From positions 1 to 64,000 of IMG/VR virus record IMGVR_UViG_3300022555_000003: a stretch of DNA of 64,000 bases; one strand, written 5' to 3'. How positions within the stretch are numbered: position 1 is the first letter of the stretch; each line of letters opens with the position of its first letter. The translations under genes were made by a program, and so were the position numbers. This document shows positions 1 through 64,000 of this stretch, one piece after another. This DNA is from a virus (Duplodnaviria; Caudoviricetes). The notes beneath the pieces were generated by a model. That model worked only from the letters and a program-made list of their open reading frames with translations, made no database searches and was not told the DNA's origin.

Positions 1-329
1 GTATTGGTACTTTAAGTCCATCATATAAATTACATGTAACTGGTGATGTATACAATGCAGGTTTTAAATATTTAACTAATAGACTTGGTGCTAGTGCATG
101 GAATAGTAATGGAATACAATTTGGAATGGATGGTATATATTATGGATCAATTGGTTTACAAAATGATTTGTCAATACGAACAAATACTACATTAATAGTT
201 GATGGTAATGTTGGTATTGGTACTACAACTCCACTAGCTAAGTTAGATGTAAACGGTGTTATTGGATATACTGGAAGTTCAAATTATCGATTGGTATTAC
301 CAGTTGGAACAAACCTTTACGCAACTTAA
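1..329 (+). CDS. Tail fibre protein, C-terminal part (5'-partial)
   Basis: Frame of the 126..329 ORF is open from the window start (IGTLSPSYKLHVTG...); GNVGIGTTTP..KLDVNG beta-repeats typical of phage fibres. Confidence 0.7.
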   Translation, partial: IGTLSPSYKLHVTGDVYNAGFKYLTNRLGASAWNSNGIQFGMDGIYYGSIGLQNDLSIRTNTTLIVDGNVGIGTTTPLAKLDVNGVIGYTGSSNYRLVLPVGTNLYAT

Positions 330-371
330 TAAATAGTAGTGTAGTAAGTCCTAGTACAAAATTAATTGTAA

Positions 372-428
372 ATTGAAGCAATTAAAGAACTTAATCAGAA
401 AGTAAAAGACCTAGAAGGAAAACAATAA
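372..428 (+). pseudogene. Relic of an intramolecular chaperone (peptidase S74-type) C-terminal coiled coil
   Basis: Orphan frame IEAIKELNQKVKDLEGKQ* preceded by stops; its TAA overlaps the next ATG (TAATG). Confidence 0.55.
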
Positions 429-1150
429 TGTCAGTATTAACTTCTAATTTACCACTTAGTGGAAATCCAATCAAAATAAGTCAAGCAATCTTAGACCAAG
501 GAATAAGTGGTGGTACAGCACAAAATGACATGAATAGTTCTGGATTTAGAACAGCACTTGGATTATCAGGTAGAGCTTCAGGCAGCCAAATTTCAATGGG
601 TGAAGGATTTGTTTATGATAGTGTGACTACACCTGGAGGACAGAATTTACTTACAGCAGGTTATAGTGTTAACTTTGGTATATGGGGAAATGCTTATTGT
701 AATATTACCCCTAATGCATCAACAGTAGTTAATCAAGATGGAACACCCGCAAGTTATATATATGGACAAGGATCAGGAACACCATATGGTCTCATTTATA
801 CTGATATTTCTCTAGGAGTAGCTGGACCATATTATTGTAGTGTATATGCAAAAGCAAATACATCAGCAATTATGACATTGAACTGTTGGACTGATGGTAA
901 TAGCGAAGTTAATACAGATTTTGATTTGACCCTTAGAACTACAGCATTTAATATTGGAGCAGGAATATATATGGAATATTGTGGGTTTGGTTGGTATCGA
1001 TGTATACAGTTAATTGCTGCTAATGCCTCTAATCTCATACACTTTAGAATTTGGCCTGGTCAGAGAGTTGGTCCTGGTAACACTATAGGTACTTATTTGT
1101 GGGGAGCACAAATAAATACAAGAAGTGTTCAAAATTTCCTACAAGTATAA
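428..1150 (+). CDS. Tail-associated protein with probable carbohydrate-binding-like domain
   Basis: GWYRC and YLWGAQI motifs common in phage fibre/adhesin domains; context. Confidence 0.5.
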   Translation: MSVLTSNLPLSGNPIKISQAILDQGISGGTAQNDMNSSGFRTALGLSGRASGSQISMGEGFVYDSVTTPGGQNLLTAGYSVNFGIWGNAYCNITPNASTVVNQDGTPASYIYGQGSGTPYGLIYTDISLGVAGPYYCSVYAKANTSAIMTLNCWTDGNSEVNTDFDLTLRTTAFNIGAGIYMEYCGFGWYRCIQLIAANASNLIHFRIWPGQRVGPGNTIGTYLWGAQINTRSVQNFLQV

Positions 1151-1187
1151 ATAAAATATAGTTAGATTTTAATAAGCATAAATATTA

Positions 1188-1481
1188 ATGGAGAAACAAA
1201 TGACTGTTGAAATTAAAATTGCCCGTTACGAACTTTACCCTACTGATGAGCCTACTAGTTTCTGTGTAGGATTCCAGGTTTCAGTAAATTCACGTAGTAT
1301 GTATCAAGATACCCAAGTGTCACTTGAAAATGCAAAAGATAAAACAGAAGATGAAATTGTATCAATTGCATTCGTTCAAATTGAAGAATCAATTTCAGCA
1401 TGGATTGAGAATGCTAAATCTAAACCTAGCGTATTAGGCACAACATTTACACCACCTGTATCTACTGGAAATATTAATTAA
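1188..1481 (+). CDS. Hypothetical protein (possible tail fibre assembly protein)
   Basis: 97 aa ORF after ATAAATA motif, in fibre module. Confidence 0.45.
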   Translation: MEKQMTVEIKIARYELYPTDEPTSFCVGFQVSVNSRSMYQDTQVSLENAKDKTEDEIVSIAFVQIEESISAWIENAKSKPSVLGTTFTPPVSTGNIN

Positions 1482-1500
1482 TTATGAAAAAGGAAAAAAT

Positions 1501-1866
1501 ATGGTACTTACTATTGCCCAACTTAAAGAAGCTGACGTAGTATTGAATAAATTGATGAATTCTGAACTCGCTGCGAAAGTTAGTTTTCGTCTTAGTAAAC
1601 TATTAGCGATTATTTCGCCTGAGTTAGTTAGATTTGAAGATTCACGTAAAAAGCTATTTGAAAAGTACGGCGAAGTAGATGGCGAACAAATGAGAATTCC
1701 AGCAGCAAAAGAACAAGAGTTTCTTTCTGAATGGACTGCATTACTTGCAGAGACAGTCGAGTTTTCTCAAATCCAATTCACATTAGAAGATCTTGGAGAC
1801 GTAAAGCTCACAGCTATTGAAATGAGAGCATTTACTCCTTGGATCAAAGAAGAAGTTACAGCTTAA
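1501..1866 (+). CDS. Hypothetical phage protein (coiled-coil, tail module)
   Basis: RBS aaggaaa; 121 aa. Confidence 0.5.
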   Translation: MVLTIAQLKEADVVLNKLMNSELAAKVSFRLSKLLAIISPELVRFEDSRKKLFEKYGEVDGEQMRIPAAKEQEFLSEWTALLAETVEFSQIQFTLEDLGDVKLTAIEMRAFTPWIKEEVTA

Positions 1867-1892
1867 TTTTCAATTCAATAATTACTGTTTTA

Positions 1893-1923
1893 AGAACCGC
1901 AACCTAATACGTTGCGGTTTTTC
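1893..1923 (+). terminator. Intrinsic terminator
   Basis: aaccgcaac-ctaatac-gttgcggtt hairpin followed by T run. Confidence 0.8.
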
Positions 1924-1944
1924 AATTAATATGCTATACTATAA

Positions 1945-2904
1945 TTGATGAGTGTTATACAAACAGTTTTAGATGCGTGGTCTGGAAGTAGGCCAACAAA
2001 GCGATCTGCTAGTGGATGGATTTCTGGTAATTCGTCTTGCTGCACTCATCGTGGTGAATCTAAAGATACACGAGGTCGCGGTGGATTCATTGTAGATACC
2101 AATAAAATATCATATCATTGTTTTAACTGTAATTATACAACCGGATATACTATAGGTGGTAATATTAGTGCTAAATTTTCGAGATTGTTGTTGTGGATTG
2201 GTGTATCTGAACAAGAAATAAACGCAATAAAAATCGAAGCACTTAGAGATAAGCTTGAAAATTTTGAAGAAACTGAAAAAACTGAAATAAAAATTGTTGA
2301 AAAAGCATTACCAATTGACAGTGTTTTAATAAATCACAATGATCATAAACCTTATATTGATTATATTAACAAACGTGGATTAACTAAATCATCATATCAA
2401 TTTTATGTTAGTAAATCTTTACCTAATAAGATTATTATACCATTTAGATTTGAAGGCAAAAATGTTGGCTTCACAACAAGAACAATTGATGGTAAGTTAC
2501 CAAAATATATGAATTATATAGGCATGCCATATGTATTTGGACTAGATATGCAACAGAACAAGTATACTTGGGTACCTGTTATGGAAGGTATATTTGATGC
2601 TATTAGCATTGGTGGGTGCGCAACTCTTGGTAATGAAATAAATGAAACACAAGCTGATTTAATAGACAATCTAGGTAAAACAGTAGTGATAGTTCCAGAC
2701 AGAGATAAGCCAGGTAATAAGTTAATAGAATCAGCAATTAATTTTGGTTGGAAGGTTTCTTTTCCAGAATGGCCAAATAATATTAAAGATGTAAATGATG
2801 CAGTAATTAAGTATGGTCCGCTGTTTGTACTTAAACATATATGGGAAACAAAAGTTGAAGGTGCCACATCGTTAAAACTTCGATTGAAGCTACAGAAGTT
2901 TTAG
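1945..2904 (+). CDS. DNA primase (T4 gp61-like)
   Basis: N-terminal Zn ligands (CC..H, HCFNC); TOPRIM motifs EGIFDA and PDRD; C-terminal KDVND. Confidence 0.85.
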   Translation: MMSVIQTVLDAWSGSRPTKRSASGWISGNSSCCTHRGESKDTRGRGGFIVDTNKISYHCFNCNYTTGYTIGGNISAKFSRLLLWIGVSEQEINAIKIEALRDKLENFEETEKTEIKIVEKALPIDSVLINHNDHKPYIDYINKRGLTKSSYQFYVSKSLPNKIIIPFRFEGKNVGFTTRTIDGKLPKYMNYIGMPYVFGLDMQQNKYTWVPVMEGIFDAISIGGCATLGNEINETQADLIDNLGKTVVIVPDRDKPGNKLIESAINFGWKVSFPEWPNNIKDVNDAVIKYGPLFVLKHIWETKVEGATSLKLRLKLQKF

Positions 2905-3341
2905 TGGACAGTAAATTCCCAAGTATCAATTGCATTTATAGTATTAATTTTTTGTTTTATAACATCAAAGTTTAATGTATTCCACAACCCAGGGTGTAAT
3001 GGTTTTGGAAATTCACCTAACTTAACCCAACAATATCCGTGATGTTCTTCATTTAATACTGGTACAAACTCAAATGGAACAACACAAATATATGTTATAA
3101 ACTTAAAATTGTCATCATCAGATGTATATGTTTCTATAGGTATCAATTTATTAGGAACTGGTATACTTCCTATCTCTTCGTTGAATTCTCTAAATAGTGT
3201 TTCTTTGATGCTTTCGTCAGATTCTCGTCGTCCTCCAACTAGTCCCCAAGTACCTATTTGTTTTTTACTACGTAATAAATATAAGCATCTTTGTGTTTTA
3301 GAACAAAAACATAGAGCGCCAACTGCAATTATCTGTTTCAT
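2901..3341 (-). CDS. Nudix hydrolase
   Basis: Nudix box GG(x5)E(x7)REFNEEIG. Confidence 0.9.
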   Translation of the reverse strand: MKQIIAVGALCFCSKTQRCLYLLRSKKQIGTWGLVGGRRESDESIKETLFREFNEEIGSIPVPNKLIPIETYTSDDDNFKFITYICVVPFEFVPVLNEEHHGYCWVKLGEFPKPLHPGLWNTLNFDVIKQKINTINAIDTWEFTVH

Positions 3342-3347
3342 TTAAAA
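3326..3347. repeat. 22-bp inverted repeat, copy 1 (partner 7490..7511)
   Basis: caattatctgtttcatttaaaa is the reverse complement of ttttaaatgaaacagataattg; covers the Nudix start. Confidence 0.85.
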
Positions 3348-3400
3348 TATTTATCAGCTAAATATAGTATAGTAGAGTATGTGTATCTAGATTTGAATTC

Positions 3401-3665
3401 AAAAAGGAAAATATGAGATTTATAATTTTATTACTGGCTATATCGACATTATATTCACAAGAAAAATATGAAGCAATAACATCTGGTTCATTTGAGCAAT
3501 CAAAAATTGTCAATTCAAAAATTTCAATGACAAAAAGTGTTGGATCTGCAAGTGGTCCATGCACTCCATATATGGATTGGCATACCAATTTAACAACAAA
3601 AGGCGTGGCGTATTGCATTGGTGTATCTGGTATTTGGTCACAAGAAATTATATTATCTCTTGCTG
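3401..3665 (+). repeat. 265-bp inverted repeat, left copy (partner 7802..8066)
   Basis: Identical by eye to the reverse complement of 7802..8066 except a 3-nt patch (gtg vs tca); includes RBS and first 84 codons. Confidence 0.95.
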
Positions 3666-3919
3666 CTACAGCTATAACTACTCTACCTGATGCTACAGGA
3701 ATAACTAATAGCATTCGTAGGGTTATTTGTTTAAGTACTGCTGCGGGTACTTGTACGGTAAATACAACCGGTAGCCAAACTATTATTTCTGCTACTGGTA
3801 GTGCTACTACTTTTAATTTAGCTGCTGGTACCACTGCGGTTCTTATGGCTGATTATGGTAGTTTGACACATCCTGTAAATTCTGCTGCGGGATGGTTAAG
3901 ATTGGCAGATAATCAATAG
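3413..3919 (+). CDS. Signal-peptide protein, variant A
   Basis: MRFIILLLAISTLYSQ signal-like N terminus; Thr/Ala-rich C terminus; RBS aaaggaaa. Confidence 0.7.
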   Translation: MRFIILLLAISTLYSQEKYEAITSGSFEQSKIVNSKISMTKSVGSASGPCTPYMDWHTNLTTKGVAYCIGVSGIWSQEIILSLAATAITTLPDATGITNSIRRVICLSTAAGTCTVNTTGSQTIISATGSATTFNLAAGTTAVLMADYGSLTHPVNSAAGWLRLADNQ

Positions 3920-4004
3920 ATAGACGATATGAATGGGTTATATACTAGTACTAAAAATGTATGAAGATAAGTAAAATCGCAAATTGTGTTAAAATATTTA
4001 CTAA

Positions 4005-5393
4005 TTAGATTACAAGTCTCCAGTTTAAATTTGTATATTCTCCATCAACAGCTTTAACCCATTCATTTTCAACAAACTTATATTGTTTTCCACTTATTAA
4101 ATTAGTTACAACTTGTATAGATGAAATATTATTACTATCAAATACAACTATAAATTTAGTACCATCATATTCAATAATATCATTTCTATTAGCAATAGTT
4201 TCGTGTCCATTTATATTCCATCCAACAGACGATTCACTATCTGATATATTACCTAAACTGTTAAGTAATAAATATCTCTGCCCAAGTATTACATTAGGTA
4301 GGCCATTTATACCTGGTGCTACTCTAGTTGGATCTATTACAGCCGTTATTGCTGTCAAAGTATTAGCTGGCAAAGTATGGGTGTCAACATTGAATAATAG
4401 AACAGTATCATCAGTTGGACTAATAGCAACAGTTCCAACTATTTCACTAGTTGGGTCAGTTTGATCAATCATTCTAAGTTGTGTGATTCCATTTCGTATA
4501 GCACCATACTTATCAATACATGCACTCCATGAAGATAGATCTCCGGTAATAATTTGTGTTTGAATATCAGTAGGATCAGGAACAACATTCACTGAATTAT
4601 TTTTAACTAATTTAACTTCACTATTATTTAAAAATATTCCATAATTTTGAAATGTAATACATGGCCTAGTTCCAAGTAATAGATCATCTGATGAAACAAA
4701 GTCTGATAAATTTCCACGTGGATCAAAAATTCCTGCAATAATTTTTAATATAACACCCATCTTAGTTACTTTAGCTGGCATACTTAACCAAACTGGTAAT
4801 TCAAATTCAAGTGTAGAAATATCAATTTGATCTTCTGTACCTGCTGGAATAGATTTACTTGACCAAGTAGTACCAGTTAATCTCAATGTAGTTAAACTTG
4901 ACCAATCCCAATAATTATCAGTACTTTGAATTTCAATACTTGGATTGAATAACACTAATACTTGTTCTAATATTTGAAATTTTTGATCTGTATTACTAGT
5001 CCAAATATCTGCTTTAACTGTTAAGGTATAAGGAGCAGGCATAATTCTTTCAACAGTATAAGCATTTCCTTGTTCGGGTAGATAACTATCAGTTTCGGAA
5101 TTATATTTTTTGGTACGTACAGACAGTCTTTCTGTAAAAGTAGGACTTTGTAGTCGATCTTGATCATATCTTATATTAGTAATATAAATGCTTATTAATG
5201 GAGTACTTGAAATACTATTTTCACTATTTCGCTTGATGATAGTTGCAGCTTGTCTAGATGAATCTCCATAAGTAACTGGAATTTGTAGTAATGTTCCATC
5301 AGAATATTTCACTTGAAAGTTACTAAGTATTCTAATTATCTGTGTTAAAAAGCGGCGCAATTGTGCGTCATAAAAATAAGTTTCTAGGGCCAT
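4005..5393 (-). CDS. Tail completion / sheath stabiliser (gp15-like)
   Basis: YFYDAQLRRF...IPVTYGDSSRQ...PAPY.L...DIWTSNTDQKFQILEQ motifs; neck/tail context. Confidence 0.7.
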   Translation of the reverse strand: MALETYFYDAQLRRFLTQIIRILSNFQVKYSDGTLLQIPVTYGDSSRQAATIIKRNSENSISSTPLISIYITNIRYDQDRLQSPTFTERLSVRTKKYNSETDSYLPEQGNAYTVERIMPAPYTLTVKADIWTSNTDQKFQILEQVLVLFNPSIEIQSTDNYWDWSSLTTLRLTGTTWSSKSIPAGTEDQIDISTLEFELPVWLSMPAKVTKMGVILKIIAGIFDPRGNLSDFVSSDDLLLGTRPCITFQNYGIFLNNSEVKLVKNNSVNVVPDPTDIQTQIITGDLSSWSACIDKYGAIRNGITQLRMIDQTDPTSEIVGTVAISPTDDTVLLFNVDTHTLPANTLTAITAVIDPTRVAPGINGLPNVILGQRYLLLNSLGNISDSESSVGWNINGHETIANRNDIIEYDGTKFIVVFDSNNISSIQVVTNLISGKQYKFVENEWVKAVDGEYTNLNWRLVI

Positions 5394-5433
5394 GCTTATA
5401 TTTATCAGAAATTAAATACAAGGATTAGATGAT

Positions 5434-6069
5434 TTATATTGTTGCTGCTACAGTAAAGTAACTCAATTCTCCATCTGATGCTAGCGAACCAAATGGTGTC
5501 ATAATCTTTCCCATATAATCATACGGACCAACGAAAAAAGATCCCCAGAAAGCCGGAAGCGTGAAATTGCTGACAAACATACCATTAATAGAGTACATAT
5601 GTTTCTGCACAGCATCACAAATCTCTAGACGATAGACTCTAATTAATCCAGTATCTGAACGAAGTACTTGGTAAGTGCCCTTAGGGTTAACTAAATATTC
5701 CATGATTTCGTGTCCAAGTACATAAGCCGGCGGGATGTTCGATACTTTTATTTTGTCCATAAAGATCAATATAATCGGCTTGCCATATGCATCCACAAGT
5801 CGTATAGCCACGTATCCTGTGTAATTCCACGATACATATTCAGTATCCATAATGCGAACTACTATCTCTCCAAAGCGCATGTCATTTTCGATTATAGTAT
5901 AGCGAAGACTGGCTGTTATTCCCCATGCTGGGTAGAAATCTTGTGTGAGTTGTTTTTGTACTACATTTACAGCATCTGACCCGAGTTTAACAGTTCCAAT
6001 ATCCTGAACGACAATTGTATGTTGTGCAAATGCACTTAATACCAATAACATTAGCAAGGCTAGTTTCAT
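5434..6069 (-). CDS. Secreted zinc-metallopeptidase-like protein
   Basis: Signal peptide MKLALLMLLVLSAFAQ; GHEIMEYLVNP and EICDAV motifs. Confidence 0.55.
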   Translation of the reverse strand: MKLALLMLLVLSAFAQHTIVVQDIGTVKLGSDAVNVVQKQLTQDFYPAWGITASLRYTIIENDMRFGEIVVRIMDTEYVSWNYTGYVAIRLVDAYGKPIILIFMDKIKVSNIPPAYVLGHEIMEYLVNPKGTYQVLRSDTGLIRVYRLEICDAVQKHMYSINGMFVSNFTLPAFWGSFFVGPYDYMGKIMTPFGSLASDGELSYFTVAATI

Positions 6070-6134
6070 TTCTATACCGCTCCTAATTTAGATTTGTGAT
6101 AATTATCACAAATAGTAGATTACACTAATATTTA

Positions 6135-7445
6135 TTAGAAATCTGCATCGGGTCGTAATAGTTTACTAAGAGATTGTTTGCTTGCTTCGATTTGCCCTGA
6201 ATCATTTGTAAATGTATTATTATTGTTAATAAAAGTATCGCGTTGGGTCTGTCCTTCTCCATTTGTTAATGAAGTTCTAACAGAATCAGCACACTTAATC
6301 CAATGTGTGCCATTGAATTTAAATAGTCTATTTGGTAAAAAATCTAAGCGCAAGAAAAAATCTCCAGTAGTTGGACTAGAAGGAAAACTAGTCCCACTCG
6401 TAGTATAATAATCATTTGGAGATTTACCATCTCCAACTAAGTATCCAGCTACAATTTCATCAGGACTGTCAGTTGGTTTAAGTGGTAATGAATTTTTGTC
6501 TCCATCTAACATTGGAGGAATCCATAAACTTGAAGTATCATATCCACTTAGTGGGACAGCTTTTTCAGCTTCATCAATTACCGCATTATTAATATTTAAT
6601 TGTGTATTACCAATTCCTAATAAATCAGATAATGTTGAATTTGTTCCTGGTTGAATTTGTTGTAATATTTGTTTATATTCTTGACTATCAACTAATGGAA
6701 TAGCTTTAACTCTCCACAAATGAGGCCACCAAGTTGGACTATAGCCATTTGCACTTTTCATAGCATCTTGTATTACATAAAATCGTTTAAGTGCAACTGG
6801 TACAGTTTCATCTAATGAGTAAAAATCTTTCAAGTGAGGTAATTCTAATACATCTCCTGACATTAATTTTCGTCCAAGTTGTTGGACCATAGTATTTAAA
6901 TGAAATGTTATAAAAATTGTATCATTGGTTAAAAATAATCCAAATTGACTTAAATTAAAATCTAAATCTTGAACTTGATAAGAACCACGCAATGTATATA
7001 TTGAACTATCGTATTTTCTATCTCTATTTTCTAGTAACAGTAAATCTTGTATATTTTGTGCAGATTGATTTAAATAATTAGGTAATGTGGAATCATTAAT
7101 ATCACTAAACCATATTATAGTTCCAGAAGTTACTATTGATGTAGTTGATTGAGTAAGTGTAACAGTTGTTGGAGTTTTAACGCCAACTTTAGTAGTAGGT
7201 GGAATACCAATGCCAAAAACAAATTGCCCAATATTTATTGTAGATGTATCTGTAAAAGTTAATGTGGTACCAATTGTAGATTGATTAACTGTAACTGTTA
7301 GAGATGTATTATTATTTTGAGGTCCAAGATACATATGAACATTCATATCGGTTGCGCCCATTGTGAATTGTTCATTGATTGATCTATCAAAAAATTTAAA
7401 ATCGTCAGTCCGTTTTCCACCCTGCCAAAGCGAGATACGTGGCAT
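6135..7445 (-). CDS. Neck / head-closure protein (gp14-like)
   Basis: MPRISLW..., ENRDRKYD, DFNLSQFGLFL, GDVLELPHL, WPHLWRVK motifs. Confidence 0.65.
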   Translation of the reverse strand: MPRISLWQGGKRTDDFKFFDRSINEQFTMGATDMNVHMYLGPQNNNTSLTVTVNQSTIGTTLTFTDTSTINIGQFVFGIGIPPTTKVGVKTPTTVTLTQSTTSIVTSGTIIWFSDINDSTLPNYLNQSAQNIQDLLLLENRDRKYDSSIYTLRGSYQVQDLDFNLSQFGLFLTNDTIFITFHLNTMVQQLGRKLMSGDVLELPHLKDFYSLDETVPVALKRFYVIQDAMKSANGYSPTWWPHLWRVKAIPLVDSQEYKQILQQIQPGTNSTLSDLLGIGNTQLNINNAVIDEAEKAVPLSGYDTSSLWIPPMLDGDKNSLPLKPTDSPDEIVAGYLVGDGKSPNDYYTTSGTSFPSSPTTGDFFLRLDFLPNRLFKFNGTHWIKCADSVRTSLTNGEGQTQRDTFINNNNTFTNDSGQIEASKQSLSKLLRPDADF

Positions 7446-7489
7446 ATTATAAATTACTCCTCTATTACTATATATTTATCATATAAATG

Positions 7490-7511
7490 TTTTAAATGAA
7501 ACAGATAATTG
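7490..7511. repeat. 22-bp inverted repeat, copy 2
   Basis: Duplicate of Nudix 5' end (ATGAAACAGATAATTG). Confidence 0.85.
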
Positions 7512-7596
7512 TAAGAGGTAAGAACATCCCTAACGGGAGTTTGGTCTGGGCCGGCGCGGTTACGGCCGTGACAAAAAGAATGAGGAAAAGTTTCAC
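7492..7596 (-). pseudogene. GC-rich fragment of a signal-peptide gene
   Basis: RBS aaaggag + GTG, VKLFLILFVTAVTAPAQTKLPLG...; only 34 codons. Confidence 0.4.
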
Positions 7597-7727
7597 GATT
7601 ACTCCTTTGGTGAACGTTTTTCTATATTTCATCTCGCGAAATAACACAAAAAAGATGGCCTGGCGGCAGATGCTCAGGTACCGTACTCCGTATTTACGGT
7701 GGCTATGGAACGATCACCTTGCGTAAT

Positions 7728-8057
7728 TCAATTCGCCCAAACGTAGCCGTACCGTTTGCGTGCAATTGATGTTCCATCAGATAGCTCAGTACTTGCATGA
7801 CCAGCAAGAGATAATATAATTTCTTGTGACCAAATACCAGATACACCAATGCAATACGCCACGCCTTTTGTTGTTAAATTGGTATGCCAATCCATATATG
7901 GAGTGCATGGACCACTTGCAGATCCAATGATTTTTGTCATTGAAATTTTTGAATTGACAATTTTTGATTGCTCAAATGAACCAGATGTTATTGCTTCATA
8001 TTTTTCTTGTGAATATAATGTCGATATAGCCAGTAATAAAATTATAAATCTCATATT
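7728..8057 (-). CDS. Signal-peptide protein, variant B (same N terminus as 3413..3919, different C terminus)
   Basis: First 84 aa shared except SV vs II; diverges after IILSLA; ATG at 8057 with RBS. Confidence 0.7.
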   Translation of the reverse strand, partial: NMRFIILLLAISTLYSQEKYEAITSGSFEQSKIVNSKISMTKIIGSASGPCTPYMDWHTNLTTKGVAYCIGVSGIWSQEIILSLAGHASTELSDGTSIARKRYGYVWAN

Positions 8058-8066
8058 TTCCTTTTT
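7802..8066 (-). repeat. 265-bp inverted repeat, right copy
   Basis: See 3401..3665. Confidence 0.95.
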
Positions 8067-8112
8067 AGTAATCAAGTACTATATATTTATCATAGTTATG
8101 ATAAATAATTAT

Positions 8113-8874
8113 ATGGCTACTCTCGACAGCAAAAAACAAGAAATCTTTGAATATGTATTAGATAAACTGGGACGAGGAATGGTAGACGTAGAACTCGATC
8201 CATCCCATTTAGAGATGGCATATAAAAAAGCGATACGTACTTACAGAGGCCGTGCTTCAAATGCAGAAGAAGAATCGTATGTATTCTTAGATGTTGTAAA
8301 AGATGTACAAGATTATATATTACCTGAAGAAGTATCCACAGTTAGACAAATTTTTAGACGTACAATAGGTGCAACTGGAGAAAATGCAGGTGATAGCTTT
8401 GAACCATTCCAAGCTAGTTTCGTTTCATCTTATTTACTTACTGCGGCAAATGGCATGTCTGGGTCATTACTAACTTTTGATTTATATAAACAGTTTCAAA
8501 CGTTGACAGCAATGATGTTTGGAGCACATGTTTTATTCACATTTAATCCAGTAACTAAAAAATTATCTTTGGTAAGAAGACCAACTGGTGATTTAGAAAG
8601 AATGATGTTATGGGTATATAATATGAAGCCAGAAATTTACTTAGTATCTGATCCTAAAATAGTAAATTGGATAATGGATTATACTTACTCAACATCTAAA
8701 TTTACATTAGGCGAAGCAAGAAGTAAGTTTAATCAAATCAATGGACCACAAGGTGGAACATCTTTAAATGGTAATGACTTAAAAGCCGAAGCCAAAGAAG
8801 AAATTGCATTGTTAATGGAAGATTTGAGAAACTTAGTTGATAATTCTGCCCCACTATCTTTTATTATTGGATAA
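8113..8874 (+). CDS. Neck protein (gp13-like)
   Basis: Likely start MATLDSKK after ATAAATA; LG.GMVDVELD motif and C-terminal GPQGGTSLNG..LK.EA. Confidence 0.75.
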   Translation: MATLDSKKQEIFEYVLDKLGRGMVDVELDPSHLEMAYKKAIRTYRGRASNAEEESYVFLDVVKDVQDYILPEEVSTVRQIFRRTIGATGENAGDSFEPFQASFVSSYLLTAANGMSGSLLTFDLYKQFQTLTAMMFGAHVLFTFNPVTKKLSLVRRPTGDLERMMLWVYNMKPEIYLVSDPKIVNWIMDYTYSTSKFTLGEARSKFNQINGPQGGTSLNGNDLKAEAKEEIALLMEDLRNLVDNSAPLSFIIG

Positions 8875-8910
8875 GTTGAGTATTATCACAAAATATGTTA
8901 TACTAAATTA

Positions 8911-9594
8911 ATGAACTTATATGGAATAGTTGGATTTGCTGGCTCTGGTAAAGATACTGTTGCAAATTACCTATGTGAAAAATACAGACACAAAAAAGTA
9001 ACATTTGCTGGACCAATCAAAGACATGTTAAGTGTATTATTTGGGTGGGATCGTGCGTTAATTGAAGGCGATACCACCAAGAGTAGACTTTGGCGCGAAG
9101 AAGTAGATGAATGGTGGTCAAAAAAACTAAATATACCAAATTTTACACCAAGATGGGCTATGCAGCACCTTGGGACAGAAATAATTCGTAAAAATTTTAA
9201 TGATGATTTATGGGTATCATTGGCCGAGCGTACTTTTTTAAAATTTGATATAGATGATAACATAATTATAAGCGATTGTAGACACCCAAAAGAGTTTGAA
9301 TTAATTTCTAAATATAATGGTAAACTTATAAAAGTTATTAGGAACTCGGCAGCTAACGCATGGGATAAGTTAGCTGAATATCAAAATTTAGCTGACGAAG
9401 TTACATTAAAGAAAATGAATGATGAGAAACGCACTATGCAGCATTTATTTCCATATGTTCATAATTCTGAGTGGGCATGGGTTGGTAGGAAAACTGATTA
9501 CATAATTACAAATTTTGGAACAGTAGATCAACTACACAACGAAATAGATAAGTTTATTTTTTCTGAATTTGCAGTATCTAAAAATCAGCACTAA
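8911..9594 (+). CDS. Deoxynucleoside monophosphate kinase (gp1-like)
   Basis: GFAGSGKDT P-loop; TPRWAMQHLGTE; IISDCR; HNSEW. Confidence 0.9.
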   Translation: MNLYGIVGFAGSGKDTVANYLCEKYRHKKVTFAGPIKDMLSVLFGWDRALIEGDTTKSRLWREEVDEWWSKKLNIPNFTPRWAMQHLGTEIIRKNFNDDLWVSLAERTFLKFDIDDNIIISDCRHPKEFELISKYNGKLIKVIRNSAANAWDKLAEYQNLADEVTLKKMNDEKRTMQHLFPYVHNSEWAWVGRKTDYIITNFGTVDQLHNEIDKFIFSEFAVSKNQH

Positions 9595-9934
9595 TTCTAT
9601 TATCAATCCACGGTAATCCTAGACTAAGTTCTATATTACAATTTGAACATACTGTTTGTAAATTATTACGTTGAACGTTTGACATTTTGTTGTCTTTATA
9701 ATATACAGTAAATACTTGAGCGTATCTACTTGTGTGTCCACATCTATCACATTTTAATTTTTTCTTATAACCTGATTGTTGCCATTTTGTAATAGAAGGT
9801 TTTATTTTCGAGTCTTTCATACATTGCAAACATTTACTTCTATAATATATTTTTCCATCTCGTAAATAATTAATTGCTTGTGGACGGATATTACATATTT
9901 TACAAATTGGTCTGTTCATAAAAATATTTATCAA
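9578..9934 (-). CDS. Zn-binding HNH-like hypothetical protein
   Basis: CxxC pairs and N.QTVCSNCN. Confidence 0.55.
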   Translation of the reverse strand: MINIFMNRPICKICNIRPQAINYLRDGKIYYRSKCLQCMKDSKIKPSITKWQQSGYKKKLKCDRCGHTSRYAQVFTVYYKDNKMSNVQRNNLQTVCSNCNIELSLGLPWIDNRISADF

Positions 9935-10017
9935 AAACCTTTAAAGGTCAACCTATCTTCGTTAAGACGCTACTTTTTGGACATTTGCGCTAAATAATAC
10001 GTAAGGAGATATATTAT

Positions 10018-13000
10018 ATGGCACTTGTTTCAGCAGGCGTTCAAGTATCTATTGTAGATGAAAGTACTTATTCGATTTCTACACTTGGTACAACACCTCT
10101 GGTTGTAGTTGCAACTTCCGAAAATAAATCTAATCCATCAGGTAATTTAGCCGCATATACAACAGCAGCTAATGCTGGAGAAGTATTTTTGGTTACTTCA
10201 CAGAGAGAATTAGTAACAAATTACGGACAACCAGAATTTTTAGTTAGCAATGGTACTCCAGTACATGGATATGAATTAAATGAATATGGTTTATATGCAG
10301 CTTATAGCGCACTAGGTGTTAGTAATGCAGCCTATGTATTAAGAGCTGATTTAGATTTAAACCAACTTTCAAGCAGCTTGGTTCAACCATCAGGACCCCC
10401 AGCTAATGCTACTTTATGGCTAGACACTGTTAATTCTAAATTTGGTATGTTAGAATGGAATAGTTCAACTGGTTTTAGAGAGATTAACACTTCTAGAATT
10501 AGTGGTGATGGAAAATTATTCGTAATTACATCAACAAATCAGATTAGTGGTAATGAACCTGTTACAAATATTGGTAAACAAGGTGACTACGCTATTGATG
10601 CAACAAATATTGATAACCCTGCATTTTATAAAAATGCTAGTGGATGGGTAGAAGTTGGATCTGCAGATTGGGAAATGAGTTGGCCAACAGTATCAGGTAC
10701 TTCAACATATACACATTCTTCAACTAACGTAACTTTTACAATTACAGGAGCTTCATCTGGTTCTCACGTAATTACTGTTCGAAACGGTAATACAGTATCA
10801 AATATTGCGGCTACTATTAACACAGCGGCTATTACAGGTATTACAGCTAGTGTAACTACAGCTGGTTACTTACAAATATTTTCAAATAGCGTTGCTTCTC
10901 CAATTACTTTATCAAGTTCTTCATCTATTTTAACAAGTCTTGGTATTCCAAATGGTGGTGGATCTTTCAGCTGTCCAAAATACATAGCAAGCAAGCATAC
11001 ACAAGTTCCGGCTGGTGGTGCATGGTCAGCTAATGGTTCAGATCCTAGACCAACAGGTAGTATTTGGTTCAAAACTACTAGCCCAAACAACGGAGCTAGT
11101 ATTAAAGTAAATAGATATTCATCTGCTACACAAACTTGGACTAGTTTGACAACTCCAATTTTCCCTAGCGATGTAGCTATTATTAATGATCCAGTATATG
11201 GAGATCCAAGTGGCGGTGGATTAGGTATTCCTGCATCTTCAACATATATTCAATCATCTATTACAACAGATGTAACAACTTCTCAACCATTATATACTTT
11301 TAAGTTATTTGATCGTGTTGCTGGAGTATCAAGCGTTACTGGTTCAACAGTAAGTCCTACTTTCGTTAACGCAAGTAACGTTATACCTAAGACTTATACA
11401 TTTACATTAAGTGCAAGTACATTACAATCTGGATCATGGGCAATGAGTTCACCTACAACAGTTAGTTTTACTGTTGGAAATAGTGCAACTGCTAATGCAG
11501 GCGTAATTATTACTGCTATTAATAATGCTGGACTTGTAAACGTCAACGCAGAATTAACACCAGCCAACAAAGTTAAAATTACACATGCTGCTGGTGGCGT
11601 TATGGAACTACATGATGGTGCTAATACTCCATTAACAGTGTCTGGTATTACTATTTCAAGTACAGGTGCTCGTGAGAGTGATGTTAATGCTGGTAATATT
11701 TGGATAAGCAACTGGAGACCAGCACTTTATACTGTTGGTAGTTCTCAACCAACAGCTGATCCGCTAAATGGTACTTATTGGTACTATAATAACACTGTAG
11801 AATATGATATTCTTATTAACAATGGTGCTGCATGGAAAGGATATTTACTTGGTGGAACAGATGCCAGGGGATATACACTTTCTTTAACAGATCCAGCAGG
11901 TCCAATTGTTAGTGCTAGTATGCCTACTTCAAATAGTGCTGGAGATCCTTTAGTTGGTGGCGATCTTTGGGTTAATACAAGTGATTTTGAAAATTTCCCA
12001 AGAATTTATCGCTACAATGATATTTCAACAACATGGATTTTAATTGATAACACAGACCATACTTCAGAAAATGGTATTATATTTGCTGATGCTAGATGGG
12101 ATGGATCAGGAACAGTAGATCCAATCACTGATCCTCTACCAACAATTGCAAGCTTACTAAACAGTAACTATGTAGATAGTGATTGTCCAAGTTATGCTTT
12201 ATATCCAAAAGGAACATTACTTTTCAACACTCGCAGATCAGGAATGAACGTAAAGCAATTCGCAGTTAATTATTTTCCAGCAGGCGGACCAGCAGTAACA
12301 AGTACTTGGGTTTCCGCTAGTGGTAATGATTCAAACGGTGTTGCATATCTTGGACGTAGAGCCCAACGTGCTATTGTTGTATCCAAAATGGCTTCAGCAG
12401 TTCTTGCTAATACACAACTATTAGAAGAAACACGCGACTTCAACATTATTTGCGCTCCTGGATATCCAGAGTTAGGTAATGTATTAACTCAATTAAATGT
12501 TAATAGAAAAGAAACAGCTTTTGTCTTACTTGATACACCAATGAGATTAGCTGCTACTAGCAATAATTTATTAGCATATGGTAGTAATTTAGGTGTAGCT
12601 GATGGAACAGATGCTGCGGCCGGTGATGCTCTAATTAATTACGAGTATTCAGCAGCTTATTATCCAAGTGGTTATACACAGAGTTTGGCAGGTGACTTCG
12701 TAGTTGTTCCTCCAACACACATGGCTTTACGTACAATAATTAGAAGTGATCAAAAGAGTTATCCGTGGTTTGCACCAGCTGGAACACGTCGTGGTACAGT
12801 TGATAATGTAAGTGCAATTGGTTATATTGACGGACAAACTGGATCATTTAAGAGTATTGGTGTAAATAACGGATTACGCGATGCATTGTATCAAGGTAAA
12901 GTTAATCCAATTACATTCTTAACTAATTCAGGTATTACAATTTACGGCCAAAAGACAAGATCAGCAAATACTAGTGCATTAGACAGAGTTAATGTTGCTA

Positions 13001-13302
13001 GATTGATCGTATACTTGAGACGTAAGGTTGATTTGATTGCTAGAGATTTCTTGTTTGAACAAAACGATACAGTAACAAGAAAAGAAATCAAAAATGCAAT
13101 TGAAAAAGAACTTATCAGCATTAAATCACAACGTGGAATTTATGACTACAGCGTAATTTGTGACCTCTCAAATAATTCTACAAATACTATAGACAGAAAT
13201 GAACTATATGTAGACGTAGCAATTGAACCAGAAAAATCTGTAGAATTCATTTATATTCCTGTGCGTATTAAGAACACAGGTGATATTCAAGCTGGCTTAT
13301 AA
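10018..13302 (+). CDS. gp18: Tail sheath protein (1094 aa)
   Basis: ALVSAGVQVSIVDES N terminus; PWFAPAG..RG, INPI, ALDRVNVARL and EFIYIP.R C-terminal sheath motifs. Confidence 0.95.
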   Translation: MALVSAGVQVSIVDESTYSISTLGTTPLVVVATSENKSNPSGNLAAYTTAANAGEVFLVTSQRELVTNYGQPEFLVSNGTPVHGYELNEYGLYAAYSALGVSNAAYVLRADLDLNQLSSSLVQPSGPPANATLWLDTVNSKFGMLEWNSSTGFREINTSRISGDGKLFVITSTNQISGNEPVTNIGKQGDYAIDATNIDNPAFYKNASGWVEVGSADWEMSWPTVSGTSTYTHSSTNVTFTITGASSGSHVITVRNGNTVSNIAATINTAAITGITASVTTAGYLQIFSNSVASPITLSSSSSILTSLGIPNGGGSFSCPKYIASKHTQVPAGGAWSANGSDPRPTGSIWFKTTSPNNGASIKVNRYSSATQTWTSLTTPIFPSDVAIINDPVYGDPSGGGLGIPASSTYIQSSITTDVTTSQPLYTFKLFDRVAGVSSVTGSTVSPTFVNASNVIPKTYTFTLSASTLQSGSWAMSSPTTVSFTVGNSATANAGVIITAINNAGLVNVNAELTPANKVKITHAAGGVMELHDGANTPLTVSGITISSTGARESDVNAGNIWISNWRPALYTVGSSQPTADPLNGTYWYYNNTVEYDILINNGAAWKGYLLGGTDARGYTLSLTDPAGPIVSASMPTSNSAGDPLVGGDLWVNTSDFENFPRIYRYNDISTTWILIDNTDHTSENGIIFADARWDGSGTVDPITDPLPTIASLLNSNYVDSDCPSYALYPKGTLLFNTRRSGMNVKQFAVNYFPAGGPAVTSTWVSASGNDSNGVAYLGRRAQRAIVVSKMASAVLANTQLLEETRDFNIICAPGYPELGNVLTQLNVNRKETAFVLLDTPMRLAATSNNLLAYGSNLGVADGTDAAAGDALINYEYSAAYYPSGYTQSLAGDFVVVPPTHMALRTIIRSDQKSYPWFAPAGTRRGTVDNVSAIGYIDGQTGSFKSIGVNNGLRDALYQGKVNPITFLTNSGITIYGQKTRSANTSALDRVNVARLIVYLRRKVDLIARDFLFEQNDTVTRKEIKNAIEKELISIKSQRGIYDYSVICDLSNNSTNTIDRNELYVDVAIEPEKSVEFIYIPVRIKNTGDIQAGL

Positions 13303-13324
13303 TTAGACCTAAGTAGTAGAACAC

Positions 13325-13352
13325 AATGGCGCATATTAAGTTATGCGCCATT
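13325..13352. terminator. Palindromic terminator-like hairpin; inverted copy of 14943..14970
   Basis: aatggcgcatattaagttatgcgccatt followed by T run. Confidence 0.8.
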
Positions 13353-14879
13353 TTTATTTTCATTGGTCCACAACCATTTAGCATGACCACAATCCCAAAT
13401 TCGATCATATCCTTGTAATTGTCTATTTTCCCATTCAGTTAAAGATTGGTCATCATCTTTGTTTTTACGTAATGAATACCGATGAATCCTGGTCATGTCT
13501 GGCAATTGAAAATACCAATAACCAGGTACAGTATTTTCTACAAATGTAAAGCCAAGATGTTTATATGAATTACCAGTAAACCATCTAAGATCTGCATAAC
13601 TTATTACTTTTATTGGATTAATATTTTTAATAAAATGAGCAAATAACCTACTTGCACCACCTATTACTTTGATATCTAGAACACCAGCCATCCGTTGTAT
13701 TTCCCAAGTATCTTTATTACCACGGCTTATATTTGAATTTGAAAAAGTCATTACATATACTAATTTGTTCTGACAAAATAAGCCATATTTGATATTAGAT
13801 TTTGCATAACCGTGTATATGATTTTCTTCTAGAAATAATCTTGCATCTACAGTAGAAATTTCTTTTATAATACATTTTCTAGCAAATATCTTATCTGTTA
13901 TTAGTCCAAGCTTATTTTTAAGCATTGCTTTAACTAATTCTTGTTTATTAGACCATTCGTCTTCAAAAATAGTAATTAGGTCAATACCTTTTTTATTACA
14001 TTGATCACATTTATATCGGTGATATTCTTGGCCCTTACCCATAGTATCACTATGCCAATATAACCCACAATATTCAATAGCTATTTTCTTATTTGGTAAA
14101 AACACATCTAATTCAAGTGGCGAAATTTGCATTCTGTCACCAGAAACAGTTACTGGTTCTAAATTTAATATAAATTTAAATACTTCTAATTCGGCTTTAC
14201 TTTTATAAATATTATCTATTGGTCTACATATTGGACAAAAATCTATTCTAAACTTATCTGGTTTTGTTGCTTGGGCTGTTCTGGAAAAACTAGTATTACA
14301 AATTAAGCAATTACAAAAATAAACTTTAAAATTATCATGACCATATAAATTGATATTATGCAATAATAGAAATGCTTTGTATTTTTCAAATGTATTTAAT
14401 TTTCTTTCTTCCCATTTTTCTTTTGATGACGAAACTATTTTATTCTTAGATTCTTGAGAATGATGTTTTCCTTTCATGCTACTAACAATTGGACCTTTTG
14501 CTCGTTTTGTAGCATATGCTTTTTTAGATCGTTCTTTTAGCTCATCTTGATTATTAATAGCATATTCGTGATTTTTTTGACTTAGAACTTTCTTCTTTTC
14601 ATCAGAACATATTGATCCTCGTTTAATTTCACCACGTTGAAATCGCTCTTCTCGTAGCGTAATAGCAATTCTCATATTTTCTAATGCTACTGGATCAGTA
14701 AGTTTTTTTCCTTTATTATGAGCTGTTTTTCCAAGTTTTAATGCTATTGATTCCTCGCTCCACAATGAACCATATAATGCCGAATATTCTTTTCCAGACA
14801 TATTATGTTCGGAATTTAAATGTTGGTACGGAATAATCTTCGGGAATTTTTTATTACATAATTTACATATAATGGACAT
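13341..14879 (-). CDS. Free-standing homing-endonuclease-like protein (PD-(D/E)XK / Vsr-Hef-like)
   Basis: ELDVFLPNKKIAIEYCGLYWHS...ITIFEDEW; N-terminal Zn fingers and NUMOD3-like repeats; lies antisense between sheath and tube. Confidence 0.75.
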   Translation of the reverse strand: MSIICKLCNKKFPKIIPYQHLNSEHNMSGKEYSALYGSLWSEESIALKLGKTAHNKGKKLTDPVALENMRIAITLREERFQRGEIKRGSICSDEKKKVLSQKNHEYAINNQDELKERSKKAYATKRAKGPIVSSMKGKHHSQESKNKIVSSSKEKWEERKLNTFEKYKAFLLLHNINLYGHDNFKVYFCNCLICNTSFSRTAQATKPDKFRIDFCPICRPIDNIYKSKAELEVFKFILNLEPVTVSGDRMQISPLELDVFLPNKKIAIEYCGLYWHSDTMGKGQEYHRYKCDQCNKKGIDLITIFEDEWSNKQELVKAMLKNKLGLITDKIFARKCIIKEISTVDARLFLEENHIHGYAKSNIKYGLFCQNKLVYVMTFSNSNISRGNKDTWEIQRMAGVLDIKVIGGASRLFAHFIKNINPIKVISYADLRWFTGNSYKHLGFTFVENTVPGYWYFQLPDMTRIHRYSLRKNKDDDQSLTEWENRQLQGYDRIWDCGHAKWLWTNENKNGA

Positions 14880-14942
14880 AGCAGTTAAACCTCATAATAC
14901 TATTTATGCCTGTATCATTACTATTATAACATAAATCATGGC

Positions 14943-14970
14943 AATGGCGCATAACTTAATATGCGCCATT
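14943..14970. terminator. Palindromic hairpin; inverted copy of 13325..13352
   Basis: aatggcgcataacttaatatgcgccatt. Confidence 0.75.
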
Positions 14971-14979
14971 CGCTGTATC

Positions 14980-15222
14980 TTAACCTAAACTTACAAATTT
15001 ATTCAATTTGTCTGCTTCTGCAATTATTTCTGTTGTTGTTGGTAGATCTGGGAAAGTTGGGAAATCCATAGGGTTTTCTGGTTCATTTTGTCCTGGATAA
15101 ACTTCTCTTCTAGATTTATACTCAGCTAATAAAGATTCTCTTTTTAATATAACTGGAGTATGCAGGATTGTTACTGATAATTTGAGTAACTCAAGTCTAA
15201 TTTCATAAGGCGTTTTTGCCAT
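14980..15222 (-). CDS. Small conserved-type phage protein
   Basis: Likely start MAKTPYEIRLELLK with upstream aaagga. Confidence 0.6.
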   Translation of the reverse strand: MAKTPYEIRLELLKLSVTILHTPVILKRESLLAEYKSRREVYPGQNEPENPMDFPTFPDLPTTTEIIAEADKLNKFVSLG

Positions 15223-15319
15223 GTGTGTTTTCCTTTGTGACATTGTCACAAAGATATTTATATACATTTTTAAACCCAGGGCAAAAATTAGCTTTTCACT
15301 CAAAGATTTTACCAAATAC

Positions 15320-15328
15320 TGATAAATA
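15320..15328 (+). promoter_or_regulatory. Representative late-promoter motif (G/C)ATAAATA / CTAAATA
   Basis: Recurs just upstream of late genes (about 8100, 9990, 15321, 17234, 19470, 21305, 22222, 29482, 32737, 61328, and on the minus strand at 14901, 32681, 36897); resembles T4 TATAAATA. Confidence 0.7.
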
Positions 15329-15349
15329 TTACTGTAGGAGATTACAATT

Positions 15350-15991
15350 ATGGCAATCGCAAGTTTGACAAAATTTACAGTTCCGCTGGGTGGGGGTCAG
15401 ACTTCTGCCAGCCAAGGTCTGTTAATGCCAAAGTTAAAATATAGATTTAGAATCACGTTTTTAAATTTTGGTGTAAGTGGAAGTTCAACAGAACTTTCAA
15501 AGCAAGTTATGACATTCAAAAGACCAACAGTTACTTTTGAACAAGGTGTAATTGATATTTACAACAGCAAACTAAAGTATGCTGGTAAGTATAATTGGGA
15601 AGATACTTCTGTTCAACTACGTGACGATGCAAGCGGGCAAGTTAGCCGATTAGTTGGTGAACAAGTTCAGAAGCAATTTGATTTTATGGAACAAGCTAGT
15701 GCAAGATCAGCAGCTGATTATAAGTTCCAAATGAATTGCGAAATTTTAGATGGTGGCAATGGCGCATTTGATCCAAATACATTGGAACAATGGGAAATTT
15801 ACGGATGCTATCTTAAGTCAGTTGACTATGGTGATTTGAGTTACGCTGAAGCAACAGCTCCAGTAACAATCAATCTTGCTATAGCATTTGATAATGCTGT
15901 TCAAACAGACACAAGTACAGGCGTTGGAACAAACCAATTAGGTATCGGTGCAAATGTTGGACGTACATTAGGTGCAGTTCTTATAGGTTAA
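15350..15991 (+). CDS. gp19: Tail tube protein
   Basis: PKLKYRFR...RP......KYAGK..WE...LRDD...GCYL...YGDLSY; ATAAATA and RBS ggag upstream. Confidence 0.9.
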   Translation: MAIASLTKFTVPLGGGQTSASQGLLMPKLKYRFRITFLNFGVSGSSTELSKQVMTFKRPTVTFEQGVIDIYNSKLKYAGKYNWEDTSVQLRDDASGQVSRLVGEQVQKQFDFMEQASARSAADYKFQMNCEILDGGNGAFDPNTLEQWEIYGCYLKSVDYGDLSYAEATAPVTINLAIAFDNAVQTDTSTGVGTNQLGIGANVGRTLGAVLIG

Positions 15992-15994
15992 TTA

Positions 15995-17227
15995 ATGGCA
16001 TTTTTGAACGATTTATTGGGTGGTTTACTTAATACCCAGAATGTGCGGGATGCAGCTCATGCCGACCGCACATTCCATTCTAATAACTACTATTTGTTTC
16101 CAAAAACAAAGAGGTGGTTCCATGTCTGCTTCGATATGACACCAGAGGCTGTATCAAAAGTTAAAACAGTTATGGATTCGTTAGGATATGAGTTTCAATC
16201 TAAAATAATTTCAAATATGTCTGCTACTAGTACTTTAAGCGTATTAGTTAAAAATTCAACTTTACCTGGTTATAAGTTTGAAACAAAAAAATATAATCAA
16301 TACAACAAACAAACCATTGGAATTCATAAAGTTCTGTATGATCCAATTTCAATAGAATTTCACGATGACTCTGCTAATTTTATTAGAAGCTTTTGGTTTG
16401 CTTATTATCAGTATATGGTTCAAGATACCAGATATACAACATATAATAAACAACCTCCGTCTATTCCTTCACAATGGCACAGAAATGATGATAGAGAATT
16501 GAGTAACTTATATAATGTAAGTGATGAAATAAAGAAATCATCATATGGTTTAGATACTGTAGATAATAAGTCAAATTTAAATGGGTTTAATAAGTCATCC
16601 ACATTTTTTAATGCAATTAGAATCTATCAATTTTCTAGACCAACTTCTTCTTCTAAACAAGCTAATTTCATTGAGTACATATTAGTAAATCCTGTTATAA
16701 CTAATTTTAAACATGATCAATTTGATTATGCATCAAATGATATGTCAACACATAAGATGGACATAGATTATGAAACAGTATTATATAATGGTGGATCATT
16801 CAATGACAACGAATCAAATATTCCAACATGGGACGAAATACAAAAAACATATTACGATAACAGAAGTAGCCCACTAAAAACGAACCCATCAACAAGCATA
16901 CTTGGAAGCAATGGAATACTTGGAATACTTGGAACAATTGGAACTGTTGGATCAGCATTTACTGGCGGAAATGTTTCAGCAGTTGGTATTTTAGCAGCTG
17001 GATTACAAGTAGGTAGAACAGTTAATACTTGGAATTCAGCTGGAGGCACTAATGCACTATTAAATAGTGTTAATAGCGAAGGCAGGACATTATCTAATCA
17101 GATTATAAGTAAAACAATTACTGATTCAGTAAACAGTGGGTTAAAAACAGTAGTAGTTCCTAATGTAAAAGGAATAATTAATAATAACAATGGAATAAGT
17201 ACATTGAAACCCCTGTCCACTAATTAA
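15995..17227 (+). CDS. Tail tube-like / baseplate-tube junction protein
   Basis: Tube-fold-like motifs (LP.YKFET..YNQYNK, YDPISIEFHDD, LVNP.I..F.HD.FDY); follows tube gene. Confidence 0.55.
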   Translation: MAFLNDLLGGLLNTQNVRDAAHADRTFHSNNYYLFPKTKRWFHVCFDMTPEAVSKVKTVMDSLGYEFQSKIISNMSATSTLSVLVKNSTLPGYKFETKKYNQYNKQTIGIHKVLYDPISIEFHDDSANFIRSFWFAYYQYMVQDTRYTTYNKQPPSIPSQWHRNDDRELSNLYNVSDEIKKSSYGLDTVDNKSNLNGFNKSSTFFNAIRIYQFSRPTSSSKQANFIEYILVNPVITNFKHDQFDYASNDMSTHKMDIDYETVLYNGGSFNDNESNIPTWDEIQKTYYDNRSSPLKTNPSTSILGSNGILGILGTIGTVGSAFTGGNVSAVGILAAGLQVGRTVNTWNSAGGTNALLNSVNSEGRTLSNQIISKTITDSVNSGLKTVVVPNVKGIINNNNGISTLKPLSTN

Positions 17228-17245
17228 ATACAGATAAATATTTGC

Positions 17246-17566
17246 ATGAGTGATATTTTAAATAATCAGGTTACAGATAACGGTATCGACCCACTTGCAT
17301 ACGAAGAACTTAAATTTATTGTTTCTTCACGAGTAGAAGATCCTATATTACTAAATGAATATATTGGTGCTTATGCTATGGTAGCTCAAAGTTTAAATTT
17401 AACTATACCGCAATTCGTTGACTTACTACGAAATTTAGGTGGAGAATTCGAACAAGATGCTTTCTTGGCTGGATATTTAAATCAGAATAGAGTAGCTAAT
17501 GCTAAAATTGGTGTTTTATTAGAGCTTAACACTCCATTTTATGTTAGACGGGAGATTAAAGCTTAA
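17246..17566 (+). CDS. Hypothetical structural protein
   Basis: ATAAATA upstream; 106 aa. Confidence 0.5.
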   Translation: MSDILNNQVTDNGIDPLAYEELKFIVSSRVEDPILLNEYIGAYAMVAQSLNLTIPQFVDLLRNLGGEFEQDAFLAGYLNQNRVANAKIGVLLELNTPFYVRREIKA

Positions 17567-18000
17567 TGGCAAATAGATATCATCAAGGAATTTATATTCC
17601 AAAAAATCCTAACAAATGTCTAAATAAAAATCGTATAATTTATAGGTCGTCATGGGAAAATACTTTTTGTCAGTATTGTGATAATAATAAAAGTATATTA
17701 CAATGGGCAAGTGAATCTATTGCGATACCATATATGTGCCCTTTCAAAAAGAAAATAGCTAGATATATTCCAGATTTTTTCATAATCTATCTAGATAGAG
17801 ATGGAGTCAAACATGCAGAGATTATTGAGATTAAGCCTAACAATCAAACAGGAAAAATAAAAACGAAAAGTCGTAATAATGCTTATGCCGCGGTTAAGAA
17901 TACTGCAAAGTTTCAAGCAGCAGAAGCCTATTGTGCAAAACAAGGAATTTCATTCCGAGTATTAACTGAAAATGAAATCTTCCATCAAGGTAAAGTATGA
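17566..18000 (+). CDS. Head completion nuclease (gp4-like, TnsA-N fold)
   Basis: YRSSWE, WASESIAIPY, YIPDF, EIKP motifs. Confidence 0.9.
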   Translation: MANRYHQGIYIPKNPNKCLNKNRIIYRSSWENTFCQYCDNNKSILQWASESIAIPYMCPFKKKIARYIPDFFIIYLDRDGVKHAEIIEIKPNNQTGKIKTKSRNNAYAAVKNTAKFQAAEAYCAKQGISFRVLTENEIFHQGKV

Positions 18001-18473
18001 ACATTAAGTTGAACGAAGTATTTAATATAGCTCCTGAAGTTAAAGAAGTAGAGTTTACAGAAAAACCAATGGTAGAAATTGTTAAACAAGTTGAATGTTT
18101 AGATAAAATAGACTCAGCATTACCACATGTTGAAGGTATGGTTGATGATGCTGAAATGGATGAGTTAGCTAAAACAGCATTAGATGGTTATACAGCATTA
18201 TTTGAACTAGGTATGAATGTAGATCCAAAGCAAGCTGGTGAAATTTTTAGTGTTGCTGGAAATTTGTTAGGTCATTCAATTACAGCAAGACAAAATAAAA
18301 TACTTAAAAAATTAAAAATGGTGGAATTGCAGATTAAAAAACATAGGATTGATACAGCTAAGGAACTTGCAAAGAAATCTTTAGGCGATGATGAACAAGT
18401 TATTACAGGAACAGCAACAGTGATTGATCGCAACTCATTGATTGCTCAACTTAGTGCTAAGAAATCAGTATGA
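17997..18473 (+). CDS. Probable terminase small subunit
   Basis: Helical protein ending in DRNSLI, like the end of T4-type gp16; position next to gp4. Confidence 0.45.
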   Translation: MNIKLNEVFNIAPEVKEVEFTEKPMVEIVKQVECLDKIDSALPHVEGMVDDAEMDELAKTALDGYTALFELGMNVDPKQAGEIFSVAGNLLGHSITARQNKILKKLKMVELQIKKHRIDTAKELAKKSLGDDEQVITGTATVIDRNSLIAQLSAKKSV

Positions 18474-19486
18474 AAATAGACGAATTAGCAAAATTTACAA
18501 AGCCAATGGAACATATACCATGGGCTAAAAGTATTAATGATCAATATTTAATATTGTCTAACAATACAGGTAGAGTTAGCTTAATATCAGAAAATAATAT
18601 TTTATGTTTGCACAAAGAAAAGCCAAAAAAATACATTAAAGAGATCAGATTAATAAAATCAGTCTGGTTGATAGTTATTGAAAATGAAAATATAGCAAAT
18701 TGGTATACATTAACTGATGTTATCAATGAGGGACAAAATGAATGGATGAATAACAGATTTCCTAAAGTTACTATTTTAGAAAATATTAATTTAGATGAGA
18801 AAGTAAACGAATTATTTGATGATTGGCAATCTGTTAATTTATTAAAATTTTGGGCAACAAAAATAAATGAAATCAAATTAGTAGATGACATTAAAATTTC
18901 TTGGGAAAAATATGAATCATATTTTAACAAAAGCATAAAAATTGATACTATAGATAATATTTGGGATTTATCTGAGATTGCCATTGGTAATTATATTATT
19001 ATTTTTGCATCTAAATTAGATAATATTTGTGCAATGACTATTTTTGAAAAATCAAACGAACCAAATGGATTAATTGCTAGAAATGCAGTTACTAAACAAG
19101 AAAGTATTGGAAATAACCTAATTGCTAAAATATACAAACGGATAATTGACGATGGAAAAACTGTTATAGTAAGTGATACTATACAAACACCTGGCGGGCG
19201 GGCAGTTTGGACAAAAGGATTGCAAAAACTTGGTATTAATCCAATAGTAGTTAACACAGAAGATGGTTCATCTTTTTCACTTAAACAATGTGATCCATAT
19301 ATTAAAAAAAATGTTGATACTCATTTAATGTTGATCGGAAAATTTTTACCATTAGCTGAAAGTAATATGTGCAGGCCAGGTATTGGATTTTATATGCCTT
19401 ATACAAATAAAGTCAATAAATTATATGAAAGATCAACTATTTCATCAAAACAACTTTTTGAAAAAATTGATAAATACTTACAATAG
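18470..19486 (+). CDS. Putative internal head protein with GNAT-like domain
   Basis: MKIDEL N terminus; GNNLIAKIY...SDTIQTPGGRAVW. Confidence 0.45.
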   Translation: MKIDELAKFTKPMEHIPWAKSINDQYLILSNNTGRVSLISENNILCLHKEKPKKYIKEIRLIKSVWLIVIENENIANWYTLTDVINEGQNEWMNNRFPKVTILENINLDEKVNELFDDWQSVNLLKFWATKINEIKLVDDIKISWEKYESYFNKSIKIDTIDNIWDLSEIAIGNYIIIFASKLDNICAMTIFEKSNEPNGLIARNAVTKQESIGNNLIAKIYKRIIDDGKTVIVSDTIQTPGGRAVWTKGLQKLGINPIVVNTEDGSSFSLKQCDPYIKKNVDTHLMLIGKFLPLAESNMCRPGIGFYMPYTNKVNKLYERSTISSKQLFEKIDKYLQ

Positions 19487-19495
19487 GATATCATA

Positions 19496-20095
19496 ATGAA
19501 AACTTTTACACAATATTTGTCAGAAAGTAAGAAAGAATACGCATTTAGGATTTTATTTTCAGCAAAACCAGCTGCTGATATTAAAGACCACATCAAAAAG
19601 ACATTGGCTGGATATAGTGTTAAGCGAGTTGGTGAGATAAAAACAAAGTTACCTGCACGTGAACACCCATTATTTACTGGTATTGAAAACCCAGAAATTT
19701 TTACTTGTGACGTAGTTTGTGATTATCCAGCTACAGCAGATATGATCAGAAAGTCAATTACAGATTTTGCTATTGATAAAGCAAATGTCGCAGTTGAAAC
19801 ACTCGAACATGCTGAAAGTGTTGCTGCTGAAGATAAAGCAATTGCTGAAAATACAAGCGACACAGCGTTACTAATGAAAGAATATAAAGCAGACAAACAT
19901 AAATCGAGTGATTTTTATGGATCAGCTTACAATGACAAGTTAGTTAAAAATAGTGTTACTAATACTGGTAAAGTAACTATTTCAGGTGGAAATACACCTC
20001 CAGCTAAAACAACAAACGATATTGAAGGAAATCAAAAGTCGGCTATGGGATCTGTTAAACCAAACTTGCCTAAGGTGAAAAGTTTTTTTAAGTAG
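19496..20095 (+). CDS. Putative head/core protein
   Basis: MKTFTQYLSE resembles the T4 capsid-targeting leader MKTYQEFIAE. Confidence 0.55.
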   Translation: MKTFTQYLSESKKEYAFRILFSAKPAADIKDHIKKTLAGYSVKRVGEIKTKLPAREHPLFTGIENPEIFTCDVVCDYPATADMIRKSITDFAIDKANVAVETLEHAESVAAEDKAIAENTSDTALLMKEYKADKHKSSDFYGSAYNDKLVKNSVTNTGKVTISGGNTPPAKTTNDIEGNQKSAMGSVKPNLPKVKSFFK

Positions 20096-20101
20096 AATAT
20101 T

Positions 20102-20446
20102 ATGAACACATTTAACGATTTACTCAAAAAGTTCGACACATTAGAAGAAGGATATGCAGACCTTACTCCTTCTGAAAGAACAGCTTTACGTATCAAACAA
20201 AATCGTGAAATTGATGCAAAAGCTGATGTTGTAAATGGCCAACGTAAACAAGAAGAATTAGATAAAATGCAAAAACAGCATTCAAAAATTGCCAAAAAAT
20301 ATACGAAATCAATTGAGTCTAAGCCAAAAAAATCTTGTTGGGGTTGTGGGTCAGAATGGAAAGATAGATGGTCTCAGAAGATGTTGCAACAGTTAGTTAT
20401 GAAAAACAAAAAACAAACCTTTGCCCAGATTGTCAAGAAGAAGTAA
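20102..20446 (+). CDS. Hypothetical (putative internal head protein)
   Basis: MNTFNDLLKKFDTLEE leader shared with 22250 ORF. Confidence 0.45.
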   Translation: MNTFNDLLKKFDTLEEGYADLTPSERTALRIKQNREIDAKADVVNGQRKQEELDKMQKQHSKIAKKYTKSIESKPKKSCWGCGSEWKDRWSQKMLQQLVMKNKKQTFAQIVKKK

Positions 20447-20591
20447 CAAAAAATGGCGAAATTAAAAAGTTTAAGTTTTTGAAATCTTTGACAAAATAGA
20501 TAAATATTCAAAATGACTTAGATAAATACTTTTGTGATTCGCGGTACTGATATACCCAATCACTCTATTACTGAAAAGGAGTAACAGCTCA

Positions 20592-21305
20592 ATGATATTT
20601 AGCGAGTTTCTAGATAATCCACAAACAAAAAGATATTATGAAATAATTGAAAATGCCAGATTATTTCCACTTCCAACAGACACTTATACCGAAAAACATC
20701 ATATCTTGCCAAATAGTTTTTATAAAGCAGGTTTGGTTACTGGCAATCCATATGATCCAATTAATATAGTTATATTAACAGGACGTGAACATTTTATATG
20801 CCACCAATTATTAACCGAAATGTTACCTATTGGCCCTGGTTATTATAAAATGTCACATGCATTTTTTGGCATGTGTCGTACTGGATCAAAAAATATTGGT
20901 CGATATATTCCAACTCCTGAAGAATACGAATTAGCTAAAATTTTAAGTGCTATTGCTATGTCAAAATTACATAAAAATAAACTAAAATCTGCGGAAGCAA
21001 AAGCTAATATGTCAAAAGCACTTAAAGGCAAACTAAAATCTGCAGAAACAAAAGCTAATATGTCAAAAGCATCTAAAGGAAAATCAAAATCTGCTGAACA
21101 TTGTGCTAATATGTCAAAACCAAGATCTGCTGAAGCAAAAGCTAATATGTCAAAAGCACATTTAGGTCATAAACATTCAGATGAAACTAAAGCCAAAATG
21201 TCAAAACCAAAATCTTCTAAGTCTATATCAAAGGGAATTGCAACCCGAAAAGCAAACAGAGAAGCAAAATTAAAATCTGATGATTTCAAAAATAATTTGT
21301 TCTAG
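20592..21305 (+). CDS. HNH homing endonuclease with NUMOD3-type repeats
   Basis: EKHHILP...N...LTGREHFICH; repeated KSAEAKANMSKA. Confidence 0.8.
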   Translation: MIFSEFLDNPQTKRYYEIIENARLFPLPTDTYTEKHHILPNSFYKAGLVTGNPYDPINIVILTGREHFICHQLLTEMLPIGPGYYKMSHAFFGMCRTGSKNIGRYIPTPEEYELAKILSAIAMSKLHKNKLKSAEAKANMSKALKGKLKSAETKANMSKASKGKSKSAEHCANMSKPRSAEAKANMSKAHLGHKHSDETKAKMSKPKSSKSISKGIATRKANREAKLKSDDFKNNLF

Positions 21306-21319
21306 ATAAATATTAATAG

Positions 21320-22222
21320 ATGAAAATAACAGAACTTACAAAAAATACTATAAGTAAAAATAAACATACATTGCTAAATGATCCAGTATCAATGTATAGC
21401 GATGCTATGATAAGTAAGTTCAAGCCAGTTGAAGGATTCCCATATATTGCAGTAGGTAAGTATAAATTTCCAGTTAAAAATGATTTGAACTCACAAAATT
21501 TTTGGGTAGTTAGACCCTTTAAATTAAGTAACGAACAAATAGAATTAATTGCATTATATCTAGGTTTAGGCACACCAAAAAGTGTAATTGCAAATAATAT
21601 TGATGAGCTTTCAACTATTTTAGAAAAGATGAAAGTTGAAGAACAACAGAAATATGCAGAAGAATTAAAAGACGCCATTAACGACTTTAAATATTGTATC
21701 AAAACTGATTCACTTGATTCATGGGAGTATCGTTTGATCAATGAGAAATTTCCATGGATGTTTGAAAATACTAACTATTTAGATTCCCCATGGCCAAAAC
21801 ATTATCTACCAGTTGCGTTTATGTCTTACGAAAATACAAAGATATATAACTTGCCATTTAAGTGTGTTGAGATAAATCAATCTAGTGTAGACAAAGATTT
21901 TCAAGGAATGGGTATTGGTTATGCTTTATATAAAGGTTTGATAAAATACGCCAATTTAAATTTAGTTGCAATCGGAAGTCATAGTAAAGGTGCTCAAAAA
22001 CTTTGGTCTAGACTGAATTTAGACAAAGATATAAAAATTTGGGCTGTTTCAGAAGAAAAAGATGGCATCCACTTTTATCCAATTGATAGTACCAATGACG
22101 CATTAACTATTAATAATAAGTCAGTATATTCTACTGCTAAAACAAAAGTTGATTATTCATTGCTTGCTATTGCGAAGAGCAGCAAACTTAATAAGGACAT
22201 TACCAAATCTAAGATGGTTTGA
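21320..22222 (+). CDS. Putative internal head protein with GNAT-like domain
   Basis: MKITEL leader; VDKDFQGMGIGYALY acetyl-CoA motif A; SKGAQKLW. Confidence 0.55.
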   Translation: MKITELTKNTISKNKHTLLNDPVSMYSDAMISKFKPVEGFPYIAVGKYKFPVKNDLNSQNFWVVRPFKLSNEQIELIALYLGLGTPKSVIANNIDELSTILEKMKVEEQQKYAEELKDAINDFKYCIKTDSLDSWEYRLINEKFPWMFENTNYLDSPWPKHYLPVAFMSYENTKIYNLPFKCVEINQSSVDKDFQGMGIGYALYKGLIKYANLNLVAIGSHSKGAQKLWSRLNLDKDIKIWAVSEEKDGIHFYPIDSTNDALTINNKSVYSTAKTKVDYSLLAIAKSSKLNKDITKSKMV

Positions 22223-22249
22223 GATAAATAATAGTAAAGGATATTCAAA

Positions 22250-23242
22250 ATGACGTTTAATGATATATTATCAAAATTCACTAAGCTAGAAGAAACATCG
22301 CAACAAACTTGTAAAAATTGTGGAGTATATCAAAAAACTCTCGAAGAAGGCTTGTGCGAAAAGTGTATGCCTGAAGAATCTAAAGAAGTAAAGGAAGTTG
22401 CACCTCCAGGTTTTGATCCAAAGTTAGAAAAGAAGTTACTAACACAATATGCTGATCAACCAGCTAAAGCTTATGCCACAATGTGGTCAATACATAATAA
22501 AAATTTGAAAGAATCTTATGATGTTTGTGAACACGATGACTATGATGAAGGTGTAAATGAATCTTCCACAAAGAAATGTATGAGTTGTGGTGAACAAATT
22601 CTAGGCCAAGGCAAAACAACTACAAAAGGCGACACAATTTGTAATAGCTGCGATAGATATTATGCATTTGGTGGACCTGGTGAACACGAATTAGATGAAT
22701 CTGATTTTGAACCAACAGAAGAATGTGTAAGTGATTGCTATAAAAATATGAAGCACTCTACACTTTGTCCTCATGCTATCGAAGTCAATGAATCAGAAAT
22801 GTGTGAAATGTGTAACGAAGATCCATGCACTTGTGATTATACTGATAATATTGAACCACAAATGAAGTTACTTCCTGAACCAGCAAAGCAACCAATTAAT
22901 GCTGCAATAACAGCAACAATGGATACAGCAACTGGCAAAAAGCAAGTAACTGTAACTGCTGATGGCGAAGGAGCAGATGAGTTACTAAAGATGCTTACTA
23001 TGGCTGGTTTAAATCCACAAATGGTTCAACCAGTAGCTCCAGTAGAAGAAGATCTTGCTAATTCACCTAATGCGAAATATACTAGTTCAGATGTTCAGTT
23101 GAATAAAATGTCAGATGGGCCAAATGCACCACATGGCCAATATAATAAAGATCGCGCACGTGATAATTCTATGTCAATTGATGAGTTAGCTGAATCTTTC
23201 CGTAAACAGTTTGTTAAAGAATCTAAGAAAAGGAGTAAGTGA
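22250..23242 (+). CDS. Cys-rich acidic hypothetical protein
   Basis: Multiple CxxC clusters; ATAAATA upstream. Confidence 0.5.
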   Translation: MTFNDILSKFTKLEETSQQTCKNCGVYQKTLEEGLCEKCMPEESKEVKEVAPPGFDPKLEKKLLTQYADQPAKAYATMWSIHNKNLKESYDVCEHDDYDEGVNESSTKKCMSCGEQILGQGKTTTKGDTICNSCDRYYAFGGPGEHELDESDFEPTEECVSDCYKNMKHSTLCPHAIEVNESEMCEMCNEDPCTCDYTDNIEPQMKLLPEPAKQPINAAITATMDTATGKKQVTVTADGEGADELLKMLTMAGLNPQMVQPVAPVEEDLANSPNAKYTSSDVQLNKMSDGPNAPHGQYNKDRARDNSMSIDELAESFRKQFVKESKKRSK

Positions 23243-23243
23243 C

Positions 23244-23843
23244 ATGACAACAAAAGATATATTCTTAGATACTATAAACAAGTTTAATGATATATTACAA
23301 AAGCCTGTACCTCAAATACTTAATGAAACCATTGTTAAGAGAGGTAGTAAGTGGTGTGTAATAAGCAAGAAGAAAAATAAAGAAGGCAAGCATAAAAATC
23401 TTGGTAAGTATGACACCAAAGAAGAAGCTGAAAAACGTCTTAAGCAAGTAGAATATTTTAAGCATGTAAAAGAAGGTGTAGAACAACCTGCGCCCAATAG
23501 AAACACAGTTATAAAGTTACTACAAAAATTACCACAGCCAATAATGTTAAATGGTGGTGGATATGGATATACTTGCAACGTAAAAAAAGATCCGATGATG
23601 TGGGAAACAAGTGATGGTGATACTATTGATTTAAAGAAGTATGGTAGCGACATTAAAGAGATTGGTCAATGGCTATCAACTTATCAACGTCAAGATTGGG
23701 AAAATTTATTCGACGATCGAGCTGCTGACTGGGAAATAGAAGATTATATTAATCAACTTATCGAAGAAAGAGTATTAGTCCCAGGTAAGTCGATGAAAAG
23801 TCAAGAAGAATTTGAACAAGGTGGATTGCGCGGAGACTATTAA
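23244..23843 (+). CDS. Hypothetical head-associated protein
   Basis: Start MTTKD with RBS aggag; KNLGKYDTKEEAEKRLKQVE module; C-terminal part paralogous to 24278..24601. Confidence 0.5.
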   Translation: MTTKDIFLDTINKFNDILQKPVPQILNETIVKRGSKWCVISKKKNKEGKHKNLGKYDTKEEAEKRLKQVEYFKHVKEGVEQPAPNRNTVIKLLQKLPQPIMLNGGGYGYTCNVKKDPMMWETSDGDTIDLKKYGSDIKEIGQWLSTYQRQDWENLFDDRAADWEIEDYINQLIEERVLVPGKSMKSQEEFEQGGLRGDY

Positions 23844-24273
23844 GTTGTTAATTAGTGAAGTAGTATCGCAAGAAGGATTAACTGCAATGCGTCGAATGGG
23901 TATGCAACAAGACCACGAAGGCGCATTAGCACGATCCAGATATGAAAAACTAACTGGAAAAGAGTGGACATCACCAAATAATATATCTCAACCTGAAGTA
24001 AAGAAAATTGATCCTACGTATGCAGGTAGAATGCAGGCTAAAAAATGCGTTGATATATTACAATCGTATGATTTTGTATTTGAAAGGCAAGAAATTTTTA
24101 AAAGCATAAGAACAAATATATATAGATATGCTGGAAAAAATTCATTATTTAAAGGACTTACTATCAGTGTTGATAGTACAAGTACCTGGAGAGTGTATCA
24201 AAATAAATTTTTCGAAGCAGTTGGACATACTCCCAACGAACTAAAAAAATTCCTAGAGTTATGTAGAGGATAA
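23812..24273 (+). CDS. Hypothetical protein (start uncertain)
   Basis: ORF track; co-oriented and fills gap. Confidence 0.4.
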   Translation: MNKVDCAETIKLLISEVVSQEGLTAMRRMGMQQDHEGALARSRYEKLTGKEWTSPNNISQPEVKKIDPTYAGRMQAKKCVDILQSYDFVFERQEIFKSIRTNIYRYAGKNSLFKGLTISVDSTSTWRVYQNKFFEAVGHTPNELKKFLELCRG

Positions 24274-24277
24274 AAAG

Positions 24278-24601
24278 ATGACAACATTGAACGATTATTT
24301 ACGCGAAGCTAATTTCAAGAAATGGCCAAAAGAAACTAACAGAGCTTTTGTTACTTTAATGTTATCACACTTGCCGCAGCCTATAACAGTAGGAGAATAT
24401 ACTTGTAATTTTTCTAGAGATCCACTTGTTTGGAAAAGTAAAGAAGGCAATATAATTAAGTTGTACGATTTGTCAGAGTTAGAAGAGTATCTAGATTTTC
24501 ATATTGCTCAAGAATGGCGAGAGCTATTTGACGAATACATTTCTAATGAACATGAATTACAGGCGGTAATAGAACATTTAGTTGATATTGGAGTAATATG
24601 A
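24278..24601 (+). CDS. Hypothetical protein, paralog of C-terminal half of 23244..23843
   Basis: LPQPI...YTCN..DP..W....G..I.L shared. Confidence 0.5.
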   Translation: MTTLNDYLREANFKKWPKETNRAFVTLMLSHLPQPITVGEYTCNFSRDPLVWKSKEGNIIKLYDLSELEEYLDFHIAQEWRELFDEYISNEHELQAVIEHLVDIGVI

Positions 24602-24954
24602 GATTATATGAGATAGCAGGTAAGAAAGAAAAAATTCACCCAGATCATAATAATGCAATTCCTAATGCAACTATGTTTCCTAAGATGGATCAATATTATG
24701 AGCTATACAGAGCTGGCGTAGAAATTGCTGGATTACCTGGCGAACCTATGCCGTCTTCGGGACCGAGCGGAGATGCACCATTTTTTGTTCCGTATTCACA
24801 ATGTGATCATGACATGATTAAGAAACTCACTAATTATGGTCCAAGAAAACAACTTACACATGGTAAGTCGAAAGAAGCAGATTCAACTCACAAAGTATCT
24901 CCATTTAATACTAATGCTAACAAGCCAAAGAAACCCAAAGTAGATGTATTCTAA
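24598..24954 (+). CDS. Hypothetical late protein
   Basis: MRLYEI leader; translationally coupled. Confidence 0.45.
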   Translation: MRLYEIAGKKEKIHPDHNNAIPNATMFPKMDQYYELYRAGVEIAGLPGEPMPSSGPSGDAPFFVPYSQCDHDMIKKLTNYGPRKQLTHGKSKEADSTHKVSPFNTNANKPKKPKVDVF

Positions 24955-25451
24955 TGCAGATTAATGAACTATTGGGTAAGAATATATCTGATGAATCATA
25001 TGACTTCAAAGAAATAAATGATGATACCTATAGATTTGAAACTGATTCCAATAGAATATACGATGTTATATTTTCTTTTTTCGAAGGACCACATATAGTT
25101 GAAGTTACATTTGGTCTTAAAGTTAAAGATGCGTCATATTATAATTATGGTGTTGCATCATTAAATGATATGAAAGAAACTATTAAAGTATTTACAACAG
25201 TGATTAATATCTGTAAATTATACTGTGAACAAAAACATCCATTGGTTTGGGTATTTGCTGCCAAAGAACAATCTAGAATAAAGTTATATCAAAGACTTTC
25301 TTTGACTTTAGCAAAAACATTTAATTTAAAATATAAAATTGAAACTATGTATGGTGAAAAGATGTTTATATTGTGGGATAAAACGCCTGATGCGCAGAGA
25401 TTAGCCCAAGGATATATCAATCGAAATCTTGGTTGGGAACCTGATGTTTGA
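24954..25451 (+). CDS. Hypothetical protein (possible degenerate GNAT-like fold)
   Basis: MQINEL leader; F.AKEQSRIKLY.RL. Confidence 0.4.
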   Translation: MQINELLGKNISDESYDFKEINDDTYRFETDSNRIYDVIFSFFEGPHIVEVTFGLKVKDASYYNYGVASLNDMKETIKVFTTVINICKLYCEQKHPLVWVFAAKEQSRIKLYQRLSLTLAKTFNLKYKIETMYGEKMFILWDKTPDAQRLAQGYINRNLGWEPDV

Positions 25452-25979
25452 AGCAGTCTTTCCACCAACCCGTAAGTAAGGTATCCACGATGCATGAGAT
25501 ACTATAATTGGCAACTCGAGACGTTTTGCTGAGAGTGAGTAGTAGTCTGGGACCCAAGGTTTAAATAACGGAGTCCAATGTTGATGTCCTTTACGTAAAT
25601 TACAAGTTTTACAAGCTGAAATACAATTACTCCAGGTGCTTCGCCCGCCTTCACATTTTGGGATAACATGATCCACACTTAAATCTTTATGTGAGAATAC
25701 TTCACCACAGTATCCACACTTATATCCATCTCTAATATATAGAAGTTGTCTGCTAAATCTAACCTTACCTTTTCTAAAATTAAACTTTTCTTTTGTTATA
25801 GCAACTGAAGGTAATTGTATAGATAACTTTGGAGATCTAATCCATCTATCTTCATACAAGTGTATAGGAGTAATTTTTTCAAGGCAATACAATCTCATGC
25901 AATCTTGCCATGAAATAACACTCAAAGGCAAGAAATCTGTTGGCTCTCCTGAATTAGTTAACAACAAGGTGTCTGACAT
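25401..25979 (-). CDS. HNH endonuclease (McrA-like)
   Basis: RDGYKCGYCG...DHVIP...GG...W.NC..ACKTCNLRKG. Confidence 0.9.
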   Translation of the reverse strand: MSDTLLLTNSGEPTDFLPLSVISWQDCMRLYCLEKITPIHLYEDRWIRSPKLSIQLPSVAITKEKFNFRKGKVRFSRQLLYIRDGYKCGYCGEVFSHKDLSVDHVIPKCEGGRSTWSNCISACKTCNLRKGHQHWTPLFKPWVPDYYSLSAKRLELPIIVSHASWIPYLRVGGKTASNIRFPTKISIDISLG

Positions 25980-26020
25980 ATTAATACTTATCCTACAAAT
26001 AATCAGGTAAATATTATTAC

Positions 26021-26410
26021 ATGTCTCGCCCATTAGATACCGTATTAATTAAAAAACCAAATAGAGTACAGAGTTATACTGAAGATCAAATTGAAGAATT
26101 GAATAAATGTCTTGATCCAGTTACTGGCCCATTATATTTTTTAAGTAATTTTTTTTACATACAGCATCCTACTCGTGGCAAGTTACTTTATGATCCATAT
26201 ATTTTTCAAGAACGATTAGTTGATACTATCCATAATAATATATTTTCAATTGCGCTCTGCCCGAGACAAGTGGGCAAGTGTTTAGAGAAAAGTATAAATA
26301 TAACTATAAGGAATAAAAAAACAGGAAAAATTTATGAAATTCCTATAGGAAAATATTATGAATGGAACAAAGATAAAAGAATTGATATTAGCAACTACGA
26401 ACGAAAATAA
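26021..26410 (+). CDS. terL: Terminase large subunit fragment 1 plus split intein N-part (43 aa from Cys at 26279)
   Basis: YFLSNFFYIQHP, ..PRQVGK Walker A, then CLEKSINITIR.. Confidence 0.9.
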   Translation: MSRPLDTVLIKKPNRVQSYTEDQIEELNKCLDPVTGPLYFLSNFFYIQHPTRGKLLYDPYIFQERLVDTIHNNIFSIALCPRQVGKCLEKSINITIRNKKTGKIYEIPIGKYYEWNKDKRIDISNYERK

Positions 26411-27356
26411 AACATATTATAATTGGTGTAAAAAGCATGAATGTGAAAAAAGAGGTAAAGGAACAAATACTAGATGTGAAACTTGCTTAATAGAAAAGTC
26501 ACATTTGAAATTTACTAATGTAAACATAGATGAATGGGTTGAATGTAAAGTATGTGGAATGAGACTAAAAGAACTTGGAGTTCACTTGATTAATGTTCAT
26601 AATATTAATACCAAAGAATATAGAAAAGAGGGCAATTATACAAAATGTAAAATAGCAAGAGAACGGATCAAAGGCGAAAAAAATCCTGGATTTAATCATA
26701 ATGGCCGAATGTCAGCATGGAGTAAAAACTTTAAAAATGGGTACGATGAAGGTAAACATATTCAGGCCAAAGAAAATCATAAAAAGTATATGTCTGAGAA
26801 TAAAGATAAATCGATGTTTAGAATCGATTATTGGATTAAACAAGCAGAAGGAGACACAGAAGAAGCACAAAAATTATATAAGAAATCACAAACAAGAAGT
26901 TTAGAATGGTTTATAAATAAATTTGGTCTAATCGAAGGACCAATTCGACACCAATCCAAAACTGAAAAGTGGATGAAAAGTTTTAAAAAATGTAATTTTT
27001 CTAAAATATCACAAATATTATTTGATGAAATATACAATAATTTAAACGATAAAGATGAAATTTATTATGCAACTTTAGACAGAGAAGATATGAAGAAATA
27101 TTTTAATAAAGAATATATTTTTAAAACGAATAGCTCATATATACGGCCTGATTTTATTTGTTTATCTAGAAAGAAGATTATAGAATTTGATGGAACATAC
27201 TGGCATTCTCCACGTAAAGCTAATATTCTAAGAGACCAATTCAGAGACGATAAAATTTTAGAAAAAGGATTTCAAGTATTACATATTTTAGAATACGATT
27301 TTGAAAAAGACAAAGAAGGAATCATACAAAAATGCCTGAATTTTCTGAACAAGTAG
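26358..27356 (+). CDS. Free-standing Vsr/DUF559-like homing endonuclease inside fractured terL
   Basis: PDF.....KIIEFDGTYWH...RD..RD..I...GFQVLHI.E; Zn-finger-like N terminus. Confidence 0.8.
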   Translation: MNGTKIKELILATTNENKTYYNWCKKHECEKRGKGTNTRCETCLIEKSHLKFTNVNIDEWVECKVCGMRLKELGVHLINVHNINTKEYRKEGNYTKCKIARERIKGEKNPGFNHNGRMSAWSKNFKNGYDEGKHIQAKENHKKYMSENKDKSMFRIDYWIKQAEGDTEEAQKLYKKSQTRSLEWFINKFGLIEGPIRHQSKTEKWMKSFKKCNFSKISQILFDEIYNNLNDKDEIYYATLDREDMKKYFNKEYIFKTNSSYIRPDFICLSRKKIIEFDGTYWHSPRKANILRDQFRDDKILEKGFQVLHILEYDFEKDKEGIIQKCLNFLNK

Positions 27357-28402
27357 AACGAAAATTTATAGATCAAATACAAATCGATAATGAATGGGAA
27401 ATTGAAACCGATACTGGGTGGGAACCCATTACTTCAATTAATAAAACAGTCAAGTATCAAATATATGAACTGTATCTTGAAAATGGAATGTTTCTAAAAT
27501 GTGCAGATACACATATTGTATTTGATGAAAATTTTAATGAAGTATATGTAAAAGATCTTAAAATTACTAATACAGTTATAACTAAAGATGGACCAGTAAA
27601 TGTTAAACAACTTATAAAAACAGATAATTTTGATAATATGTTTGATTTGACTGTCAATAGTAATAATCATAGATTTTATACAAATGATATATTAAGTCAT
27701 AATACAATTACAGTCAGTGGATATTTACTTTGGTATGCTATGTTTGTTCCTGATTCAACTATTTTAATAGCTGCTCATAAGTATATTGGAGCTCAGGAAA
27801 TTATGCAACGTATTAGATATGCATATGAAAGCGTCCCGGATCATATACGTGCTGGTTCAACTAGTTATAATAAAGGTAGTTTAGAATTTGATAATGGGTC
27901 AAGAATTATGGCTCAAACAACTACGCCAACAACAGGTCGTGGAACTTCAATTTCAATATTATACTGCGATGAAATGGCATTCGTACCTGGAACTATAGCA
28001 AAAGAATTTTGGACAAGTATCAGTCCTGCACTCAGCACAGGTGGTAAAGCAATTATTACTAGCACTCCAAATAGTGATGAAGATCAATTTGCTATGATTT
28101 GGAAGCAAGCTAATAAATGCATAGATTCATTTGGAAATAAGACTGAATTGGGTATAAATGGATTCAAAGCATTTAGATCATATTGGGAAGAGCACCCAGA
28201 TAGAGACGAAAAGTGGAAACAAACTGAAATTGGCAGAATAGGAATTGATCGTTTTGAACGAGAACACAATTGCTGCAACGGTAATACAAAAATTGAGCTG
28301 ATAGATAATATAGGCAAAGAATTAGTTATTTCAATGGAAGAGTTTTTTAATATTATAGATAAAAATAAATCTATCGAAGAAAAAAATCATATGAGGTACT
28401 AA
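27332..28402 (+). CDS. terL: Split intein C-part 1 (27332..27703) + TerL ATPase fragment + split intein N-part 2 (from 28271)
   Basis: FYTNDILSHN/T junction; TGRGTS, LYCDEMAF Walker B, ITSTPN; REHN/CCNGNTKIEL. Confidence 0.92.
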   Translation: MPEFSEQVERKFIDQIQIDNEWEIETDTGWEPITSINKTVKYQIYELYLENGMFLKCADTHIVFDENFNEVYVKDLKITNTVITKDGPVNVKQLIKTDNFDNMFDLTVNSNNHRFYTNDILSHNTITVSGYLLWYAMFVPDSTILIAAHKYIGAQEIMQRIRYAYESVPDHIRAGSTSYNKGSLEFDNGSRIMAQTTTPTTGRGTSISILYCDEMAFVPGTIAKEFWTSISPALSTGGKAIITSTPNSDEDQFAMIWKQANKCIDSFGNKTELGINGFKAFRSYWEEHPDRDEKWKQTEIGRIGIDRFEREHNCCNGNTKIELIDNIGKELVISMEEFFNIIDKNKSIEEKNHMRY

Positions 28403-28403
28403 C

Positions 28404-29486
28404 ATGGGAGTAATATTCAAAAAAAATGTAAATCAGTACAAAGTATCGACACCAAATGGATATAAAATGTTCTCAGGAATTAGTTATATGGGAGATAAAG
28501 AAATATATCATTGTAAATTTGAAGATAACATTTGGCTTGAAAGTACTATCGATCATAAAATTTATATTTCTAATACAGAATATAAAACAATCAATGAATT
28601 GGAAATTGGTGATTGTATATTAACTTCTGTTGGTAAAAAGAAATTATTAGAAAAAATTGATACAAACACAATTCAAAAAGTATATGATCTAATAGACGTT
28701 GAAGATGGTCATAGATATTATACCAATGGAGTTCTATCATCAAATTGCTCTTTTATTACAGCAGATGAGACTTTAATTAGTAATATGAAAATTCCTGAAC
28801 TTAAAAGTTCAGAGCCAATATTCATGCAAGGCCAAGTTCGATGGTATTTGACTCCAACTAAAGGTAATACTTACATTCTAGGGCTTGATCCAAGTTTAGG
28901 TACTGGTGGAGATATGGCGGCTATTCAAGTATTTGAAAGCCCAAGTATGAAACAAGCTGCTGAATGGCAACACAATAAAACACCAATACAAAAACAAATA
29001 CAAGTTTTAAAAGAAATGACAAAGTATCTAAGTGATATAGTTGGGAATAACAATATTTATTATAGCGTTGAAAATAATACATTAGGTGAAGCTGCATTAG
29101 TTAGCATAGCTGATATTGGTGAAGAAAATATTCCAGGTATATTTCTAAGTGAGCCATCAAAGTTAGGAACATCTAGGGCATACAGAAAAGGTTTTACAAC
29201 CACTAATAAATCTAAATTGGCAGCTTGTGCTAAATTAAAAAGTTTGATTGAAAACGACAAGATAACTATTAATAGTAAAAATTTAATTTCTGAACTCAAA
29301 ACTTTCGTAAGTTCTGGAGCTAGCTTTTCAGCTAAATCTGGTGAAACTGATGACTTAATAATGGCTACTATTTTAGTTGTGAGAATGGCAACAGTTTTGA
29401 AACAATATGATCCAGCATTAGATAATCAATTTAGTGAGAAGAATGAAGAAGCACAACCAATGCCTTTCATAATGGTATTTAGATAA
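28404..29486 (+). CDS. terL: Split intein C-part 2 (28404..28745) + TerL nuclease fragment
   Basis: YYTNGVLSSN/C junction; LGLDPS.G.GGD, VENN, DDLIMA nuclease motifs; SD gaggt. Confidence 0.92.
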   Translation: MGVIFKKNVNQYKVSTPNGYKMFSGISYMGDKEIYHCKFEDNIWLESTIDHKIYISNTEYKTINELEIGDCILTSVGKKKLLEKIDTNTIQKVYDLIDVEDGHRYYTNGVLSSNCSFITADETLISNMKIPELKSSEPIFMQGQVRWYLTPTKGNTYILGLDPSLGTGGDMAAIQVFESPSMKQAAEWQHNKTPIQKQIQVLKEMTKYLSDIVGNNNIYYSVENNTLGEAALVSIADIGEENIPGIFLSEPSKLGTSRAYRKGFTTTNKSKLAACAKLKSLIENDKITINSKNLISELKTFVSSGASFSAKSGETDDLIMATILVVRMATVLKQYDPALDNQFSEKNEEAQPMPFIMVFR

Positions 29487-29494
29487 ATAATATT

Positions 29495-31360
29495 ATGCCA
29501 AATAAGTCAGAAAATTTACTATTGCACAATAAAAAAGAGCTATTCCAGTTCTTAAATTCACGGTTTGAAAAAAATGTAAAGATGTTTGATGAAGGTGGGC
29601 AGCAAGTTACTGACTATAATAAAGTAGCTGATTTCATAGTTCCATTTTCAGATATGCATGGTCATAAAGTAGATGTTATTAATATTACACTTGAGCCAGA
29701 TGTTGAAAATGACAATGAAGAAAAATATATTATCAAAATGATGTTTACTAAAGACATGTTAAATTCAGGCCATCTTGTTAACAATAAGTTTGATAAATTT
29801 GAAAAAGATCTAATTGCTTGGTCTAAGAGTAGAATGATAGATTTCAAACCAGTTCCAGTTGACGTAGTAGTAAAACGTCATAAAACAATGTATGAAAGTA
29901 AGTTTGGGCCACTTAGTGGAACAGTTAAAACAAGTACTCAAACACTAGAAAATGCAAAATTAATTATCAAGCATACAGATACAATTGATGAGAACATTAG
30001 AGGTTCACGTACTAGAAAAATTCACAAAATTTACGTTGAAAATAGTAATGGTGAAAAGTTTCTGTTACCTTACAAGAATATGAGAGGTGCCAGAGCAATG
30101 GCACGTCACGTGAATTTCGGTGGAAATCCATATGATAAAGCTGGACAATCAATAAGCAATTTTGTTTCTGAAGCAATCGCATTAAGTAAGTTTGTACGCA
30201 AAACAAGAAATAAAAACTTTGATCAGATGGCAACTGAAATGGTCGAAGCTGCTCAAATACGATTAACTGAAGTTAAAAAACAACTTAGTAGATTATGTTC
30301 TGAGCGTGGTTATACCAAGTATAAAGAAGAGTTAGTTGAACAACAAGAAATTGAATTTAATGAAGATATAAAAAGCCATTTTATTCAAAATAAGTATGAT
30401 GAAGCATTAGATGAATGTTTACCATTTGTCTGGGGAGCCTACAAAAAAATGTCTGAGATGAAAGAAATAAAAGAATTTAAAAATTGGGTTGAAGAAGCTG
30501 TTGATCCCCGACTTGATCAAGCTGTTAAGCAAGCAACTAATTCAAAAACACCGCCAGTTTCAGTAGTAACTGATCCAGATGGCACTCAAGAATTACAAGC
30601 TAATCCAGCTGATCCAAAAACAAATGATGCTTTGAAACAAATTTCAAAAAATATGGGTGGCAAATTACCCCCAGTATCAATTAAAAAAGTTACTGAAGAT
30701 GGTATGACTCAATTTACAGTTACATTTACTAAACCAGGTAAGAAGTTAGTTAAGACTATTAATGCTGCAAGTAAAGAATCTGCAGAAATTGAAGCTTATA
30801 ATATGGCTGATAAGAATGGTTGGGGAATCAGAGGTGAAGTTGTACCTGTTCAAGAAACACTTGGTGGTGATAAAGCAGACGATTTTGTTGATTCAGTACG
30901 AGACAAAGATCAACCAATTGTTGAAGACGATGAATTACATATTGACCAAGATGATCAAGAAGGTGAGATGTCATTAGGCGGAATGTGCAAAGAATGCGGA
31001 GTATATTTTGGACAAGATGACAGCTCAGAAAAATCAATGAGTGATCCAAGTAAGTGTAAAGATTGTGCTGGTGAATGTGAAGCTGAAAGAAACGCTGAAC
31101 GTGAAGCAGGCGTAAAATATGAGTATACTGATAAAGTAGGTGGAGACAAATGTATTGAGTGTGGTGCTTTCTTTGACGCCGACCATGATCCATCAGAATC
31201 ATTTTATGCCAAGCGATCAGACGAAGATCCAGATAATAAGTGCAAAGATTGTGCTGGAGAAACTGAATATGGTGGTGAAGAATATCCACATACAGAAGAA
31301 GACACAAACAACTTATTCAATGAAGAATTTAGTAGGATGAAATTTCTATTAAAATATTAG
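29495..31360 (+). CDS. Large conserved-type late protein with acidic Cys-rich C-terminal repeats
   Basis: ATAAATA upstream; GARAMARHV..GG.PYD core; CKECG / CKDCAGE repeats. Confidence 0.5.
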   Translation: MPNKSENLLLHNKKELFQFLNSRFEKNVKMFDEGGQQVTDYNKVADFIVPFSDMHGHKVDVINITLEPDVENDNEEKYIIKMMFTKDMLNSGHLVNNKFDKFEKDLIAWSKSRMIDFKPVPVDVVVKRHKTMYESKFGPLSGTVKTSTQTLENAKLIIKHTDTIDENIRGSRTRKIHKIYVENSNGEKFLLPYKNMRGARAMARHVNFGGNPYDKAGQSISNFVSEAIALSKFVRKTRNKNFDQMATEMVEAAQIRLTEVKKQLSRLCSERGYTKYKEELVEQQEIEFNEDIKSHFIQNKYDEALDECLPFVWGAYKKMSEMKEIKEFKNWVEEAVDPRLDQAVKQATNSKTPPVSVVTDPDGTQELQANPADPKTNDALKQISKNMGGKLPPVSIKKVTEDGMTQFTVTFTKPGKKLVKTINAASKESAEIEAYNMADKNGWGIRGEVVPVQETLGGDKADDFVDSVRDKDQPIVEDDELHIDQDDQEGEMSLGGMCKECGVYFGQDDSSEKSMSDPSKCKDCAGECEAERNAEREAGVKYEYTDKVGGDKCIECGAFFDADHDPSESFYAKRSDEDPDNKCKDCAGETEYGGEEYPHTEEDTNNLFNEEFSRMKFLLKY

Positions 31361-31402
31361 GTTTTTATCATTAAATCCGCTATAATAATTATATAGACTA
31401 AA

Positions 31403-32689
31403 TGAACTACTATGCCGATTGAGGCATAGATTCCTGCTTCATAGATGTCAACGGGACATCTCCACAGGCTTCGATTTCTGTAGTTCCTACAGTATTTTTG
31501 AACAACGAATTGTCAATAATTAATGGACCCCAAAAGGCAATATTTTGTGCGGCATTTAGGTCTCGGTCAAGAGTTGCTTTGCAATTTGAACATATCCAAA
31601 TTCTTATACCCAGACCAAATCCAGTATGTTTATGATTACATACATGACATGTTTTGGTAGATGCAGCCCATTGGCTAACTTGACTGAAATGCTTGCCATA
31701 TAATTGGCACTTGTATTTGAGCATATTTAGAAACATGCTCCATCCCTGATCACTTATTGCTCGGTTCATTGCTCTATTTTTCCTCTTCAACAGATCCTTG
31801 GTTTTCAGATCTTCACAACAAATCAAATCATATATATTAACTAATCTCCTACTTGTCTGATGCAAAAAATTCAATCTTTGATTACGAATTTTGCGATGTA
31901 ATTTTGCTACTTTGATACGTTCTTTGTTTCTGTTATTTGACCCAATTTTTCTATGTGATAATTTTCGTTGTTTCCACTTCAACTTATTGAGTGATTGCTT
32001 AAGAAATTTTGGACTTGGAATTATCTCTTGGTCACTTGTTACTGCAAATGCTTTGATTCCAAGATCTATACCAACGCAATTATCTCGATCAATTAGAACT
32101 TGTTGTTGATCTTCAACTTCACACACAACTGATATGAACCATCTGTCTACATCACATGTAACTGTAACTGACGAATGATTAATTGGCAATGATCTGTCAA
32201 ATATTATATTAATCCACCCAATTTTTGGTAGATAAACTTTCTTATCTGTAAATTTGACATGTTGAACATATCTAATTCCTGATTCGCTGCCTTTCTTTTT
32301 GAATTTTGGATAAGCTCTTATCTTAACATGTTTCAATGCGCCATCTAGTTCCTTCAATGATTGTTGTAGAACTTGAGCAGTGGTTTCTTTTAACCATGGA
32401 TAAGCAATTTTCAATTCTGGTAATTGCATAGCCATATCATAATACCAAATAAATTTCTTAGTTGATGCATACTCAATGTTATTTTGATTAAGCATATAAT
32501 TCCAAATCCATCTAGTTGAGCCCATCGATTTACGAAGTTGAGTTATTTGATTGTCATTTGGATATATTCGATATTTGTATCTTAGTTTCATATGTATAAA
32601 TACTTCTGGGTGCATAAACTGTTTTCATATGCAGTTTTGAAGTAACATACGTCGAATATATTACTTCCACCCACCATACTTATTTATGC
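31403..32689 (-). mobile_element. IS200/IS605-family tnpB-only element (copy 1; left end unclear)
   Basis: Right end GTAGTTCA with hairpin ctatgcc/ggcatag; no tnpA in window. Confidence 0.7.
31410..32591 (-). CDS. tnpB: RNA-guided endonuclease TnpB
   Basis: HTH YKYRIYPN; RuvC GIDLG, EDL, DRDLNAA; CxxC-CxxC Zn finger. Confidence 0.95.
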   Translation of the reverse strand: MKLRYKYRIYPNDNQITQLRKSMGSTRWIWNYMLNQNNIEYASTKKFIWYYDMAMQLPELKIAYPWLKETTAQVLQQSLKELDGALKHVKIRAYPKFKKKGSESGIRYVQHVKFTDKKVYLPKIGWINIIFDRSLPINHSSVTVTCDVDRWFISVVCEVEDQQQVLIDRDNCVGIDLGIKAFAVTSDQEIIPSPKFLKQSLNKLKWKQRKLSHRKIGSNNRNKERIKVAKLHRKIRNQRLNFLHQTSRRLVNIYDLICCEDLKTKDLLKRKNRAMNRAISDQGWSMFLNMLKYKCQLYGKHFSQVSQWAASTKTCHVCNHKHTGFGLGIRIWICSNCKATLDRDLNAAQNIAFWGPLIIDNSLFKNTVGTTEIEACGDVPLTSMKQESMPQSA

Positions 32690-32798
32690 CAAATAGATTA
32701 GGTTTTAAAGAAAATCCATGTTATAATTAATTAAATGATAAATACATTTGCTACAGAAATTATCTTTGTAGACAGTGAAATAAAGGAATATAATTATT

Positions 32799-33767
32799 AT
32801 GGCGACACTCGCAGAAATCCGCGCTAAACTTCAAGCGCAAGACAATAAATCAGACAAAAAAGGTTTTGGAGATAAGCAACTTTATCCGCATTGGAATATC
32901 AATGAGAATGAATCGTGCTTACTAAGGTTTTTACCTGACAAGAATACAAAGAATTCATTCTTTTGGGTAGAACGTGCATTAATTAATCTTTCATTCCCAT
33001 CAGTAAAAGGTGCTTCTGAAGCAAAGACAGCATATGTAAAAGTTCCATGTATGGAAATGTGGGGAGAAACTTGCCCTGTACTAACAGAAGTTCGTCCTTG
33101 GTACAAGGATGCTTCATTAAAGGAACAAGCTGGTAAGTATTGGAAGAAGCGTACTTATTTGATGCAAGGGTTTGTACGTGAGAATCCAATTGAGGAAGAA
33201 ACACCTGAGAATCTAGTTAGACGGTTTATCATCAGCCCGCAGCTTTTTTCACTTATTAAGGCGGCACTACTTGATCCTGAATTAGAAGAATTACCAACAG
33301 ATTTTAATCACGGATTAGATTTCCGTATTAATAAGACAGCTGGTAAGGGTGGTTATTCTGATTACAATACAAGCAAATGGTCCAGAAAAGAATCAGCACT
33401 AACTGATAAAGAACGTGCAGCTATTGAACAATATGGATTATTTGATTTATCGGATGGTTTACCTAAGAAACCAAGTGACAAAGAAGTAAAGATCATTAAA
33501 GAAATGTTCGAAGCTTCTGTAAATGGCGATATGTATGATCCCGAAAAGTGGGGAGAGTATTTTAAGCCAGGTGGGTCATATGTTGCAGAAACAGTAGATA
33601 CATCGTCTGCTAAGGCAACAACTCACACAACTCACACAACTCAAGCAGCACCTGTTCAAGAAGACAGTGTTGCACCTGTGGTAACTCCTACTACAGCACC
33701 TAAGTCAACTCAAGCAACTGATATTCTTAAGATGATTAAAGAACGTCAAGCAAACGCAAAGAAGTAA
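32799..33767 (+). CDS. gp32: Single-stranded DNA-binding protein
   Basis: LRFLPD, VPCMEMWGETCP, YWKKR.Y, G.DFRINK, YS.Y..SKW; acidic/low-complexity tail. Confidence 0.92.
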   Translation: MATLAEIRAKLQAQDNKSDKKGFGDKQLYPHWNINENESCLLRFLPDKNTKNSFFWVERALINLSFPSVKGASEAKTAYVKVPCMEMWGETCPVLTEVRPWYKDASLKEQAGKYWKKRTYLMQGFVRENPIEEETPENLVRRFIISPQLFSLIKAALLDPELEELPTDFNHGLDFRINKTAGKGGYSDYNTSKWSRKESALTDKERAAIEQYGLFDLSDGLPKKPSDKEVKIIKEMFEASVNGDMYDPEKWGEYFKPGGSYVAETVDTSSAKATTHTTHTTQAAPVQEDSVAPVVTPTTAPKSTQATDILKMIKERQANAKK

Positions 33768-33783
33768 TTAATAGCAAACATAG

Positions 33784-33812
33784 AATGGCGTATGAAACTT
33801 ATACGCCATTTT
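33784..33812 (+). terminator. Intrinsic terminator
   Basis: aatggcgtat-gaaactt-atacgccatt + T run; same family as 13325 and 14943 hairpins. Confidence 0.8.
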
Positions 33813-33832
33813 CATATTAGGAGAATATAACT

Positions 33833-34939
33833 ATGGCTGGAAAGCCTTTTGGTGTAGATAGATTTAGACGTGAATTAACAAAAAGTATTGAAGGCCTTGG
33901 TATTGGTTTTCATGATCCAACAGATTGGATTTCTACTGGTAGTTTTGTATTAAATGAATTAATTTCTGGACACTTTGATAAAGGTGTGCCACTTGGTAAA
34001 GTAACAATCTTTGCAGGAAGACCAGCATCAGGAAAAAGTCTAATTGTTTCAGGTAATATTATCAAAAATGCTCAAGCACAAAATATTTTTGTGATCATGA
34101 TTGATACAGAAAATGCATTAGATGAAGATTGGCTTAAAAAGTTAGATGTAGATACAAGTGAAGGTAAATTACTTAAACTTAGTATGTCAATGATTGACGA
34201 TGTTGCTAAAACTATCAGTACTTTTATGACAGACTATAAAGCAACTAGCGAAGAAGACAGACCAAAAATTTTATTTGTTGTTGATAGTTTAGGTATGTTA
34301 ATGACGCCAACAGACGTTAAACAGTTTGAATCTGGCGACATGAAGGGCGATATGGGTAGAAAAGCCAAAGCATTAAAGGCACTAGTTACTAACTGTGTTA
34401 ATATGTTTGGTGCTTATAATGTAGGAATGGTATGTACAAATCATACTTATCCAAGCCAAGATCCATATAGTCCTGATGATATTGTATCAGGAGGAAATGG
34501 ATTTTTATTTGCAAGTTCGATTGTAGTTGCTACAAAACCACTTAAATTAAAAGAAGATGCTGAAGGTAATAAAGTACCCGATGTACTTGGAATCAGAGTT
34601 GGTTGTAAGGTAATGAAGACACGTTATAATAAGCCATTTGAAACATGTGAAATTAAAATTCCATGGGTTGGTGGTCTTGATCCATATTCGGGATTATTCG
34701 AATTATTTGAAAAGAAGAACCTAATCGAGAAAGAAGGCAACAGATATAAATATATTGATTTACAAGGTGATGAACATAAATATTATCGAAAAGAGTACCT
34801 AGTAAATACAGATTCAATTTTAGATTTGATTATGGGTGAGTATGCTGAGAAGAAAAAGCTTCTATCACCTACACAAGAAGACATAGTTGGAATTGATGAG
34901 TCTGTAATTGAAGAAAGCGAACCAACTGACGATGAGTAG
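33833..34939 (+). CDS. uvsX: RecA-like recombinase
   Basis: DWISTG, GRPASGKS Walker A, IDTENA, VVDSLG, MGRKAK, NHTY, KTRY. Confidence 0.92.
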   Translation: MAGKPFGVDRFRRELTKSIEGLGIGFHDPTDWISTGSFVLNELISGHFDKGVPLGKVTIFAGRPASGKSLIVSGNIIKNAQAQNIFVIMIDTENALDEDWLKKLDVDTSEGKLLKLSMSMIDDVAKTISTFMTDYKATSEEDRPKILFVVDSLGMLMTPTDVKQFESGDMKGDMGRKAKALKALVTNCVNMFGAYNVGMVCTNHTYPSQDPYSPDDIVSGGNGFLFASSIVVATKPLKLKEDAEGNKVPDVLGIRVGCKVMKTRYNKPFETCEIKIPWVGGLDPYSGLFELFEKKNLIEKEGNRYKYIDLQGDEHKYYRKEYLVNTDSILDLIMGEYAEKKKLLSPTQEDIVGIDESVIEESEPTDDE

Positions 34940-34952
34940 GAGATTAACTTAA

Positions 34953-35198
34953 ATGACGGTGGACCCAATTGAAATTGCAGCTGAGTTATGGCGCAATGTT
35001 TTAGAATATGTTCCAATGCGAGACAGAGATGCCGCAGCTGAACAGTTTATAGTAGCATTGCGCGGCTTGAATTTTTCTGATGATGAACTTGATTCTTTAG
35101 CAGAACATGACCGGTATATTAATACGGCATTGATTCAAGATAATGAAGAAAACGATTTTTCAAACGATGATTTTGACGATTTAAACGACAACGAATAA
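34953..35198 (+). CDS. Hypothetical acidic protein
   Basis: 81 aa between uvsX and uvsY; RBS ggag. Confidence 0.55.
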   Translation: MTVDPIEIAAELWRNVLEYVPMRDRDAAAEQFIVALRGLNFSDDELDSLAEHDRYINTALIQDNEENDFSNDDFDDLNDNE

Positions 35199-35199
35199 A

Positions 35200-35652
35200 A
35201 TGTGGCTATCACGTATAACAAGTGATCTAGGAAATATACCAGACTTTTTAGATCACTTTAGGGTTGAGCTTGTTAACGCTCAAATTGAGGTTGCTATAAA
35301 AGGCAACCTTGAAAGAAATTTATCAACTTTGCCTGGTATAACAGAATATCGATTTGGACAGCTACAAACTGTTGAAAGTGTATTAAATTATTTAAATATT
35401 AAACTCAAGAAACTTAAAAATAAACATTTTAGACTGTACCTTGAAAAGTATGCTAAGGCATTAACTAGTAGAGATGCTGAAAAATATTCAGATGGTGAAG
35501 ACGATGTTTGCGACTTAGAAGAAGTTATTAATCAGGTTGCTTTACTACGTAACCAATATTTAGGAATTATCAAAGCATTAGAAACAAAAAATTGGATGCT
35601 TGGTCACATAACAAAACTTCGTTGTGTTGGTATTGAAGCAGTAGAATTATAG
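35200..35652 (+). CDS. uvsY: Recombination mediator
   Basis: Coiled-coil; SRDAEKYSDGE, LRNQYLGIIKALE motifs; follows uvsX. Confidence 0.8.
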   Translation: MWLSRITSDLGNIPDFLDHFRVELVNAQIEVAIKGNLERNLSTLPGITEYRFGQLQTVESVLNYLNIKLKKLKNKHFRLYLEKYAKALTSRDAEKYSDGEDDVCDLEEVINQVALLRNQYLGIIKALETKNWMLGHITKLRCVGIEAVEL

Positions 35653-35681
35653 GTTGATTCTTTTTTGAAACTCTTATATAC

Positions 35682-36987
35682 TGAACTACCGCATCCCTGA
35701 AGGGAGTGCGGCTTCCTGCTTCATAGATATCAACGGGACATCTCCACAGGCTTCGATTTCTGTAGTTCCTACAGTATTTTTGAACAATGATGAGTCAATT
35801 GTCAACTGACCCCAAAAAGCAATATTTTGTGCGGCATTTAGATCTCGGTCAAGAATTGCCTTGCAATTTGGACAAGTCCAAATTCTGATGCCCAGACCAA
35901 ATCCCTGATGTTTATGACCACAGGCATTGCAGGTCTTGGTAGATGCAGCCCACTTGTCAATTTGGTCAAAATGCTTGCCATATAATTGGCATTTGTATTT
36001 CAAAAAGCCCAAAAACATTGACCATCCCTGATCACTTATTGCTCGGTTCATTGCAGTATTTTTCTTCGACATAAGATCTTTGGTTTTCAGATCTTCGGTA
36101 CAAATCAAATCATATGTATTAACTAATCTCCTACTTGTTTGGTGCAAAAAGTTCAATCTTTGATTGCGTATTTTGCGGTGTAATTTTGCTACTCGGATAC
36201 GTTCTTTGTTTCTATTTTTAGATCCAATTTTTCTATGTGATAATTTTCTTTGTTTCCACTTTAATTTCGCCAGTGATCTCTTTAGAAATTTTGGACTTGG
36301 AATTATCTCCTGATCACTTGTTACCACGAATGCTTTGATACCAAGATCAATTCCGATACAATTATCGCGGTCAATTAAAACTTGTTGCTGATCTTCAATC
36401 TCACACAAACAACTCACGTACCAGCAATCAACATCTTTTGTTATTGATACTGATCTCAAATCGCTTGGCAATGCTCGATGATATATCCATTTGATATTGC
36501 CAATCTTTGGTATTTTGATATGTGATTCACTTGTTTTGATGTGATTATTCGTCTGATCAATTTTAATTTGGCCATTGCTTACGCCTTTTTTCTTAAATCG
36601 AGGAAATCCGATCTTGCTTTTCTTGATTGCATGTAATGCTGTGTCAATCGAAAATGCAATATTTTGTAATGCATGAGCGGGTACTTCACCAAGCCAGTTA
36701 TATTGTTTTTTAAGATCTGGTATTTGTTTTTTGAGATCATATCGCCAAATAAATTTCTTATCAATTTGGTATTGAGTTATATTTTGATCAAGAAAATTAT
36801 TCCAAAGCCATCTAGTTGAACCTTCCCATTGATTGAGAATTTCAATTTGTGCTTTGTTTGGTAATAATTTATATTTGTATCCCAGCAGCATATTAATATT
36901 TATGCTATAATAAATATATGAAGCAAATTGGTCTACACGGCAGTTCATCCGCACCCCTAAAGGGGCTGCGGGCTTGCTGCCGAGCAA
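35682..36987 (-). mobile_element. IS200/IS605-family tnpB-only element (copy 2) with both subterminal hairpins
   Basis: RE hairpin ccgcatccc-tgaa-gggagtgcgg (35689..35711) ending GTAGTTCA; LE hairpin ccgcacccc-taaa-ggggctgcgg (36949..36971); exact left boundary uncertain. Confidence 0.8.
35686..36891 (-). CDS. tnpB: RNA-guided endonuclease TnpB
   Basis: YKYKLLPN; GIDLG, EDL, DRDLNAA; Zn finger. Confidence 0.95.
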   Translation of the reverse strand: MLLGYKYKLLPNKAQIEILNQWEGSTRWLWNNFLDQNITQYQIDKKFIWRYDLKKQIPDLKKQYNWLGEVPAHALQNIAFSIDTALHAIKKSKIGFPRFKKKGVSNGQIKIDQTNNHIKTSESHIKIPKIGNIKWIYHRALPSDLRSVSITKDVDCWYVSCLCEIEDQQQVLIDRDNCIGIDLGIKAFVVTSDQEIIPSPKFLKRSLAKLKWKQRKLSHRKIGSKNRNKERIRVAKLHRKIRNQRLNFLHQTSRRLVNTYDLICTEDLKTKDLMSKKNTAMNRAISDQGWSMFLGFLKYKCQLYGKHFDQIDKWAASTKTCNACGHKHQGFGLGIRIWTCPNCKAILDRDLNAAQNIAFWGQLTIDSSLFKNTVGTTEIEACGDVPLISMKQEAALPSGMR

Positions 36988-37125
36988 CTAAATTCACCAA
37001 TAACACTACAGTTTGATAATGATAAAAATGAAATATTTTTCTATTTGAAGTTTGGTGATATTTCAAAATCTAATGGGATTCAGTTTCAAACAAGATATGG
37101 TCCGGCTACAATAATACCAGAATGA
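36988..37125 (+). pseudogene. 5'-truncated member of the LKFGD small-ORF family
   Basis: LNSPITLQFDNDKNEIFFYLKFGDISK...* without a start, abutting the IS left end. Confidence 0.6.
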
Positions 37126-37902
37126 TAAAAATTCATAGAACACAATATCAAAAAAAAGAAATTAAAGAATGGCTACAGGAAAACTTTGAAAAGTCTGAAT
37201 ATTCAATTGTAACTCATTCATATGAACCATTCATTGATAAACTATATTTTGCTAATGACACAAATGAAACTTTTTTTAATTTGAAATTTGGAAATGTTAC
37301 AGAATATATAAGTTCATATGAATTTACTCTTAATATGTTCTTCTCAGGAATTAAAAATACATGATAAAAATTCATAAAACTAAGTATACTGACTTACATA
37401 TTGAAATGTGGTTAGAAGAAAATTTTGATAAGTTAGAATATACACTTAGTTCTAAACCAATGTCAATAGTTTTTGAACTATGTTTTGTTAATGATGAAAA
37501 TGAAACATTTTTCTATTTGAAGTTTGGTGATGTTTCAAAATTCAATGACTATGGTTTTGGATATTTTTATAGTCCGTATATCCCTTTAGGTATTCAAAAA
37601 GTAAAAGTATGATAAAAATACATGTATCTAATTTTGTTAATCTTAGCATGGAAAAGTATCTATTTGATACATTTACCAACAAAGGATATTCGTATAAAGT
37701 AATAGAAGATATGGTGTTACTAAATTTTACAAATATAGAATCTGAATCTTTTTTTAATTTGAAGTTTGGTGATGTTTCAGAAAAAAGAATTTATGACGTT
37801 GATTTTCTTGCTGAACTGTTATTCACTATGTTATCACAAGAAGTAAATAATCTATCTCCTAAATTAGAAAAAATATTGAAAGCAATGCAGAAGGAATTAT
37901 AA
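37122..37902 (+). CDS. Three tandem paralogous small ORFs (37122..37364, 37361..37612, 37609..37902)
   Basis: All start MIKIH and contain F.ND.NETFF.LKFG; ATGA overlaps. Confidence 0.75.
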
Positions 37903-37909
37903 GATAAAC

Positions 37910-38371
37910 ATGATACCAAATTGGAATACTTATTTTATGAATTTAATAGGACCAATATCGTCGAGAAGTAAAGACCCAAATTCTAAATTTGGTTGTGTAA
38001 TAGTTGGTCCAGATAACGGAATACGTGCGACTGGATTCAATAGCTTTCCGCGTGGTATAGATGATACTGCGCCTGAGAGACTTTTACGTCCTGAAAAATA
38101 TAAATGGATAGAACATTGCGAAAGAAATGCAATTTTTGAGGCTGCAAAAATTGGTGTTCCATTAGATGGTTGTAGAATATATTTGTATGGAATTCCATGT
38201 ATAGATTGTGCCCGAGCAATTATTCAAGTAGGTATTAAAGAAGTAATTTATTCACTTGAGAAACAATTAGCTTGGGAACAAACTGGTACAATGTACAAAG
38301 ATGATAATAACAGAGTTAGAAGAATGTTATGCGAAGCTGGCGTTAAATTGAGTCCAATTTCATATGAATGA
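37910..38371 (+). CDS. dCMP deaminase
   Basis: SKDP...G, GFN.FPRG, EHCERNAI, PC.DCA. Confidence 0.93.
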   Translation: MIPNWNTYFMNLIGPISSRSKDPNSKFGCVIVGPDNGIRATGFNSFPRGIDDTAPERLLRPEKYKWIEHCERNAIFEAAKIGVPLDGCRIYLYGIPCIDCARAIIQVGIKEVIYSLEKQLAWEQTGTMYKDDNNRVRRMLCEAGVKLSPISYE

Positions 38372-39868
38372 TTGGTATAATGTTCAATTAGATGAAGTAC
38401 TTACTCATACAGAAGAATTCTTAGAAATATATCAATGGGCTGTTGATCAATTTGAACAAAATTGTAGAGATGATCGATGGTCGTACTATTTTGATGTAAA
38501 TACCGCTTTAGATACCTTTTCATTTAAAAGAAAAGAAGATGCAATGTTGTTTGCATTGCGTTGGAAATAATATGATATGTGATTGGTTTACAGTTGAAAT
38601 TAGTGGCAAATGCTTCAATGATGTAATAAATTGGATTTTTGAAAACATTGGACATAATTATGATAACAATATTCGTTGGCAATATCGTAAATCTTTGATG
38701 TATTTAAAGTTTGATTTTATAAATCAAGAAGACGCTGTATTATTTGCATTGAGATGGAAATGAAAAAATATTATACAGTTGAAATTACCAGGTTAACAAG
38801 CTTTGTTGAAGTATATACTTGGGCTGTTGATCAATTTGGTGAATCAATGATTATGATTGGAGATATTGGGCTATGGGATTATAACTGGTCCACTGAACTC
38901 ATGCAACCAACAAATATTTTTTTATTCAAAAGAGAAGCAGATGCGGTGTTGTTTGCATTGCGATGGAAATAAAACTTGATACAAAATAATAACTTTAATA
39001 AATGGCACCAAGTTGAAATTTTAAATAGTGAAGATTTTAGTCAAATGTTTGCTTGGCTTGAAGATGAATTTGGTGATGATGTAGGTGAATTTCGTTGGAG
39101 ATTTATTTTTGATCTTGAGCCAGAAGTTGATAAGTTTATATTTAGGCGTAAAGAAGATGCAATATTGTTTGCATTGCGATGGAGATGAGCAGTTGACACA
39201 GTCTATTCAAATGTGTTATAATTAAGATGTGAATGATTGGTACAGAGTAGAACTCGTTGATATAAACTTTTCTGAGGTGTATAGATGGGCAGTTAAAGAA
39301 TTTGGTTCAGATAAAACACAAGAAAGATGGGTATATTATTTTCAATCAACATATTTAACAGATAATTTTTTGTTCAGTAAACAAGAAGATGCAATATTGT
39401 TTGCATTGCGTTGGAAATGAAACTTGACATGAATAATTCACTACCAAAATATGCTGATTGGTATGCAATAAATATAAATCACAATGGATCAGGATTTTTC
39501 AAAATACAAAATTGGTGTGATTTAACTTTTGGTTATAGGCGAGCTAATCAAGAAGCAAGAACAGAACGATGGGGCTCAAATTATTTTGAAAATTCATTTT
39601 ATTTCAAAAACGAAGAAGATGCAATATTGTTTGCATTGCGATGGAAGTAATCATGTTAAGATTTGAAACTATTAAATGTGATGAATATCGAGATACTTAT
39701 TTGATATGCTTACCAAAAGTATCTGATGAAAGATTTGATGAAATACGTGATTGGTTAAGTACACAAGATTATATTACAAGTATAATTGGTAAATATTCCA
39801 ACTGTGGATTGATGATATATTTTTACGATATTGAATTTTTAACTGCATTGAGCATTAAGTTAGGATAA
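38364..39868 (+). CDS. Tandem array of small FALRW-family ORFs (38364..38570, 38572..38763, 38760..38972, 38976..39188, 39229..39420, 39417..39650, divergent 39653..39868)
   Basis: Shared C terminus F.F...EDA.LFALRW(K/R) in the first six. Confidence 0.8.
39193..39222 (+). promoter_or_regulatory. Sigma70-type early promoter
   Basis: TTGACA-18-TATAAT with extended TG. Confidence 0.75.
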
Positions 39869-39869
39869 T

Positions 39870-40265
39870 ATGAACTACGAAGATTTAGACCAAAAAGTTA
39901 AAACACAATTAATCACGGTAGGATATGACCTACTTAAAGTAGTTGCAGAAGCATTTGGACCAGCAAAAGCTGAAACTTGTTGGAATCAAATTGCAGATAG
40001 TATTAGCCCTGATTTAAAATATGATCTAATTATGCAAATGTTGTCTGGATATCAAGGTAATACAGTCACTTTGAAATATATAGGTGCCAACTTTATCTCA
40101 GCAATTAAAACTGTTCGAACTTACACTGATTTAGGTCTGAAAGACGCTAAACTTTTGTGTGATGATGTACGGGCTGGAAAGCCAACAGCAATTAAACTTA
40201 TAAATTCTGCTTTAAGACGAGAATGTATAAAAGAATTTGAACGATGCGGTTGCGATGCTGTGTAG
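39870..40265 (+). CDS. Protein with ribosomal bL12 C-terminal-like domain
   Basis: ISAIKTVRTYTDLGLKDAKLLCD resembles bL12 IK.VR..TGLGLKEAK. Confidence 0.7.
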   Translation: MNYEDLDQKVKTQLITVGYDLLKVVAEAFGPAKAETCWNQIADSISPDLKYDLIMQMLSGYQGNTVTLKYIGANFISAIKTVRTYTDLGLKDAKLLCDDVRAGKPTAIKLINSALRRECIKEFERCGCDAV

Positions 40266-40278
40266 TGTGTGCTATACT
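40250..40278 (+). promoter_or_regulatory. Sigma70-type promoter for ncRNA-tRNA-TROVE/TerD operon
   Basis: TTGCGA-17-TATACT with extended TG. Confidence 0.65.
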
Positions 40279-40309
40279 TAAAGAGTAAAGAAATAATAGA
40301 TAAATAAAT

Positions 40310-40381
40310 TTGTTGGCAATGGATTGATCTTCCTTCTAAAAATTAAAATTGGTTTAAACTAGATCATCTAATATCCAACAA
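40310..40381 (+). ncRNA. Structured Y-RNA-like hairpin, copy 1
   Basis: ttgttgg/ccaacaa stem, caa/atat loop, tgga/tcta, bulged U, tgatct/agatca, loop starting UCCUUCUAAAA. Confidence 0.6.
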
Positions 40382-40385
40382 TTAT

Positions 40386-40457
40386 GTCGATGTAGTGCAA
40401 TGGTCAGCACAGCAGACTTTCACTCTGCTAATACGGGTTCGAATCCCGTCGTCGATA
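40386..40457 (+). tRNA. tRNA-Glu (TTC)
   Basis: Full cloverleaf; anticodon arm gcaga-ctTTCac-tctgc; T loop TTCGAAT. Confidence 0.93.
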
Positions 40458-40469
40458 CTAATTTGAGAC

Positions 40470-40539
40470 AGCCCGGCCATTAAGTAATCTTCCTTCTAAA
40501 ACAAACTTATATTGATATAGATTCTTAGATATCCGGGCT
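40470..40539 (+). ncRNA. Structured Y-RNA-like hairpin, copy 2
   Basis: agcccgg/ccgggct stem, cca/atat loop, ttaag/cttag, bulged U, aatct/agatt, loop starting UCCUUCUAAAA. Confidence 0.6.
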
Positions 40540-40549
40540 TTAAAAATAT

Positions 40550-42649
40550 ATGACACACAACACAATTCTGTTTAAGAAACGTAACAAGTTTTTGATTCCG
40601 CAACAAAATAATTTTATTTCAGGTGCAGCAGTTGCAGCATTTTGCCGTAATTGTGAAGGTTTAGGATATATTCCAAGTCTCGCATTTTTGGAATCATTTC
40701 AATGCTTAGACCAATACACGGCAGAACTTATTCATAATGAAGTTATTTTTGAACTGAAGAATGCTCGTGGTGTTGCAAAGTATGCACCACTGTATCCAAA
40801 TTTCCCACGTCAAGTGATGGATGCAACTGAGTCATTTCTATATCTAAATGCAACAGCTCATTATCTTACAGCATTTTTGAGTGACATCACAGACGGTGCA
40901 TTTGAAATTTGGACTCCAAAATTTGCAACATCAAAGCGTGAAACATTGCGTGATAAGATTAAGTTGGAAGTATTTGAACTTGGTTCAGAACAAGACCTAT
41001 CTGATATCTTTTCTCAACTTGTAACAAGTAACACAAGTTTGAGTCAAGAAGACAAAGACGCAATTGAATGGTTTGTTCAAAATGGAGATATTGAACTTAC
41101 AAAACCTATTCCAAACAAAGAGAATTTAGCTATTATTGGTTCATTGCTGATCAAAAATAAGACTCCGGGTGTTGAATTAATCCTAAAAGGGTATGTTAAA
41201 ACTGCAACTGATGTATTACGAATTGCATGTGCAATGAATGGTGGAGATGTTAGTTTAGCAACGCCAACAAAGTTTACAACTTTCAAACGTAGTGAACGCA
41301 GAGCACTATTAGGATTTTTAGAATCATCTAATGGTAGTGATGAAGATCTTGCGCGGTGGGCTGGTCGTTGGATACGTCTAGCAGAAAAACTTCACCCTGG
41401 TGAATATCGAAAGCATTTTCCAAATACATGGGAAGCATTTTATCGCCTGCGTTCTGGAAATTTAGATCAAAGCTTTAATAGTAAAGTTGAATCTGCTATT
41501 AAGACTAAAAATACCAAAGTAATCAGACATTTATTGTCTTCGCGACCAGGCGATTTTGCTCGTCGTTTAGATAAAGTCGTTCGTGACTCTCAAGATACTG
41601 AATTATTAATTGATGCTTGGAAGAAAGTTGCTGACAAAGTAAGCACACCAGTTCTATTACAAGTCAAAGAGCATTTTTATAATCGGATGAAACCATCAAC
41701 AGATCGAGTATTTTTTCCAAAAGGAAATATTGCTAAAGTACAATGTATTCCTAATACTTTACCTGACCTACAATTTCAAAATTGTTTGTCTGTGGCAAAT
41801 ATTTGCAGCAATGTTTTATCAAATCGATTTAGTCAATTACCAAATTTAGGAAAGATTTATATTAATCCTGAATTGAAAAATTATCTACTGCCATTCAGTC
41901 AACGTAGCGCAAGTTCGGGCCTGCGGAGGTTAGTACGTGGTAGTAAAGTTGCAATTGAAGGCGGAAAAAATGTTGTTCGATTCTTCATTCATTGGAAAGA
42001 TGGCGAAGGAAGAACCGATCTTGACTTGAGTGCTTGTTTATATGATGGAGATTGGAATAAGTCGGAGGACATTGCTTATTATAATCTAAGAGACAACAAG
42101 TTTGGAGCTTTCCACAGTGGAGATATTACTTCTGCACCTAACGGAGCAGCTGAATATATTGATATCGATTTATCAAAAGTTGTTAAGAGTGGTTCTAGAT
42201 ATGTTATTATGATGGTCAATAGTTTTACTGGTCAAACATTTAATACTATTCCAGAAATTAGTGCAGGTTGGCAATTACGTAACAAATCACAGTCTGGAGA
42301 AGTTTTTGAATCAAAAACTGTTGTGGATAGATTTGATATCACAAGCACAAGCAAGCAATTGATGCCGTTAATTATCGATGCAGTTGATCGATGTGTTATT
42401 TGGTGTGACGCTGCAATTACCATTAATGGTCGATATTCAAATAATGTTGCATCAAATAAAAATGCAATTGGTATTCTTGGTAAAGCGTTTACACATATCA
42501 ACAAACCAAATTGTTACGATTTATTCATGCTTCATTCAAGTCGTGGCGTTCTGGTAAGCTCTAAAGAATTAGCTGATACAATTTTTGATGTTAATGAAGG
42601 TATCAAGCCCACTGACTTAGAAATTATTGCATCGCAGTTCATGCAGTGA
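40550..42649 (+). CDS. Helical (ROT/TROVE-like) repeat protein with C-terminal TerD-like domain
   Basis: PLYPNFP N-terminal motif; TATDVLR, RPGDFARRLD; TerD-like DLDLSA and HSGDITSAPNGAAEYIDIDL. TROVE-likeness is inferred from recalled architecture. Confidence 0.65.
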   Translation: MTHNTILFKKRNKFLIPQQNNFISGAAVAAFCRNCEGLGYIPSLAFLESFQCLDQYTAELIHNEVIFELKNARGVAKYAPLYPNFPRQVMDATESFLYLNATAHYLTAFLSDITDGAFEIWTPKFATSKRETLRDKIKLEVFELGSEQDLSDIFSQLVTSNTSLSQEDKDAIEWFVQNGDIELTKPIPNKENLAIIGSLLIKNKTPGVELILKGYVKTATDVLRIACAMNGGDVSLATPTKFTTFKRSERRALLGFLESSNGSDEDLARWAGRWIRLAEKLHPGEYRKHFPNTWEAFYRLRSGNLDQSFNSKVESAIKTKNTKVIRHLLSSRPGDFARRLDKVVRDSQDTELLIDAWKKVADKVSTPVLLQVKEHFYNRMKPSTDRVFFPKGNIAKVQCIPNTLPDLQFQNCLSVANICSNVLSNRFSQLPNLGKIYINPELKNYLLPFSQRSASSGLRRLVRGSKVAIEGGKNVVRFFIHWKDGEGRTDLDLSACLYDGDWNKSEDIAYYNLRDNKFGAFHSGDITSAPNGAAEYIDIDLSKVVKSGSRYVIMMVNSFTGQTFNTIPEISAGWQLRNKSQSGEVFESKTVVDRFDITSTSKQLMPLIIDAVDRCVIWCDAAITINGRYSNNVASNKNAIGILGKAFTHINKPNCYDLFMLHSSRGVLVSSKELADTIFDVNEGIKPTDLEIIASQFMQ

Positions 42650-42650
42650 C

Positions 42651-43076
42651 ATGATTGATTTATACGAATCTCCAAACAATAATGATTTACTATGGAAATC
42701 TTGTCACTGTGATTCAGATAGACAAGATTTTCATGGTCAAGATTTGCGTAAGGTAGATCTATACTATACAGATTTGCGTGGAGCAGATATGAGCCATGTA
42801 AATTTGTACAGAGCATTTTTGTGTGGCACAAATTTACGATCTGCCAATTTAAGTCATTCGAATTTAAGTTTTACAAATTTGTGTGATGCAGATTTGCGTG
42901 GTTCAAACTTGAACAGTGCAGATTTGCGTGGAACAAACCTACGCGGAGCAGACCTACGCGGAGCAGATGTAGAAAATGTAAAAATAGATAAATCTACAAT
43001 AATTACACCATCAACAACATTTGATACTGAACAGTTAACGTATTTAATACTCAGAGGACTTGTATACTGCAAATAA
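42651..43076 (+). CDS. Pentapeptide repeat protein
   Basis: A(D/N)L(R/S)G repeats. Confidence 0.9.
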   Translation: MIDLYESPNNNDLLWKSCHCDSDRQDFHGQDLRKVDLYYTDLRGADMSHVNLYRAFLCGTNLRSANLSHSNLSFTNLCDADLRGSNLNSADLRGTNLRGADLRGADVENVKIDKSTIITPSTTFDTEQLTYLILRGLVYCK

Positions 43077-43104
43077 GTCGTTTGTTTTCAATAGAGATAT
43101 AACC

Positions 43105-43224
43105 ACAAAACGTCGTATAACGCATTTTCTAACTAAAGTTGGGGCTAATGTACCAGATATGCCCTCAGAATTGCTTAAACGACGTTTTGTTTTGGTTGAC
43201 ATGTAGTTGTCTAACTGTTATAAT
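43105..43224 (+). promoter_or_regulatory. Hairpin element plus sigma70 promoter, copy 1
   Basis: acaaaacgtcg (43105..43115) / cgacgttttgt (43180..43190); TTGACA-17-TATAAT. Confidence 0.8.
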
Positions 43225-43231
43225 TATTAAT

Positions 43232-43394
43232 ATGAATGAACAAATTGATCTTGCAATTGATTATCTTAAGCAAGAAGCATAGAAATGTGCTACTGAATTA
43301 TCAGCTCTTTCTGGACCAGAAATGATGTACAGAACGGGAAAATTGGTGGGGTTTAACATTGCGCTCACTAAATTATATGAAATTAGACTTAATG
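43232..43394 (+). pseudogene. Small ORF with in-frame TAG, paralog of 43945..44151
   Basis: TAG at 43280..43282; downstream YRTGKLVGFNIAL...VVENKG matches YLTGKIDGYSVAV...LVENKA. Confidence 0.5.
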
Positions 43395-43395
43395 T

Positions 43396-45211
43396 TGTTG
43401 AAAACAAAGGCTAAAATGACAGAAAAAACTATCTCAGTTATTCGAAAAGCTCTAGAAGGCAAAGCAGAGATTGAATTTGTTGACGGAGATCCAGTTGTAC
43501 ATGTATATTACAGAAAACAAAGCAAATACCAAGATCAATTAATTGAAGATGTTAAGAAAATCTTGGATACTTTTAGGCTAATCTGTGCCTCAACTGGGAA
43601 GAATGGGTAGATCTAAGTTGATATTTAATGTTGTTGACATGTATTAATATGAATGCAAAATATAGTGGTATGTCCAAAGAAGAAGTAAGGGCAAATATTG
43701 CCTCAGCTATACAGATTTCTGACCCTATCAATAAAGCATTAGAAGGGCATGGCGGGATACAAATTACTGATAACAATAAGTTTATAGCATGGGTATATTA
43801 CAGAGCTGAGCGTCAACTAGAAGCAAATGATAGAGTAAAAGATATACTTGCTACATTTGGGCTGATACTTAGCAAACCAATCAATAAATCTGGCGTATAT
43901 AAAGTGGTTGACACGAACACACCAAAACTGCTATCATTAATAGTATGATTAAACAAATTGATTCACAGATTGCTCAACTTGAGGCTGATATTTCAGCATT
44001 TTCTGATCGACGCCATGTTGAAATGCGCAATGATTCGTCTGCGGCTCTTTATCTAACAGGAAAAATTGATGGATATAGCGTAGCCGTCAACAATCTCGAA
44101 ACATTGAAACGCAAGTTTCTTGCTGGTGAACTTGTTGAAAACAAAGCATAAAATTGATGGTTGACTTAGATACACCAAACTGTTATACTTATTATATGAG
44201 CATAAGCACAACGACAAGCAAAGATTACAAAAGAACGCAGACGAGTACAGAGCAGATGAAGAAGCGAATTGCTGAAAATAAGGCAATTGATGAACGGATT
44301 GCAGCCGCAAAGCTTGTGGCTGAGACTCCAGTTGTTCCTGCTGCAAAGCTTTCAAAAACAGAAGGCTTGCGTCGCGAAGTTGGTAATGGAACTGCACCGT
44401 TCACTTTCTTTTCATTCAGAGGCTAAAATGAAACCAGTTATTACATTTACGATACCAGCAAGCGAATATCATCGTACTCGCAGCAAAGTTATTTATGAAA
44501 AAGTGATAACTGATAAGCGCACAAAAGAACGCCGTCGCCAACCCAAACATAGGAAGAAAATTAATGTTGACAATTAAAGAAATTAACGAAATCGTCGAAC
44601 AGACATCAAATGCCTACTCTGTAGATAGTTATACAAGTTGGCCAGAATGTGTTAGAATGCTTTCACGTAAGAATTTTAACAAATTTGAAATTTTATCTAT
44701 TTTGAGATCCAAGTGGGCGCGGTGGGCTGCTGATTCGTCAGAAGGAAGTCACAGAGCTACTAGTGAGGATCTAGAAAAGTTTGTTAATAAATTTTCAGCT
44801 AAAGATGTTTAAGATTTAACGAAAGAATCTTTCCCACAGTATAACCCAATTACCAAATGCATAGAAAAAGATGATGTTTTTGGAGATACAATGAAAGAGA
44901 TTCGTGCAGAATATTTTCTTTTAAGTGATTCAGCCCTTAACAAGCTTAGTTTGCTGATTCAGCATGTTGCAAATGATGCATATGATCGCGGCAATATAGA
45001 CGGACGAAGTAAGTAAAATAACATGGAAGAAATTTCTGATTTAGAAGACAGAGCTAAAGCGGTATTATATGATATTAAAGAAACTGTTGAGCAATTAACT
45101 TGGAATTTAGATATTGATGGTGGTTCTTTGCTCAAAGCTCAAGCAGAAGATTTAATGTCAATACTACGTGATATTAGAAACTTACGAAAAAACAATAACA
45201 AAAAAGGATAA
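43396..45211 (+). CDS. Run of small early hypothetical ORFs (43396..43610, 43628..43948, 43945..44151, ~44199..44426, ~44428..44577, 44564..44812, 45023..45211)
   Basis: ORF track; co-oriented, downstream of sigma70 promoters. Confidence 0.5.
44161..44189 (+). promoter_or_regulatory. Sigma70-type early promoter
   Basis: TTGACT-17-TATACT. Confidence 0.75.
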
Positions 45212-45215
45212 ATTA

Positions 45216-46112
45216 ATGATTGCATATATTCTAAAAGGTCTTCCAGCTTCTGGAAAATCAATGTGGGCAAAAGAACAGTCCAACAAAACTGGTGCAGTTA
45301 TTGTTAACAACGACACCATTCGCAAAGAGATTTATGAAGATCAAGGTAACGAAACTTGGTCAAGCAAAGTCGAAAAGCAAGTAAAGATTTTGCGTGAAGA
45401 TCAAATTGAAATGGCTGCTCGTGATGGCAAAGATGTAATTGTTGACAATACTCACTGCAACCCTAAGACTTATGATGCAATCAAGCAATTCTGTTTTGAT
45501 CTTGGTTATGATGTTGAAGTAATCGATTTCATGCATGTCTCATTAGCTGAATGTATACGTCGTGACTCACTTCGAACAGGATCGGCTCGCGTTGGTGAAG
45601 CTGTAATTCGACGCATGAATAAATTAGCGAATGTTGCAAAATTTTCTGATCCACTTCCTGGATGGATTCCAACTCTACAAAAGAATTTGATTATTGTAGA
45701 CGTTGATGGTACATTGGCTGAAATTCAAAATCGTGGACCATACGATGAACACTTAGTTTATAATGATAAGCCACGAAATCACGTCGTGGTAGCTGTCAAA
45801 GCAATGTTGAGTTTTCCTCGAACCGAGTTGGTTGTAATGAGTGGACGAAGCGAAGCCTGCTATGATAAAACATATAGCTGGTTAATTGATAAGTGTGGTT
45901 TCGCAGAAAATTCTTTTACTCTGCTTATGAGAGCGAAAGGTGATCGACGTCGCGATAGCGTTGTAAAACGCGAATTGTATGATGAATACATTGCTGGAAA
46001 GTTTAATGTGATGGCAGTATTTGATGACCGCGCGAGCGTCATCAAAGAATGTTGGTCTGCGCTTAATCTTCCGGTTTTTCGTTGCGGTGTAATTGACAAG
46101 GACGATTTCTAA
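45216..46112 (+). CDS. pseT: Polynucleotide 5'-kinase / 3'-phosphatase
   Basis: GLPASGKS P-loop, VDNTH; HAD motif DVDGT, SGR, FDDR. Confidence 0.92.
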   Translation: MIAYILKGLPASGKSMWAKEQSNKTGAVIVNNDTIRKEIYEDQGNETWSSKVEKQVKILREDQIEMAARDGKDVIVDNTHCNPKTYDAIKQFCFDLGYDVEVIDFMHVSLAECIRRDSLRTGSARVGEAVIRRMNKLANVAKFSDPLPGWIPTLQKNLIIVDVDGTLAEIQNRGPYDEHLVYNDKPRNHVVVAVKAMLSFPRTELVVMSGRSEACYDKTYSWLIDKCGFAENSFTLLMRAKGDRRRDSVVKRELYDEYIAGKFNVMAVFDDRASVIKECWSALNLPVFRCGVIDKDDF

Positions 46113-46278
46113 ATGTTTGTAATTTTTCAAAATCAGACTGATGAATTTACTTTTTCATCTGACATATTGCTTGGTGCATTTGAGAAATATTCAGATGGCA
46201 CTACAGCCTTATTAGATATTTCGACACAGTTTCCACAATGTGATTTTTGGATGACTGGAATGGAAATGGAGAAAATTT

Positions 46279-47154
46279 GTGCAAACAGTTAGTAGTTTAC
46301 CAACAGCAAAAATTATTTGCGATTCAATTTCTCCATCTCCAGATCATATTCGTCTCACTACAATGGAGTTGAAGATTCATAGGTTTATTTTAGCAGAATT
46401 GAATACGCACAGAGTTTTTTCTAGAAATTCAGCATCGTCTCGTGCAATTCCTATTTCTAAAATAATCGAAAAGATCCAGACTGATCCAGCTATGCCTGTA
46501 TTCTGGGGAGCAAATCAGTCTGGGATGCAAGCTAAAGTTGAGTTAAGTGCAGATAAAAAAGAAGCTGCAATTTATGCTTGGTTGAAACAAAGAGATGCTG
46601 CAATTAAAACTGCTAAAGAATTATCTGATATTGGTGTTCATAAGCAATTAGCAAATAGATTATTGGAACCCTGGTTATGGCATTACGTAATTGTGACATC
46701 TACAGAATGGACTAATTTCTTTTCACAACGATGCAATGCAGATTCTCAACCAGAAACGCAATCGGCGGCGATGGCAGCTCAGTTTGCATATTACACTAGT
46801 AAACCTAAAGTGGTTAATTTTGAAGATTGGCATCTGCCATTTATTCAAGAAGATGAATTAACATTAGATATTGAAATGTTGAAAAAAGTATCTGCTGCTA
46901 GGTGTGCTAGGGTTTCATATTTGTCTCATGACGGTAAACGAGATATTGAAAAAGACTTGCAATTATATGAAAAATTGGCTTCTGCAAGTCCAATGCACGC
47001 AAGTCCATTTGAACATGTTGCTACACCACAAATATCATTTTTAGAAAATCCGAAGAATTTTAAAGGATGGATACAGATGAGGAATGAATTCAAGAATGAG
47101 AATTCAACAAAGTTTATTCCAAATCATCCTAAATTGGTTAATAGAGAATGGTAG
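46279..47154 (+). CDS. thyX: Flavin-dependent thymidylate synthase
   Basis: ELNTHRVFSRNSASSRAIP; HKQLANRLLEPW; SAARCARVSY; HASPFEH. Confidence 0.9.
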   Translation: MQTVSSLPTAKIICDSISPSPDHIRLTTMELKIHRFILAELNTHRVFSRNSASSRAIPISKIIEKIQTDPAMPVFWGANQSGMQAKVELSADKKEAAIYAWLKQRDAAIKTAKELSDIGVHKQLANRLLEPWLWHYVIVTSTEWTNFFSQRCNADSQPETQSAAMAAQFAYYTSKPKVVNFEDWHLPFIQEDELTLDIEMLKKVSAARCARVSYLSHDGKRDIEKDLQLYEKLASASPMHASPFEHVATPQISFLENPKNFKGWIQMRNEFKNENSTKFIPNHPKLVNREW

Positions 47155-47610
47155 TTTTTAAAATTAAGAATTTAGCAACAGGATTATTTTATAGACCATA
47201 TCGAATAGTGAACACTAATCTTTCTACATACCAAACCAAAACAAATTTGAGCAAAAATGGAAAATTATATTCTAAACGTCCTTCACTCAAATTTATTGGA
47301 GAAGGATATTATTCACATTTTTTACCCCATACATTAATTCAATTTGTTGAATCTGAATGGGAAATACAAGAAATCAGTTGACATGAGTTGGAAATTCTGT
47401 TATAATTAAATAGTAAAGATGACAAAACAAAAATTGCAAGAACTAGCAACAGCATTAGATTATGCTGAATTTGTAAAAGATAAATTTGGTAAAGAGCAGG
47501 CTATCTTTCAAGATAAGATGCTTAGAGCAGGAATTGGATATCTTGATTTTGATCCAAAATATTTTTTAGCATCTGACATCACGTCGCTAGAAGGATGGGC
47601 GACTAAATAA
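47148..47610 (+). CDS. Two small hypothetical ORFs (47148..47381, 47419..47610)
   Basis: ORF track; TTGACA-17-TATAAT promoter at 47378..47406. Confidence 0.5.
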
Positions 47611-47620
47611 GTAGTACAAT

Positions 47621-47693
47621 GGGGTTGTAGCTCAGTTGGGAGAGCGCCTGATTTGCACTCAGGAGGTCATCGGTTCGAACCCGTTCAGCTCCA
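47621..47693 (+). tRNA. tRNA-Ala (TGC)
   Basis: Cloverleaf; cctga-ttTGCac-tcagg; G3:U70 pair. Confidence 0.95.
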
Positions 47694-47701
47694 CAAAATT
47701 T

Positions 47702-47773
47702 AGACCCGTAGCTTAATGGTGAAGCAAGAAGCTCATAATTTCTAGACTGAAAGTTCGATTCTTTCCGGGTCTA
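47702..47773 (+). tRNA. tRNA with CAT anticodon (Met or Ile2)
   Basis: agacccg/cgggtct acceptor; agaag-ctCATaa-tttct. Confidence 0.88.
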
Positions 47774-47933
47774 CTAAATTTAGGCAAAAATATTATGATT
47801 AAAGATTTATGTAATGTGTTTGGTCCAATATTTTTATTAGCATATAGTTATGCTTGGGAGCAAGCCAACAAAGAGTTGATGGTTTATTTAGCCAATCCAT
47901 ATACAGTAACTACATTGGCGGTAATTCAGACGA

Positions 47934-48173
47934 TTGCAATTGTGTGGATTATATACGGAGTATATACATTTGGTACTAGATATTTTGATTAATAATATTA
48001 TAACTAGAAATAATAAAGTGACACTTCGATATGAATATGAAGATAATATATTTACATATATTCCAGATTTTATAGATAATCAAGGAAATTTTATGGAAGT
48101 TAAAGGTTATTTATTTTCAAAAAAAGATATAGCTAAATATAATCAGACTAAGAATCGGGTTAAGTATTTTTAA
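47934..48173 (+). pseudogene. Truncated PD-(D/E)XK nuclease fragment
   Basis: YIPDF.....FMEVKGY motif in a short ORF. Confidence 0.45.
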
Positions 48174-48245
48174 AAATGACATTAACAAAATGATAAAGTA
48201 TTGTAAGGAAAAATATGGTATCCAATTTTGGAAACAATTATATGA

Positions 48246-48320
48246 GCCCCTGTAGCCCAATTGGCAGCAGGCAACAGACTCAAAATCTGTCAAGTGTTGG
48301 TTCGAATCCAATCAGGGGTA
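48246..48320 (+). tRNA. tRNA-Leu (CAA), short variable loop
   Basis: gcccctg/caggggt acceptor; acaga-ctCAAaa-tctgt; 5-nt variable region. Confidence 0.88.
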
Positions 48321-48353
48321 CTAAATAAATGAAAATGTCTGGTACTAAATTTT

Positions 48354-49084
48354 ATGTCTAACGCAACATGTAATAACGGATGGGGTTTTGAGCAACCAAA
48401 GTGTTGGTGTGGTAATAATTTAAATGAACATTGGCGTGGTAAAGAATGTCTCAGAACAACTGAAAAAAATAAATATGGTATTCGAGTAGGGCAGGTGTGG
48501 AATCGTGCAGACGGTACTAACGATAGCGTTGTTATTGGTTTTTCTTATTTTGATAAAGATGATGTAATTATAAAACGTATATTATCTGATTGATATGTTC
48601 AAATTGACATATCGGTATTATCTTCAGACTGTATGAAAAAATCAATTATTGAATTGACGGGAGGAGAAGCAACAGTCTTGTCATGTATTGCAGCTTACGC
48701 CAATGAGAAAAACGCATCTAAAATTTTTGAAAAATTAATTAGTGAAACTACTCCGCGGGCTAGAAATATAGCTAAACAATTACTGACAGGAAAGTTTTCT
48801 GGAAAGTATTCTGAAGTAGCAAAAAGATTTTCAGATGCTGCAAAAAATAATTTAAAAAACGCATTGTTAATTGAAAAATTACGGAGACTTAAATGAAAGA
48901 AACGTGTGTCAGTAGAAAATTTCATCGGCTTATAGCTTTAACATGTAAAGATTGTGGTAAGAGTTTGACACCCGAGCAAGCAATACACAATAATGTTGAT
49001 GTTGATTTATTTGATCAGTATGGTGTATACCCAGATGAATGTTGGGAATGCGGAGGGAGACCTTGTAAGGGTTGTTGGGGTTAA
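48354..49084 (+). CDS. Small hypothetical ORFs (48354..48593, 48633..48896, Zn-finger-like 48893..49084)
   Basis: ORF track. Confidence 0.45.
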
Positions 49085-49085
49085 T

Positions 49086-49177
49086 GGAAAGGTGGCTGAG
49101 CGGCTTAAAGCAGCAGGTTGCTAACCTGTCGTACTAAGTAATTGGTACCGGGAGTTCAAATCTCCCCCTTTCCGCCA
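49086..49177 (+). tRNA. tRNA-Ser (GCT)
   Basis: Long variable arm; gcagg-ttGCTaa-cctgt; encoded CCA. Confidence 0.93.
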
Positions 49178-49377
49178 AAGAATATGACCGAGAAAGAGTT
49201 TCAAAAATTAACATGTGGTTGGGATCGATGCGAAGTGTGCAGTAAAACTAAACCATTGGTCTTAGCATACGATATGAATATTGGAAAAACAATTGAGATT
49301 ATGCCAGATGGTTGGCCAAAGTATGTTTGCATAGACTGTGTAAATGATCCAATAGCTGAATATAGATTTGAGGAAAA

Positions 49378-49944
49378 ATGAAAAATAAAAAAGTAATACT
49401 GTTTGCATTGATAATCACAGGAATTATTTCTGTATTATTTGTTGGATATAATATTTATGATAAGAATTATGTATCATCTGATTTTAAACATACTCTTATT
49501 GCTGCGGTCACTCCAACTGCAACAGAGGACGAAGTTAAATTATATATTCGTGATGCAAGAGTACAAGTTCGAACAAAAAAAGATTCAGATGTTTTAAACA
49601 AGTTAGAAACTAGTATAATTGATATCAAAGTAGCAAGAGATAAGAAAATGGAAATTATGAAAACAGCAGTTAAAGCTCTAGAGATAAGAAAGTTTTCATT
49701 AGATAGGTATTCCTCATTTCTTAATCTTTGTAATGAAAATAATTTATCATGTTCATTTGTTGAAGCTAAAAAAATGATAGCTGATAATAAAAAACAATTT
49801 GATGAATTTAATCAGGCTGCTAATGAAGCTGATAAACATGCAGAAGAAAAGTTAGATATAGCAAAAAATTTGTATAATACAGTTCGAATCGATCTTGGAT
49901 TACCAATTATTGAAATTGTTCACGAATATAACTTTTATAAGTGA
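49378..49944 (+). CDS. Membrane-anchored hypothetical protein
   Basis: N-terminal hydrophobic helix; coiled-coil remainder. Confidence 0.55.
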   Translation: MKNKKVILFALIITGIISVLFVGYNIYDKNYVSSDFKHTLIAAVTPTATEDEVKLYIRDARVQVRTKKDSDVLNKLETSIIDIKVARDKKMEIMKTAVKALEIRKFSLDRYSSFLNLCNENNLSCSFVEAKKMIADNKKQFDEFNQAANEADKHAEEKLDIAKNLYNTVRIDLGLPIIEIVHEYNFYK

Positions 49945-49977
49945 AACTCAAAAATTTGATCTTGAACATTGAAATAC

Positions 49978-50067
49978 GGAAGCGCACACCGATTGGCGAC
50001 GGGGACTGCCTCGAAAGCAGTTGTACCTTAACCGGACTTGTGGGTTCAACTCCCTCCGCTTCCGCCA
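49978..50067 (+). tRNA. tRNA-Ser (CGA)
   Basis: ggaagcg/cgcttcc acceptor; actgc-ctCGAaa-gcagt; long variable arm; encoded CCA. Confidence 0.88.
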
Positions 50068-50103
50068 CGTAAAAGTCAAGATAAATAAAAATTTTATTTT
50101 GAG

Positions 50104-50159
50104 TTGACATTTCTTTAACCAAACTGCTATACTTAAAGAGTAGCAAATAAACAGGAGAT
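50104..50159 (+). promoter_or_regulatory. 56-bp early promoter/RBS cassette, identical to 51717..51772
   Basis: TTGACA-18-TATACT, tgcta/tagca palindrome over -10, RBS caggag. Confidence 0.9.
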
Positions 50160-50163
50160 ACAA

Positions 50164-50325
50164 ATGAAAAGTATTTACCACACTTGCATTGTTAGATTCC
50201 ACGGCGATTTTGTTGTTAGCGGTCCGCGGAAGAATTCAGAACGAAAAGCCGCCATCAAGCGGACTGCAAAACGGATTGCCCGTAAAATGGACTGGAAAAT
50301 CGCTTTAGAAGATGTTGACATTTAA
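50164..50325 (+). CDS. Small basic early protein (53 aa, below ORF-track cutoff)
   Basis: MKSIYHTCIVRFHG...; directly after cassette RBS. Confidence 0.6.
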   Translation: MKSIYHTCIVRFHGDFVVSGPRKNSERKAAIKRTAKRIARKMDWKIALEDVDI

Positions 50326-50344
50326 TTGCTCAAACTGCTATACT
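50315..50344 (+). promoter_or_regulatory. Sigma70-type early promoter
   Basis: TTGACA-18-TATACT. Confidence 0.8.
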
Positions 50345-50797
50345 TATTATATGATAGAGATAGGCACGTACAAAACACGAAATGGTTTAACCGCAGTTGT
50401 TGAATCTGTTAGCTACGAAAGTTATGCAGATGGCTATATCATGTTGAAAACAAAGAACGTTTACCGGCATTGGAACATTGATACCGGTTTCAAAGTTTGT
50501 TTTTCAAAACACGGTAAAAATCCGCAAGATTTAGTTGAAAAAATATGAAAGATTTCTTAGGAATTGAGCTGCAAGTTGGTGATTATGTTGTGGTTATGCA
50601 GCAAGGGTACAGAGAATTTTCTGTATACAGAATCTTGCGATTTACTTCAAAATGTGTTCGTTTGAAAAGTTCCCATAGGGAACTATTGCAGTATTCTTCG
50701 CAAGTTATAAAAATTGACGAAATGCAAGCTGGCTACTTAATTTTAAGTGGTAAAATCAAGCCTATAACCATATGAAAACAAAGGGATGAATTTTCGT

Positions 50798-50940
50798 AAA
50801 ACGTCGTATAACGCATTATATGACTCAACCTGGGGTCACTATACAATACTTGTAACAAGACACCCTTAAACGGCGTTTCATTTTGGTTGACATTTAATTG
50901 CTCAAACTGCTATACTTAAAGAGTAGCAGAAACAGGAGAT
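50798..50940 (+). promoter_or_regulatory. Hairpin element plus sigma70 promoter, copy 2
   Basis: aaaacgtcgtataacgcat...aaacggcgttt; TTGACA-18-TATACT; caggag. Confidence 0.8.
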
Positions 50941-50947
50941 AACAAAA

Positions 50948-51214
50948 TTGGTAAAAACAAACGACTTTGAAACAGATGTACGCGCTGGATATTACCGGAA
51001 AGAGCGGAACGAAGCTTATAATCCCAAGACTAATCGGTATGACAAGGGCGTAGGCTTGACATTTGATGCAGATTTTAAGGCTTTTTTACTTGACAGCGGC
51101 GTTCCAGAGCAGTACGTTGTGAAGGTAGCTTCCTACGCATGGCAGCAAGGGCATGCCAGTGGCGAGGAAGAAGTACTAAATTCTGCCTACGACTTGATTG
51201 AGATCTTCAACTAA
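50948..51214 (+). CDS. Early hypothetical protein
   Basis: RBS caggag; AWQQGHASGEEEV. Confidence 0.6.
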   Translation: MVKTNDFETDVRAGYYRKERNEAYNPKTNRYDKGVGLTFDADFKAFLLDSGVPEQYVVKVASYAWQQGHASGEEEVLNSAYDLIEIFN

Positions 51215-51225
51215 ACAAAGGACTT

Positions 51226-51720
51226 ATGCCACGTATTATTACAGTTGATTTTTGTGTAAACTGCCCGTATTGCGAACCACAATGGGGAGGCAGTTTAGAT
51301 ATTGTAGACGAATATTGCACCAAGGAAAGGAGATATATCACACAAGCTGACAGATTTCTCCTCTTCCCACAGTGGTGCAAACTCGTTGAAAACAAAGAAC
51401 CAAGCGTACCACAAAACGTCGCATAACGTGTTCCTTGTCTTGAGTTGGGTCTAATGTACTCAACACACTCTTAAAATTGCTTAAACGACGTTTGACATTT
51501 AACCAATCAAACTGCTATACTTAAGGATAAAATGAAAAATATCAATGATTGTACGGAGTGCCCGCATAATGTAGTTAATCAAGAGGTTAATTATTCTGAA
51601 TCTTGTACAAAGGAAAGGAGATATATCACTCTAAATGATGTAATGTGTGGTCCTTTTCCATTGTGGTGTCCGCTTGAACGGGTTGAAAATACCGATTTTA
51701 TTCAATCCAGAATTGCTTGA
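51226..51720 (+). CDS. Two paralogous Cys-rich small ORFs (51226..51426, 51532..51720)
   Basis: C..CP...CTKERRYIT..D....FP.WC.L shared. Confidence 0.65.
51411..51521 (+). promoter_or_regulatory. Hairpin element plus sigma70 promoter, copy 3
   Basis: acaaaacgtcgcataacg...aaacgacgtttgaca; right arm overlaps -35. Confidence 0.8.
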
Positions 51721-51772
51721 CATTTCTTTAACCAAACTGCTATACTTAAAGAGTAGCAAATAAACAGGAGAT
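51717..51772 (+). promoter_or_regulatory. 56-bp early promoter/RBS cassette, copy 2
   Basis: Identical to 50104..50159. Confidence 0.9.
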
Positions 51773-51787
51773 TAAAACACACACAAC

Positions 51788-52807
51788 ATGGCAATTGAAA
51801 TTTTGATTAAAGATGGCAGTTACAGAAACGAACAGATCAAAAACGAAAAGTTCACGCTAGTGAAAGGTTTTAACCAGGGACTAAAGGGCGGCTACGTAAC
51901 AGTTAAGAACGGCGAGAGATTTCCAGGCTTTCCAGAATACATCAAAATTAAAGTTGACAGTATTAAGAGCTATTCGTTGTGCAACCTAGCTGACGAAGAC
52001 ACTGTTGAAAACGACGAAATTGCAGAGCCTGAAGTTATTGAAACTGATGAGCAAGTGATGAGCAATATTGATGAGCGCTTTGACATGCTGAGCGAGCTTG
52101 CTGATGCGGCCTTCAACGGCGACATTACGGCGCTGATTGTGCAAGGACCTCCCGGCGTTGGCAAGAGCTACGGTGTTACCACCCAGCTTGAAAAGAATTC
52201 ACTGTTTGATGAAATTGCAGGTCGCCCTGTTAAGTTTGAAATTGTTAAAGGCGCCGCCACTCCGCTTGGCTTGTATGCTAAACTTTACAAACATTCAGAC
52301 GTAGGTCACGTGATTGTATTTGACGATATTGATTGCTTGTTTTATGATGACCTGAGCTTGAACTTGTTGAAAGCGGCACTTGATTCTTCCAAGAAGCGGC
52401 GCATTTGCTGGAATTCCGATAGCTCCTTGCTGCGGCGGGAAGGCATTCCGGATAGCTTCGACTTCAAGGGAACGGTAATTTTCATCACGAATTTGAACTT
52501 CAACAATATCAAAAGCAAGACACTGCAAGGACATTTGGCGGCACTGCAATCCCGCTGCCACTTTATCGACCTTGGTATTGAAGGTACGCGCGGCATGCTT
52601 CTGCGGATTCAGCAGATTGTGAACAAGGGTATGCTGGATAGCTACAATTTTACAGACGAAGGCAAGCAGGAAGTTGTTGAGTTCATCAAAGAAAAAGCCA
52701 ACTGCATTCGCGAAATTAGTTTGCGCATGGTAATCAAAATTGCTGATTTGAAGAAATTAAATTCAGTTAGCTGGAAGCGTATGGCGCAGGTGACCTGCTG
52801 CAAATAG
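51788..52807 (+). CDS. AAA+ ATPase
   Basis: GPPGVGKS Walker A; VIVFDDID Walker B; IFITN; SRC arginine finger. Confidence 0.88.
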   Translation: MAIEILIKDGSYRNEQIKNEKFTLVKGFNQGLKGGYVTVKNGERFPGFPEYIKIKVDSIKSYSLCNLADEDTVENDEIAEPEVIETDEQVMSNIDERFDMLSELADAAFNGDITALIVQGPPGVGKSYGVTTQLEKNSLFDEIAGRPVKFEIVKGAATPLGLYAKLYKHSDVGHVIVFDDIDCLFYDDLSLNLLKAALDSSKKRRICWNSDSSLLRREGIPDSFDFKGTVIFITNLNFNNIKSKTLQGHLAALQSRCHFIDLGIEGTRGMLLRIQQIVNKGMLDSYNFTDEGKQEVVEFIKEKANCIREISLRMVIKIADLKKLNSVSWKRMAQVTCCK

Positions 52808-53252
52808 GCAGCAGGTTATACAGGTAAACTATATGACAAGAAAAGAAATTCAAAAAGTTATCATTGACAATCCAAGCAAGCAATTATATATTCGACATAG
52901 TAGTGGAATAATTGATTTCCATGAAAGAGTTAGTAAGACCCGTGTGCTGGAGAATTCAAAATATATTTTTTTCGCGTTAGCACGTATGGAGAGGAACGAC
53001 CAGATTTGGTTCGTTTTTCACATACACCTGACACAAGAGAATTAGTTGGTTGGGACAACGAGATCGTTACATTTTTTGCAGGAGATAAATGAACAGAGTT
53101 ACTATTTTCTTCTTTTTACTGAGCTTTGCTATACAAAATATATTTTTGATTTATTATGGCGTTAAGTACAATTTTGGAATAATGAAAGTTCTTTTTTATA
53201 GCAATGTATTTTTACTTGGCTCTTTAATTGGAACTATAATTTCATACAATGT

Positions 53253-54707
53253 ATGATACGAATTAAACTCAATTTTTTACCTCTTTTTGATGTCGACAGT
53301 GAATTTGTTTTTAATGATTTTTTAATCTGGATGAATGAAAATATTGGAATACGTGGCAAAGATTGGGAATGGTTATCAGCTGATGTGTGTGATATTTCGG
53401 TATGTGTAAAAGATCCTGAGTTTGCTACATTAATTGCATTGCGTTGGAAATAAAATGATACAAGTTAAAATTAATAATGGCAATCTGCAATTCCCGCGTT
53501 GGTTGATAGAAAATATTGGTGAATTCGATATTGATTGGAAATGGTCAGATCCCTATTCAGGGTCTTATTCTGTTGATGTTAAAGATCCAGAAAAAGCTGT
53601 ATTTGTTGCATTAAATTGGACTTAAAATGACACCTGTTATGATTCCAGATAGTCCATCAATCTTTTACAGTTCTTCTAAAATGATTGATTGGATGCATGA
53701 TAATGTTGGAGCATTTAATGTAGATTGGAAATGGGTTTCAACTGAACAACTTAGTAGATCAGTTTTAGTAAAAGATCCACAAAAAGCTGTATTGGTTGCA
53801 TTGCGTTGGGGTGCAAAATGACACCTATTAAAATTCCTAATCTATTAGAAAGATATCCTGACAATTCTAAATTTATTGCTTGGATGCAAGACAATGTTGG
53901 AGCATTTAATGTAGATTGGAAATGGCTAACAATGGAATCTTTTAGCATCTCAGTTAAAGTGAAAAATCCACAAAAAGCATTATTGGTTGCATTGCGTTGG
54001 GGTGCAAAATGATAGATACAATCAGTCAAAATGGAATACTTGTTCCGAATGGTCCTATTGGGCCAAGTGGAGTGACAGATCCAAACTATCAAAATGGAAT
54101 ACTTGTTCCGAATGGTCCAACTGGGCCCAATGGCGTAGTGTGTCCTTTTGCTGTAAATATTTCAGATCTACCAGAGTTTACTAGAAATGAATTTTTTATT
54201 GAATGGATGAGGGAAAATATTGGAGAATACAAGAAAGAATGGGATTGGACAAATATAAATAATCCATACAGTATTTCAATTAGAGTAAAAGATCCACAAA
54301 AAGCAATATTAGCTGCATTACGATGGGGATCAAAATGACAAAGATAAAAATTCCTAATGTATCTAATTCTGATAGTATAGATGTGATTATTAAATGGATG
54401 AATGAAAATATTGGCATATGTAATTTAGATTGGTACTGGGCTAATATGAGATCATTTGATGCATCAGTTCTAATTAGGGATAAAAATAAAGCAGTGTTTG
54501 CGATGTTACGATGGGATCAAAATGATTGTATGTATTCAATTTTCAGAACAGTTCGAAGCAGATATTTTTTTACGGTGGATGGACGAGAATGTTGGAAGAT
54601 TTAATGAAGACTGGTATTCAATGACTGTTATAGGTAGTAATATTTCAATCAAAGTAACAGACCCACAAAAAGCCACATTAGTTGCATTGCGTTGGGGTTT
54701 GAAGTGA
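53253..54707 (+). CDS. Second tandem array of small ALRW-family ORFs (53253..53453, 53455..53625, 53627..53821, 53818..54012, 54009..54338, 54335..54604, 54522..54707)
   Basis: Shared W(M/L).EN(I/V)G....W.W...V.DP.KA.L.ALRW; ATGA coupling. Confidence 0.8.
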
Positions 54708-54817
54708 TTAAGAAAGATTCTGAATTAGACGAAGGTAATGATACTCTAAGTGATAAAGAGCTTGCTTTCTGGATCATAGTAAACTTAATATTATTTCTTG
54801 TCATTAGGAATTTCTAG

Positions 54818-55891
54818 ATGAATACAAGTATTGAAGATACGGTAAATTTTCTATTATCTATGCGAATCACCACAACGTGGCATTGTGGTGACCCGCCACG
54901 ATTAAGTATTAAGGATAGAACAACATTAGAAAATATACGGTATAAAAGTGCTATTGGACTAACCACTAAACAACGAAATTATATATTGTTGATTATAAGT
55001 AAGTATTTACTACTTTTAAAAACTTTAGGATGGCCGGTTGATGATCTAATGGATCCAAATTGGACAACACCATTATTACCAGATATTGTAAGGACTAAAT
55101 ATCATATTGACTTTTCAAATGTCACCGATGAATTTATCATTTACATTCCGTATGATCAACAATTAGTGAAATATTTAAATTCGATTACTAATAGTAAAAA
55201 CTTTTTTGATTTGTTGATATTTGACAAACCTGCTAAAGTGTGGCGAGTGATGAATGGAGAGCAAGGCAAAAAGTTAATAAAATGGTTATTAAGAAATTAT
55301 AGAAGTTTTAGTTGTGACGAAGAAGTTACTGAGCAAATAAACAATATTGAAGTATTAACACCAACAGTTAAATTTTTAAATAATCAATGGATTCTAGATA
55401 ATGCAGCTCCATCATTACAAACAGTATTTGATGAAATTGTAACAAAAGAGTTAACGCCAGTTCAACAAGCATATGAAATAAGTTCGTGTTATGTTTCGTT
55501 TCATTTTTCTGCAAAGAACTATTTAAAAAATTGGCTAACCACGAATCAAGTTAACATATTATGTGAAGAAGATGTTATAATTAAATGTAGTGAAGTACAA
55601 GAACTCATTGACTTAACTCTCTTGATAAATAAGTGGCCTATATTGGTAATATATAATAAATTTGATAATGAATTAACGACAGCATTAGACACTGTAAATT
55701 GGCCAAAATATGAACTTGGTACTGTTATGAAGAAAAAAGATTGTGAAGAACCTTGCTTATTATTAGATAAGTGTAATAAACCTATTAAAGGTTCTGTCAA
55801 AGTTCCTTGGGTAGTAAGATACAAATCATCTGTTATTTTACAAAGTATTTTCAGCCGATATAATAAATTAGTTGTAGTGGAGAAAGATTAA
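54818..55891 (+). CDS. Hypothetical protein upstream of helicase
   Basis: 357 aa; coupled to uvsW (TAATG). Confidence 0.55.
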   Translation: MNTSIEDTVNFLLSMRITTTWHCGDPPRLSIKDRTTLENIRYKSAIGLTTKQRNYILLIISKYLLLLKTLGWPVDDLMDPNWTTPLLPDIVRTKYHIDFSNVTDEFIIYIPYDQQLVKYLNSITNSKNFFDLLIFDKPAKVWRVMNGEQGKKLIKWLLRNYRSFSCDEEVTEQINNIEVLTPTVKFLNNQWILDNAAPSLQTVFDEIVTKELTPVQQAYEISSCYVSFHFSAKNYLKNWLTTNQVNILCEEDVIIKCSEVQELIDLTLLINKWPILVIYNKFDNELTTALDTVNWPKYELGTVMKKKDCEEPCLLLDKCNKPIKGSVKVPWVVRYKSSVILQSIFSRYNKLVVVEKD

Positions 55892-57366
55892 TGCAAAAAT
55901 GTACGCTAACAATTCATGATGAAGTCAACTGTACATTTAGTGGTCTAGACTTGAAGTTACGAAATCAATTGGTTAAAGATTTCAAGCGGATGATTCCTGG
56001 CATGCAATATATTCCGTCAGTTAGATTAGGTCGTTGGGATGGTAAGAAGTTATTTTTTTCACTTGCTGGAAGTACTTTTATAAATCTGTTGGATGAAATT
56101 TTACCAATACTTGATAGGTATGAATATACTGTTGATGTCATTGACAATAGAATTAACAAACAACAGTTTGAATTTGAACTAGTTGATGAAAACAAGTATG
56201 CTCATTTAAATTGGCCAGTTGGTCATGAGAATGCAGGCCAACCAATTAAATTGAGAGATTATCAAGTTGATATGGTTAATACTTTTCTAAATAATCCACA
56301 ATCAATTTATTGTGCAGGAACTGGATCAGGTAAAACTTTGGCCACAGTGGCTATGTCACATAGTGTAGAAAAATATGGGCGAACAATTGTAATTGTTCCT
56401 AATAAAAGTTTGGTAACTCAAACTGAACGTGATTATAAATTATGCAAGCTTGATGTAGGGGTTTGGTTTGGAGATAGAAAAGAGTTTGGTCATACTCATA
56501 CAATTTGTACTTGGCAATCTTTAAACGTATTATTGAAGAAGAAGAAAAATCGACCAGTAGAAGAAGAATTGTTAGAAGGTATTTCAATTGATGACATGCT
56601 TAAAGATGTTGTTGCAGTAATTGGAGATGAGTGCCATTTATCGAAAGCTAATGTGCAAATTGAGTTATTTACTGGAGTTTTCGCTAATGTACCTATTAGA
56701 TGGGGATTAACTGGAACAATTCCAAAAGATGATCACGATTGGTGGTGTTTATTGTGTAGCATTGGTCCGTTGGTAGGAACTATTGCTGCATCAGAACTAC
56801 AAGAACAAGGTGTATTAAGTAATTGTCATGTTCATATTAAGCAATTAGTTGACTATGGTGATTATCAAAATTATCAAAATGAATTAAAATATCTAGTTGG
56901 AGATACTGATAGATTAACTTACATCTCGGGTTTAATTGAACAAATTTCAAAAACCGGAAATACATTAGTTTTAGTTGATCGAATTGAAACTGGAGAATTA
57001 TTAGAATCGCTAATTCCTAATTCTGTATTTTTAAGTGGGCGAGATAAAGTTTCAAAACGTAAAGTAGAATATGATTCAATTGAAGTAATAGATAATAAAA
57101 CATTGATAGCAACTTACCAAATAGCAGCAGTTGGTATTTCTATTGTTAGGCTTAATAACTTGGTTTTATTAGAAGCTGGAAAAAGTTTCACTAAAACTAT
57201 TCAAAGTATTGGAAGAGGTTTGCGAAAAGGTTTCGATAAAGACTTTGTGAATATTTATGATGTATCATCAACTTGTAAGTATTCAAAACGGCATTTAACT
57301 AAACGAAAAACATATTACAAGGAAGCAGAATATCCGTTCACTGTAGATAAAGTTACTTGGAAGTGA
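55891..57366 (+). CDS. uvsW: SF2 DNA helicase (UvsW-like)
   Basis: LRDYQ Q motif; GTGSGKT; GDECH; GLTGT; QSIGRGLR. Confidence 0.92.
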   Translation: MQKCTLTIHDEVNCTFSGLDLKLRNQLVKDFKRMIPGMQYIPSVRLGRWDGKKLFFSLAGSTFINLLDEILPILDRYEYTVDVIDNRINKQQFEFELVDENKYAHLNWPVGHENAGQPIKLRDYQVDMVNTFLNNPQSIYCAGTGSGKTLATVAMSHSVEKYGRTIVIVPNKSLVTQTERDYKLCKLDVGVWFGDRKEFGHTHTICTWQSLNVLLKKKKNRPVEEELLEGISIDDMLKDVVAVIGDECHLSKANVQIELFTGVFANVPIRWGLTGTIPKDDHDWWCLLCSIGPLVGTIAASELQEQGVLSNCHVHIKQLVDYGDYQNYQNELKYLVGDTDRLTYISGLIEQISKTGNTLVLVDRIETGELLESLIPNSVFLSGRDKVSKRKVEYDSIEVIDNKTLIATYQIAAVGISIVRLNNLVLLEAGKSFTKTIQSIGRGLRKGFDKDFVNIYDVSSTCKYSKRHLTKRKTYYKEAEYPFTVDKVTWK

Positions 57367-57369
57367 AAT

Positions 57370-57597
57370 ATGAAATATAATACAAGATCAGAAATAGGCG
57401 ACAATAAGTATTATGAAAACTGGCACAAATATTTTGCATGGTATCCGTGTTACTGTGAATTAGACAACTACACTGGAAAAACAGTGTGGTTAGAATATGT
57501 GTACAGGAGAAAAGTGAGAGTCGCAAGATATAATGGATTCGCAGCCACATGGAAATATGAATGCGAATATAAAGAGTTTGATTTAACAAAGGAATAG
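57370..57597 (+). CDS. Small ORF of the W.K.F.W.P / W...VYRR family
   Basis: WHKYFAWYP...VWLEYVYRR...YE. Confidence 0.6.
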   Translation: MKYNTRSEIGDNKYYENWHKYFAWYPCYCELDNYTGKTVWLEYVYRRKVRVARYNGFAATWKYECEYKEFDLTKE

Positions 57598-57615
57598 TGT
57601 TATACTTAATTATAC

Positions 57616-58116
57616 ATGAGAATTCTTACTAACGAAAATAAATCAATTAACATAGATGCCTTACCAGAAGATGTAGATGATTTACGCTTCTGCGTACTTG
57701 ACAATAGTGACCCAAATGAATGTGATTATTTTTTTGTCCCACTAATCTTTTTAGAGAGTTTTATGACACCTGCTTTGGTTCTTAAACTCGGAAAATATAC
57801 AGTGGTAGCTCCACTAGATTGGCAAATTTTGATTGGTGAACCTGATCATGGTGAATTAGAAGTTGTGCCTTTGACTAGCATTAATGATAGGGGTTTCAAA
57901 GCGTTTGCTATAAATCCACTTAGCAGCTACAGGCCAGAATTTTTACCTATTGAGATTGTTGATGTCTTTACTGATTCGAGATGGTTTTTTCCAAAGTTAA
58001 GGAATGGTCAAATTTTGTGTGTGCCGTTAACTGATAAAGATAAATCACAATGTGTTTATTTTGTGAAAGATATTTCAAGAAATAACGAGATTGTTAAGTA
58101 TGCCAAAGCCTGGTAG
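57616..58116 (+). CDS. Conserved-type hypothetical protein in the replication module
   Basis: Upstream TATACT promoter; 166 aa. Confidence 0.55.
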   Translation: MRILTNENKSINIDALPEDVDDLRFCVLDNSDPNECDYFFVPLIFLESFMTPALVLKLGKYTVVAPLDWQILIGEPDHGELEVVPLTSINDRGFKAFAINPLSSYRPEFLPIEIVDVFTDSRWFFPKLRNGQILCVPLTDKDKSQCVYFVKDISRNNEIVKYAKAW

Positions 58117-58925
58117 TATAAATATTATCAAAAGATTAGAACAGATGGAAACCAGACCACTTCAAATTAAATATAATAATTATCAAAAAAAGTTCTTATG
58201 GTTTCCAACAGATATACAATGGCACAATATTCCTGTAATTTCTGGACAAATATTAAACATAGTTTCAAAGCATGTTCCCAAATATAAATGGCTCACAACA
58301 GTTTATAGGAGAGAAATTATATTAATCTACGAAGATGGCAATGTAGCTAAATTTTGGGAATATACAGACAATATTCTTGATATTATAAAGAGAGATTCTA
58401 TAAATTAAATGAGTTCATGTGAATTTAGTCCTCTTCATGGTAAAGTATGTGGAAAGTGGGAAGAAGTATTTTTGTGGTTCCCAACTTGTTTTCCAAATCA
58501 CAAGCAAAGAAAAATAAACATATTCAATCTAAGATTTATATGGCTTAGAAAAGTATTTAGGAGATGGGTTAGATCAGAACATATTGATGGGTTGGCTTTC
58601 TTTAGGTATGAATATGCTGAATCTATATTAGATATCATTGAAAGAGATGCCAACTAATAGAAAATATTTTTGTGGATTTAAAGGTATTGTGACAGAAAGT
58701 AAAGTATTATATGGAAGATGGGAAAATAAATTTTTGTGGATTCCCACTGATATCAACTGGTATGGATTAAACCACAATGCAAAAAGTAAATTTAGATGGC
58801 TTATAACAGTTTATAGAAGATCAATAGAACTTGAATATCCAGAAAGTGGTATCAATTATAAAACTAATGAATACGCAGAAAGCTTATTAGAAATTATTAA
58901 AAGAGATTATGAAAAAACAAGTTAA
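58100..58925 (+). CDS. Three tandem paralogs (58100..58408, 58409..58657, 58647..58925)
   Basis: FLW(F/I)PT...W...V(Y/F)RR...EY..(N/S)(I/L)L(D/E)II.RD shared. Confidence 0.65.
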
Positions 58926-59379
58926 AAAAGTTGAGAATGAAATATCTCTTTCATCACAATTACGTGCCTTAGACGTTAAAGATAGATCATTCAGACTGAA
59001 CTTAACTGATGATCAAAAGAAGAAATTTTCTCCTTATCTAATGATGAGATATTCAGCTTCGTGTGAAGGTCCAGTTGATCTACAAACATATTACTTACTT
59101 GCAACAAATGAAAATGTCAATAAGAATTTCTTCGCTCCAGGAATCAATAAACATGCAGAATTACAATGGTTAATGTGTACAACAGTGAGTCCAGGTATGG
59201 GTGTTAAAAGACATTATTGGTTTAATAGTGGAAAGAAAATTGTCAAAAGTAAGTATGTAAAATTGGTAGCTGAAAAATTACCATCTTGGAAAATGGCCGA
59301 TATAGAACACTTTGTAGCTATTAACACTGAAAAAGATATTGACGAATGGTTACTTGACTTTGGTGATGAAAATGAATAA
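58909..59379 (+). CDS. Probable clamp-loader small subunit (gp62-like)
   Basis: KKFSPYLMMRY.S..., N.N.N..., H..LQW...C, RHYW. Confidence 0.55.
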   Translation: MKKQVKKVENEISLSSQLRALDVKDRSFRLNLTDDQKKKFSPYLMMRYSASCEGPVDLQTYYLLATNENVNKNFFAPGINKHAELQWLMCTTVSPGMGVKRHYWFNSGKKIVKSKYVKLVAEKLPSWKMADIEHFVAINTEKDIDEWLLDFGDENE

Positions 59380-60037
59380 GTGTGATTTTTGTAAAAAAGA
59401 ATTCAAACGTGAATCTACTTTAGGTGCACATACATGTGAAGGACGTAGACGATTCTTAGATAGAAATACTGTTACAACTAAGTTAGCATTATATGCTTTT
59501 CAACAGTTTTATGAAACATATCATACTGGCAAAGAAAAAACCTGGGAAGAATTTGCTGACAGTAACTTTTACATTTCATTTATTAAATTTGCACGATACA
59601 TGATTGAAACAAGATGTGTAAATGTAAATGAGTACATCAAATTTGTTATAAAAAATAAGTACAAATTAGACAATTGGTCCAATGATGCTGTGTATGAAAT
59701 TTTTTTAATTAACTGGACAAGATCAGAACCAATTTGGGATGCTGTGTCTCGAAATATTGAAACATTAACAGAGTGGTCAGAAGAAACAAACAATAATTTG
59801 AATGAATATTTTACAAAAGCATCTGATGCTAAAATAATTAGCGAAATTGTAAAAGCAAAAATAACAGGTTGGATATTATTTGGAAGTGATACAGGTGTTA
59901 ATTGGTTAGATACGTTGTTACCTGAACAGCTTCAATCTATTTATAAGTGGATCGATCCAGAAATTTGGAATAGAAAGATGGATGCTAATCCTGAATTTGA
60001 ATCAGTAAAATCAATGCTCAATGAATTACATTTATGA
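59372..60037 (+). CDS. Hypothetical protein with N-terminal Zn finger
   Basis: CDFCKKEF...HTCE. Confidence 0.55.
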   Translation: MNKCDFCKKEFKRESTLGAHTCEGRRRFLDRNTVTTKLALYAFQQFYETYHTGKEKTWEEFADSNFYISFIKFARYMIETRCVNVNEYIKFVIKNKYKLDNWSNDAVYEIFLINWTRSEPIWDAVSRNIETLTEWSEETNNNLNEYFTKASDAKIISEIVKAKITGWILFGSDTGVNWLDTLLPEQLQSIYKWIDPEIWNRKMDANPEFESVKSMLNELHL

Positions 60038-60333
60038 GTGAAATCAAACAATATAAACTATCTTTTTTTCGAAAAGATCAAATAACAAATATGTGTACAG
60101 CTGATTTTCACGACATGCAAGAATTGGCCCAAACTGATTCAACAATGTTAGATTTATTGCAAAAGGCATATGTGTATTATCTGTTAAAACAAGGTGGCAA
60201 GTAATATGAATCGTATATATAAACTTGTAAGTATATTTACAGACATGTTATTGGTTGTGGGTGTTGTAGCAGGAGTATGTCTCATACTGTCAATTGAATG
60301 TGATTCAATATATGCAGTTCAAGAATTATTAAA

Positions 60334-60918
60334 ATGAAAAAAATATCTAGTGACATAGATTTAGATTTTGCTGATAGAAATGAGGCATTGAAATTTCTTG
60401 AGCACACACCTGCTAGTCAATATACAAACAAAGAACTAGTGCGTCATAATTCTGGAATATATGTTACATTAATACCGCAAGATGAAATACTTGGTATTAG
60501 TAGTTTTGAATATAAAAAAGCTGAAGAGTTAGGTTACATAAAACTAGACTTTTTAAATAATCATGTTTATTCAATGATTAATAGTAATGAGGAATTAGAT
60601 AAGCTAATAGAAATTGAACCACCGTGGCGTAAATTAGCTGATGAAGAATTTGTTAAGCAGATTATTCATATCAATAATTATTTCAATCTTATAAAGAAGT
60701 TAAAAGAACCAATTGATTCAATTGAAAAAATGGCTATGTTTTTAGCTATTATTCGACCAGCAAAAAAACATTTAATAGGTTTACCGTGGGGTGAAGTTAG
60801 AAAAACTGTGTGGGATAAGTCAGTTGATGGAACTTACGGGTTCAAAAAGCCTCATGCTATTTCTTATGCGACTCTTATTGGAGTACAAATGGTACTACTA
60901 AGTGGGCCGCTTCATTAG
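60334..60918 (+). CDS. Short DnaE (Pol III alpha)-like protein
   Basis: SDIDLDF, HNSG, KLDFL, YGFKKPHAISY motifs of the C-family polymerase core. Confidence 0.75.
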   Translation: MKKISSDIDLDFADRNEALKFLEHTPASQYTNKELVRHNSGIYVTLIPQDEILGISSFEYKKAEELGYIKLDFLNNHVYSMINSNEELDKLIEIEPPWRKLADEEFVKQIIHINNYFNLIKKLKEPIDSIEKMAMFLAIIRPAKKHLIGLPWGEVRKTVWDKSVDGTYGFKKPHAISYATLIGVQMVLLSGPLH

Positions 60919-61281
60919 AATAATTGATCTACGTTTACTTTTAGTTTTTGCTAGTTCTGCTAAACTTATAATGGGACCATGCATAATAATAGTATCTTTG
61001 GTGTTGAATACTTTTATATAACGCCTAAATATATCCCATTCTTTTCCTAAGAATATGTTAATTGGGATCTTTCTATTACTCTCCCAATACCATGAATCTC
61101 CTAGTTTTAAAAATAGTTTTCGCTCCTCGACATTCTTAATATCTCCAAAATTATATAAGCTAGTAACAAATGAATCTTGATTTTGTATAATTCCTATAAA
61201 TTCTGAATCACCATAACTGAGAATTGTTATGAACGGATATTTGTTCAATAATTGTTCGAAAACAACTGATGTATTGTTCAT
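60898..61281 (-). CDS. Conserved-type hypothetical protein
   Basis: WYWESNRKIPINIFL. Confidence 0.55.
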   Translation of the reverse strand: MNNTSVVFEQLLNKYPFITILSYGDSEFIGIIQNQDSFVTSLYNFGDIKNVEERKLFLKLGDSWYWESNRKIPINIFLGKEWDIFRRYIKVFNTKDTIIMHGPIISLAELAKTKSKRRSIILMKRPT

Positions 61282-61340
61282 TGCTATTATTTATTGAAAA
61301 TTTCAGCTATACAAAAATTTGGTTCTTGATAAATAATTGT

Positions 61341-61862
61341 ATGGAAACAATAAGAATTTTTGTCTACGATCAAATTTTAAATTTGCAAATCGCTGATGAC
61401 AATACTTTAAATATCGAGGACAGAATTGTGTATACAAAACCTATAAATTTATTCAAAGGGATCGATAATGTAATAAAAGTACTTATTAAGAATTCAGATC
61501 AAAAAGTTGTTGATATTACTACTTTAACTTTTTATGCTGAGTTAGTAAAGTCACCACAACAAGATTTCGTAGGATCATTTACTTTAGTTACTACATCGGC
61601 TCTATTAGGCGAAGCCAAACTTACCATACCAGCATATATCCTCAATCCTCAAGAAATTGGCAATTACTATATCTTAATAAAATATTCAAGTGGTGGGAAT
61701 GATATTCCTGCATTTGCTGATGACAACTATCAAATCGCAATTCCATCTTACTTGTCATTAGGTTATAGAGTACCTGGTGATGTATATGATTTAAGTGATA
61801 ATTTAGATCTTGGTAGCATTCCAGAACTTGAAGATGAAATTAGAGACCTAGGAGCATTATAA
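61341..61862 (+). CDS. Late structural protein (BppU-N/Ig-like)
   Basis: Start after GATAAATA; KGIDNVIK.LIKNSDQK. Confidence 0.45.
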   Translation: METIRIFVYDQILNLQIADDNTLNIEDRIVYTKPINLFKGIDNVIKVLIKNSDQKVVDITTLTFYAELVKSPQQDFVGSFTLVTTSALLGEAKLTIPAYILNPQEIGNYYILIKYSSGGNDIPAFADDNYQIAIPSYLSLGYRVPGDVYDLSDNLDLGSIPELEDEIRDLGAL

Positions 61863-63587
61863 ATGGCTAAGAGATTACAAATACGTGGTGGTACAAATGC
61901 ACAAAATAATGCTTTTACTGGAGCAGAACGTGAGTTATCAGTAGATACAGATAATTGGCAGATACGAATACATGATGGTGTTACTGTTGGCGGAAATGCC
62001 GCAGCGGGATTTGTTGGCTCAACTGGGCCATTGGGTTTAACTGGCTCAACTGGGCCAATAGGATTACCTGGAGCAACCGGCGCTGGAGCTACTGGTTTAA
62101 CTGGTTCAACTGGAGCAACTGGATCTATCGGACTAACCGGAGCAACTGGTTCTGGTGCAACAGGGTTTGATGGAGCAACTGGTCCATTGGGTTTAACTGG
62201 CTCAACTGGTCCAATAGGATTACCTGGAGCAACAGGCATCGGAGCAACTGGATTAACTGGAGCTATTGGATCAATTGGACTAGATGGTGCAACTGGCGCT
62301 GGAGCTACTGGAGCAACTGGTCCAATAGGATTACCTGGAGCAACAGGCATCGGCGCAACTGGTATTGGAGCTACTGGATTAACTGGTTTAACTGGTAACG
62401 TAGGAGCTACAGGTGTTGGATCTACAGGTTTCTCGGGTGCAACTGGTGTTATTGGAAATGCTGGATCAACTGGGATAATTGGTTTAATTGGCTCTACTGG
62501 AATAATTGGTTTAACTGGCTCTACTGGTTTAATTGGTGCAACTGGTTCTGGAGCAACGGGTATCACTGGATCAACTGGAGCTATTGGATTAAAGGGTGCT
62601 ACTGGTTCTGGAGCTACTGGAGCTACTGGCTTAACTGGATTAACTGGTAATGTTGGAGCTACAGGTCCAATTGGTGCAACTGGTACTGAAGGTGCTACTG
62701 GCAACCGAGGAGCTACAGGTATTACTGGAGCTACTGGTTCTGGAGCAACAGGTATTACTGGATCTACTGGACTTACTGGTTCTACTGGACTTACTGGATC
62801 TACTGGTTCTGGAGCAACAGGTATTACTGGATCAACTGGAGCTATTGGATTAAAGGGTGCTACTGGTTCTGGAGCTACTGGAGCTACTGGCTTAACTGGA
62901 TTAACTGGTAATGTTGGAGCTACAGGCGCTGGAGCAACAGGTATTACTGGATCGACTGGGGCAACAGGTATATTTGGTTCTACAGGTCCAATTGGTTCTA
63001 CAGGTCCAATAGGAGCAACTGGACTTTTTGGAGCAACTGGACTTTTTGGAGCAACTGGACTTTTTGGAGCAACTGGACCCGGTGCAACCGGACCAGCTGG
63101 AGCAACAGGTATTACTGGATCAACAGGACCATTAGCTGCTAATTATGGATCGTATATCGGATTAGCAACGCAAACAAATATGGCTGGTGCAACTGGTGCC
63201 AATGTTGTTACATTAGATTCATCGCTTATTCGGTCTGGGGTTACAATTGAAAGTACATCACATATAAAAGTGTTAAGCAATGGAATTTATAATTTACAAT
63301 TTTCTTTCCAGCTATTTACTACAAGTATTAATAGTCCTATTAGTATTTGGTTAAGTAAAGGTGGAGTTAATGTTCTTGCATCTAATACTGTTATTACAGT
63401 ACCTGGTAATTCAACTAATAGTTTTGCGGCTTGGAATTTTATGATTCCATTATTAGCAAATGAGTATGTAGAACTATATTGGAATTCCACTGATACTGGT
63501 ATGACAATATTACATTCAGCAGCAGGAACAAATCCAACAATACCCGAAGCACCAGCTGTTATAGTTACAATTAATCAAGTTGCATAA
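61863..63587 (+). CDS. Collagen-like fibre protein
   Basis: N-terminal LQIRGGT...GELSVDTD..RIHDG (Mtd-N-like); long G-X-T triplets; C-terminal globular domain. Confidence 0.85.
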
Positions 63588-63637
63588 TACAACTTTATAA
63601 AATTTATAAAGCATTATTTTTTGTACTAAGTAATTGT

Positions 63638-64000
63638 ATGAAACAAAAATTTACATTTCACTGTTTGGGTATTCCACATACAATTACCAATAAAGATTTT
63701 TCACATTGCGCTTACACCGCAAAAAATTTTAAGTTTTGTAAAATGATGAGAGCACTTGGTCACACTGTAATTCATTATGGCTGTGAAGGATCAACAGTAG
63801 AATGTGATGAACATGTTACTGTAACAACAATAGCAGATCTTGAAAAATCATACGGTCCAAACTTTAGAAGTAAAGATCAATTTTTTAAATTTGATATGAA
63901 TGATCATGTTTATCAAGAATTTTACAAAAATGCAATTAGAGAGATTGGAAAAAGAAAACAAAAAAATGATTTCTTACTTCCGTTTTGGGGAGCAGGACAT
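63638..64000 (+). CDS. Glycosyltransferase (GT-B/GT4-like), 3'-partial
   Basis: FHCLGIPHT...FCKMM..LGHTVIHYG; frame open to the window end. Confidence 0.6.
   Translation, partial: MKQKFTFHCLGIPHTITNKDFSHCAYTAKNFKFCKMMRALGHTVIHYGCEGSTVECDEHVTVTTIADLEKSYGPNFRSKDQFFKFDMNDHVYQEFYKNAIREIGKRKQKNDFLLPFWGAGH

Follow-up and report, generated by a model that had tools for sequence, protein, structure and literature searches.

A gene-derived inverted repeat and a probably invertible neck-gene segment in an uncultured freshwater jumbo phage

The window analysed here, a stretch of 64,000 nucleotides from the 242-kb record of an uncultured freshwater jumbo phage, contains a pair of near-identical inverted repeats that bracket a 4.1-kb segment of neck genes, and public assemblies contain this segment in both orientations. 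On balance, we favour a recombinase-free inversion polymorphism that arises via ordinary homologous recombination and probably has little effect, rather than a dedicated switch. Under the proposed mechanism, the two 265-nt arms, 99-100% identical, oppositely oriented and separated by 4.1 kb, would exchange sequence through the phage's T4-type homologous recombination (gp32/UvsX/UvsY), and crossover resolution would flip positions 3666-7801. The expected outcome is two genome isomers in natural populations, the ancestral (window) isomer being the commoner, with the flip itself a by-product of cassette duplication.

A gene-derived inverted repeat

The repeat, the segment that it encloses and the two genes that it starts are as follows.

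3401..3665, + strand: left arm of the inverted repeat, with RBS and codons 1-84 of ORF168; marker GTG at 3537-3539
7802..8066, - strand: right arm of the inverted repeat, with RBS and codons 1-84 of ORF108; marker at 7928-7930
3666..7801, unstranded: 4.1-kb segment between the arms, which public assemblies show either way round
3413..3919, + strand: ORF168, a hydrophobic leader and small Cys/Trp module (residues 1-84) followed by an 85-residue C-terminal module
7728..8054, - strand: ORF108, the N-terminal module as in ORF168 followed by 24 unrelated residues

Positions 3401-3665 match 8066-7802 in inverted orientation at 262 of 265 nucleotides (BLAST E 1e-132). They form the most similar pair among the dispersed repeats longer than 200 nt in the 242-kb record and lie within a wider inverted repeat of 302 nt at 94% identity (3401-3702 / 7765-8066). 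The three mismatches are adjacent, reading GTG versus TCA in gene orientation (right-arm coordinates on the + strand), and correspond in the protein to Ser42-Val43 versus Ile-Ile. The repeat core runs from 12 nt 5' of the ATG to the end of codon 84 and thus includes AAGGAAAA. Inward of the core, 22 of the next 37 nucleotides are identical (anchored binomial p about 2e-4), and local alignment past the repeat scored no better than shuffles. Enclosed between the arms are the ORF168 C-terminal module, gp15, ORF211, the gp14-position gene, a 253-nt GC-richer stretch and the ORF108 tail. A sequence-only reading had described inverted copies differing by 3 nt, each with an RBS and the first 84 codons of a gene, the two genes sharing an N terminus and differing in C termini that lie within the segment; this description is borne out for ORF168 and ORF108, and the inversion geometry that it drew, a flip of 3666..7801, is judged right.

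An exhaustive HMMER search matched ORF168 residues 84-168 to the C termini of two GDSL-esterase proteins, one of 635 aa (81% identity) from another uncultured phage and one of 611 aa (52% identity), while residues 35-84 matched a four-fold repeat in another protein; a PDB sequence search with ORF168 gave no match. The C-terminal module has relatives among the C-terminal domains of tail-spike-like proteins. ORF168 is a two-module mosaic, and the inverted repeat stops exactly at the joint between its modules. ORF108, whose 24-residue tail has no recognisable domain, is probably an N-module-only or truncated paralogue. The signal-peptide label given to both products is putative, being assigned by the look of MRFIILLLAISTLYSQ.

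That the repeat itself is a misassembly, for instance because contigs were joined chimerically or a contig end was duplicated, is scarcely credible. Artefact-prone ends are suggested by the record's 'inverted terminal repeat', which has a 127-nt exact, k-mer-sized core; however, both arms, each beside its own distinct flank, are found again in over 30 contigs (99.9-100% identical) that come from four studies and were built with several pipelines, and the repeat unitig stands at about twice the flank depth (the 265-nt piece reaches ~1.5-2.4x its flanks in Logan contigs from four runs in four studies). The sequence-only reading had itself allowed for such a misassembly, which this recurrence and doubled depth refute.

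Both orientations in public assemblies

Among contigs of the same phage (99.9-100% identical), at least 20 have the window arrangement and 8 have the precise inversion. Inverted contigs join gp13 through the repeat to the ORF168 C terminus (ERZ1426676, ERZ1426557, ERZ1426812, ERZ1426843 and Logan SRR3657441) or the NUDIX gene through the repeat to the ORF108 C terminus (ERZ1426560, L025 and L032). Their gene spacings are exactly as predicted and all breakpoints fall inside the repeat. The eight come from three assembly pipelines and several are 8-11 kb long; the five ERZ1426xxx members were counted without their DNA sequence, their assembler being unverified. The invertible segment proposed earlier is therefore backed by both arrangements in independent assemblies, with the evidence consisting of assembled contigs. 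An assembly graph allows an inverted repeat to be crossed in either direction, and assembler ambiguity, with inverted contigs as wrong path choices, is possible.

It is possible, but rather unlikely, that the genome has one fixed orientation, that of the window, in which case the repeat would be real and the inverted contigs and most of the marker shuffling would be assembly artefacts. An inverted repeat of 265 nt is beyond what short-read assemblers can phase, and they sometimes output the other valid path through the graph. Every Logan contig breaks at the repeat: k=31 contigs from four runs end at 3430/3636 and 7831/8037 with no joints, and since they cannot phase the repeat they are silent on orientation. 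Where k141 contigs join outer flank to unique inner sequence (L027, L030, L031, L034, L035, L037 and L038, a count limited to contigs whose DNA was compared), all show the window orientation. Further, 16 contigs longer than 50 kb carry the window's form of ORF168, favouring one dominant arrangement; the ERZ1426xxx set, with 5 inverted and 3 not, resembles a coin toss; L032 has a 50-nt chimeric tail, and L045 is a 918-nt k=31 contig.

Against a fixed orientation stand the number, pipeline diversity, length and exact spacings of the eight inverted contigs, together with the marker. In MEGAHIT k141 contigs the gp13-side arm reads either Ile-Ile (L030, L031, L034, L035) or Ser-Val (L027); a 141-mer is long enough to link the flank with the 3-nt marker, and the presence in L027 of the other arm's marker beside the gp13 flank needs real linking reads. 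Scaffolds with two identical arms were also found (Ser-Val/Ser-Val in L024, Ile-Ile/Ile-Ile in L028), for which bubble collapse in the assembler is possible. In T4-type phages, exact repeats of such length recombine at appreciable frequency, so that total absence of the inverted isomer would need counter-selection. Repeat pattern scans of viral and metagenome contig collections gave no match, near-identical records possibly lying outside those collections, and megablast against a phage collection likewise gave none.

Ancestral order of the neck genes

The genes in and around the segment are arranged as follows.

2901..3341, - strand: NUDIX hydrolase gene, directly after gp15 in relatives
4005..5393, - strand: gp15-like tail sheath stabiliser (PF16724, E 3e-25)
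5434..6069, - strand: ORF211, a leader-bearing accessory gene between gp14 and gp15
6135..7445, - strand: conserved virion protein at the gp14 position (PHROG 11591)
8113..8874, + strand: gp13-like head-tail adaptor (PHROG 211, PF26809)

The gp15-like and gp13-like labels of the earlier reading hold, the first by PF16724 and the second by PHROG 211 and PF26809. Its 'gp14-like' label is one of position: Pfam and PDB sequence searches with the protein found nothing, the hhalign probability against T4 gp14 was 0.3%, and an AlphaFold model from a 4-sequence alignment was unusable (pLDDT 36). At the spot of ORF211, relative L004 has an HNH-type nuclease-like ORF instead.

All 13 of the 13 relatives (37-91% aa identity) have the order sheath..dNMK-gp13 | gp14-gp15-NUDIX. 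The window orientation, with gp13 divergent from gp14-gp15-NUDIX, is the ancestral one, because it matches these relatives and is the only arrangement that gives each cassette its own exact direct repeat (see below). The inverted arrangement was considered as the ancestral state and rejected, as it fits neither the 13 relatives nor the direct repeats flanking each cassette. The sequence-only reading had pointed out that inversion would co-orient the gp14-like and gp15-like genes with gp13-like. This would not restore a canonical order, since the divergent order is the one conserved in the 13 relatives and inversion thus departs from the family's normal order.

Cassettes at promoter-like motifs

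The repeat-bearing genes sit in lineage-specific cassettes of 647 nt (ORF168, 3354-4000) and 611 nt (ORF108, 7484-8094), which are marked by the features below.

3342..3353, + strand: 12-nt direct repeat TTAAAATATTTA, copy 1, flanking the ORF168 cassette; two copies only in 242 kb
3989..4000, + strand: 12-nt direct repeat TTAAAATATTTA, copy 2, flanking the ORF168 cassette
7466..7483, + strand: 18-nt direct repeat TACTATATATTTATCATA, copy 1, flanking the ORF108 cassette
8077..8094, + strand: 18-nt direct repeat TACTATATATTTATCATA, copy 2, flanking the ORF108 cassette
7484..7511, + strand: far end of the ORF108 cassette, a 28-nt copy (27/28) of the NUDIX 5' UTR together with the 16 bases that open the coding sequence
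7512..7764, unstranded: GC-richer stretch, about 46% versus 33% for the genome, with no convincing ORF, RNA family or homologue

ORF168 is missing between gp15 and NUDIX in 13 of 13 relatives, and the closest relative is missing both cassettes. In relative L004 (80% nt identity) the equivalent of window position 7487 is joined straight to that of 8080, and the intergenic region with 7484-8094 deleted is colinear with L004. The 12-nt and 18-nt direct repeats are exact and unique, and they overlap the motif (G/C)xTAAATA, which also occurs directly upstream of NUDIX, gp15, gp14, gp13 and the sheath gene and looks like a late promoter, making it a candidate promoter. We propose that two insertion hot spots flank gp14-gp15, one in the gp15/NUDIX gap (ORF168) and one in the gp14/gp13 gap (ORF108), where the cassettes lie in opposite orientations. 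Each cassette would have inserted by recombination at a short late-promoter-like sequence, leaving the exact 12- or 18-nt direct repeats.

The right cassette was probably derived from the NUDIX site via a circular or tandem intermediate, an origin read from sequence layout alone, because it carries the 28-nt NUDIX 5'-end piece in circularly permuted order. The original of this piece lies at 3326-3353 on the - strand; the pair is unique in the genome and extends to 52 nt at 85%. When the right cassette's ends are joined, they align to the NUDIX-ORF168 spacer with a score of 101.5, compared with 44 +/- 5 (maximum 59) for shuffles. The sequence-only reading had noted a 22-bp pair here that inversion would turn into direct repeats resembling a target-site duplication. 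The pair is real, in fact 28 nt at 27/28, and its members would indeed be direct repeats 630 nt apart after inversion; the target-site reading is not upheld, as each cassette already has an exact flanking direct repeat (12 or 18 nt) in the window orientation. The NUDIX copy is better read as a putative scar marking the NUDIX site as the right cassette's source. An origin of the repeats by inversion with staggered breaks was also rejected: it predicts that the 28-nt piece adjoins gp13, and its actual place differs.

As an explanation of the GC-richer stretch, a decayed C-terminal module was rejected, tblastn giving only matches at E of at least 0.04 (370-nt target). ORF76 (7496-7726) has no homologue and is called as a gene in no assembly. 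Rfam searches of 2800-9000 gave no match at E up to 1, and the region is without tRNA. Folding of 7490-7770 gave z-scores of -0.5 and -1.0 for the two strands, no terminator-like hairpin was found at the cassette ends, and trailer folds were no better than shuffles. A sigma-70 promoter scan was uninformative (44 sites versus 35.5 expected).

Recombination machinery and consequences of the flip

32799..35652, + strand: homologous-recombination module of gp32-like SSB, UvsX-like recombinase and UvsY-like mediator

The UvsX-like protein matches PHROG 97 (E 2e-63) and PF00154 above cut-off, and the UvsY-like protein matches PHROG 231 (E 1e-12); a search for UvsY with PF11056 gave no match in the phage or in any control and is uninformative. 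The suggestion that UvsX/UvsY could supply the machinery thus finds both proteins present, with gp32 in addition. As had also been noted, no invertase is visible: neither PF00239 (Resolvase) nor PF00589 (Phage_integrase) matched in the 242-kb record, whereas the control searches gave matches in 12 and 14 of the 14 genomes. The record is estimated to be 74% complete, and a recombinase could therefore be encoded in the missing part.

These results bear on a very improbable alternative, a programmed site-specific switch of the Gin/Cin/Hin or shufflon kind that alternates fibre-tip-like C termini or expression. A common N terminus with two C termini in a segment bounded by inverted repeats does recall the Mu G and P1 C segments, and the kinship of the ORF168 C-terminal module with tail-spike-like domains points the same way. 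However, besides the lack of a serine or tyrosine recombinase in 242 kb, each arm is a 265-nt piece of coding sequence rather than a crossover site of ~30 bp, the ORF108 tail has only 24 residues and no recognisable domain, and both cassettes are recent inserts missing from relatives. Moreover, an RBS and start codon lie in each arm, and neither product is altered by inversion.

Under ordinary homologous recombination, the flip is predicted to break no gene: each arm holds its own RBS and ATG, so both ORFs stay intact in either orientation, and the proteins are unchanged except for the 2-residue marker. A swap of C termini between the two promoters, as envisaged earlier, is correct as geometry, with the change in protein confined to that marker. 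The flip is probably close to neutral. A regulatory effect is not expected, because similar late-promoter-like motifs lie in the two upstream spacers. It would take a quite unlikely set of circumstances for the flip to act as a recombinase-free, population-level switch that, by swapping the regions upstream of the two cassettes, tunes the timing or level of full-length ORF168 (leader, Cys module and spike-tip-like domain) versus short ORF108 and co-orients the neck genes with the late module, with selection keeping the repeats identical and isomer fitness differing by host or condition.

If reads confirm the inversion, this would be a natural lytic jumbo phage with two neck-block isomers made solely by its own homologous recombination. 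The proposed history would show repeats arising from repeated insertion of one small cassette at promoter-like motifs in a conserved structural module, and would extend the mini-circle/PeSL idea past T4-like coliphages. The repeat accounts for the disagreements and breaks among assemblies of the phage at this locus; before an 'inversion' in a metagenomic phage genome is accepted on synteny, it should be compared with any repeats that exceed the assembly k-mer in length.

Comparison with known systems

The G segment of Mu (Gin) and the C segment of P1 (Cin) need a serine invertase and sites of ~34 bp; the constant part has the sole promoter and start, and inversion picks which C terminus is made. 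The window phage resembles them in having a segment bounded by inverted repeats with genes alike N-terminally and unlike C-terminally, whereas the invertase, short sites and single-promoter selection do not hold for it.

A closer likeness in mechanism is offered by the L/S isomers of HSV-1 and the flip-flop of plastid inverted repeats, where inversion proceeds by homologous recombination between inverted repeats (PMC3147054), and by the 24-kb flip/flop region of Saccharomyces, an inversion polymorphism between inverted repeats (PMC9731477). These share with the window phage near-identical inverted repeats of duplicated genes and the lack of a dedicated recombinase; a segment in two orientations, arms kept alike by mutual exchange, and gene products unaltered by inversion are probable further likenesses. 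They differ in having arms of kilobases, compared with 265 nt here, around a neck-gene segment of a lytic T4-superfamily jumbo phage whose two orientations are known solely from assemblies.

For the cassettes, the nearest parallel is provided by the PeSL cassettes and mini-circles of the T4-type coliphages RB49/phi1 (Arbiol et al. 2010, PMC2839356; PMC4122927). Both are intergenic ORFan cassettes, present or absent between close relatives and flanked by direct repeats of promoter-like sequence, and the circularly permuted layout here would fit a cassette that left as a circle and entered again at a different motif copy. PeSLs, in contrast, consist of an early sigma-70 promoter with a stem-loop and occupy hyperplastic regions, whereas the present cassettes have a late-promoter-like xTAAATA with no stem-loop found and lie at sites within a conserved structural module.

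Lastly, blocks with structural genes are inverted between strains of the Campylobacter group II phages CP21 and CP220/CPt10 (PMC4546147), which are also T4-related myoviruses and in which repeats at block borders have been proposed as recombination sites. There, long arrays of short units separate modules of 20-90 kb in distinct phages; the window phage instead has a single gene-derived repeat pair around 4.1 kb, within one nearly clonal population.

Gene neighbourhood and structure of the inverted repeat

In the neck region of this jumbo phage, a segment of ~4.1 kb (3666-7801) is bounded by inverted copies of a sequence that supplies the start of two small genes, ORF168 and ORF108. The surrounding features are as follows:

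1945-2904, + strand, primase
2901-3341, - strand, NUDIX hydrolase
3413-3919, + strand, ORF168
4005-5393, - strand, gp15-like sheath stabiliser (PF16724)
5434-6069, - strand, ORF211, with a hydrophobic leader
6135-7445, - strand, conserved virion protein in the gp14 position (PHROG 11591)
8054-7728, - strand, ORF108
8113-8874, + strand, gp13-like adaptor

The dNMP kinase and tail sheath genes follow the adaptor in window order. The gp14-position protein has its nearest cultured relatives in jumbo phages such as PA5oct and Atu_ph07 (37-45% identity), and no homology to T4 gp14 was found for it. ORF211, between gp14 and gp15, yielded a confident Atlas model (pTM 0.83). Its matches in structure are unnamed proteins of phages and bacteria, and domains found attached to DUF4062, phosphoesterase or PLD proteins.

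A repeat search identified 3401-3702 and 7765-8066 as an inverted repeat of 302 nt (94%). Within it, alignment of 3401-3665 with the reverse complement of 7802-8066 gave 262/265 identical bases, in agreement with the three differences counted by eye in the sequence-only reading. When the 242,080-bp record was compared with itself by BLAST, the two arms matched with an E of 1e-132, and they are its most similar dispersed repeat longer than 200 nt. The three differences lie side by side at 3537-3539 (GTG vs TCA in gene orientation) and yield Ser42-Val43 in one arm and Ile-Ile in the other, which serves here as a marker. The core begins 12 nt 5' of the ATG, RBS included, and ends after codon 84. 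The 37 nt directly inside it match at 22/37 positions (p about 2e-4), which hints at an older homology extending past a recently homogenised core. A further pair, previously described as 22 bp, does exist but extends to 28 nt (3326-3353 and 7484-7511, 27/28 identical), with no other copy in the genome.

The record itself starts at window base 1, has 33% G+C, and is classed by IMG/VR as bearing inverted terminal repeats. These (window 1-233 and 241848-242080) comprise 233 nt at 97% with a k-mer-sized exact core of 127 nt; bases 203-372 match a second inverted copy ~1 kb from the far end (BLAST), and several further dispersed repeats occur in the record. Rather than true genome termini, its ends probably mark places where assembly broke off in repeated sequence.

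Ancestral orientation of the segment

In 13/13 related loci from IMG/VR (37-91% amino acid identity), one strand carries the sheath to dNMK-gp13 genes and the opposite strand gp14-gp15-NUDIX; the divergent layout of the window is thus the family norm. T4 genes 13, 14 and 15 are co-oriented. The flip would, as had been expected, co-orient the gp14-like and gp15-like genes with the gp13-like gene, and in doing so it would depart from the family's order rather than restore a canonical one. None of the 13 carries ORF168 between gp15 and NUDIX, and in them NUDIX starts at or within the end of gp15. This start appears to lie inside the gp15 3' end in overlapping frames (e.g. around 11392 of the related contig L008); in the present phage, the pair has been parted by insertion of ORF168, and the N terminus of NUDIX, which starts at an ATG of its own, is different and shorter.

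In the closest relative, L004 (~80% nucleotide identity), the equivalent of window 7487 is joined directly to that of 8080, leaving a gp14/gp13 spacer of 48 nt. Across the family, the gp13/gp14 and gp14/gp15 junctions are hot spots of insertion. HNH-type nuclease-like ORFs, recognised by eye from translation, were observed at neck-gene junctions of L004 (5812-6636) and L013 (3178-3921), and a 3.4-kb block of accessory genes at such a junction in L022 (5668-8692). Past gp15, L004 8290-13543 consists of GC-rich DNA encoding large leader-bearing proteins (817, 690 and 243 aa) in place of NUDIX and primase; either the accessory region differs greatly here or the contig is chimeric.

Origin and composition of the two cassettes

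The ORF108 cassette (7484-8094, 611 nt) is bounded by an exact 18-nt direct repeat, TACTATATATTTATCATA, at 7466-7483 and 8077-8094, with no further exact copy in the record, other sites matching only with three mismatches. Without the cassette, the spacer and its L004 counterpart are colinear. The ORF168 cassette (3354-4000, 647 nt) is similarly bounded by an exact 12-nt direct repeat, TTAAAATATTTA, at 3342-3353 and 3989-4000, which has exactly two copies in 242 kb. Overlapping both direct repeats is a (G/C)xTAAATA motif, also found just 5' of NUDIX, gp15, gp14, gp13, the sheath gene and both cassette genes. The motif is similar to the T4 late promoter, TATAAATA, and is a candidate promoter.

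At its end, the ORF108 cassette carries a copy of 28 nt from the NUDIX gene, covering the 5' UTR and the first 16 coding bases. Joining the cassette ends through a single 18-nt repeat copy gives a junction that can be aligned over its full length to the spacer between NUDIX and ORF168 (62 identical columns for 68 nt; score 101.5 vs 44 +/- 5 for shuffles). We infer that this cassette formerly lay at the NUDIX site, and that it would have been excised as a circle or tandem copy and re-inserted in the opposite orientation at the gp14/gp13 spacer through recombination at the shared motif.

A word-indexed search identified no relative of ORF168 outside its own cluster; an exhaustive HMMER search revealed it to be a mosaic. 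Residues 84-168 share 81% and 52% identity with the C-terminal 85 residues of GDSL-esterase-domain proteins of 635 and 611 aa, respectively, and residues 35-84 match a ~60-residue Cys/Trp unit present in four copies in a 325-aa protein. The inner end of the repeat thus corresponds to a module joint in ORF168; ORF108 comprises the first module and 24 residues. The 635-aa protein is encoded by another uncultured phage (L047, a 29.7-kb Logan contig from SRR29078105), where it lies with a beta-helix protein and a 1189-aa protein in a tail-spike-like cluster (153-8399), and that phage may belong to the lineage from which the C-terminal module came. A 142-aa relative weakly matches, below cut-off, a phage depolymerase C-terminal beta-sandwich (PF25692), and a low-confidence Atlas model of ORF168 resembles fibre-tip domains; we regard both likenesses as leads only. 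The sequence following ORF108 (7512-7764, ~46% G+C) was searched for an ORF, RNA family or homologue, and none was found.

Elsewhere in the record, a small leader-bearing ORF of 131 aa (MKLILFLALAGLAHGQ...) at ~145,237-145,632 (1513-1908 of L003), located in a GC-richer patch, resembles the cassette genes in its RBS and start region (82% over 38 nt). Together they may represent a family of small secreted accessory proteins.

Both orientations among assembled contigs

The ORF168/ORF108 protein cluster comprises six sequences:

168-aa form, Ser-Val
168-aa form, Ile-Ile
108-aa form, Ile-Ile
108-aa form, Ser-Val
175-aa form, with seven added residues (MITKKEN) that derive from the spacer on the gp13 side and precede the ORF168 body
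183-aa form, rejected as a sequence variant, being a read-through gene call on Logan contig L045

Their contigs derive from numerous assemblies of this one phage, which outside the marker agree at 99.9-100% identity. The window's arrangement was found in at least 20 contigs, including scaffolds of 110 kb and 69 kb and two MEGAHIT k141 contigs (L030, L037) that cross both arms; the marker states of these two, Ser-Val in the left arm and Ile-Ile in the right, are those of the window. The predicted flip was recovered, at the level of assemblies, in eight contigs.

Contigs with the inverted arrangement
ERZ1426676, ERZ1426557, ERZ1426812, ERZ1426843: gp13 (-), ORF168 (+), gp15 (-), ORF211 (-), gp14 (-); the first two cover the whole segment, reaching the ORF108 tail
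ERZ1426560: NUDIX (-), ORF108 (+), gp14 (+), ORF211 (+), gp15 (+), ORF168' (-)
L025, L032: NUDIX-repeat-ORF108 joint
L045: gp13 flank-repeat-ORF168 joint alone (918-nt Logan contig, SRR3657441)

The gene spacings (71, 43, 282 and 85 nt) exactly match a reciprocal exchange within the repeat, and each of the eight possible combinations of outer flank, marker and inner flank was found. Such contigs could also be alternative paths through an assembly graph, in which either traversal of an inverted repeat is valid. Contigs from Logan (k=31) reach just 30 nt into the repeat, whichever side they enter from, in four runs from four studies. The depth of the 265-nt piece in these runs, 1.5-2.4x that of its flanks, confirms two copies; these contigs carry no information on orientation. 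L045 is itself a k=31 contig, of the kind that stops inside the repeat. The last 50 nt of the ENA scaffold L032 (3406-3455) are a foreign, chimeric tail with no match in the phage, a warning for that assembly set, and bubble collapse could explain two scaffolds with identical arms (L024, L028). For the ERZ1426xxx contigs, the arrangement is known here from gene layout; these may be the assemblies of Buck et al. 2021, made by MEGAHIT with the default k list from 2 x 150 bp reads (PMC8121793). In k141 contigs, where one 141-mer covers flank, outer 136 nt and marker, the gp13-side arm carries Ile-Ile in four samples and Ser-Val in one (L027), the strongest assembler-independent hint of exchange between arms. 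On balance, we consider it fairly likely that the two isomers are real.

Proposed mechanism and expected effect of inversion

Searches with serine and tyrosine recombinase profiles found no match in the record (estimated 74% complete), consistent with the earlier remark that no invertase was visible. Genes for a gp32-like SSB, a UvsX-like recombinase and a UvsY-like mediator are located at 32.8-35.7 kb; the suggestion that UvsX/UvsY could flip the segment thus stands as regards the presence of these genes, and their acting on the repeat is a proposal. Replication in T4-type phages is recombination-dependent, and recombination between exact repeats a few hundred bases long occurs readily. On inversion, all genes within the segment would keep their own upstream sequence, both cassette genes would keep RBS and start, and the two spacers that are swapped each contain the same late-promoter-like motif, for which reasons the flip may be read as a near-neutral by-product. 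The ancestral isomer is the commoner of the two, either through infrequent inversion or through a slight disadvantage of the inverted form.

Comparison with known systems

A Gin/Cin-type switch was rejected because none of its three defining features (a recombinase encoded in the 242-kb record, short crossover sites as the only repeats, and an inversion that decides the product) was found when tested. The main value of this locus lies in a well-resolved history of two cassettes and in putative genome isomers of a jumbo phage that can be tested directly. The proposed flipping of the segment resembles the inverted-repeat isomerisation of HSV-1 and plastids (PMC3147054), as well as the flip/flop region of yeast, which homogenised gene pairs delimit (PMC9731477). 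The closest parallels in T4-related phages are found in Campylobacter phages CP21 and CP220, where modules are inverted between regions of repeats (PMC4546147), and in PeSL cassette shuffling, for which Arbiol et al. proposed, and partly demonstrated, an excision and re-entry logic in RB49/phi1 (PMC2839356); compared with the RB49/phi1 PeSLs, the motif in this phage differs and has no stem-loop.

Follow-up and report, generated by a model that had tools for sequence, protein, structure and literature searches.

Can a terminase large subunit (TerL) that is encoded in three pieces still be a complete enzyme and, if so, what would put the pieces together, and why are they apart? This question is raised by the terL locus of a freshwater phage represented by a 242-kb record (IMGVR_UViG_3300022555_000003), of which positions 1 to 64,000 were analyzed (this 64,000-nucleotide stretch is referred to below as the window). 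The initial annotation, made from the sequence alone, had read the locus as a TerL in three genes joined by two atypical split inteins, and the coordinates, lengths, and junction residues that it gave have all been confirmed to the residue.

The three-piece gene

The gene is present as three open reading frames (26021-26410, 27332-28402, and 28404-29486). Fragment 1 (129 aa) carries RQVGK at the end of its terminase part, followed by Cys1 of IntN1; fragment 2 (356 aa) opens with IntC1, whose final SHN is followed by TITV, and closes with REHN followed by the Cys-led IntN2; fragment 3 (360 aa) opens with IntC2, whose final SSN is followed by CSF. With a fourth frame placed between IntN1 and IntC1, the locus encodes four proteins: E1-IntN1, a predicted Vsr-like homing endonuclease, IntC1-E2-IntN2, and IntC2-E3 (Table 1). 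Fragments 1 and 2 share a frame, but they are separated by dozens of stop codons, 51 of these across the span of the endonuclease gene alone, and thus represent a true split, while fragment 3 is in a different frame; read-through or fusion of the fragments is ruled out by these stops and by the frame of fragment 3, and no continuous frame exists.

Table 1. Features of the terL locus (positions in the window)
Feature	Position	Strand	Length and characteristics	Support
TerL N-extein, E1	26021..26278	+	86 aa; ends in the first half of Walker A (RQVGK)	PHROG 36964 and 5989, "terminase large subunit"
IntN1	26279..26410	+	43 aa plus stop codon; Cys1, beta-hairpin, short helix, conserved tail ..DISNYERK	Aligned with homologues
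Predicted free-standing homing-endonuclease gene	26358..27356	+	332 aa	Pfam DUF559, E 2.2e-6, above cut-off
IntC1	27332..27703	+	124 aa; block B ..CADTH.., block F MFDL..NHRFY, block G ILSHN	phmmer, gp41-1 intein
TerL middle extein, E2	27704..28270	+	189 aa; ATPase core	Pfam Terminase_6N, E 4.6e-11
IntN2	28271..28402	+	43 aa plus TAA stop; Cys1, ~30-aa core and 13-aa tail	Collinear with CatN 6dsl_A
IntC2	28404..28745	+	114 aa; block B TIDH, block F VYDL..GHRYY, block G VLSSN	phmmer, CatC; Pfam PT-HINT, weak
TerL C-extein, E3	28746..29486	+	246 aa plus stop; RNase-H-like nuclease domain, starts with Cys+1	Pfam Terminase_6C, E 2.5e-7; PHROG 36964

The arrangement is not an assembly artefact, because contigs from the runs of four lake or freshwater studies (2016-2020) carry positions 26000-29500 with 0 differences, the word depth for the identical stretch being 14-29x. 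The junction between fragments 2 and 3, TAA-c-ATG at 28400-28406, which the initial annotation had singled out for checking against reads, is present in these contigs without change, so that an artefact of assembly or sequencing at this point is ruled out, and it is bridged by one contig from a run that had not been marked as a potential source. The same stretch was found in no RNA run in the search of sequencing runs, and a scan for promoters and terminators between 25300 and 29700 returned counts not above those for shuffled sequences; TATAAATA is located 58 nt upstream of the start of the endonuclease gene, but as a motif it shows no enrichment across the window.

A T4-type terminase restored by virtual splicing

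As to the identity of the exteins, E1 shares 39-63% identity with the N-terminal ends of its homologues, intein-free as well as split, E2 is 70-81% identical to intein-free homologues, and E3 is 42-70% identical to its homologues. In a Foldseek search, the T4 gp17 ATPase (2o0j, E 1e-12) is matched by the AF2 model of fragment 2, and the combination of Terminase_6N with Walker A, Terminase_6C, and Foldseek matches to 2o0j and 3cpe is that of a T4-type large terminase. Virtual splicing results in a TerL of 521 aa, collinear with intein-free homologues of 523-531 aa, and both virtual junctions align to intein-free TerLs free of gaps, the insertions of inteins 1 and 2 being precise and in-frame. 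The first residue of E2 is at once the Walker A Thr and the +1 nucleophile of intein 1, and Walker A GKT is restored only in the virtual spliced product. A second intact TerL was looked for, and none was found in the 242-kb record, estimated by CheckV as 74% complete, so that a further terminase gene could in principle lie outside it. These sequence and model data support the interpretation of the terminase as a predicted T4-type TerL in three polypeptides, with atypical short-N split inteins at GK|T and REHN|C. The core of the initial reading is thus upheld by Pfam and PHROG assignments, by sequence and fold matches in the PDB, by collinearity, and by a predicted IntN1-IntC1 complex.

Intein 1, at the P-loop

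The GK|T position is a classic P-loop site of intein insertion (PMC5050341), and intein 1 has the attributes of a class-1 intein, including Cys1, motifs of blocks B, F, and G, a terminal Asn followed by Thr+1 (as initially proposed, SHN and then T), and a HINT fold that is completed in the models. In an alignment of IntN1 with seven split and three contiguous homologues, position 1 is Cys in nine of ten and Ser in Agrobacterium phage Atu_ph07, and in 26 middle fragments (~47-62% identical) A58, H61, D105, H123, N124, and Thr/Ser+1 are invariant. The position of the block B Thr is occupied by Ala throughout the family, a departure from TxxH. IntC1 matches the gp41-1 intein (6qaz, E 4.6e-7, residues 13-124 versus 20-128, phmmer), and a Foldseek search with the AF2 model of the whole middle fragment, which served for fold search only, retrieved VidaL (rmsd 1.3 over 101 columns), gp41-1, and Cat. 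Intein 1 is split at the same atypical point as the Cat/AceL-TerL class.

Complex prediction, which covered the IntN1-IntC1 pair only, with IntC1 (residues 1-140) and fragment 1 (residues 70-129), gave a score of 0.84, versus 0.01 for the best of three controls; this high score may reflect memory of solved split inteins. In calibration, 51 of 78 solved complexes attained the mark, compared with two of 108 mismatched pairs. At least 72% of the contacts agree between runs, and the partner pLDDT is at least 75. The predicted interface confidently places fragment 1 residues 84-100 and 109-117 against IntC1, and it involves blocks B and F as well as Cys1 with the adjacent residues.

Relatives of this intein are known from other terminases. 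One example is presented by contiguous P-loop inteins of the TerL1-a type (Kelley et al., 2016; PMC5050341), inserted at the same site, after the invariant Lys of Walker A and before the Thr that acts as nucleophile. Another example is the TerL mini-intein of Vibrio phage Kuja, homologous to both IntN1 and IntC1 (38% over IntC1) and possessing the same Cys1 and SHN|T. Both of these are cis-splicing, whereas intein 1 is atypically split and accompanied by a free-standing endonuclease gene. A third example, closer in its arrangement, is the cultured jumbo phage Atu_ph07 (MF403008, two adjacent CDS), whose TerL (49-54% identical) is likewise interrupted at GK|T by a homologous intein with an atypical split, ending in ..SHN|T; however, in addition to Ser at position 1, it has neither an endonuclease gene nor a second intein. 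The paper on the Atu_ph07 genome (PMC6102473) does not comment on the split of its TerL.

Intein 2, at the ATPase-nuclease junction

The second intein had been described as closely resembling the AceL-TerL/Cat type. Homology to the class holds, as IntC2 matches CatC (6dsl_B) with E 1.4e-9 by phmmer, but the resemblance comes to only ~32% identity. IntC2 is 46-53% identical to IntC2 of seven loci. IntN2 is collinear with CatN, though weakly (6dsl_A, E 1.3), as well as with 37 metagenomic IntN2 sequences, and its Cys1 (Cys314) is invariant in the 26 middle fragments. The atypical TerL class is defined by a split after block A, an IntN of ~25-37 aa, and an IntC of ~104-115 aa, and intein 2, with 43 and 114 aa, is rated here as a member; IntN of its relatives measure 29-50 aa, mostly 30-31. 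The penultimate His is absent, SSN being found in place of the SHN of Cat. The Ser was thus called correctly at the outset, but it is no peculiarity of this phage, as nine of 11 members of the clade possess it, nor is a penultimate His a universal requirement for inteins. The substitutions in block B of intein 1 and at the penultimate position of intein 2, both family-wide, could slow splicing.

The known atypically split TerL inteins, AceL-TerL, GOS-TerL, and the consensus Cat (PDB 6DSL), as they are presented in PMC11766414 (referring to Thiel 2014 and Bachmann and Mootz 2015), are like intein 2 in having a short IntN (~30-aa core), a long IntC, both Cys1 and Cys+1 (the latter in agreement with the AceL/GOS-TerL inteins tabulated there), and a T4-type TerL host. 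Cat and intein 2 share the split point, after the first hairpin and helix; however, the tail on IntN2 sets the two apart, along with the low identity and the Ser. A further difference is that the N-fragment gene here also begins with IntC of a second split intein. The TerL-intein papers that were compared contain no mention of an N-fragment gene starting with the IntC of another intein.

Endonuclease genes and recurrence of the layout

Site 1 has the structure of a classic fractured gene, because a predicted Vsr-like/DUF559 endonuclease is encoded between the halves of intein 1, on the same strand; in the window, no such gene is present at site 2. The endonuclease gene shares 53 nt with IntN1 at one end and 25 nt with IntC1 at the other. 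Its product combines an N-terminal CxxC/C2H2-like region with a C-terminal Vsr-like/DUF559 nuclease (28 bits versus a Pfam cut-off of 20.6), the C-terminal 70 of 332 aa matching DUF559, and no curated family is recognized above cut-off in the N-terminal two thirds. The best sequence match in the PDB is the "mobile intron protein" 3r3p (I-Bth0305I), a weak one (E 0.03), but the conserved Vsr-like core motifs are present, ..PDF.., ..EFDG.YWH.., and ..DD.. aligning with the catalytic Asp, (F)WH, and Asp of Vsr (PMC2677866). Homing by this predicted enzyme would be expected. Fractured genes with Vsr-like endonucleases have been described (Dassa 2009; PMC2677866), and site 1 resembles them in the order IntN, endonuclease, IntC, in the overlapping frames, and in the long IntC, with the difference that a single gene here is split twice. 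Homologues of the endonuclease (29-45% identity) are found in the same position in five loci (L007, L009, L016, L087, and L090). Site 2 of relatives is occupied by a DUF7487 gene, full-length in five loci and a truncated remnant in L020, or by an HNH-like gene.

The three-piece layout is not unique to this phage but common in metagenomes, recurring in many uncultured phages. The triple split is also found on three diverged contigs (L087, L088, and L090), the layout is the same in 27 other protein clusters, and the same break points recur in many lineages. At the same time, most IMG/VR relatives of this TerL possess no intein. On a tree of the ATPase core, at least 31 changes are required to explain where split intein 2 is present, and 13 of these are imposed by branches with good support; this total is no lower than with shuffled labels (mean of 32), and identical or near-identical TerL cores differ in their intein content (P0011/P0021, P0016/P0024, and P0009/P0122, for example). 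Such scatter among near-identical TerLs fits selfish mobile elements. Stages of the life cycle of such elements are also apparent, with the endonuclease present (site 1), lost (site 2), or represented by full-length and truncated genes in relatives, some of which also show re-fused, contiguous inteins.

Proposed explanation and its rivals

We consider it very probable that related mobile inteins have invaded the T4-type terL of this freshwater jumbo phage at two sites, that two trans-splicing reactions rebuild TerL, and that the elements are selfish passengers. The splits would leave a short N-fragment and a long C-fragment for each intein, and IntN1 would dock in the cleft of IntC1 and IntN2 in that of IntC2, the HINT fold being completed in each pair. 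Two class-1 reactions would then proceed via the Cys1 thioester, its attack by Thr+1 or Cys+1, and Asn cyclization, and the three exteins would be joined into the 521-aa TerL, which would restore GKT in Walker A and connect ATPase to nuclease through REHN-CSF. Mobility of intein 1 would be driven by the endonuclease, intein 2 would have lost its own here, relatives still having one, and the phage would rely on splicing by its passengers. Actual splicing by both pairs is the most likely outcome, based on gene structure, homology, catalytic residues, collinearity, and recurrence, with the docking model adding to this for pair 1.

Two other explanations have to be weighed against selfish inteins that splice. 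One, put forward in the initial annotation, is a regulated assembly checkpoint that times DNA packaging, with TerL active only when all the pieces are present and conditions are permissive. The unspliced pieces should indeed be inactive, because one insertion interrupts the P-loop and the other the junction of ATPase and nuclease, both critical for catalysis, and conditional splicing has been discussed for other inteins (PMC11766414); however, no support for a checkpoint is found in the distribution of intein 2, with changes as numerous as by chance, while intein-free relatives and homing endonucleases inside the splits carry the signature of selfish mobile elements, and we regard this explanation as improbable. 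The other, that the terminase is decaying or non-functional, that it is an assembly artefact, or that the fragments associate non-covalently without splicing, seems to us scarcely credible. An essential gene broken by stops into three pieces would ordinarily be taken for a pseudogene, and the record is estimated to be incomplete, but the sequence is identical in contigs from lakes sampled in 2016-2020, the catalytic residues of the inteins are all invariant across diverged copies, the break points are shared by many lineages, no other TerL is available in the record, and, judging from Walker A architecture, an intein between the P-loop Lys and Thr is expected to block ATP binding.

Cross-pairing and orthogonality

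With two related inteins in one enzyme, the question is whether they can be kept apart. The need for orthogonality, recognized from the beginning, is logically sound, as the topology would punish cross-reaction by cyclization of the middle piece or loss of the ATPase. It is a sound inference, too, that the pairs would not cross-react, and we see an even chance that this phage and at least 27 related clusters possess a natural non-cross-reacting short-N pair, co-evolved within one polypeptide (IntC1-extein-IntN2) and carrying out a one-pot, three-piece ligation in vivo, with the site-1 family orthogonal to the Cat/AceL class. That the inteins are not fully orthogonal, with IntN2 acting on IntC1 to cyclize the middle fragment and IntN1 acting on IntC2 to ligate E1 directly to E3 without the ATPase, the by-products being tolerated, is in our view doubtful. 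In its favor, IntC1 and IntC2 are homologous, scored here as equal in length, with the same split point and 25% identity (ungapped, E 3e-13), and the middle fragment has the order IntC-extein-IntN, the arrangement employed for intein-mediated cyclization in SICLOPPS. In addition, the IntN fragments of GOS and AceL have been reported as interchangeable (PMC11766414). Against it, IntN1 and IntN2 reveal no similarity detectable by BLASTP, and at least 28 diverged clusters have both families together in a single polypeptide, which speaks for harmful cross-reaction being selected against.

Novelty and significance

Every part of this system belongs to a type already known. Split inteins are widely used tools in protein engineering, orthogonal pairs are wanted, and those with short N-fragments that can be synthesized are especially valuable. 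We found no published natural protein that needs two split-intein reactions, the literature found being on engineering uses and known TerL inteins, and for two split inteins every match was an engineering paper. To our knowledge, all three-piece ligations so far have used intein pairs combined by the experimenter, and here two such inteins appear to have been placed by nature in one essential enzyme, in many lineages. If the pairs are orthogonal as proposed, the site-1 family (P-loop insertion, Cys1/Thr+1, ~30-aa IntN core) would be a split-intein family without biochemical characterization, directly usable to ligate three segments with two peptide-sized N-fragments. For phage biology, the predicted splicing would mean that two post-translational ligations can be essential for a jumbo phage to make its packaging motor. 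Atu_ph07 provides a cultured entry point for testing the P-loop split intein.

The terL Locus and Its Sequence

Four open reading frames follow one another on the plus strand of the window (26021-29486), three encoding fragments of the terminase large subunit (TerL) and one encoding a putative endonuclease. Cut at the motifs named in the initial annotation, the fragments resolve into three exteins (E1, E2, E3) and the halves of two split inteins (IntN1/IntC1 and IntN2/IntC2), with its coordinates, intein-half lengths and junction residues all found to be correct, and with the TAA-c-ATG junction located at 28400-28406. By sequence, the exteins match pieces of TerL (Pfam Terminase_6N, E 4.6e-11, and Terminase_6C, E 2.5e-7; PHROG 36964, E 9e-57 and 3e-49). 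Spliced virtually, they yield a TerL of 521 aa, and the intein-free IMG/VR relatives, single ORFs of 523-531 codons, align without gaps at both junctions (for example, ..PRQTGKSTSAAGYLLW.. and ..RFKREHECSFVVADETLI..). The closest cultured relatives are jumbo phages, the PA5oct-like phages (64% over E2) and Atu_ph07, and no further TerL-like sequence was found elsewhere in the 242,080-bp IMG/VR source record, which possesses inverted terminal repeats and a CheckV completeness of 74%, and of which the window is the first 64 kb. A fold search with fragment 2 as modeled by AF2 (mean pLDDT 74.5) gave matches to the ATPase of T4 gp17 (2o0j, E 1e-12) and to the inteins VidaL (101 columns aligned, rmsd 1.3), gp41-1 and Cat (TMt 0.75).

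Fragment 1 is in frame with fragment 2, but the span of the endonuclease gene alone holds 51 stops in that frame, and the frame of fragment 3 differs from theirs. Each ORF is preceded by a Shine-Dalgarno-like purine run, no promoter or terminator signals above chance were detected at the locus, and a single transcript is plausible. Four studies of lakes and other fresh waters (2016-2020) contributed the ten public runs in which the stretch is present. Contigs from four runs, some of them possibly the source of the record, were compared with positions 26000-29500: in three, a single contig spans the region entirely, and in the fourth the region is covered piecewise, one contig bridging the TAA-c-ATG junction, with 0 differences throughout. 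As independent assemblies spanning four years gave identical sequence, errors are ruled out as the origin of the stops.

Features of the terL locus, its parts and related genes (window positions unless a relative's locus, L0xx, or the whole virus record, G000:C1, is named)
Feature	Position	Strand	Length	Remarks
HNH endonuclease gene	25401-26033	-	210 aa	Pfam HNH E 1e-13; PHROG 16726 E 3e-26
TerL fragment 1 ORF (E1-IntN1)	26021-26410	+	129 aa	
E1			86 aa	C-terminal end RQVGK
IntN1			43 aa	first residue Cys
Endonuclease ORF	26358-27356	+	332 aa	
TerL fragment 2 ORF (IntC1-E2-IntN2)	27332-28402	+	356 aa	
IntC1			124 aa	C-terminal end SHN
E2			189 aa	begins TITV, C-terminal end REHN
IntN2			43 aa	begins CC
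TerL fragment 3 ORF (IntC2-E3)	28404-29486	+	360 aa	
IntC2			114 aa	C-terminal end SSN
E3			246 aa	begins CSF
DUF7487 gene	L027:4778-5779			between IntN2 and IntC2
DUF7487 gene	L034:4709-5737			between IntN2 and IntC2
DUF7487 gene	L085:4772-5809			between IntN2 and IntC2
DUF7487 gene	L087:5090-6109			between IntN2 and IntC2
DUF7487 gene	L088:5075-6091			between IntN2 and IntC2
DUF7487 remnant	L020:1884-2249		122 aa	shortened
Second fractured gene	G000:C1:215563-216986	-		outside the window

Recurrence among Relatives

With fragment 2 as the query, 7,999 relatives were retrieved, and architectures were surveyed in 119 rows, representing the window's own fragment and 118 of the best matches, a sample in which carriers of an intein at site 1 (Walker A) are over-represented as the query includes IntC1. 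Middle fragments of the IntC1-E2-IntN2 type make up 28 of the rows (the window and 27 other clusters), and 80 combine IntC1 with the entire rest of TerL; four have a contiguous intein 1 and IntN2, six have IntN2 without intein 1, and one is intein-free at both sites. Among the best 80 IMG/VR loci, most TerLs are intein-free, with site 1 alone split in 3-4 and site 2 (the ATPase-nuclease junction) alone in eight. Three contigs with the triple split were checked in full: L090 has a layout identical to that of the window (fragment 1, endonuclease, middle fragment, fragment 3), a 493-kb contig (L087) has endonuclease genes in both splits, and a 130-kb NCBI assembly contig (L088) has one in the second split only.

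Intein 1 homologues are also present in two cultured phages. Agrobacterium phage Atu_ph07 is like the window in being split at site 1, but possesses Ser1 and no endonuclease, whereas in Vibrio phage Kuja the homologue is contiguous. The two annotated CDS of the Atu_ph07 TerL (L002:2965-5156; MF403008) are halves of an intein that is atypically split and located at Walker A, with Ser1/Thr+1 leaving both nucleophile positions cysteine-free; the split of TerL is unmentioned in the genome paper of this phage.

The Two Split Inteins

Intein 1 separates Lys from Thr in Walker A, at what Kelley et al. (PMC5050341) term the classic site of P-loop insertions. Residues 13-124 of IntC1 pair with 20-128 of the 128-residue gp41-1 intein chain (E 4.6e-7), and therefore the share of IntN1 is limited to roughly the first 20-30 residues of the intein; the split point is the same atypical one as in intein 2. 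Residues A58, H61, D105, H123 and N124, along with the IntN2 Cys, are invariant in 26 middle fragments (47-62% identity to the window), all of which deviate in having Ala where Thr is expected in block B. Relatives, including one with no endonuclease gene, keep the IntN1 tail (..P-D-I-S-x-Y-E-x-K). When IntC1 plus 16 extein residues was modeled with residues 70-129 of fragment 1, the predicted complex scored 0.84 (best of three controls, 0.01), the calibration mark for such scores being reached by 51 of 78 solved complexes versus 2 of 108 mismatched pairs. Contact agreement between runs was at least 72% and partner pLDDT at least 75, and in the predicted interface residues 84-100 and 109-117 of fragment 1 meet IntC1 at its blocks B (LKCADTHI), F (DNMFDL) and G. 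The prediction supports docking of IntN1 with IntC1, with the reservation that the model may have remembered solved split inteins.

Contiguous forms of intein 1 occur as well. In four metagenomic proteins (P0008, P0028, P0049, P0105), one frame runs from the IntN1 tail through a linker into the sequence with which the IntC1 gene begins (..LS(D/E)QVERKF..), and IntN2 follows; these look like re-fused (or still unbroken) split inteins. At another locus, L007:2783-5656 (IMGVR_UViG_3300013126_002828), the TerL frame stays open for 279 codons across a Vsr-like endonuclease gene (L007:3180-4019) read in a different frame, with 0 stops, whereas 2000 synonymous-codon shuffles gave 15.2 on average and never fewer than 7; the third frame has 22, and the equivalent frame of the window 51. 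As the frame lacks stops across this gene, intein 1 of L007 may be a cis intein with a linker of ~300 aa overprinted on the endonuclease gene.

As to intein 2, its proposed assignment to the Cat/AceL-TerL type is upheld by homology of IntC2 to CatC (6dsl_B, a solved consensus atypical intein; E 1.4e-9), the resemblance amounting to ~32% identity over 109 residues, and by the collinear alignment of IntN2 with CatN. Block B is TIDH, Cys directly follows the terminal Asn, and Cys1 is invariant. The penultimate Ser is indeed present but is no peculiarity, since SSN is found in nine of 11 clade sequences. IntN2 is usually 30-31 aa long in relatives; that of the window has a 13-aa tail.

The argument that the two reactions must be orthogonal, since cross-pairing would delete the ATPase core, is sound. 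The middle fragment has the order IntC-extein-IntN, which is the order used in intein-mediated cyclisation, and therefore a cross-reaction would also cyclise the ATPase core. No similarity between IntN1 and IntN2 was detected by BLASTP, and this, along with coexistence of the two inteins in many diverged lineages, argues for orthogonality. Some cross-talk may still occur, given the homology of the IntCs (25% identity over 105 gapless residues, E 3e-13) and the IntN interchangeability reported among inteins of the AceL/GOS class (PMC11766414).

Endonuclease Genes and Probable Mobility

The 332-aa ORF lying between the halves of intein 1 carries at its C-terminal end a DUF559 (Vsr-like) domain (E 2.2e-6, above the cut-off) with the motifs ..RPDF.., ..EFDGTYWH.. 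and ..RDD.., and CxxC and C2H2-like motifs in its N-terminal part. Its sole match in a PDB sequence search is 3r3p, a 'mobile intron protein' (E 0.03), the catalytic domain of I-Bth0305I. Homologues occupy the same position in L007, L009, L016, L087 and L090. Site 1 is arranged like the 'fractured genes' of Dassa et al. (2009; PMC2677866), who also described one terminase locus (gp17-like) whose IntC, at 122 residues, is unusually long. The site-2 split has nothing between its halves in the window, while in relatives it contains a DUF7487 gene (five loci), a DUF7487 remnant, an HNH-like ORF, or nothing. The DUF7487 genes (PF24308, E 1e-28 to 1e-32), one copy of which has a weak TnsA-like nuclease match, look like a hitherto unrecognised family of homing endonucleases associated with split TerL inteins.

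The initial annotation had suggested that the double splicing may act as an assembly checkpoint for packaging. This proposal finds no support, given the scattered presence of the inteins and the near-identical cores that differ in intein content. On a tree built on the E2 core, presence of split intein 2 requires 31 changes or more, of which well-supported branches force 13; shuffled labels need just as many (mean 32.3). Several TerL pairs (P0011/P0021, P0016/P0024, P0051/P0082, P0009/P0122) have identical or nearly identical cores and unlike intein content. In X8, a public run from a fourth study, contig word depth falls from ~19 to 5-9 across the endonuclease and IntC1 segment (26351-27705), and contigs break at 26387/26412 and 27692/27705, the borders of this cassette, hinting at a lake population in which the cassette is polymorphic, some genomes lacking it or varying in it. 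The tree, the near-identical pairs, the site-2 contents and the X8 depth all fit gain and loss of mobile elements. The last 40 nt of intein 1 (27665-27704) recur, at ~92% identity, in short contigs of other contexts.

Overall, the components are all of known kinds: atypically split TerL inteins, fractured genes with Vsr-like endonucleases, and P-loop inteins. In the searchable literature, outside of which many subscription papers fall, we found no description of a natural protein that needs two trans-splicing reactions, nor of a TerL intein that occupies the P-loop site and is atypically split. The three-piece TerL locus is real and recurrent and may be of use to intein engineers, and its probable mechanism is ordinary.

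Two further genes deserve mention. The HNH gene is divergent to terL, with a 13-nt overlap between the two starts, and may be a further free-standing mobile endonuclease or a packaging accessory. A second fractured gene of the same genome matches positions 2-96 and 114-155 of the Intein_splicing model in two stretches ~850 nt apart (E 2e-8 and 2e-7).
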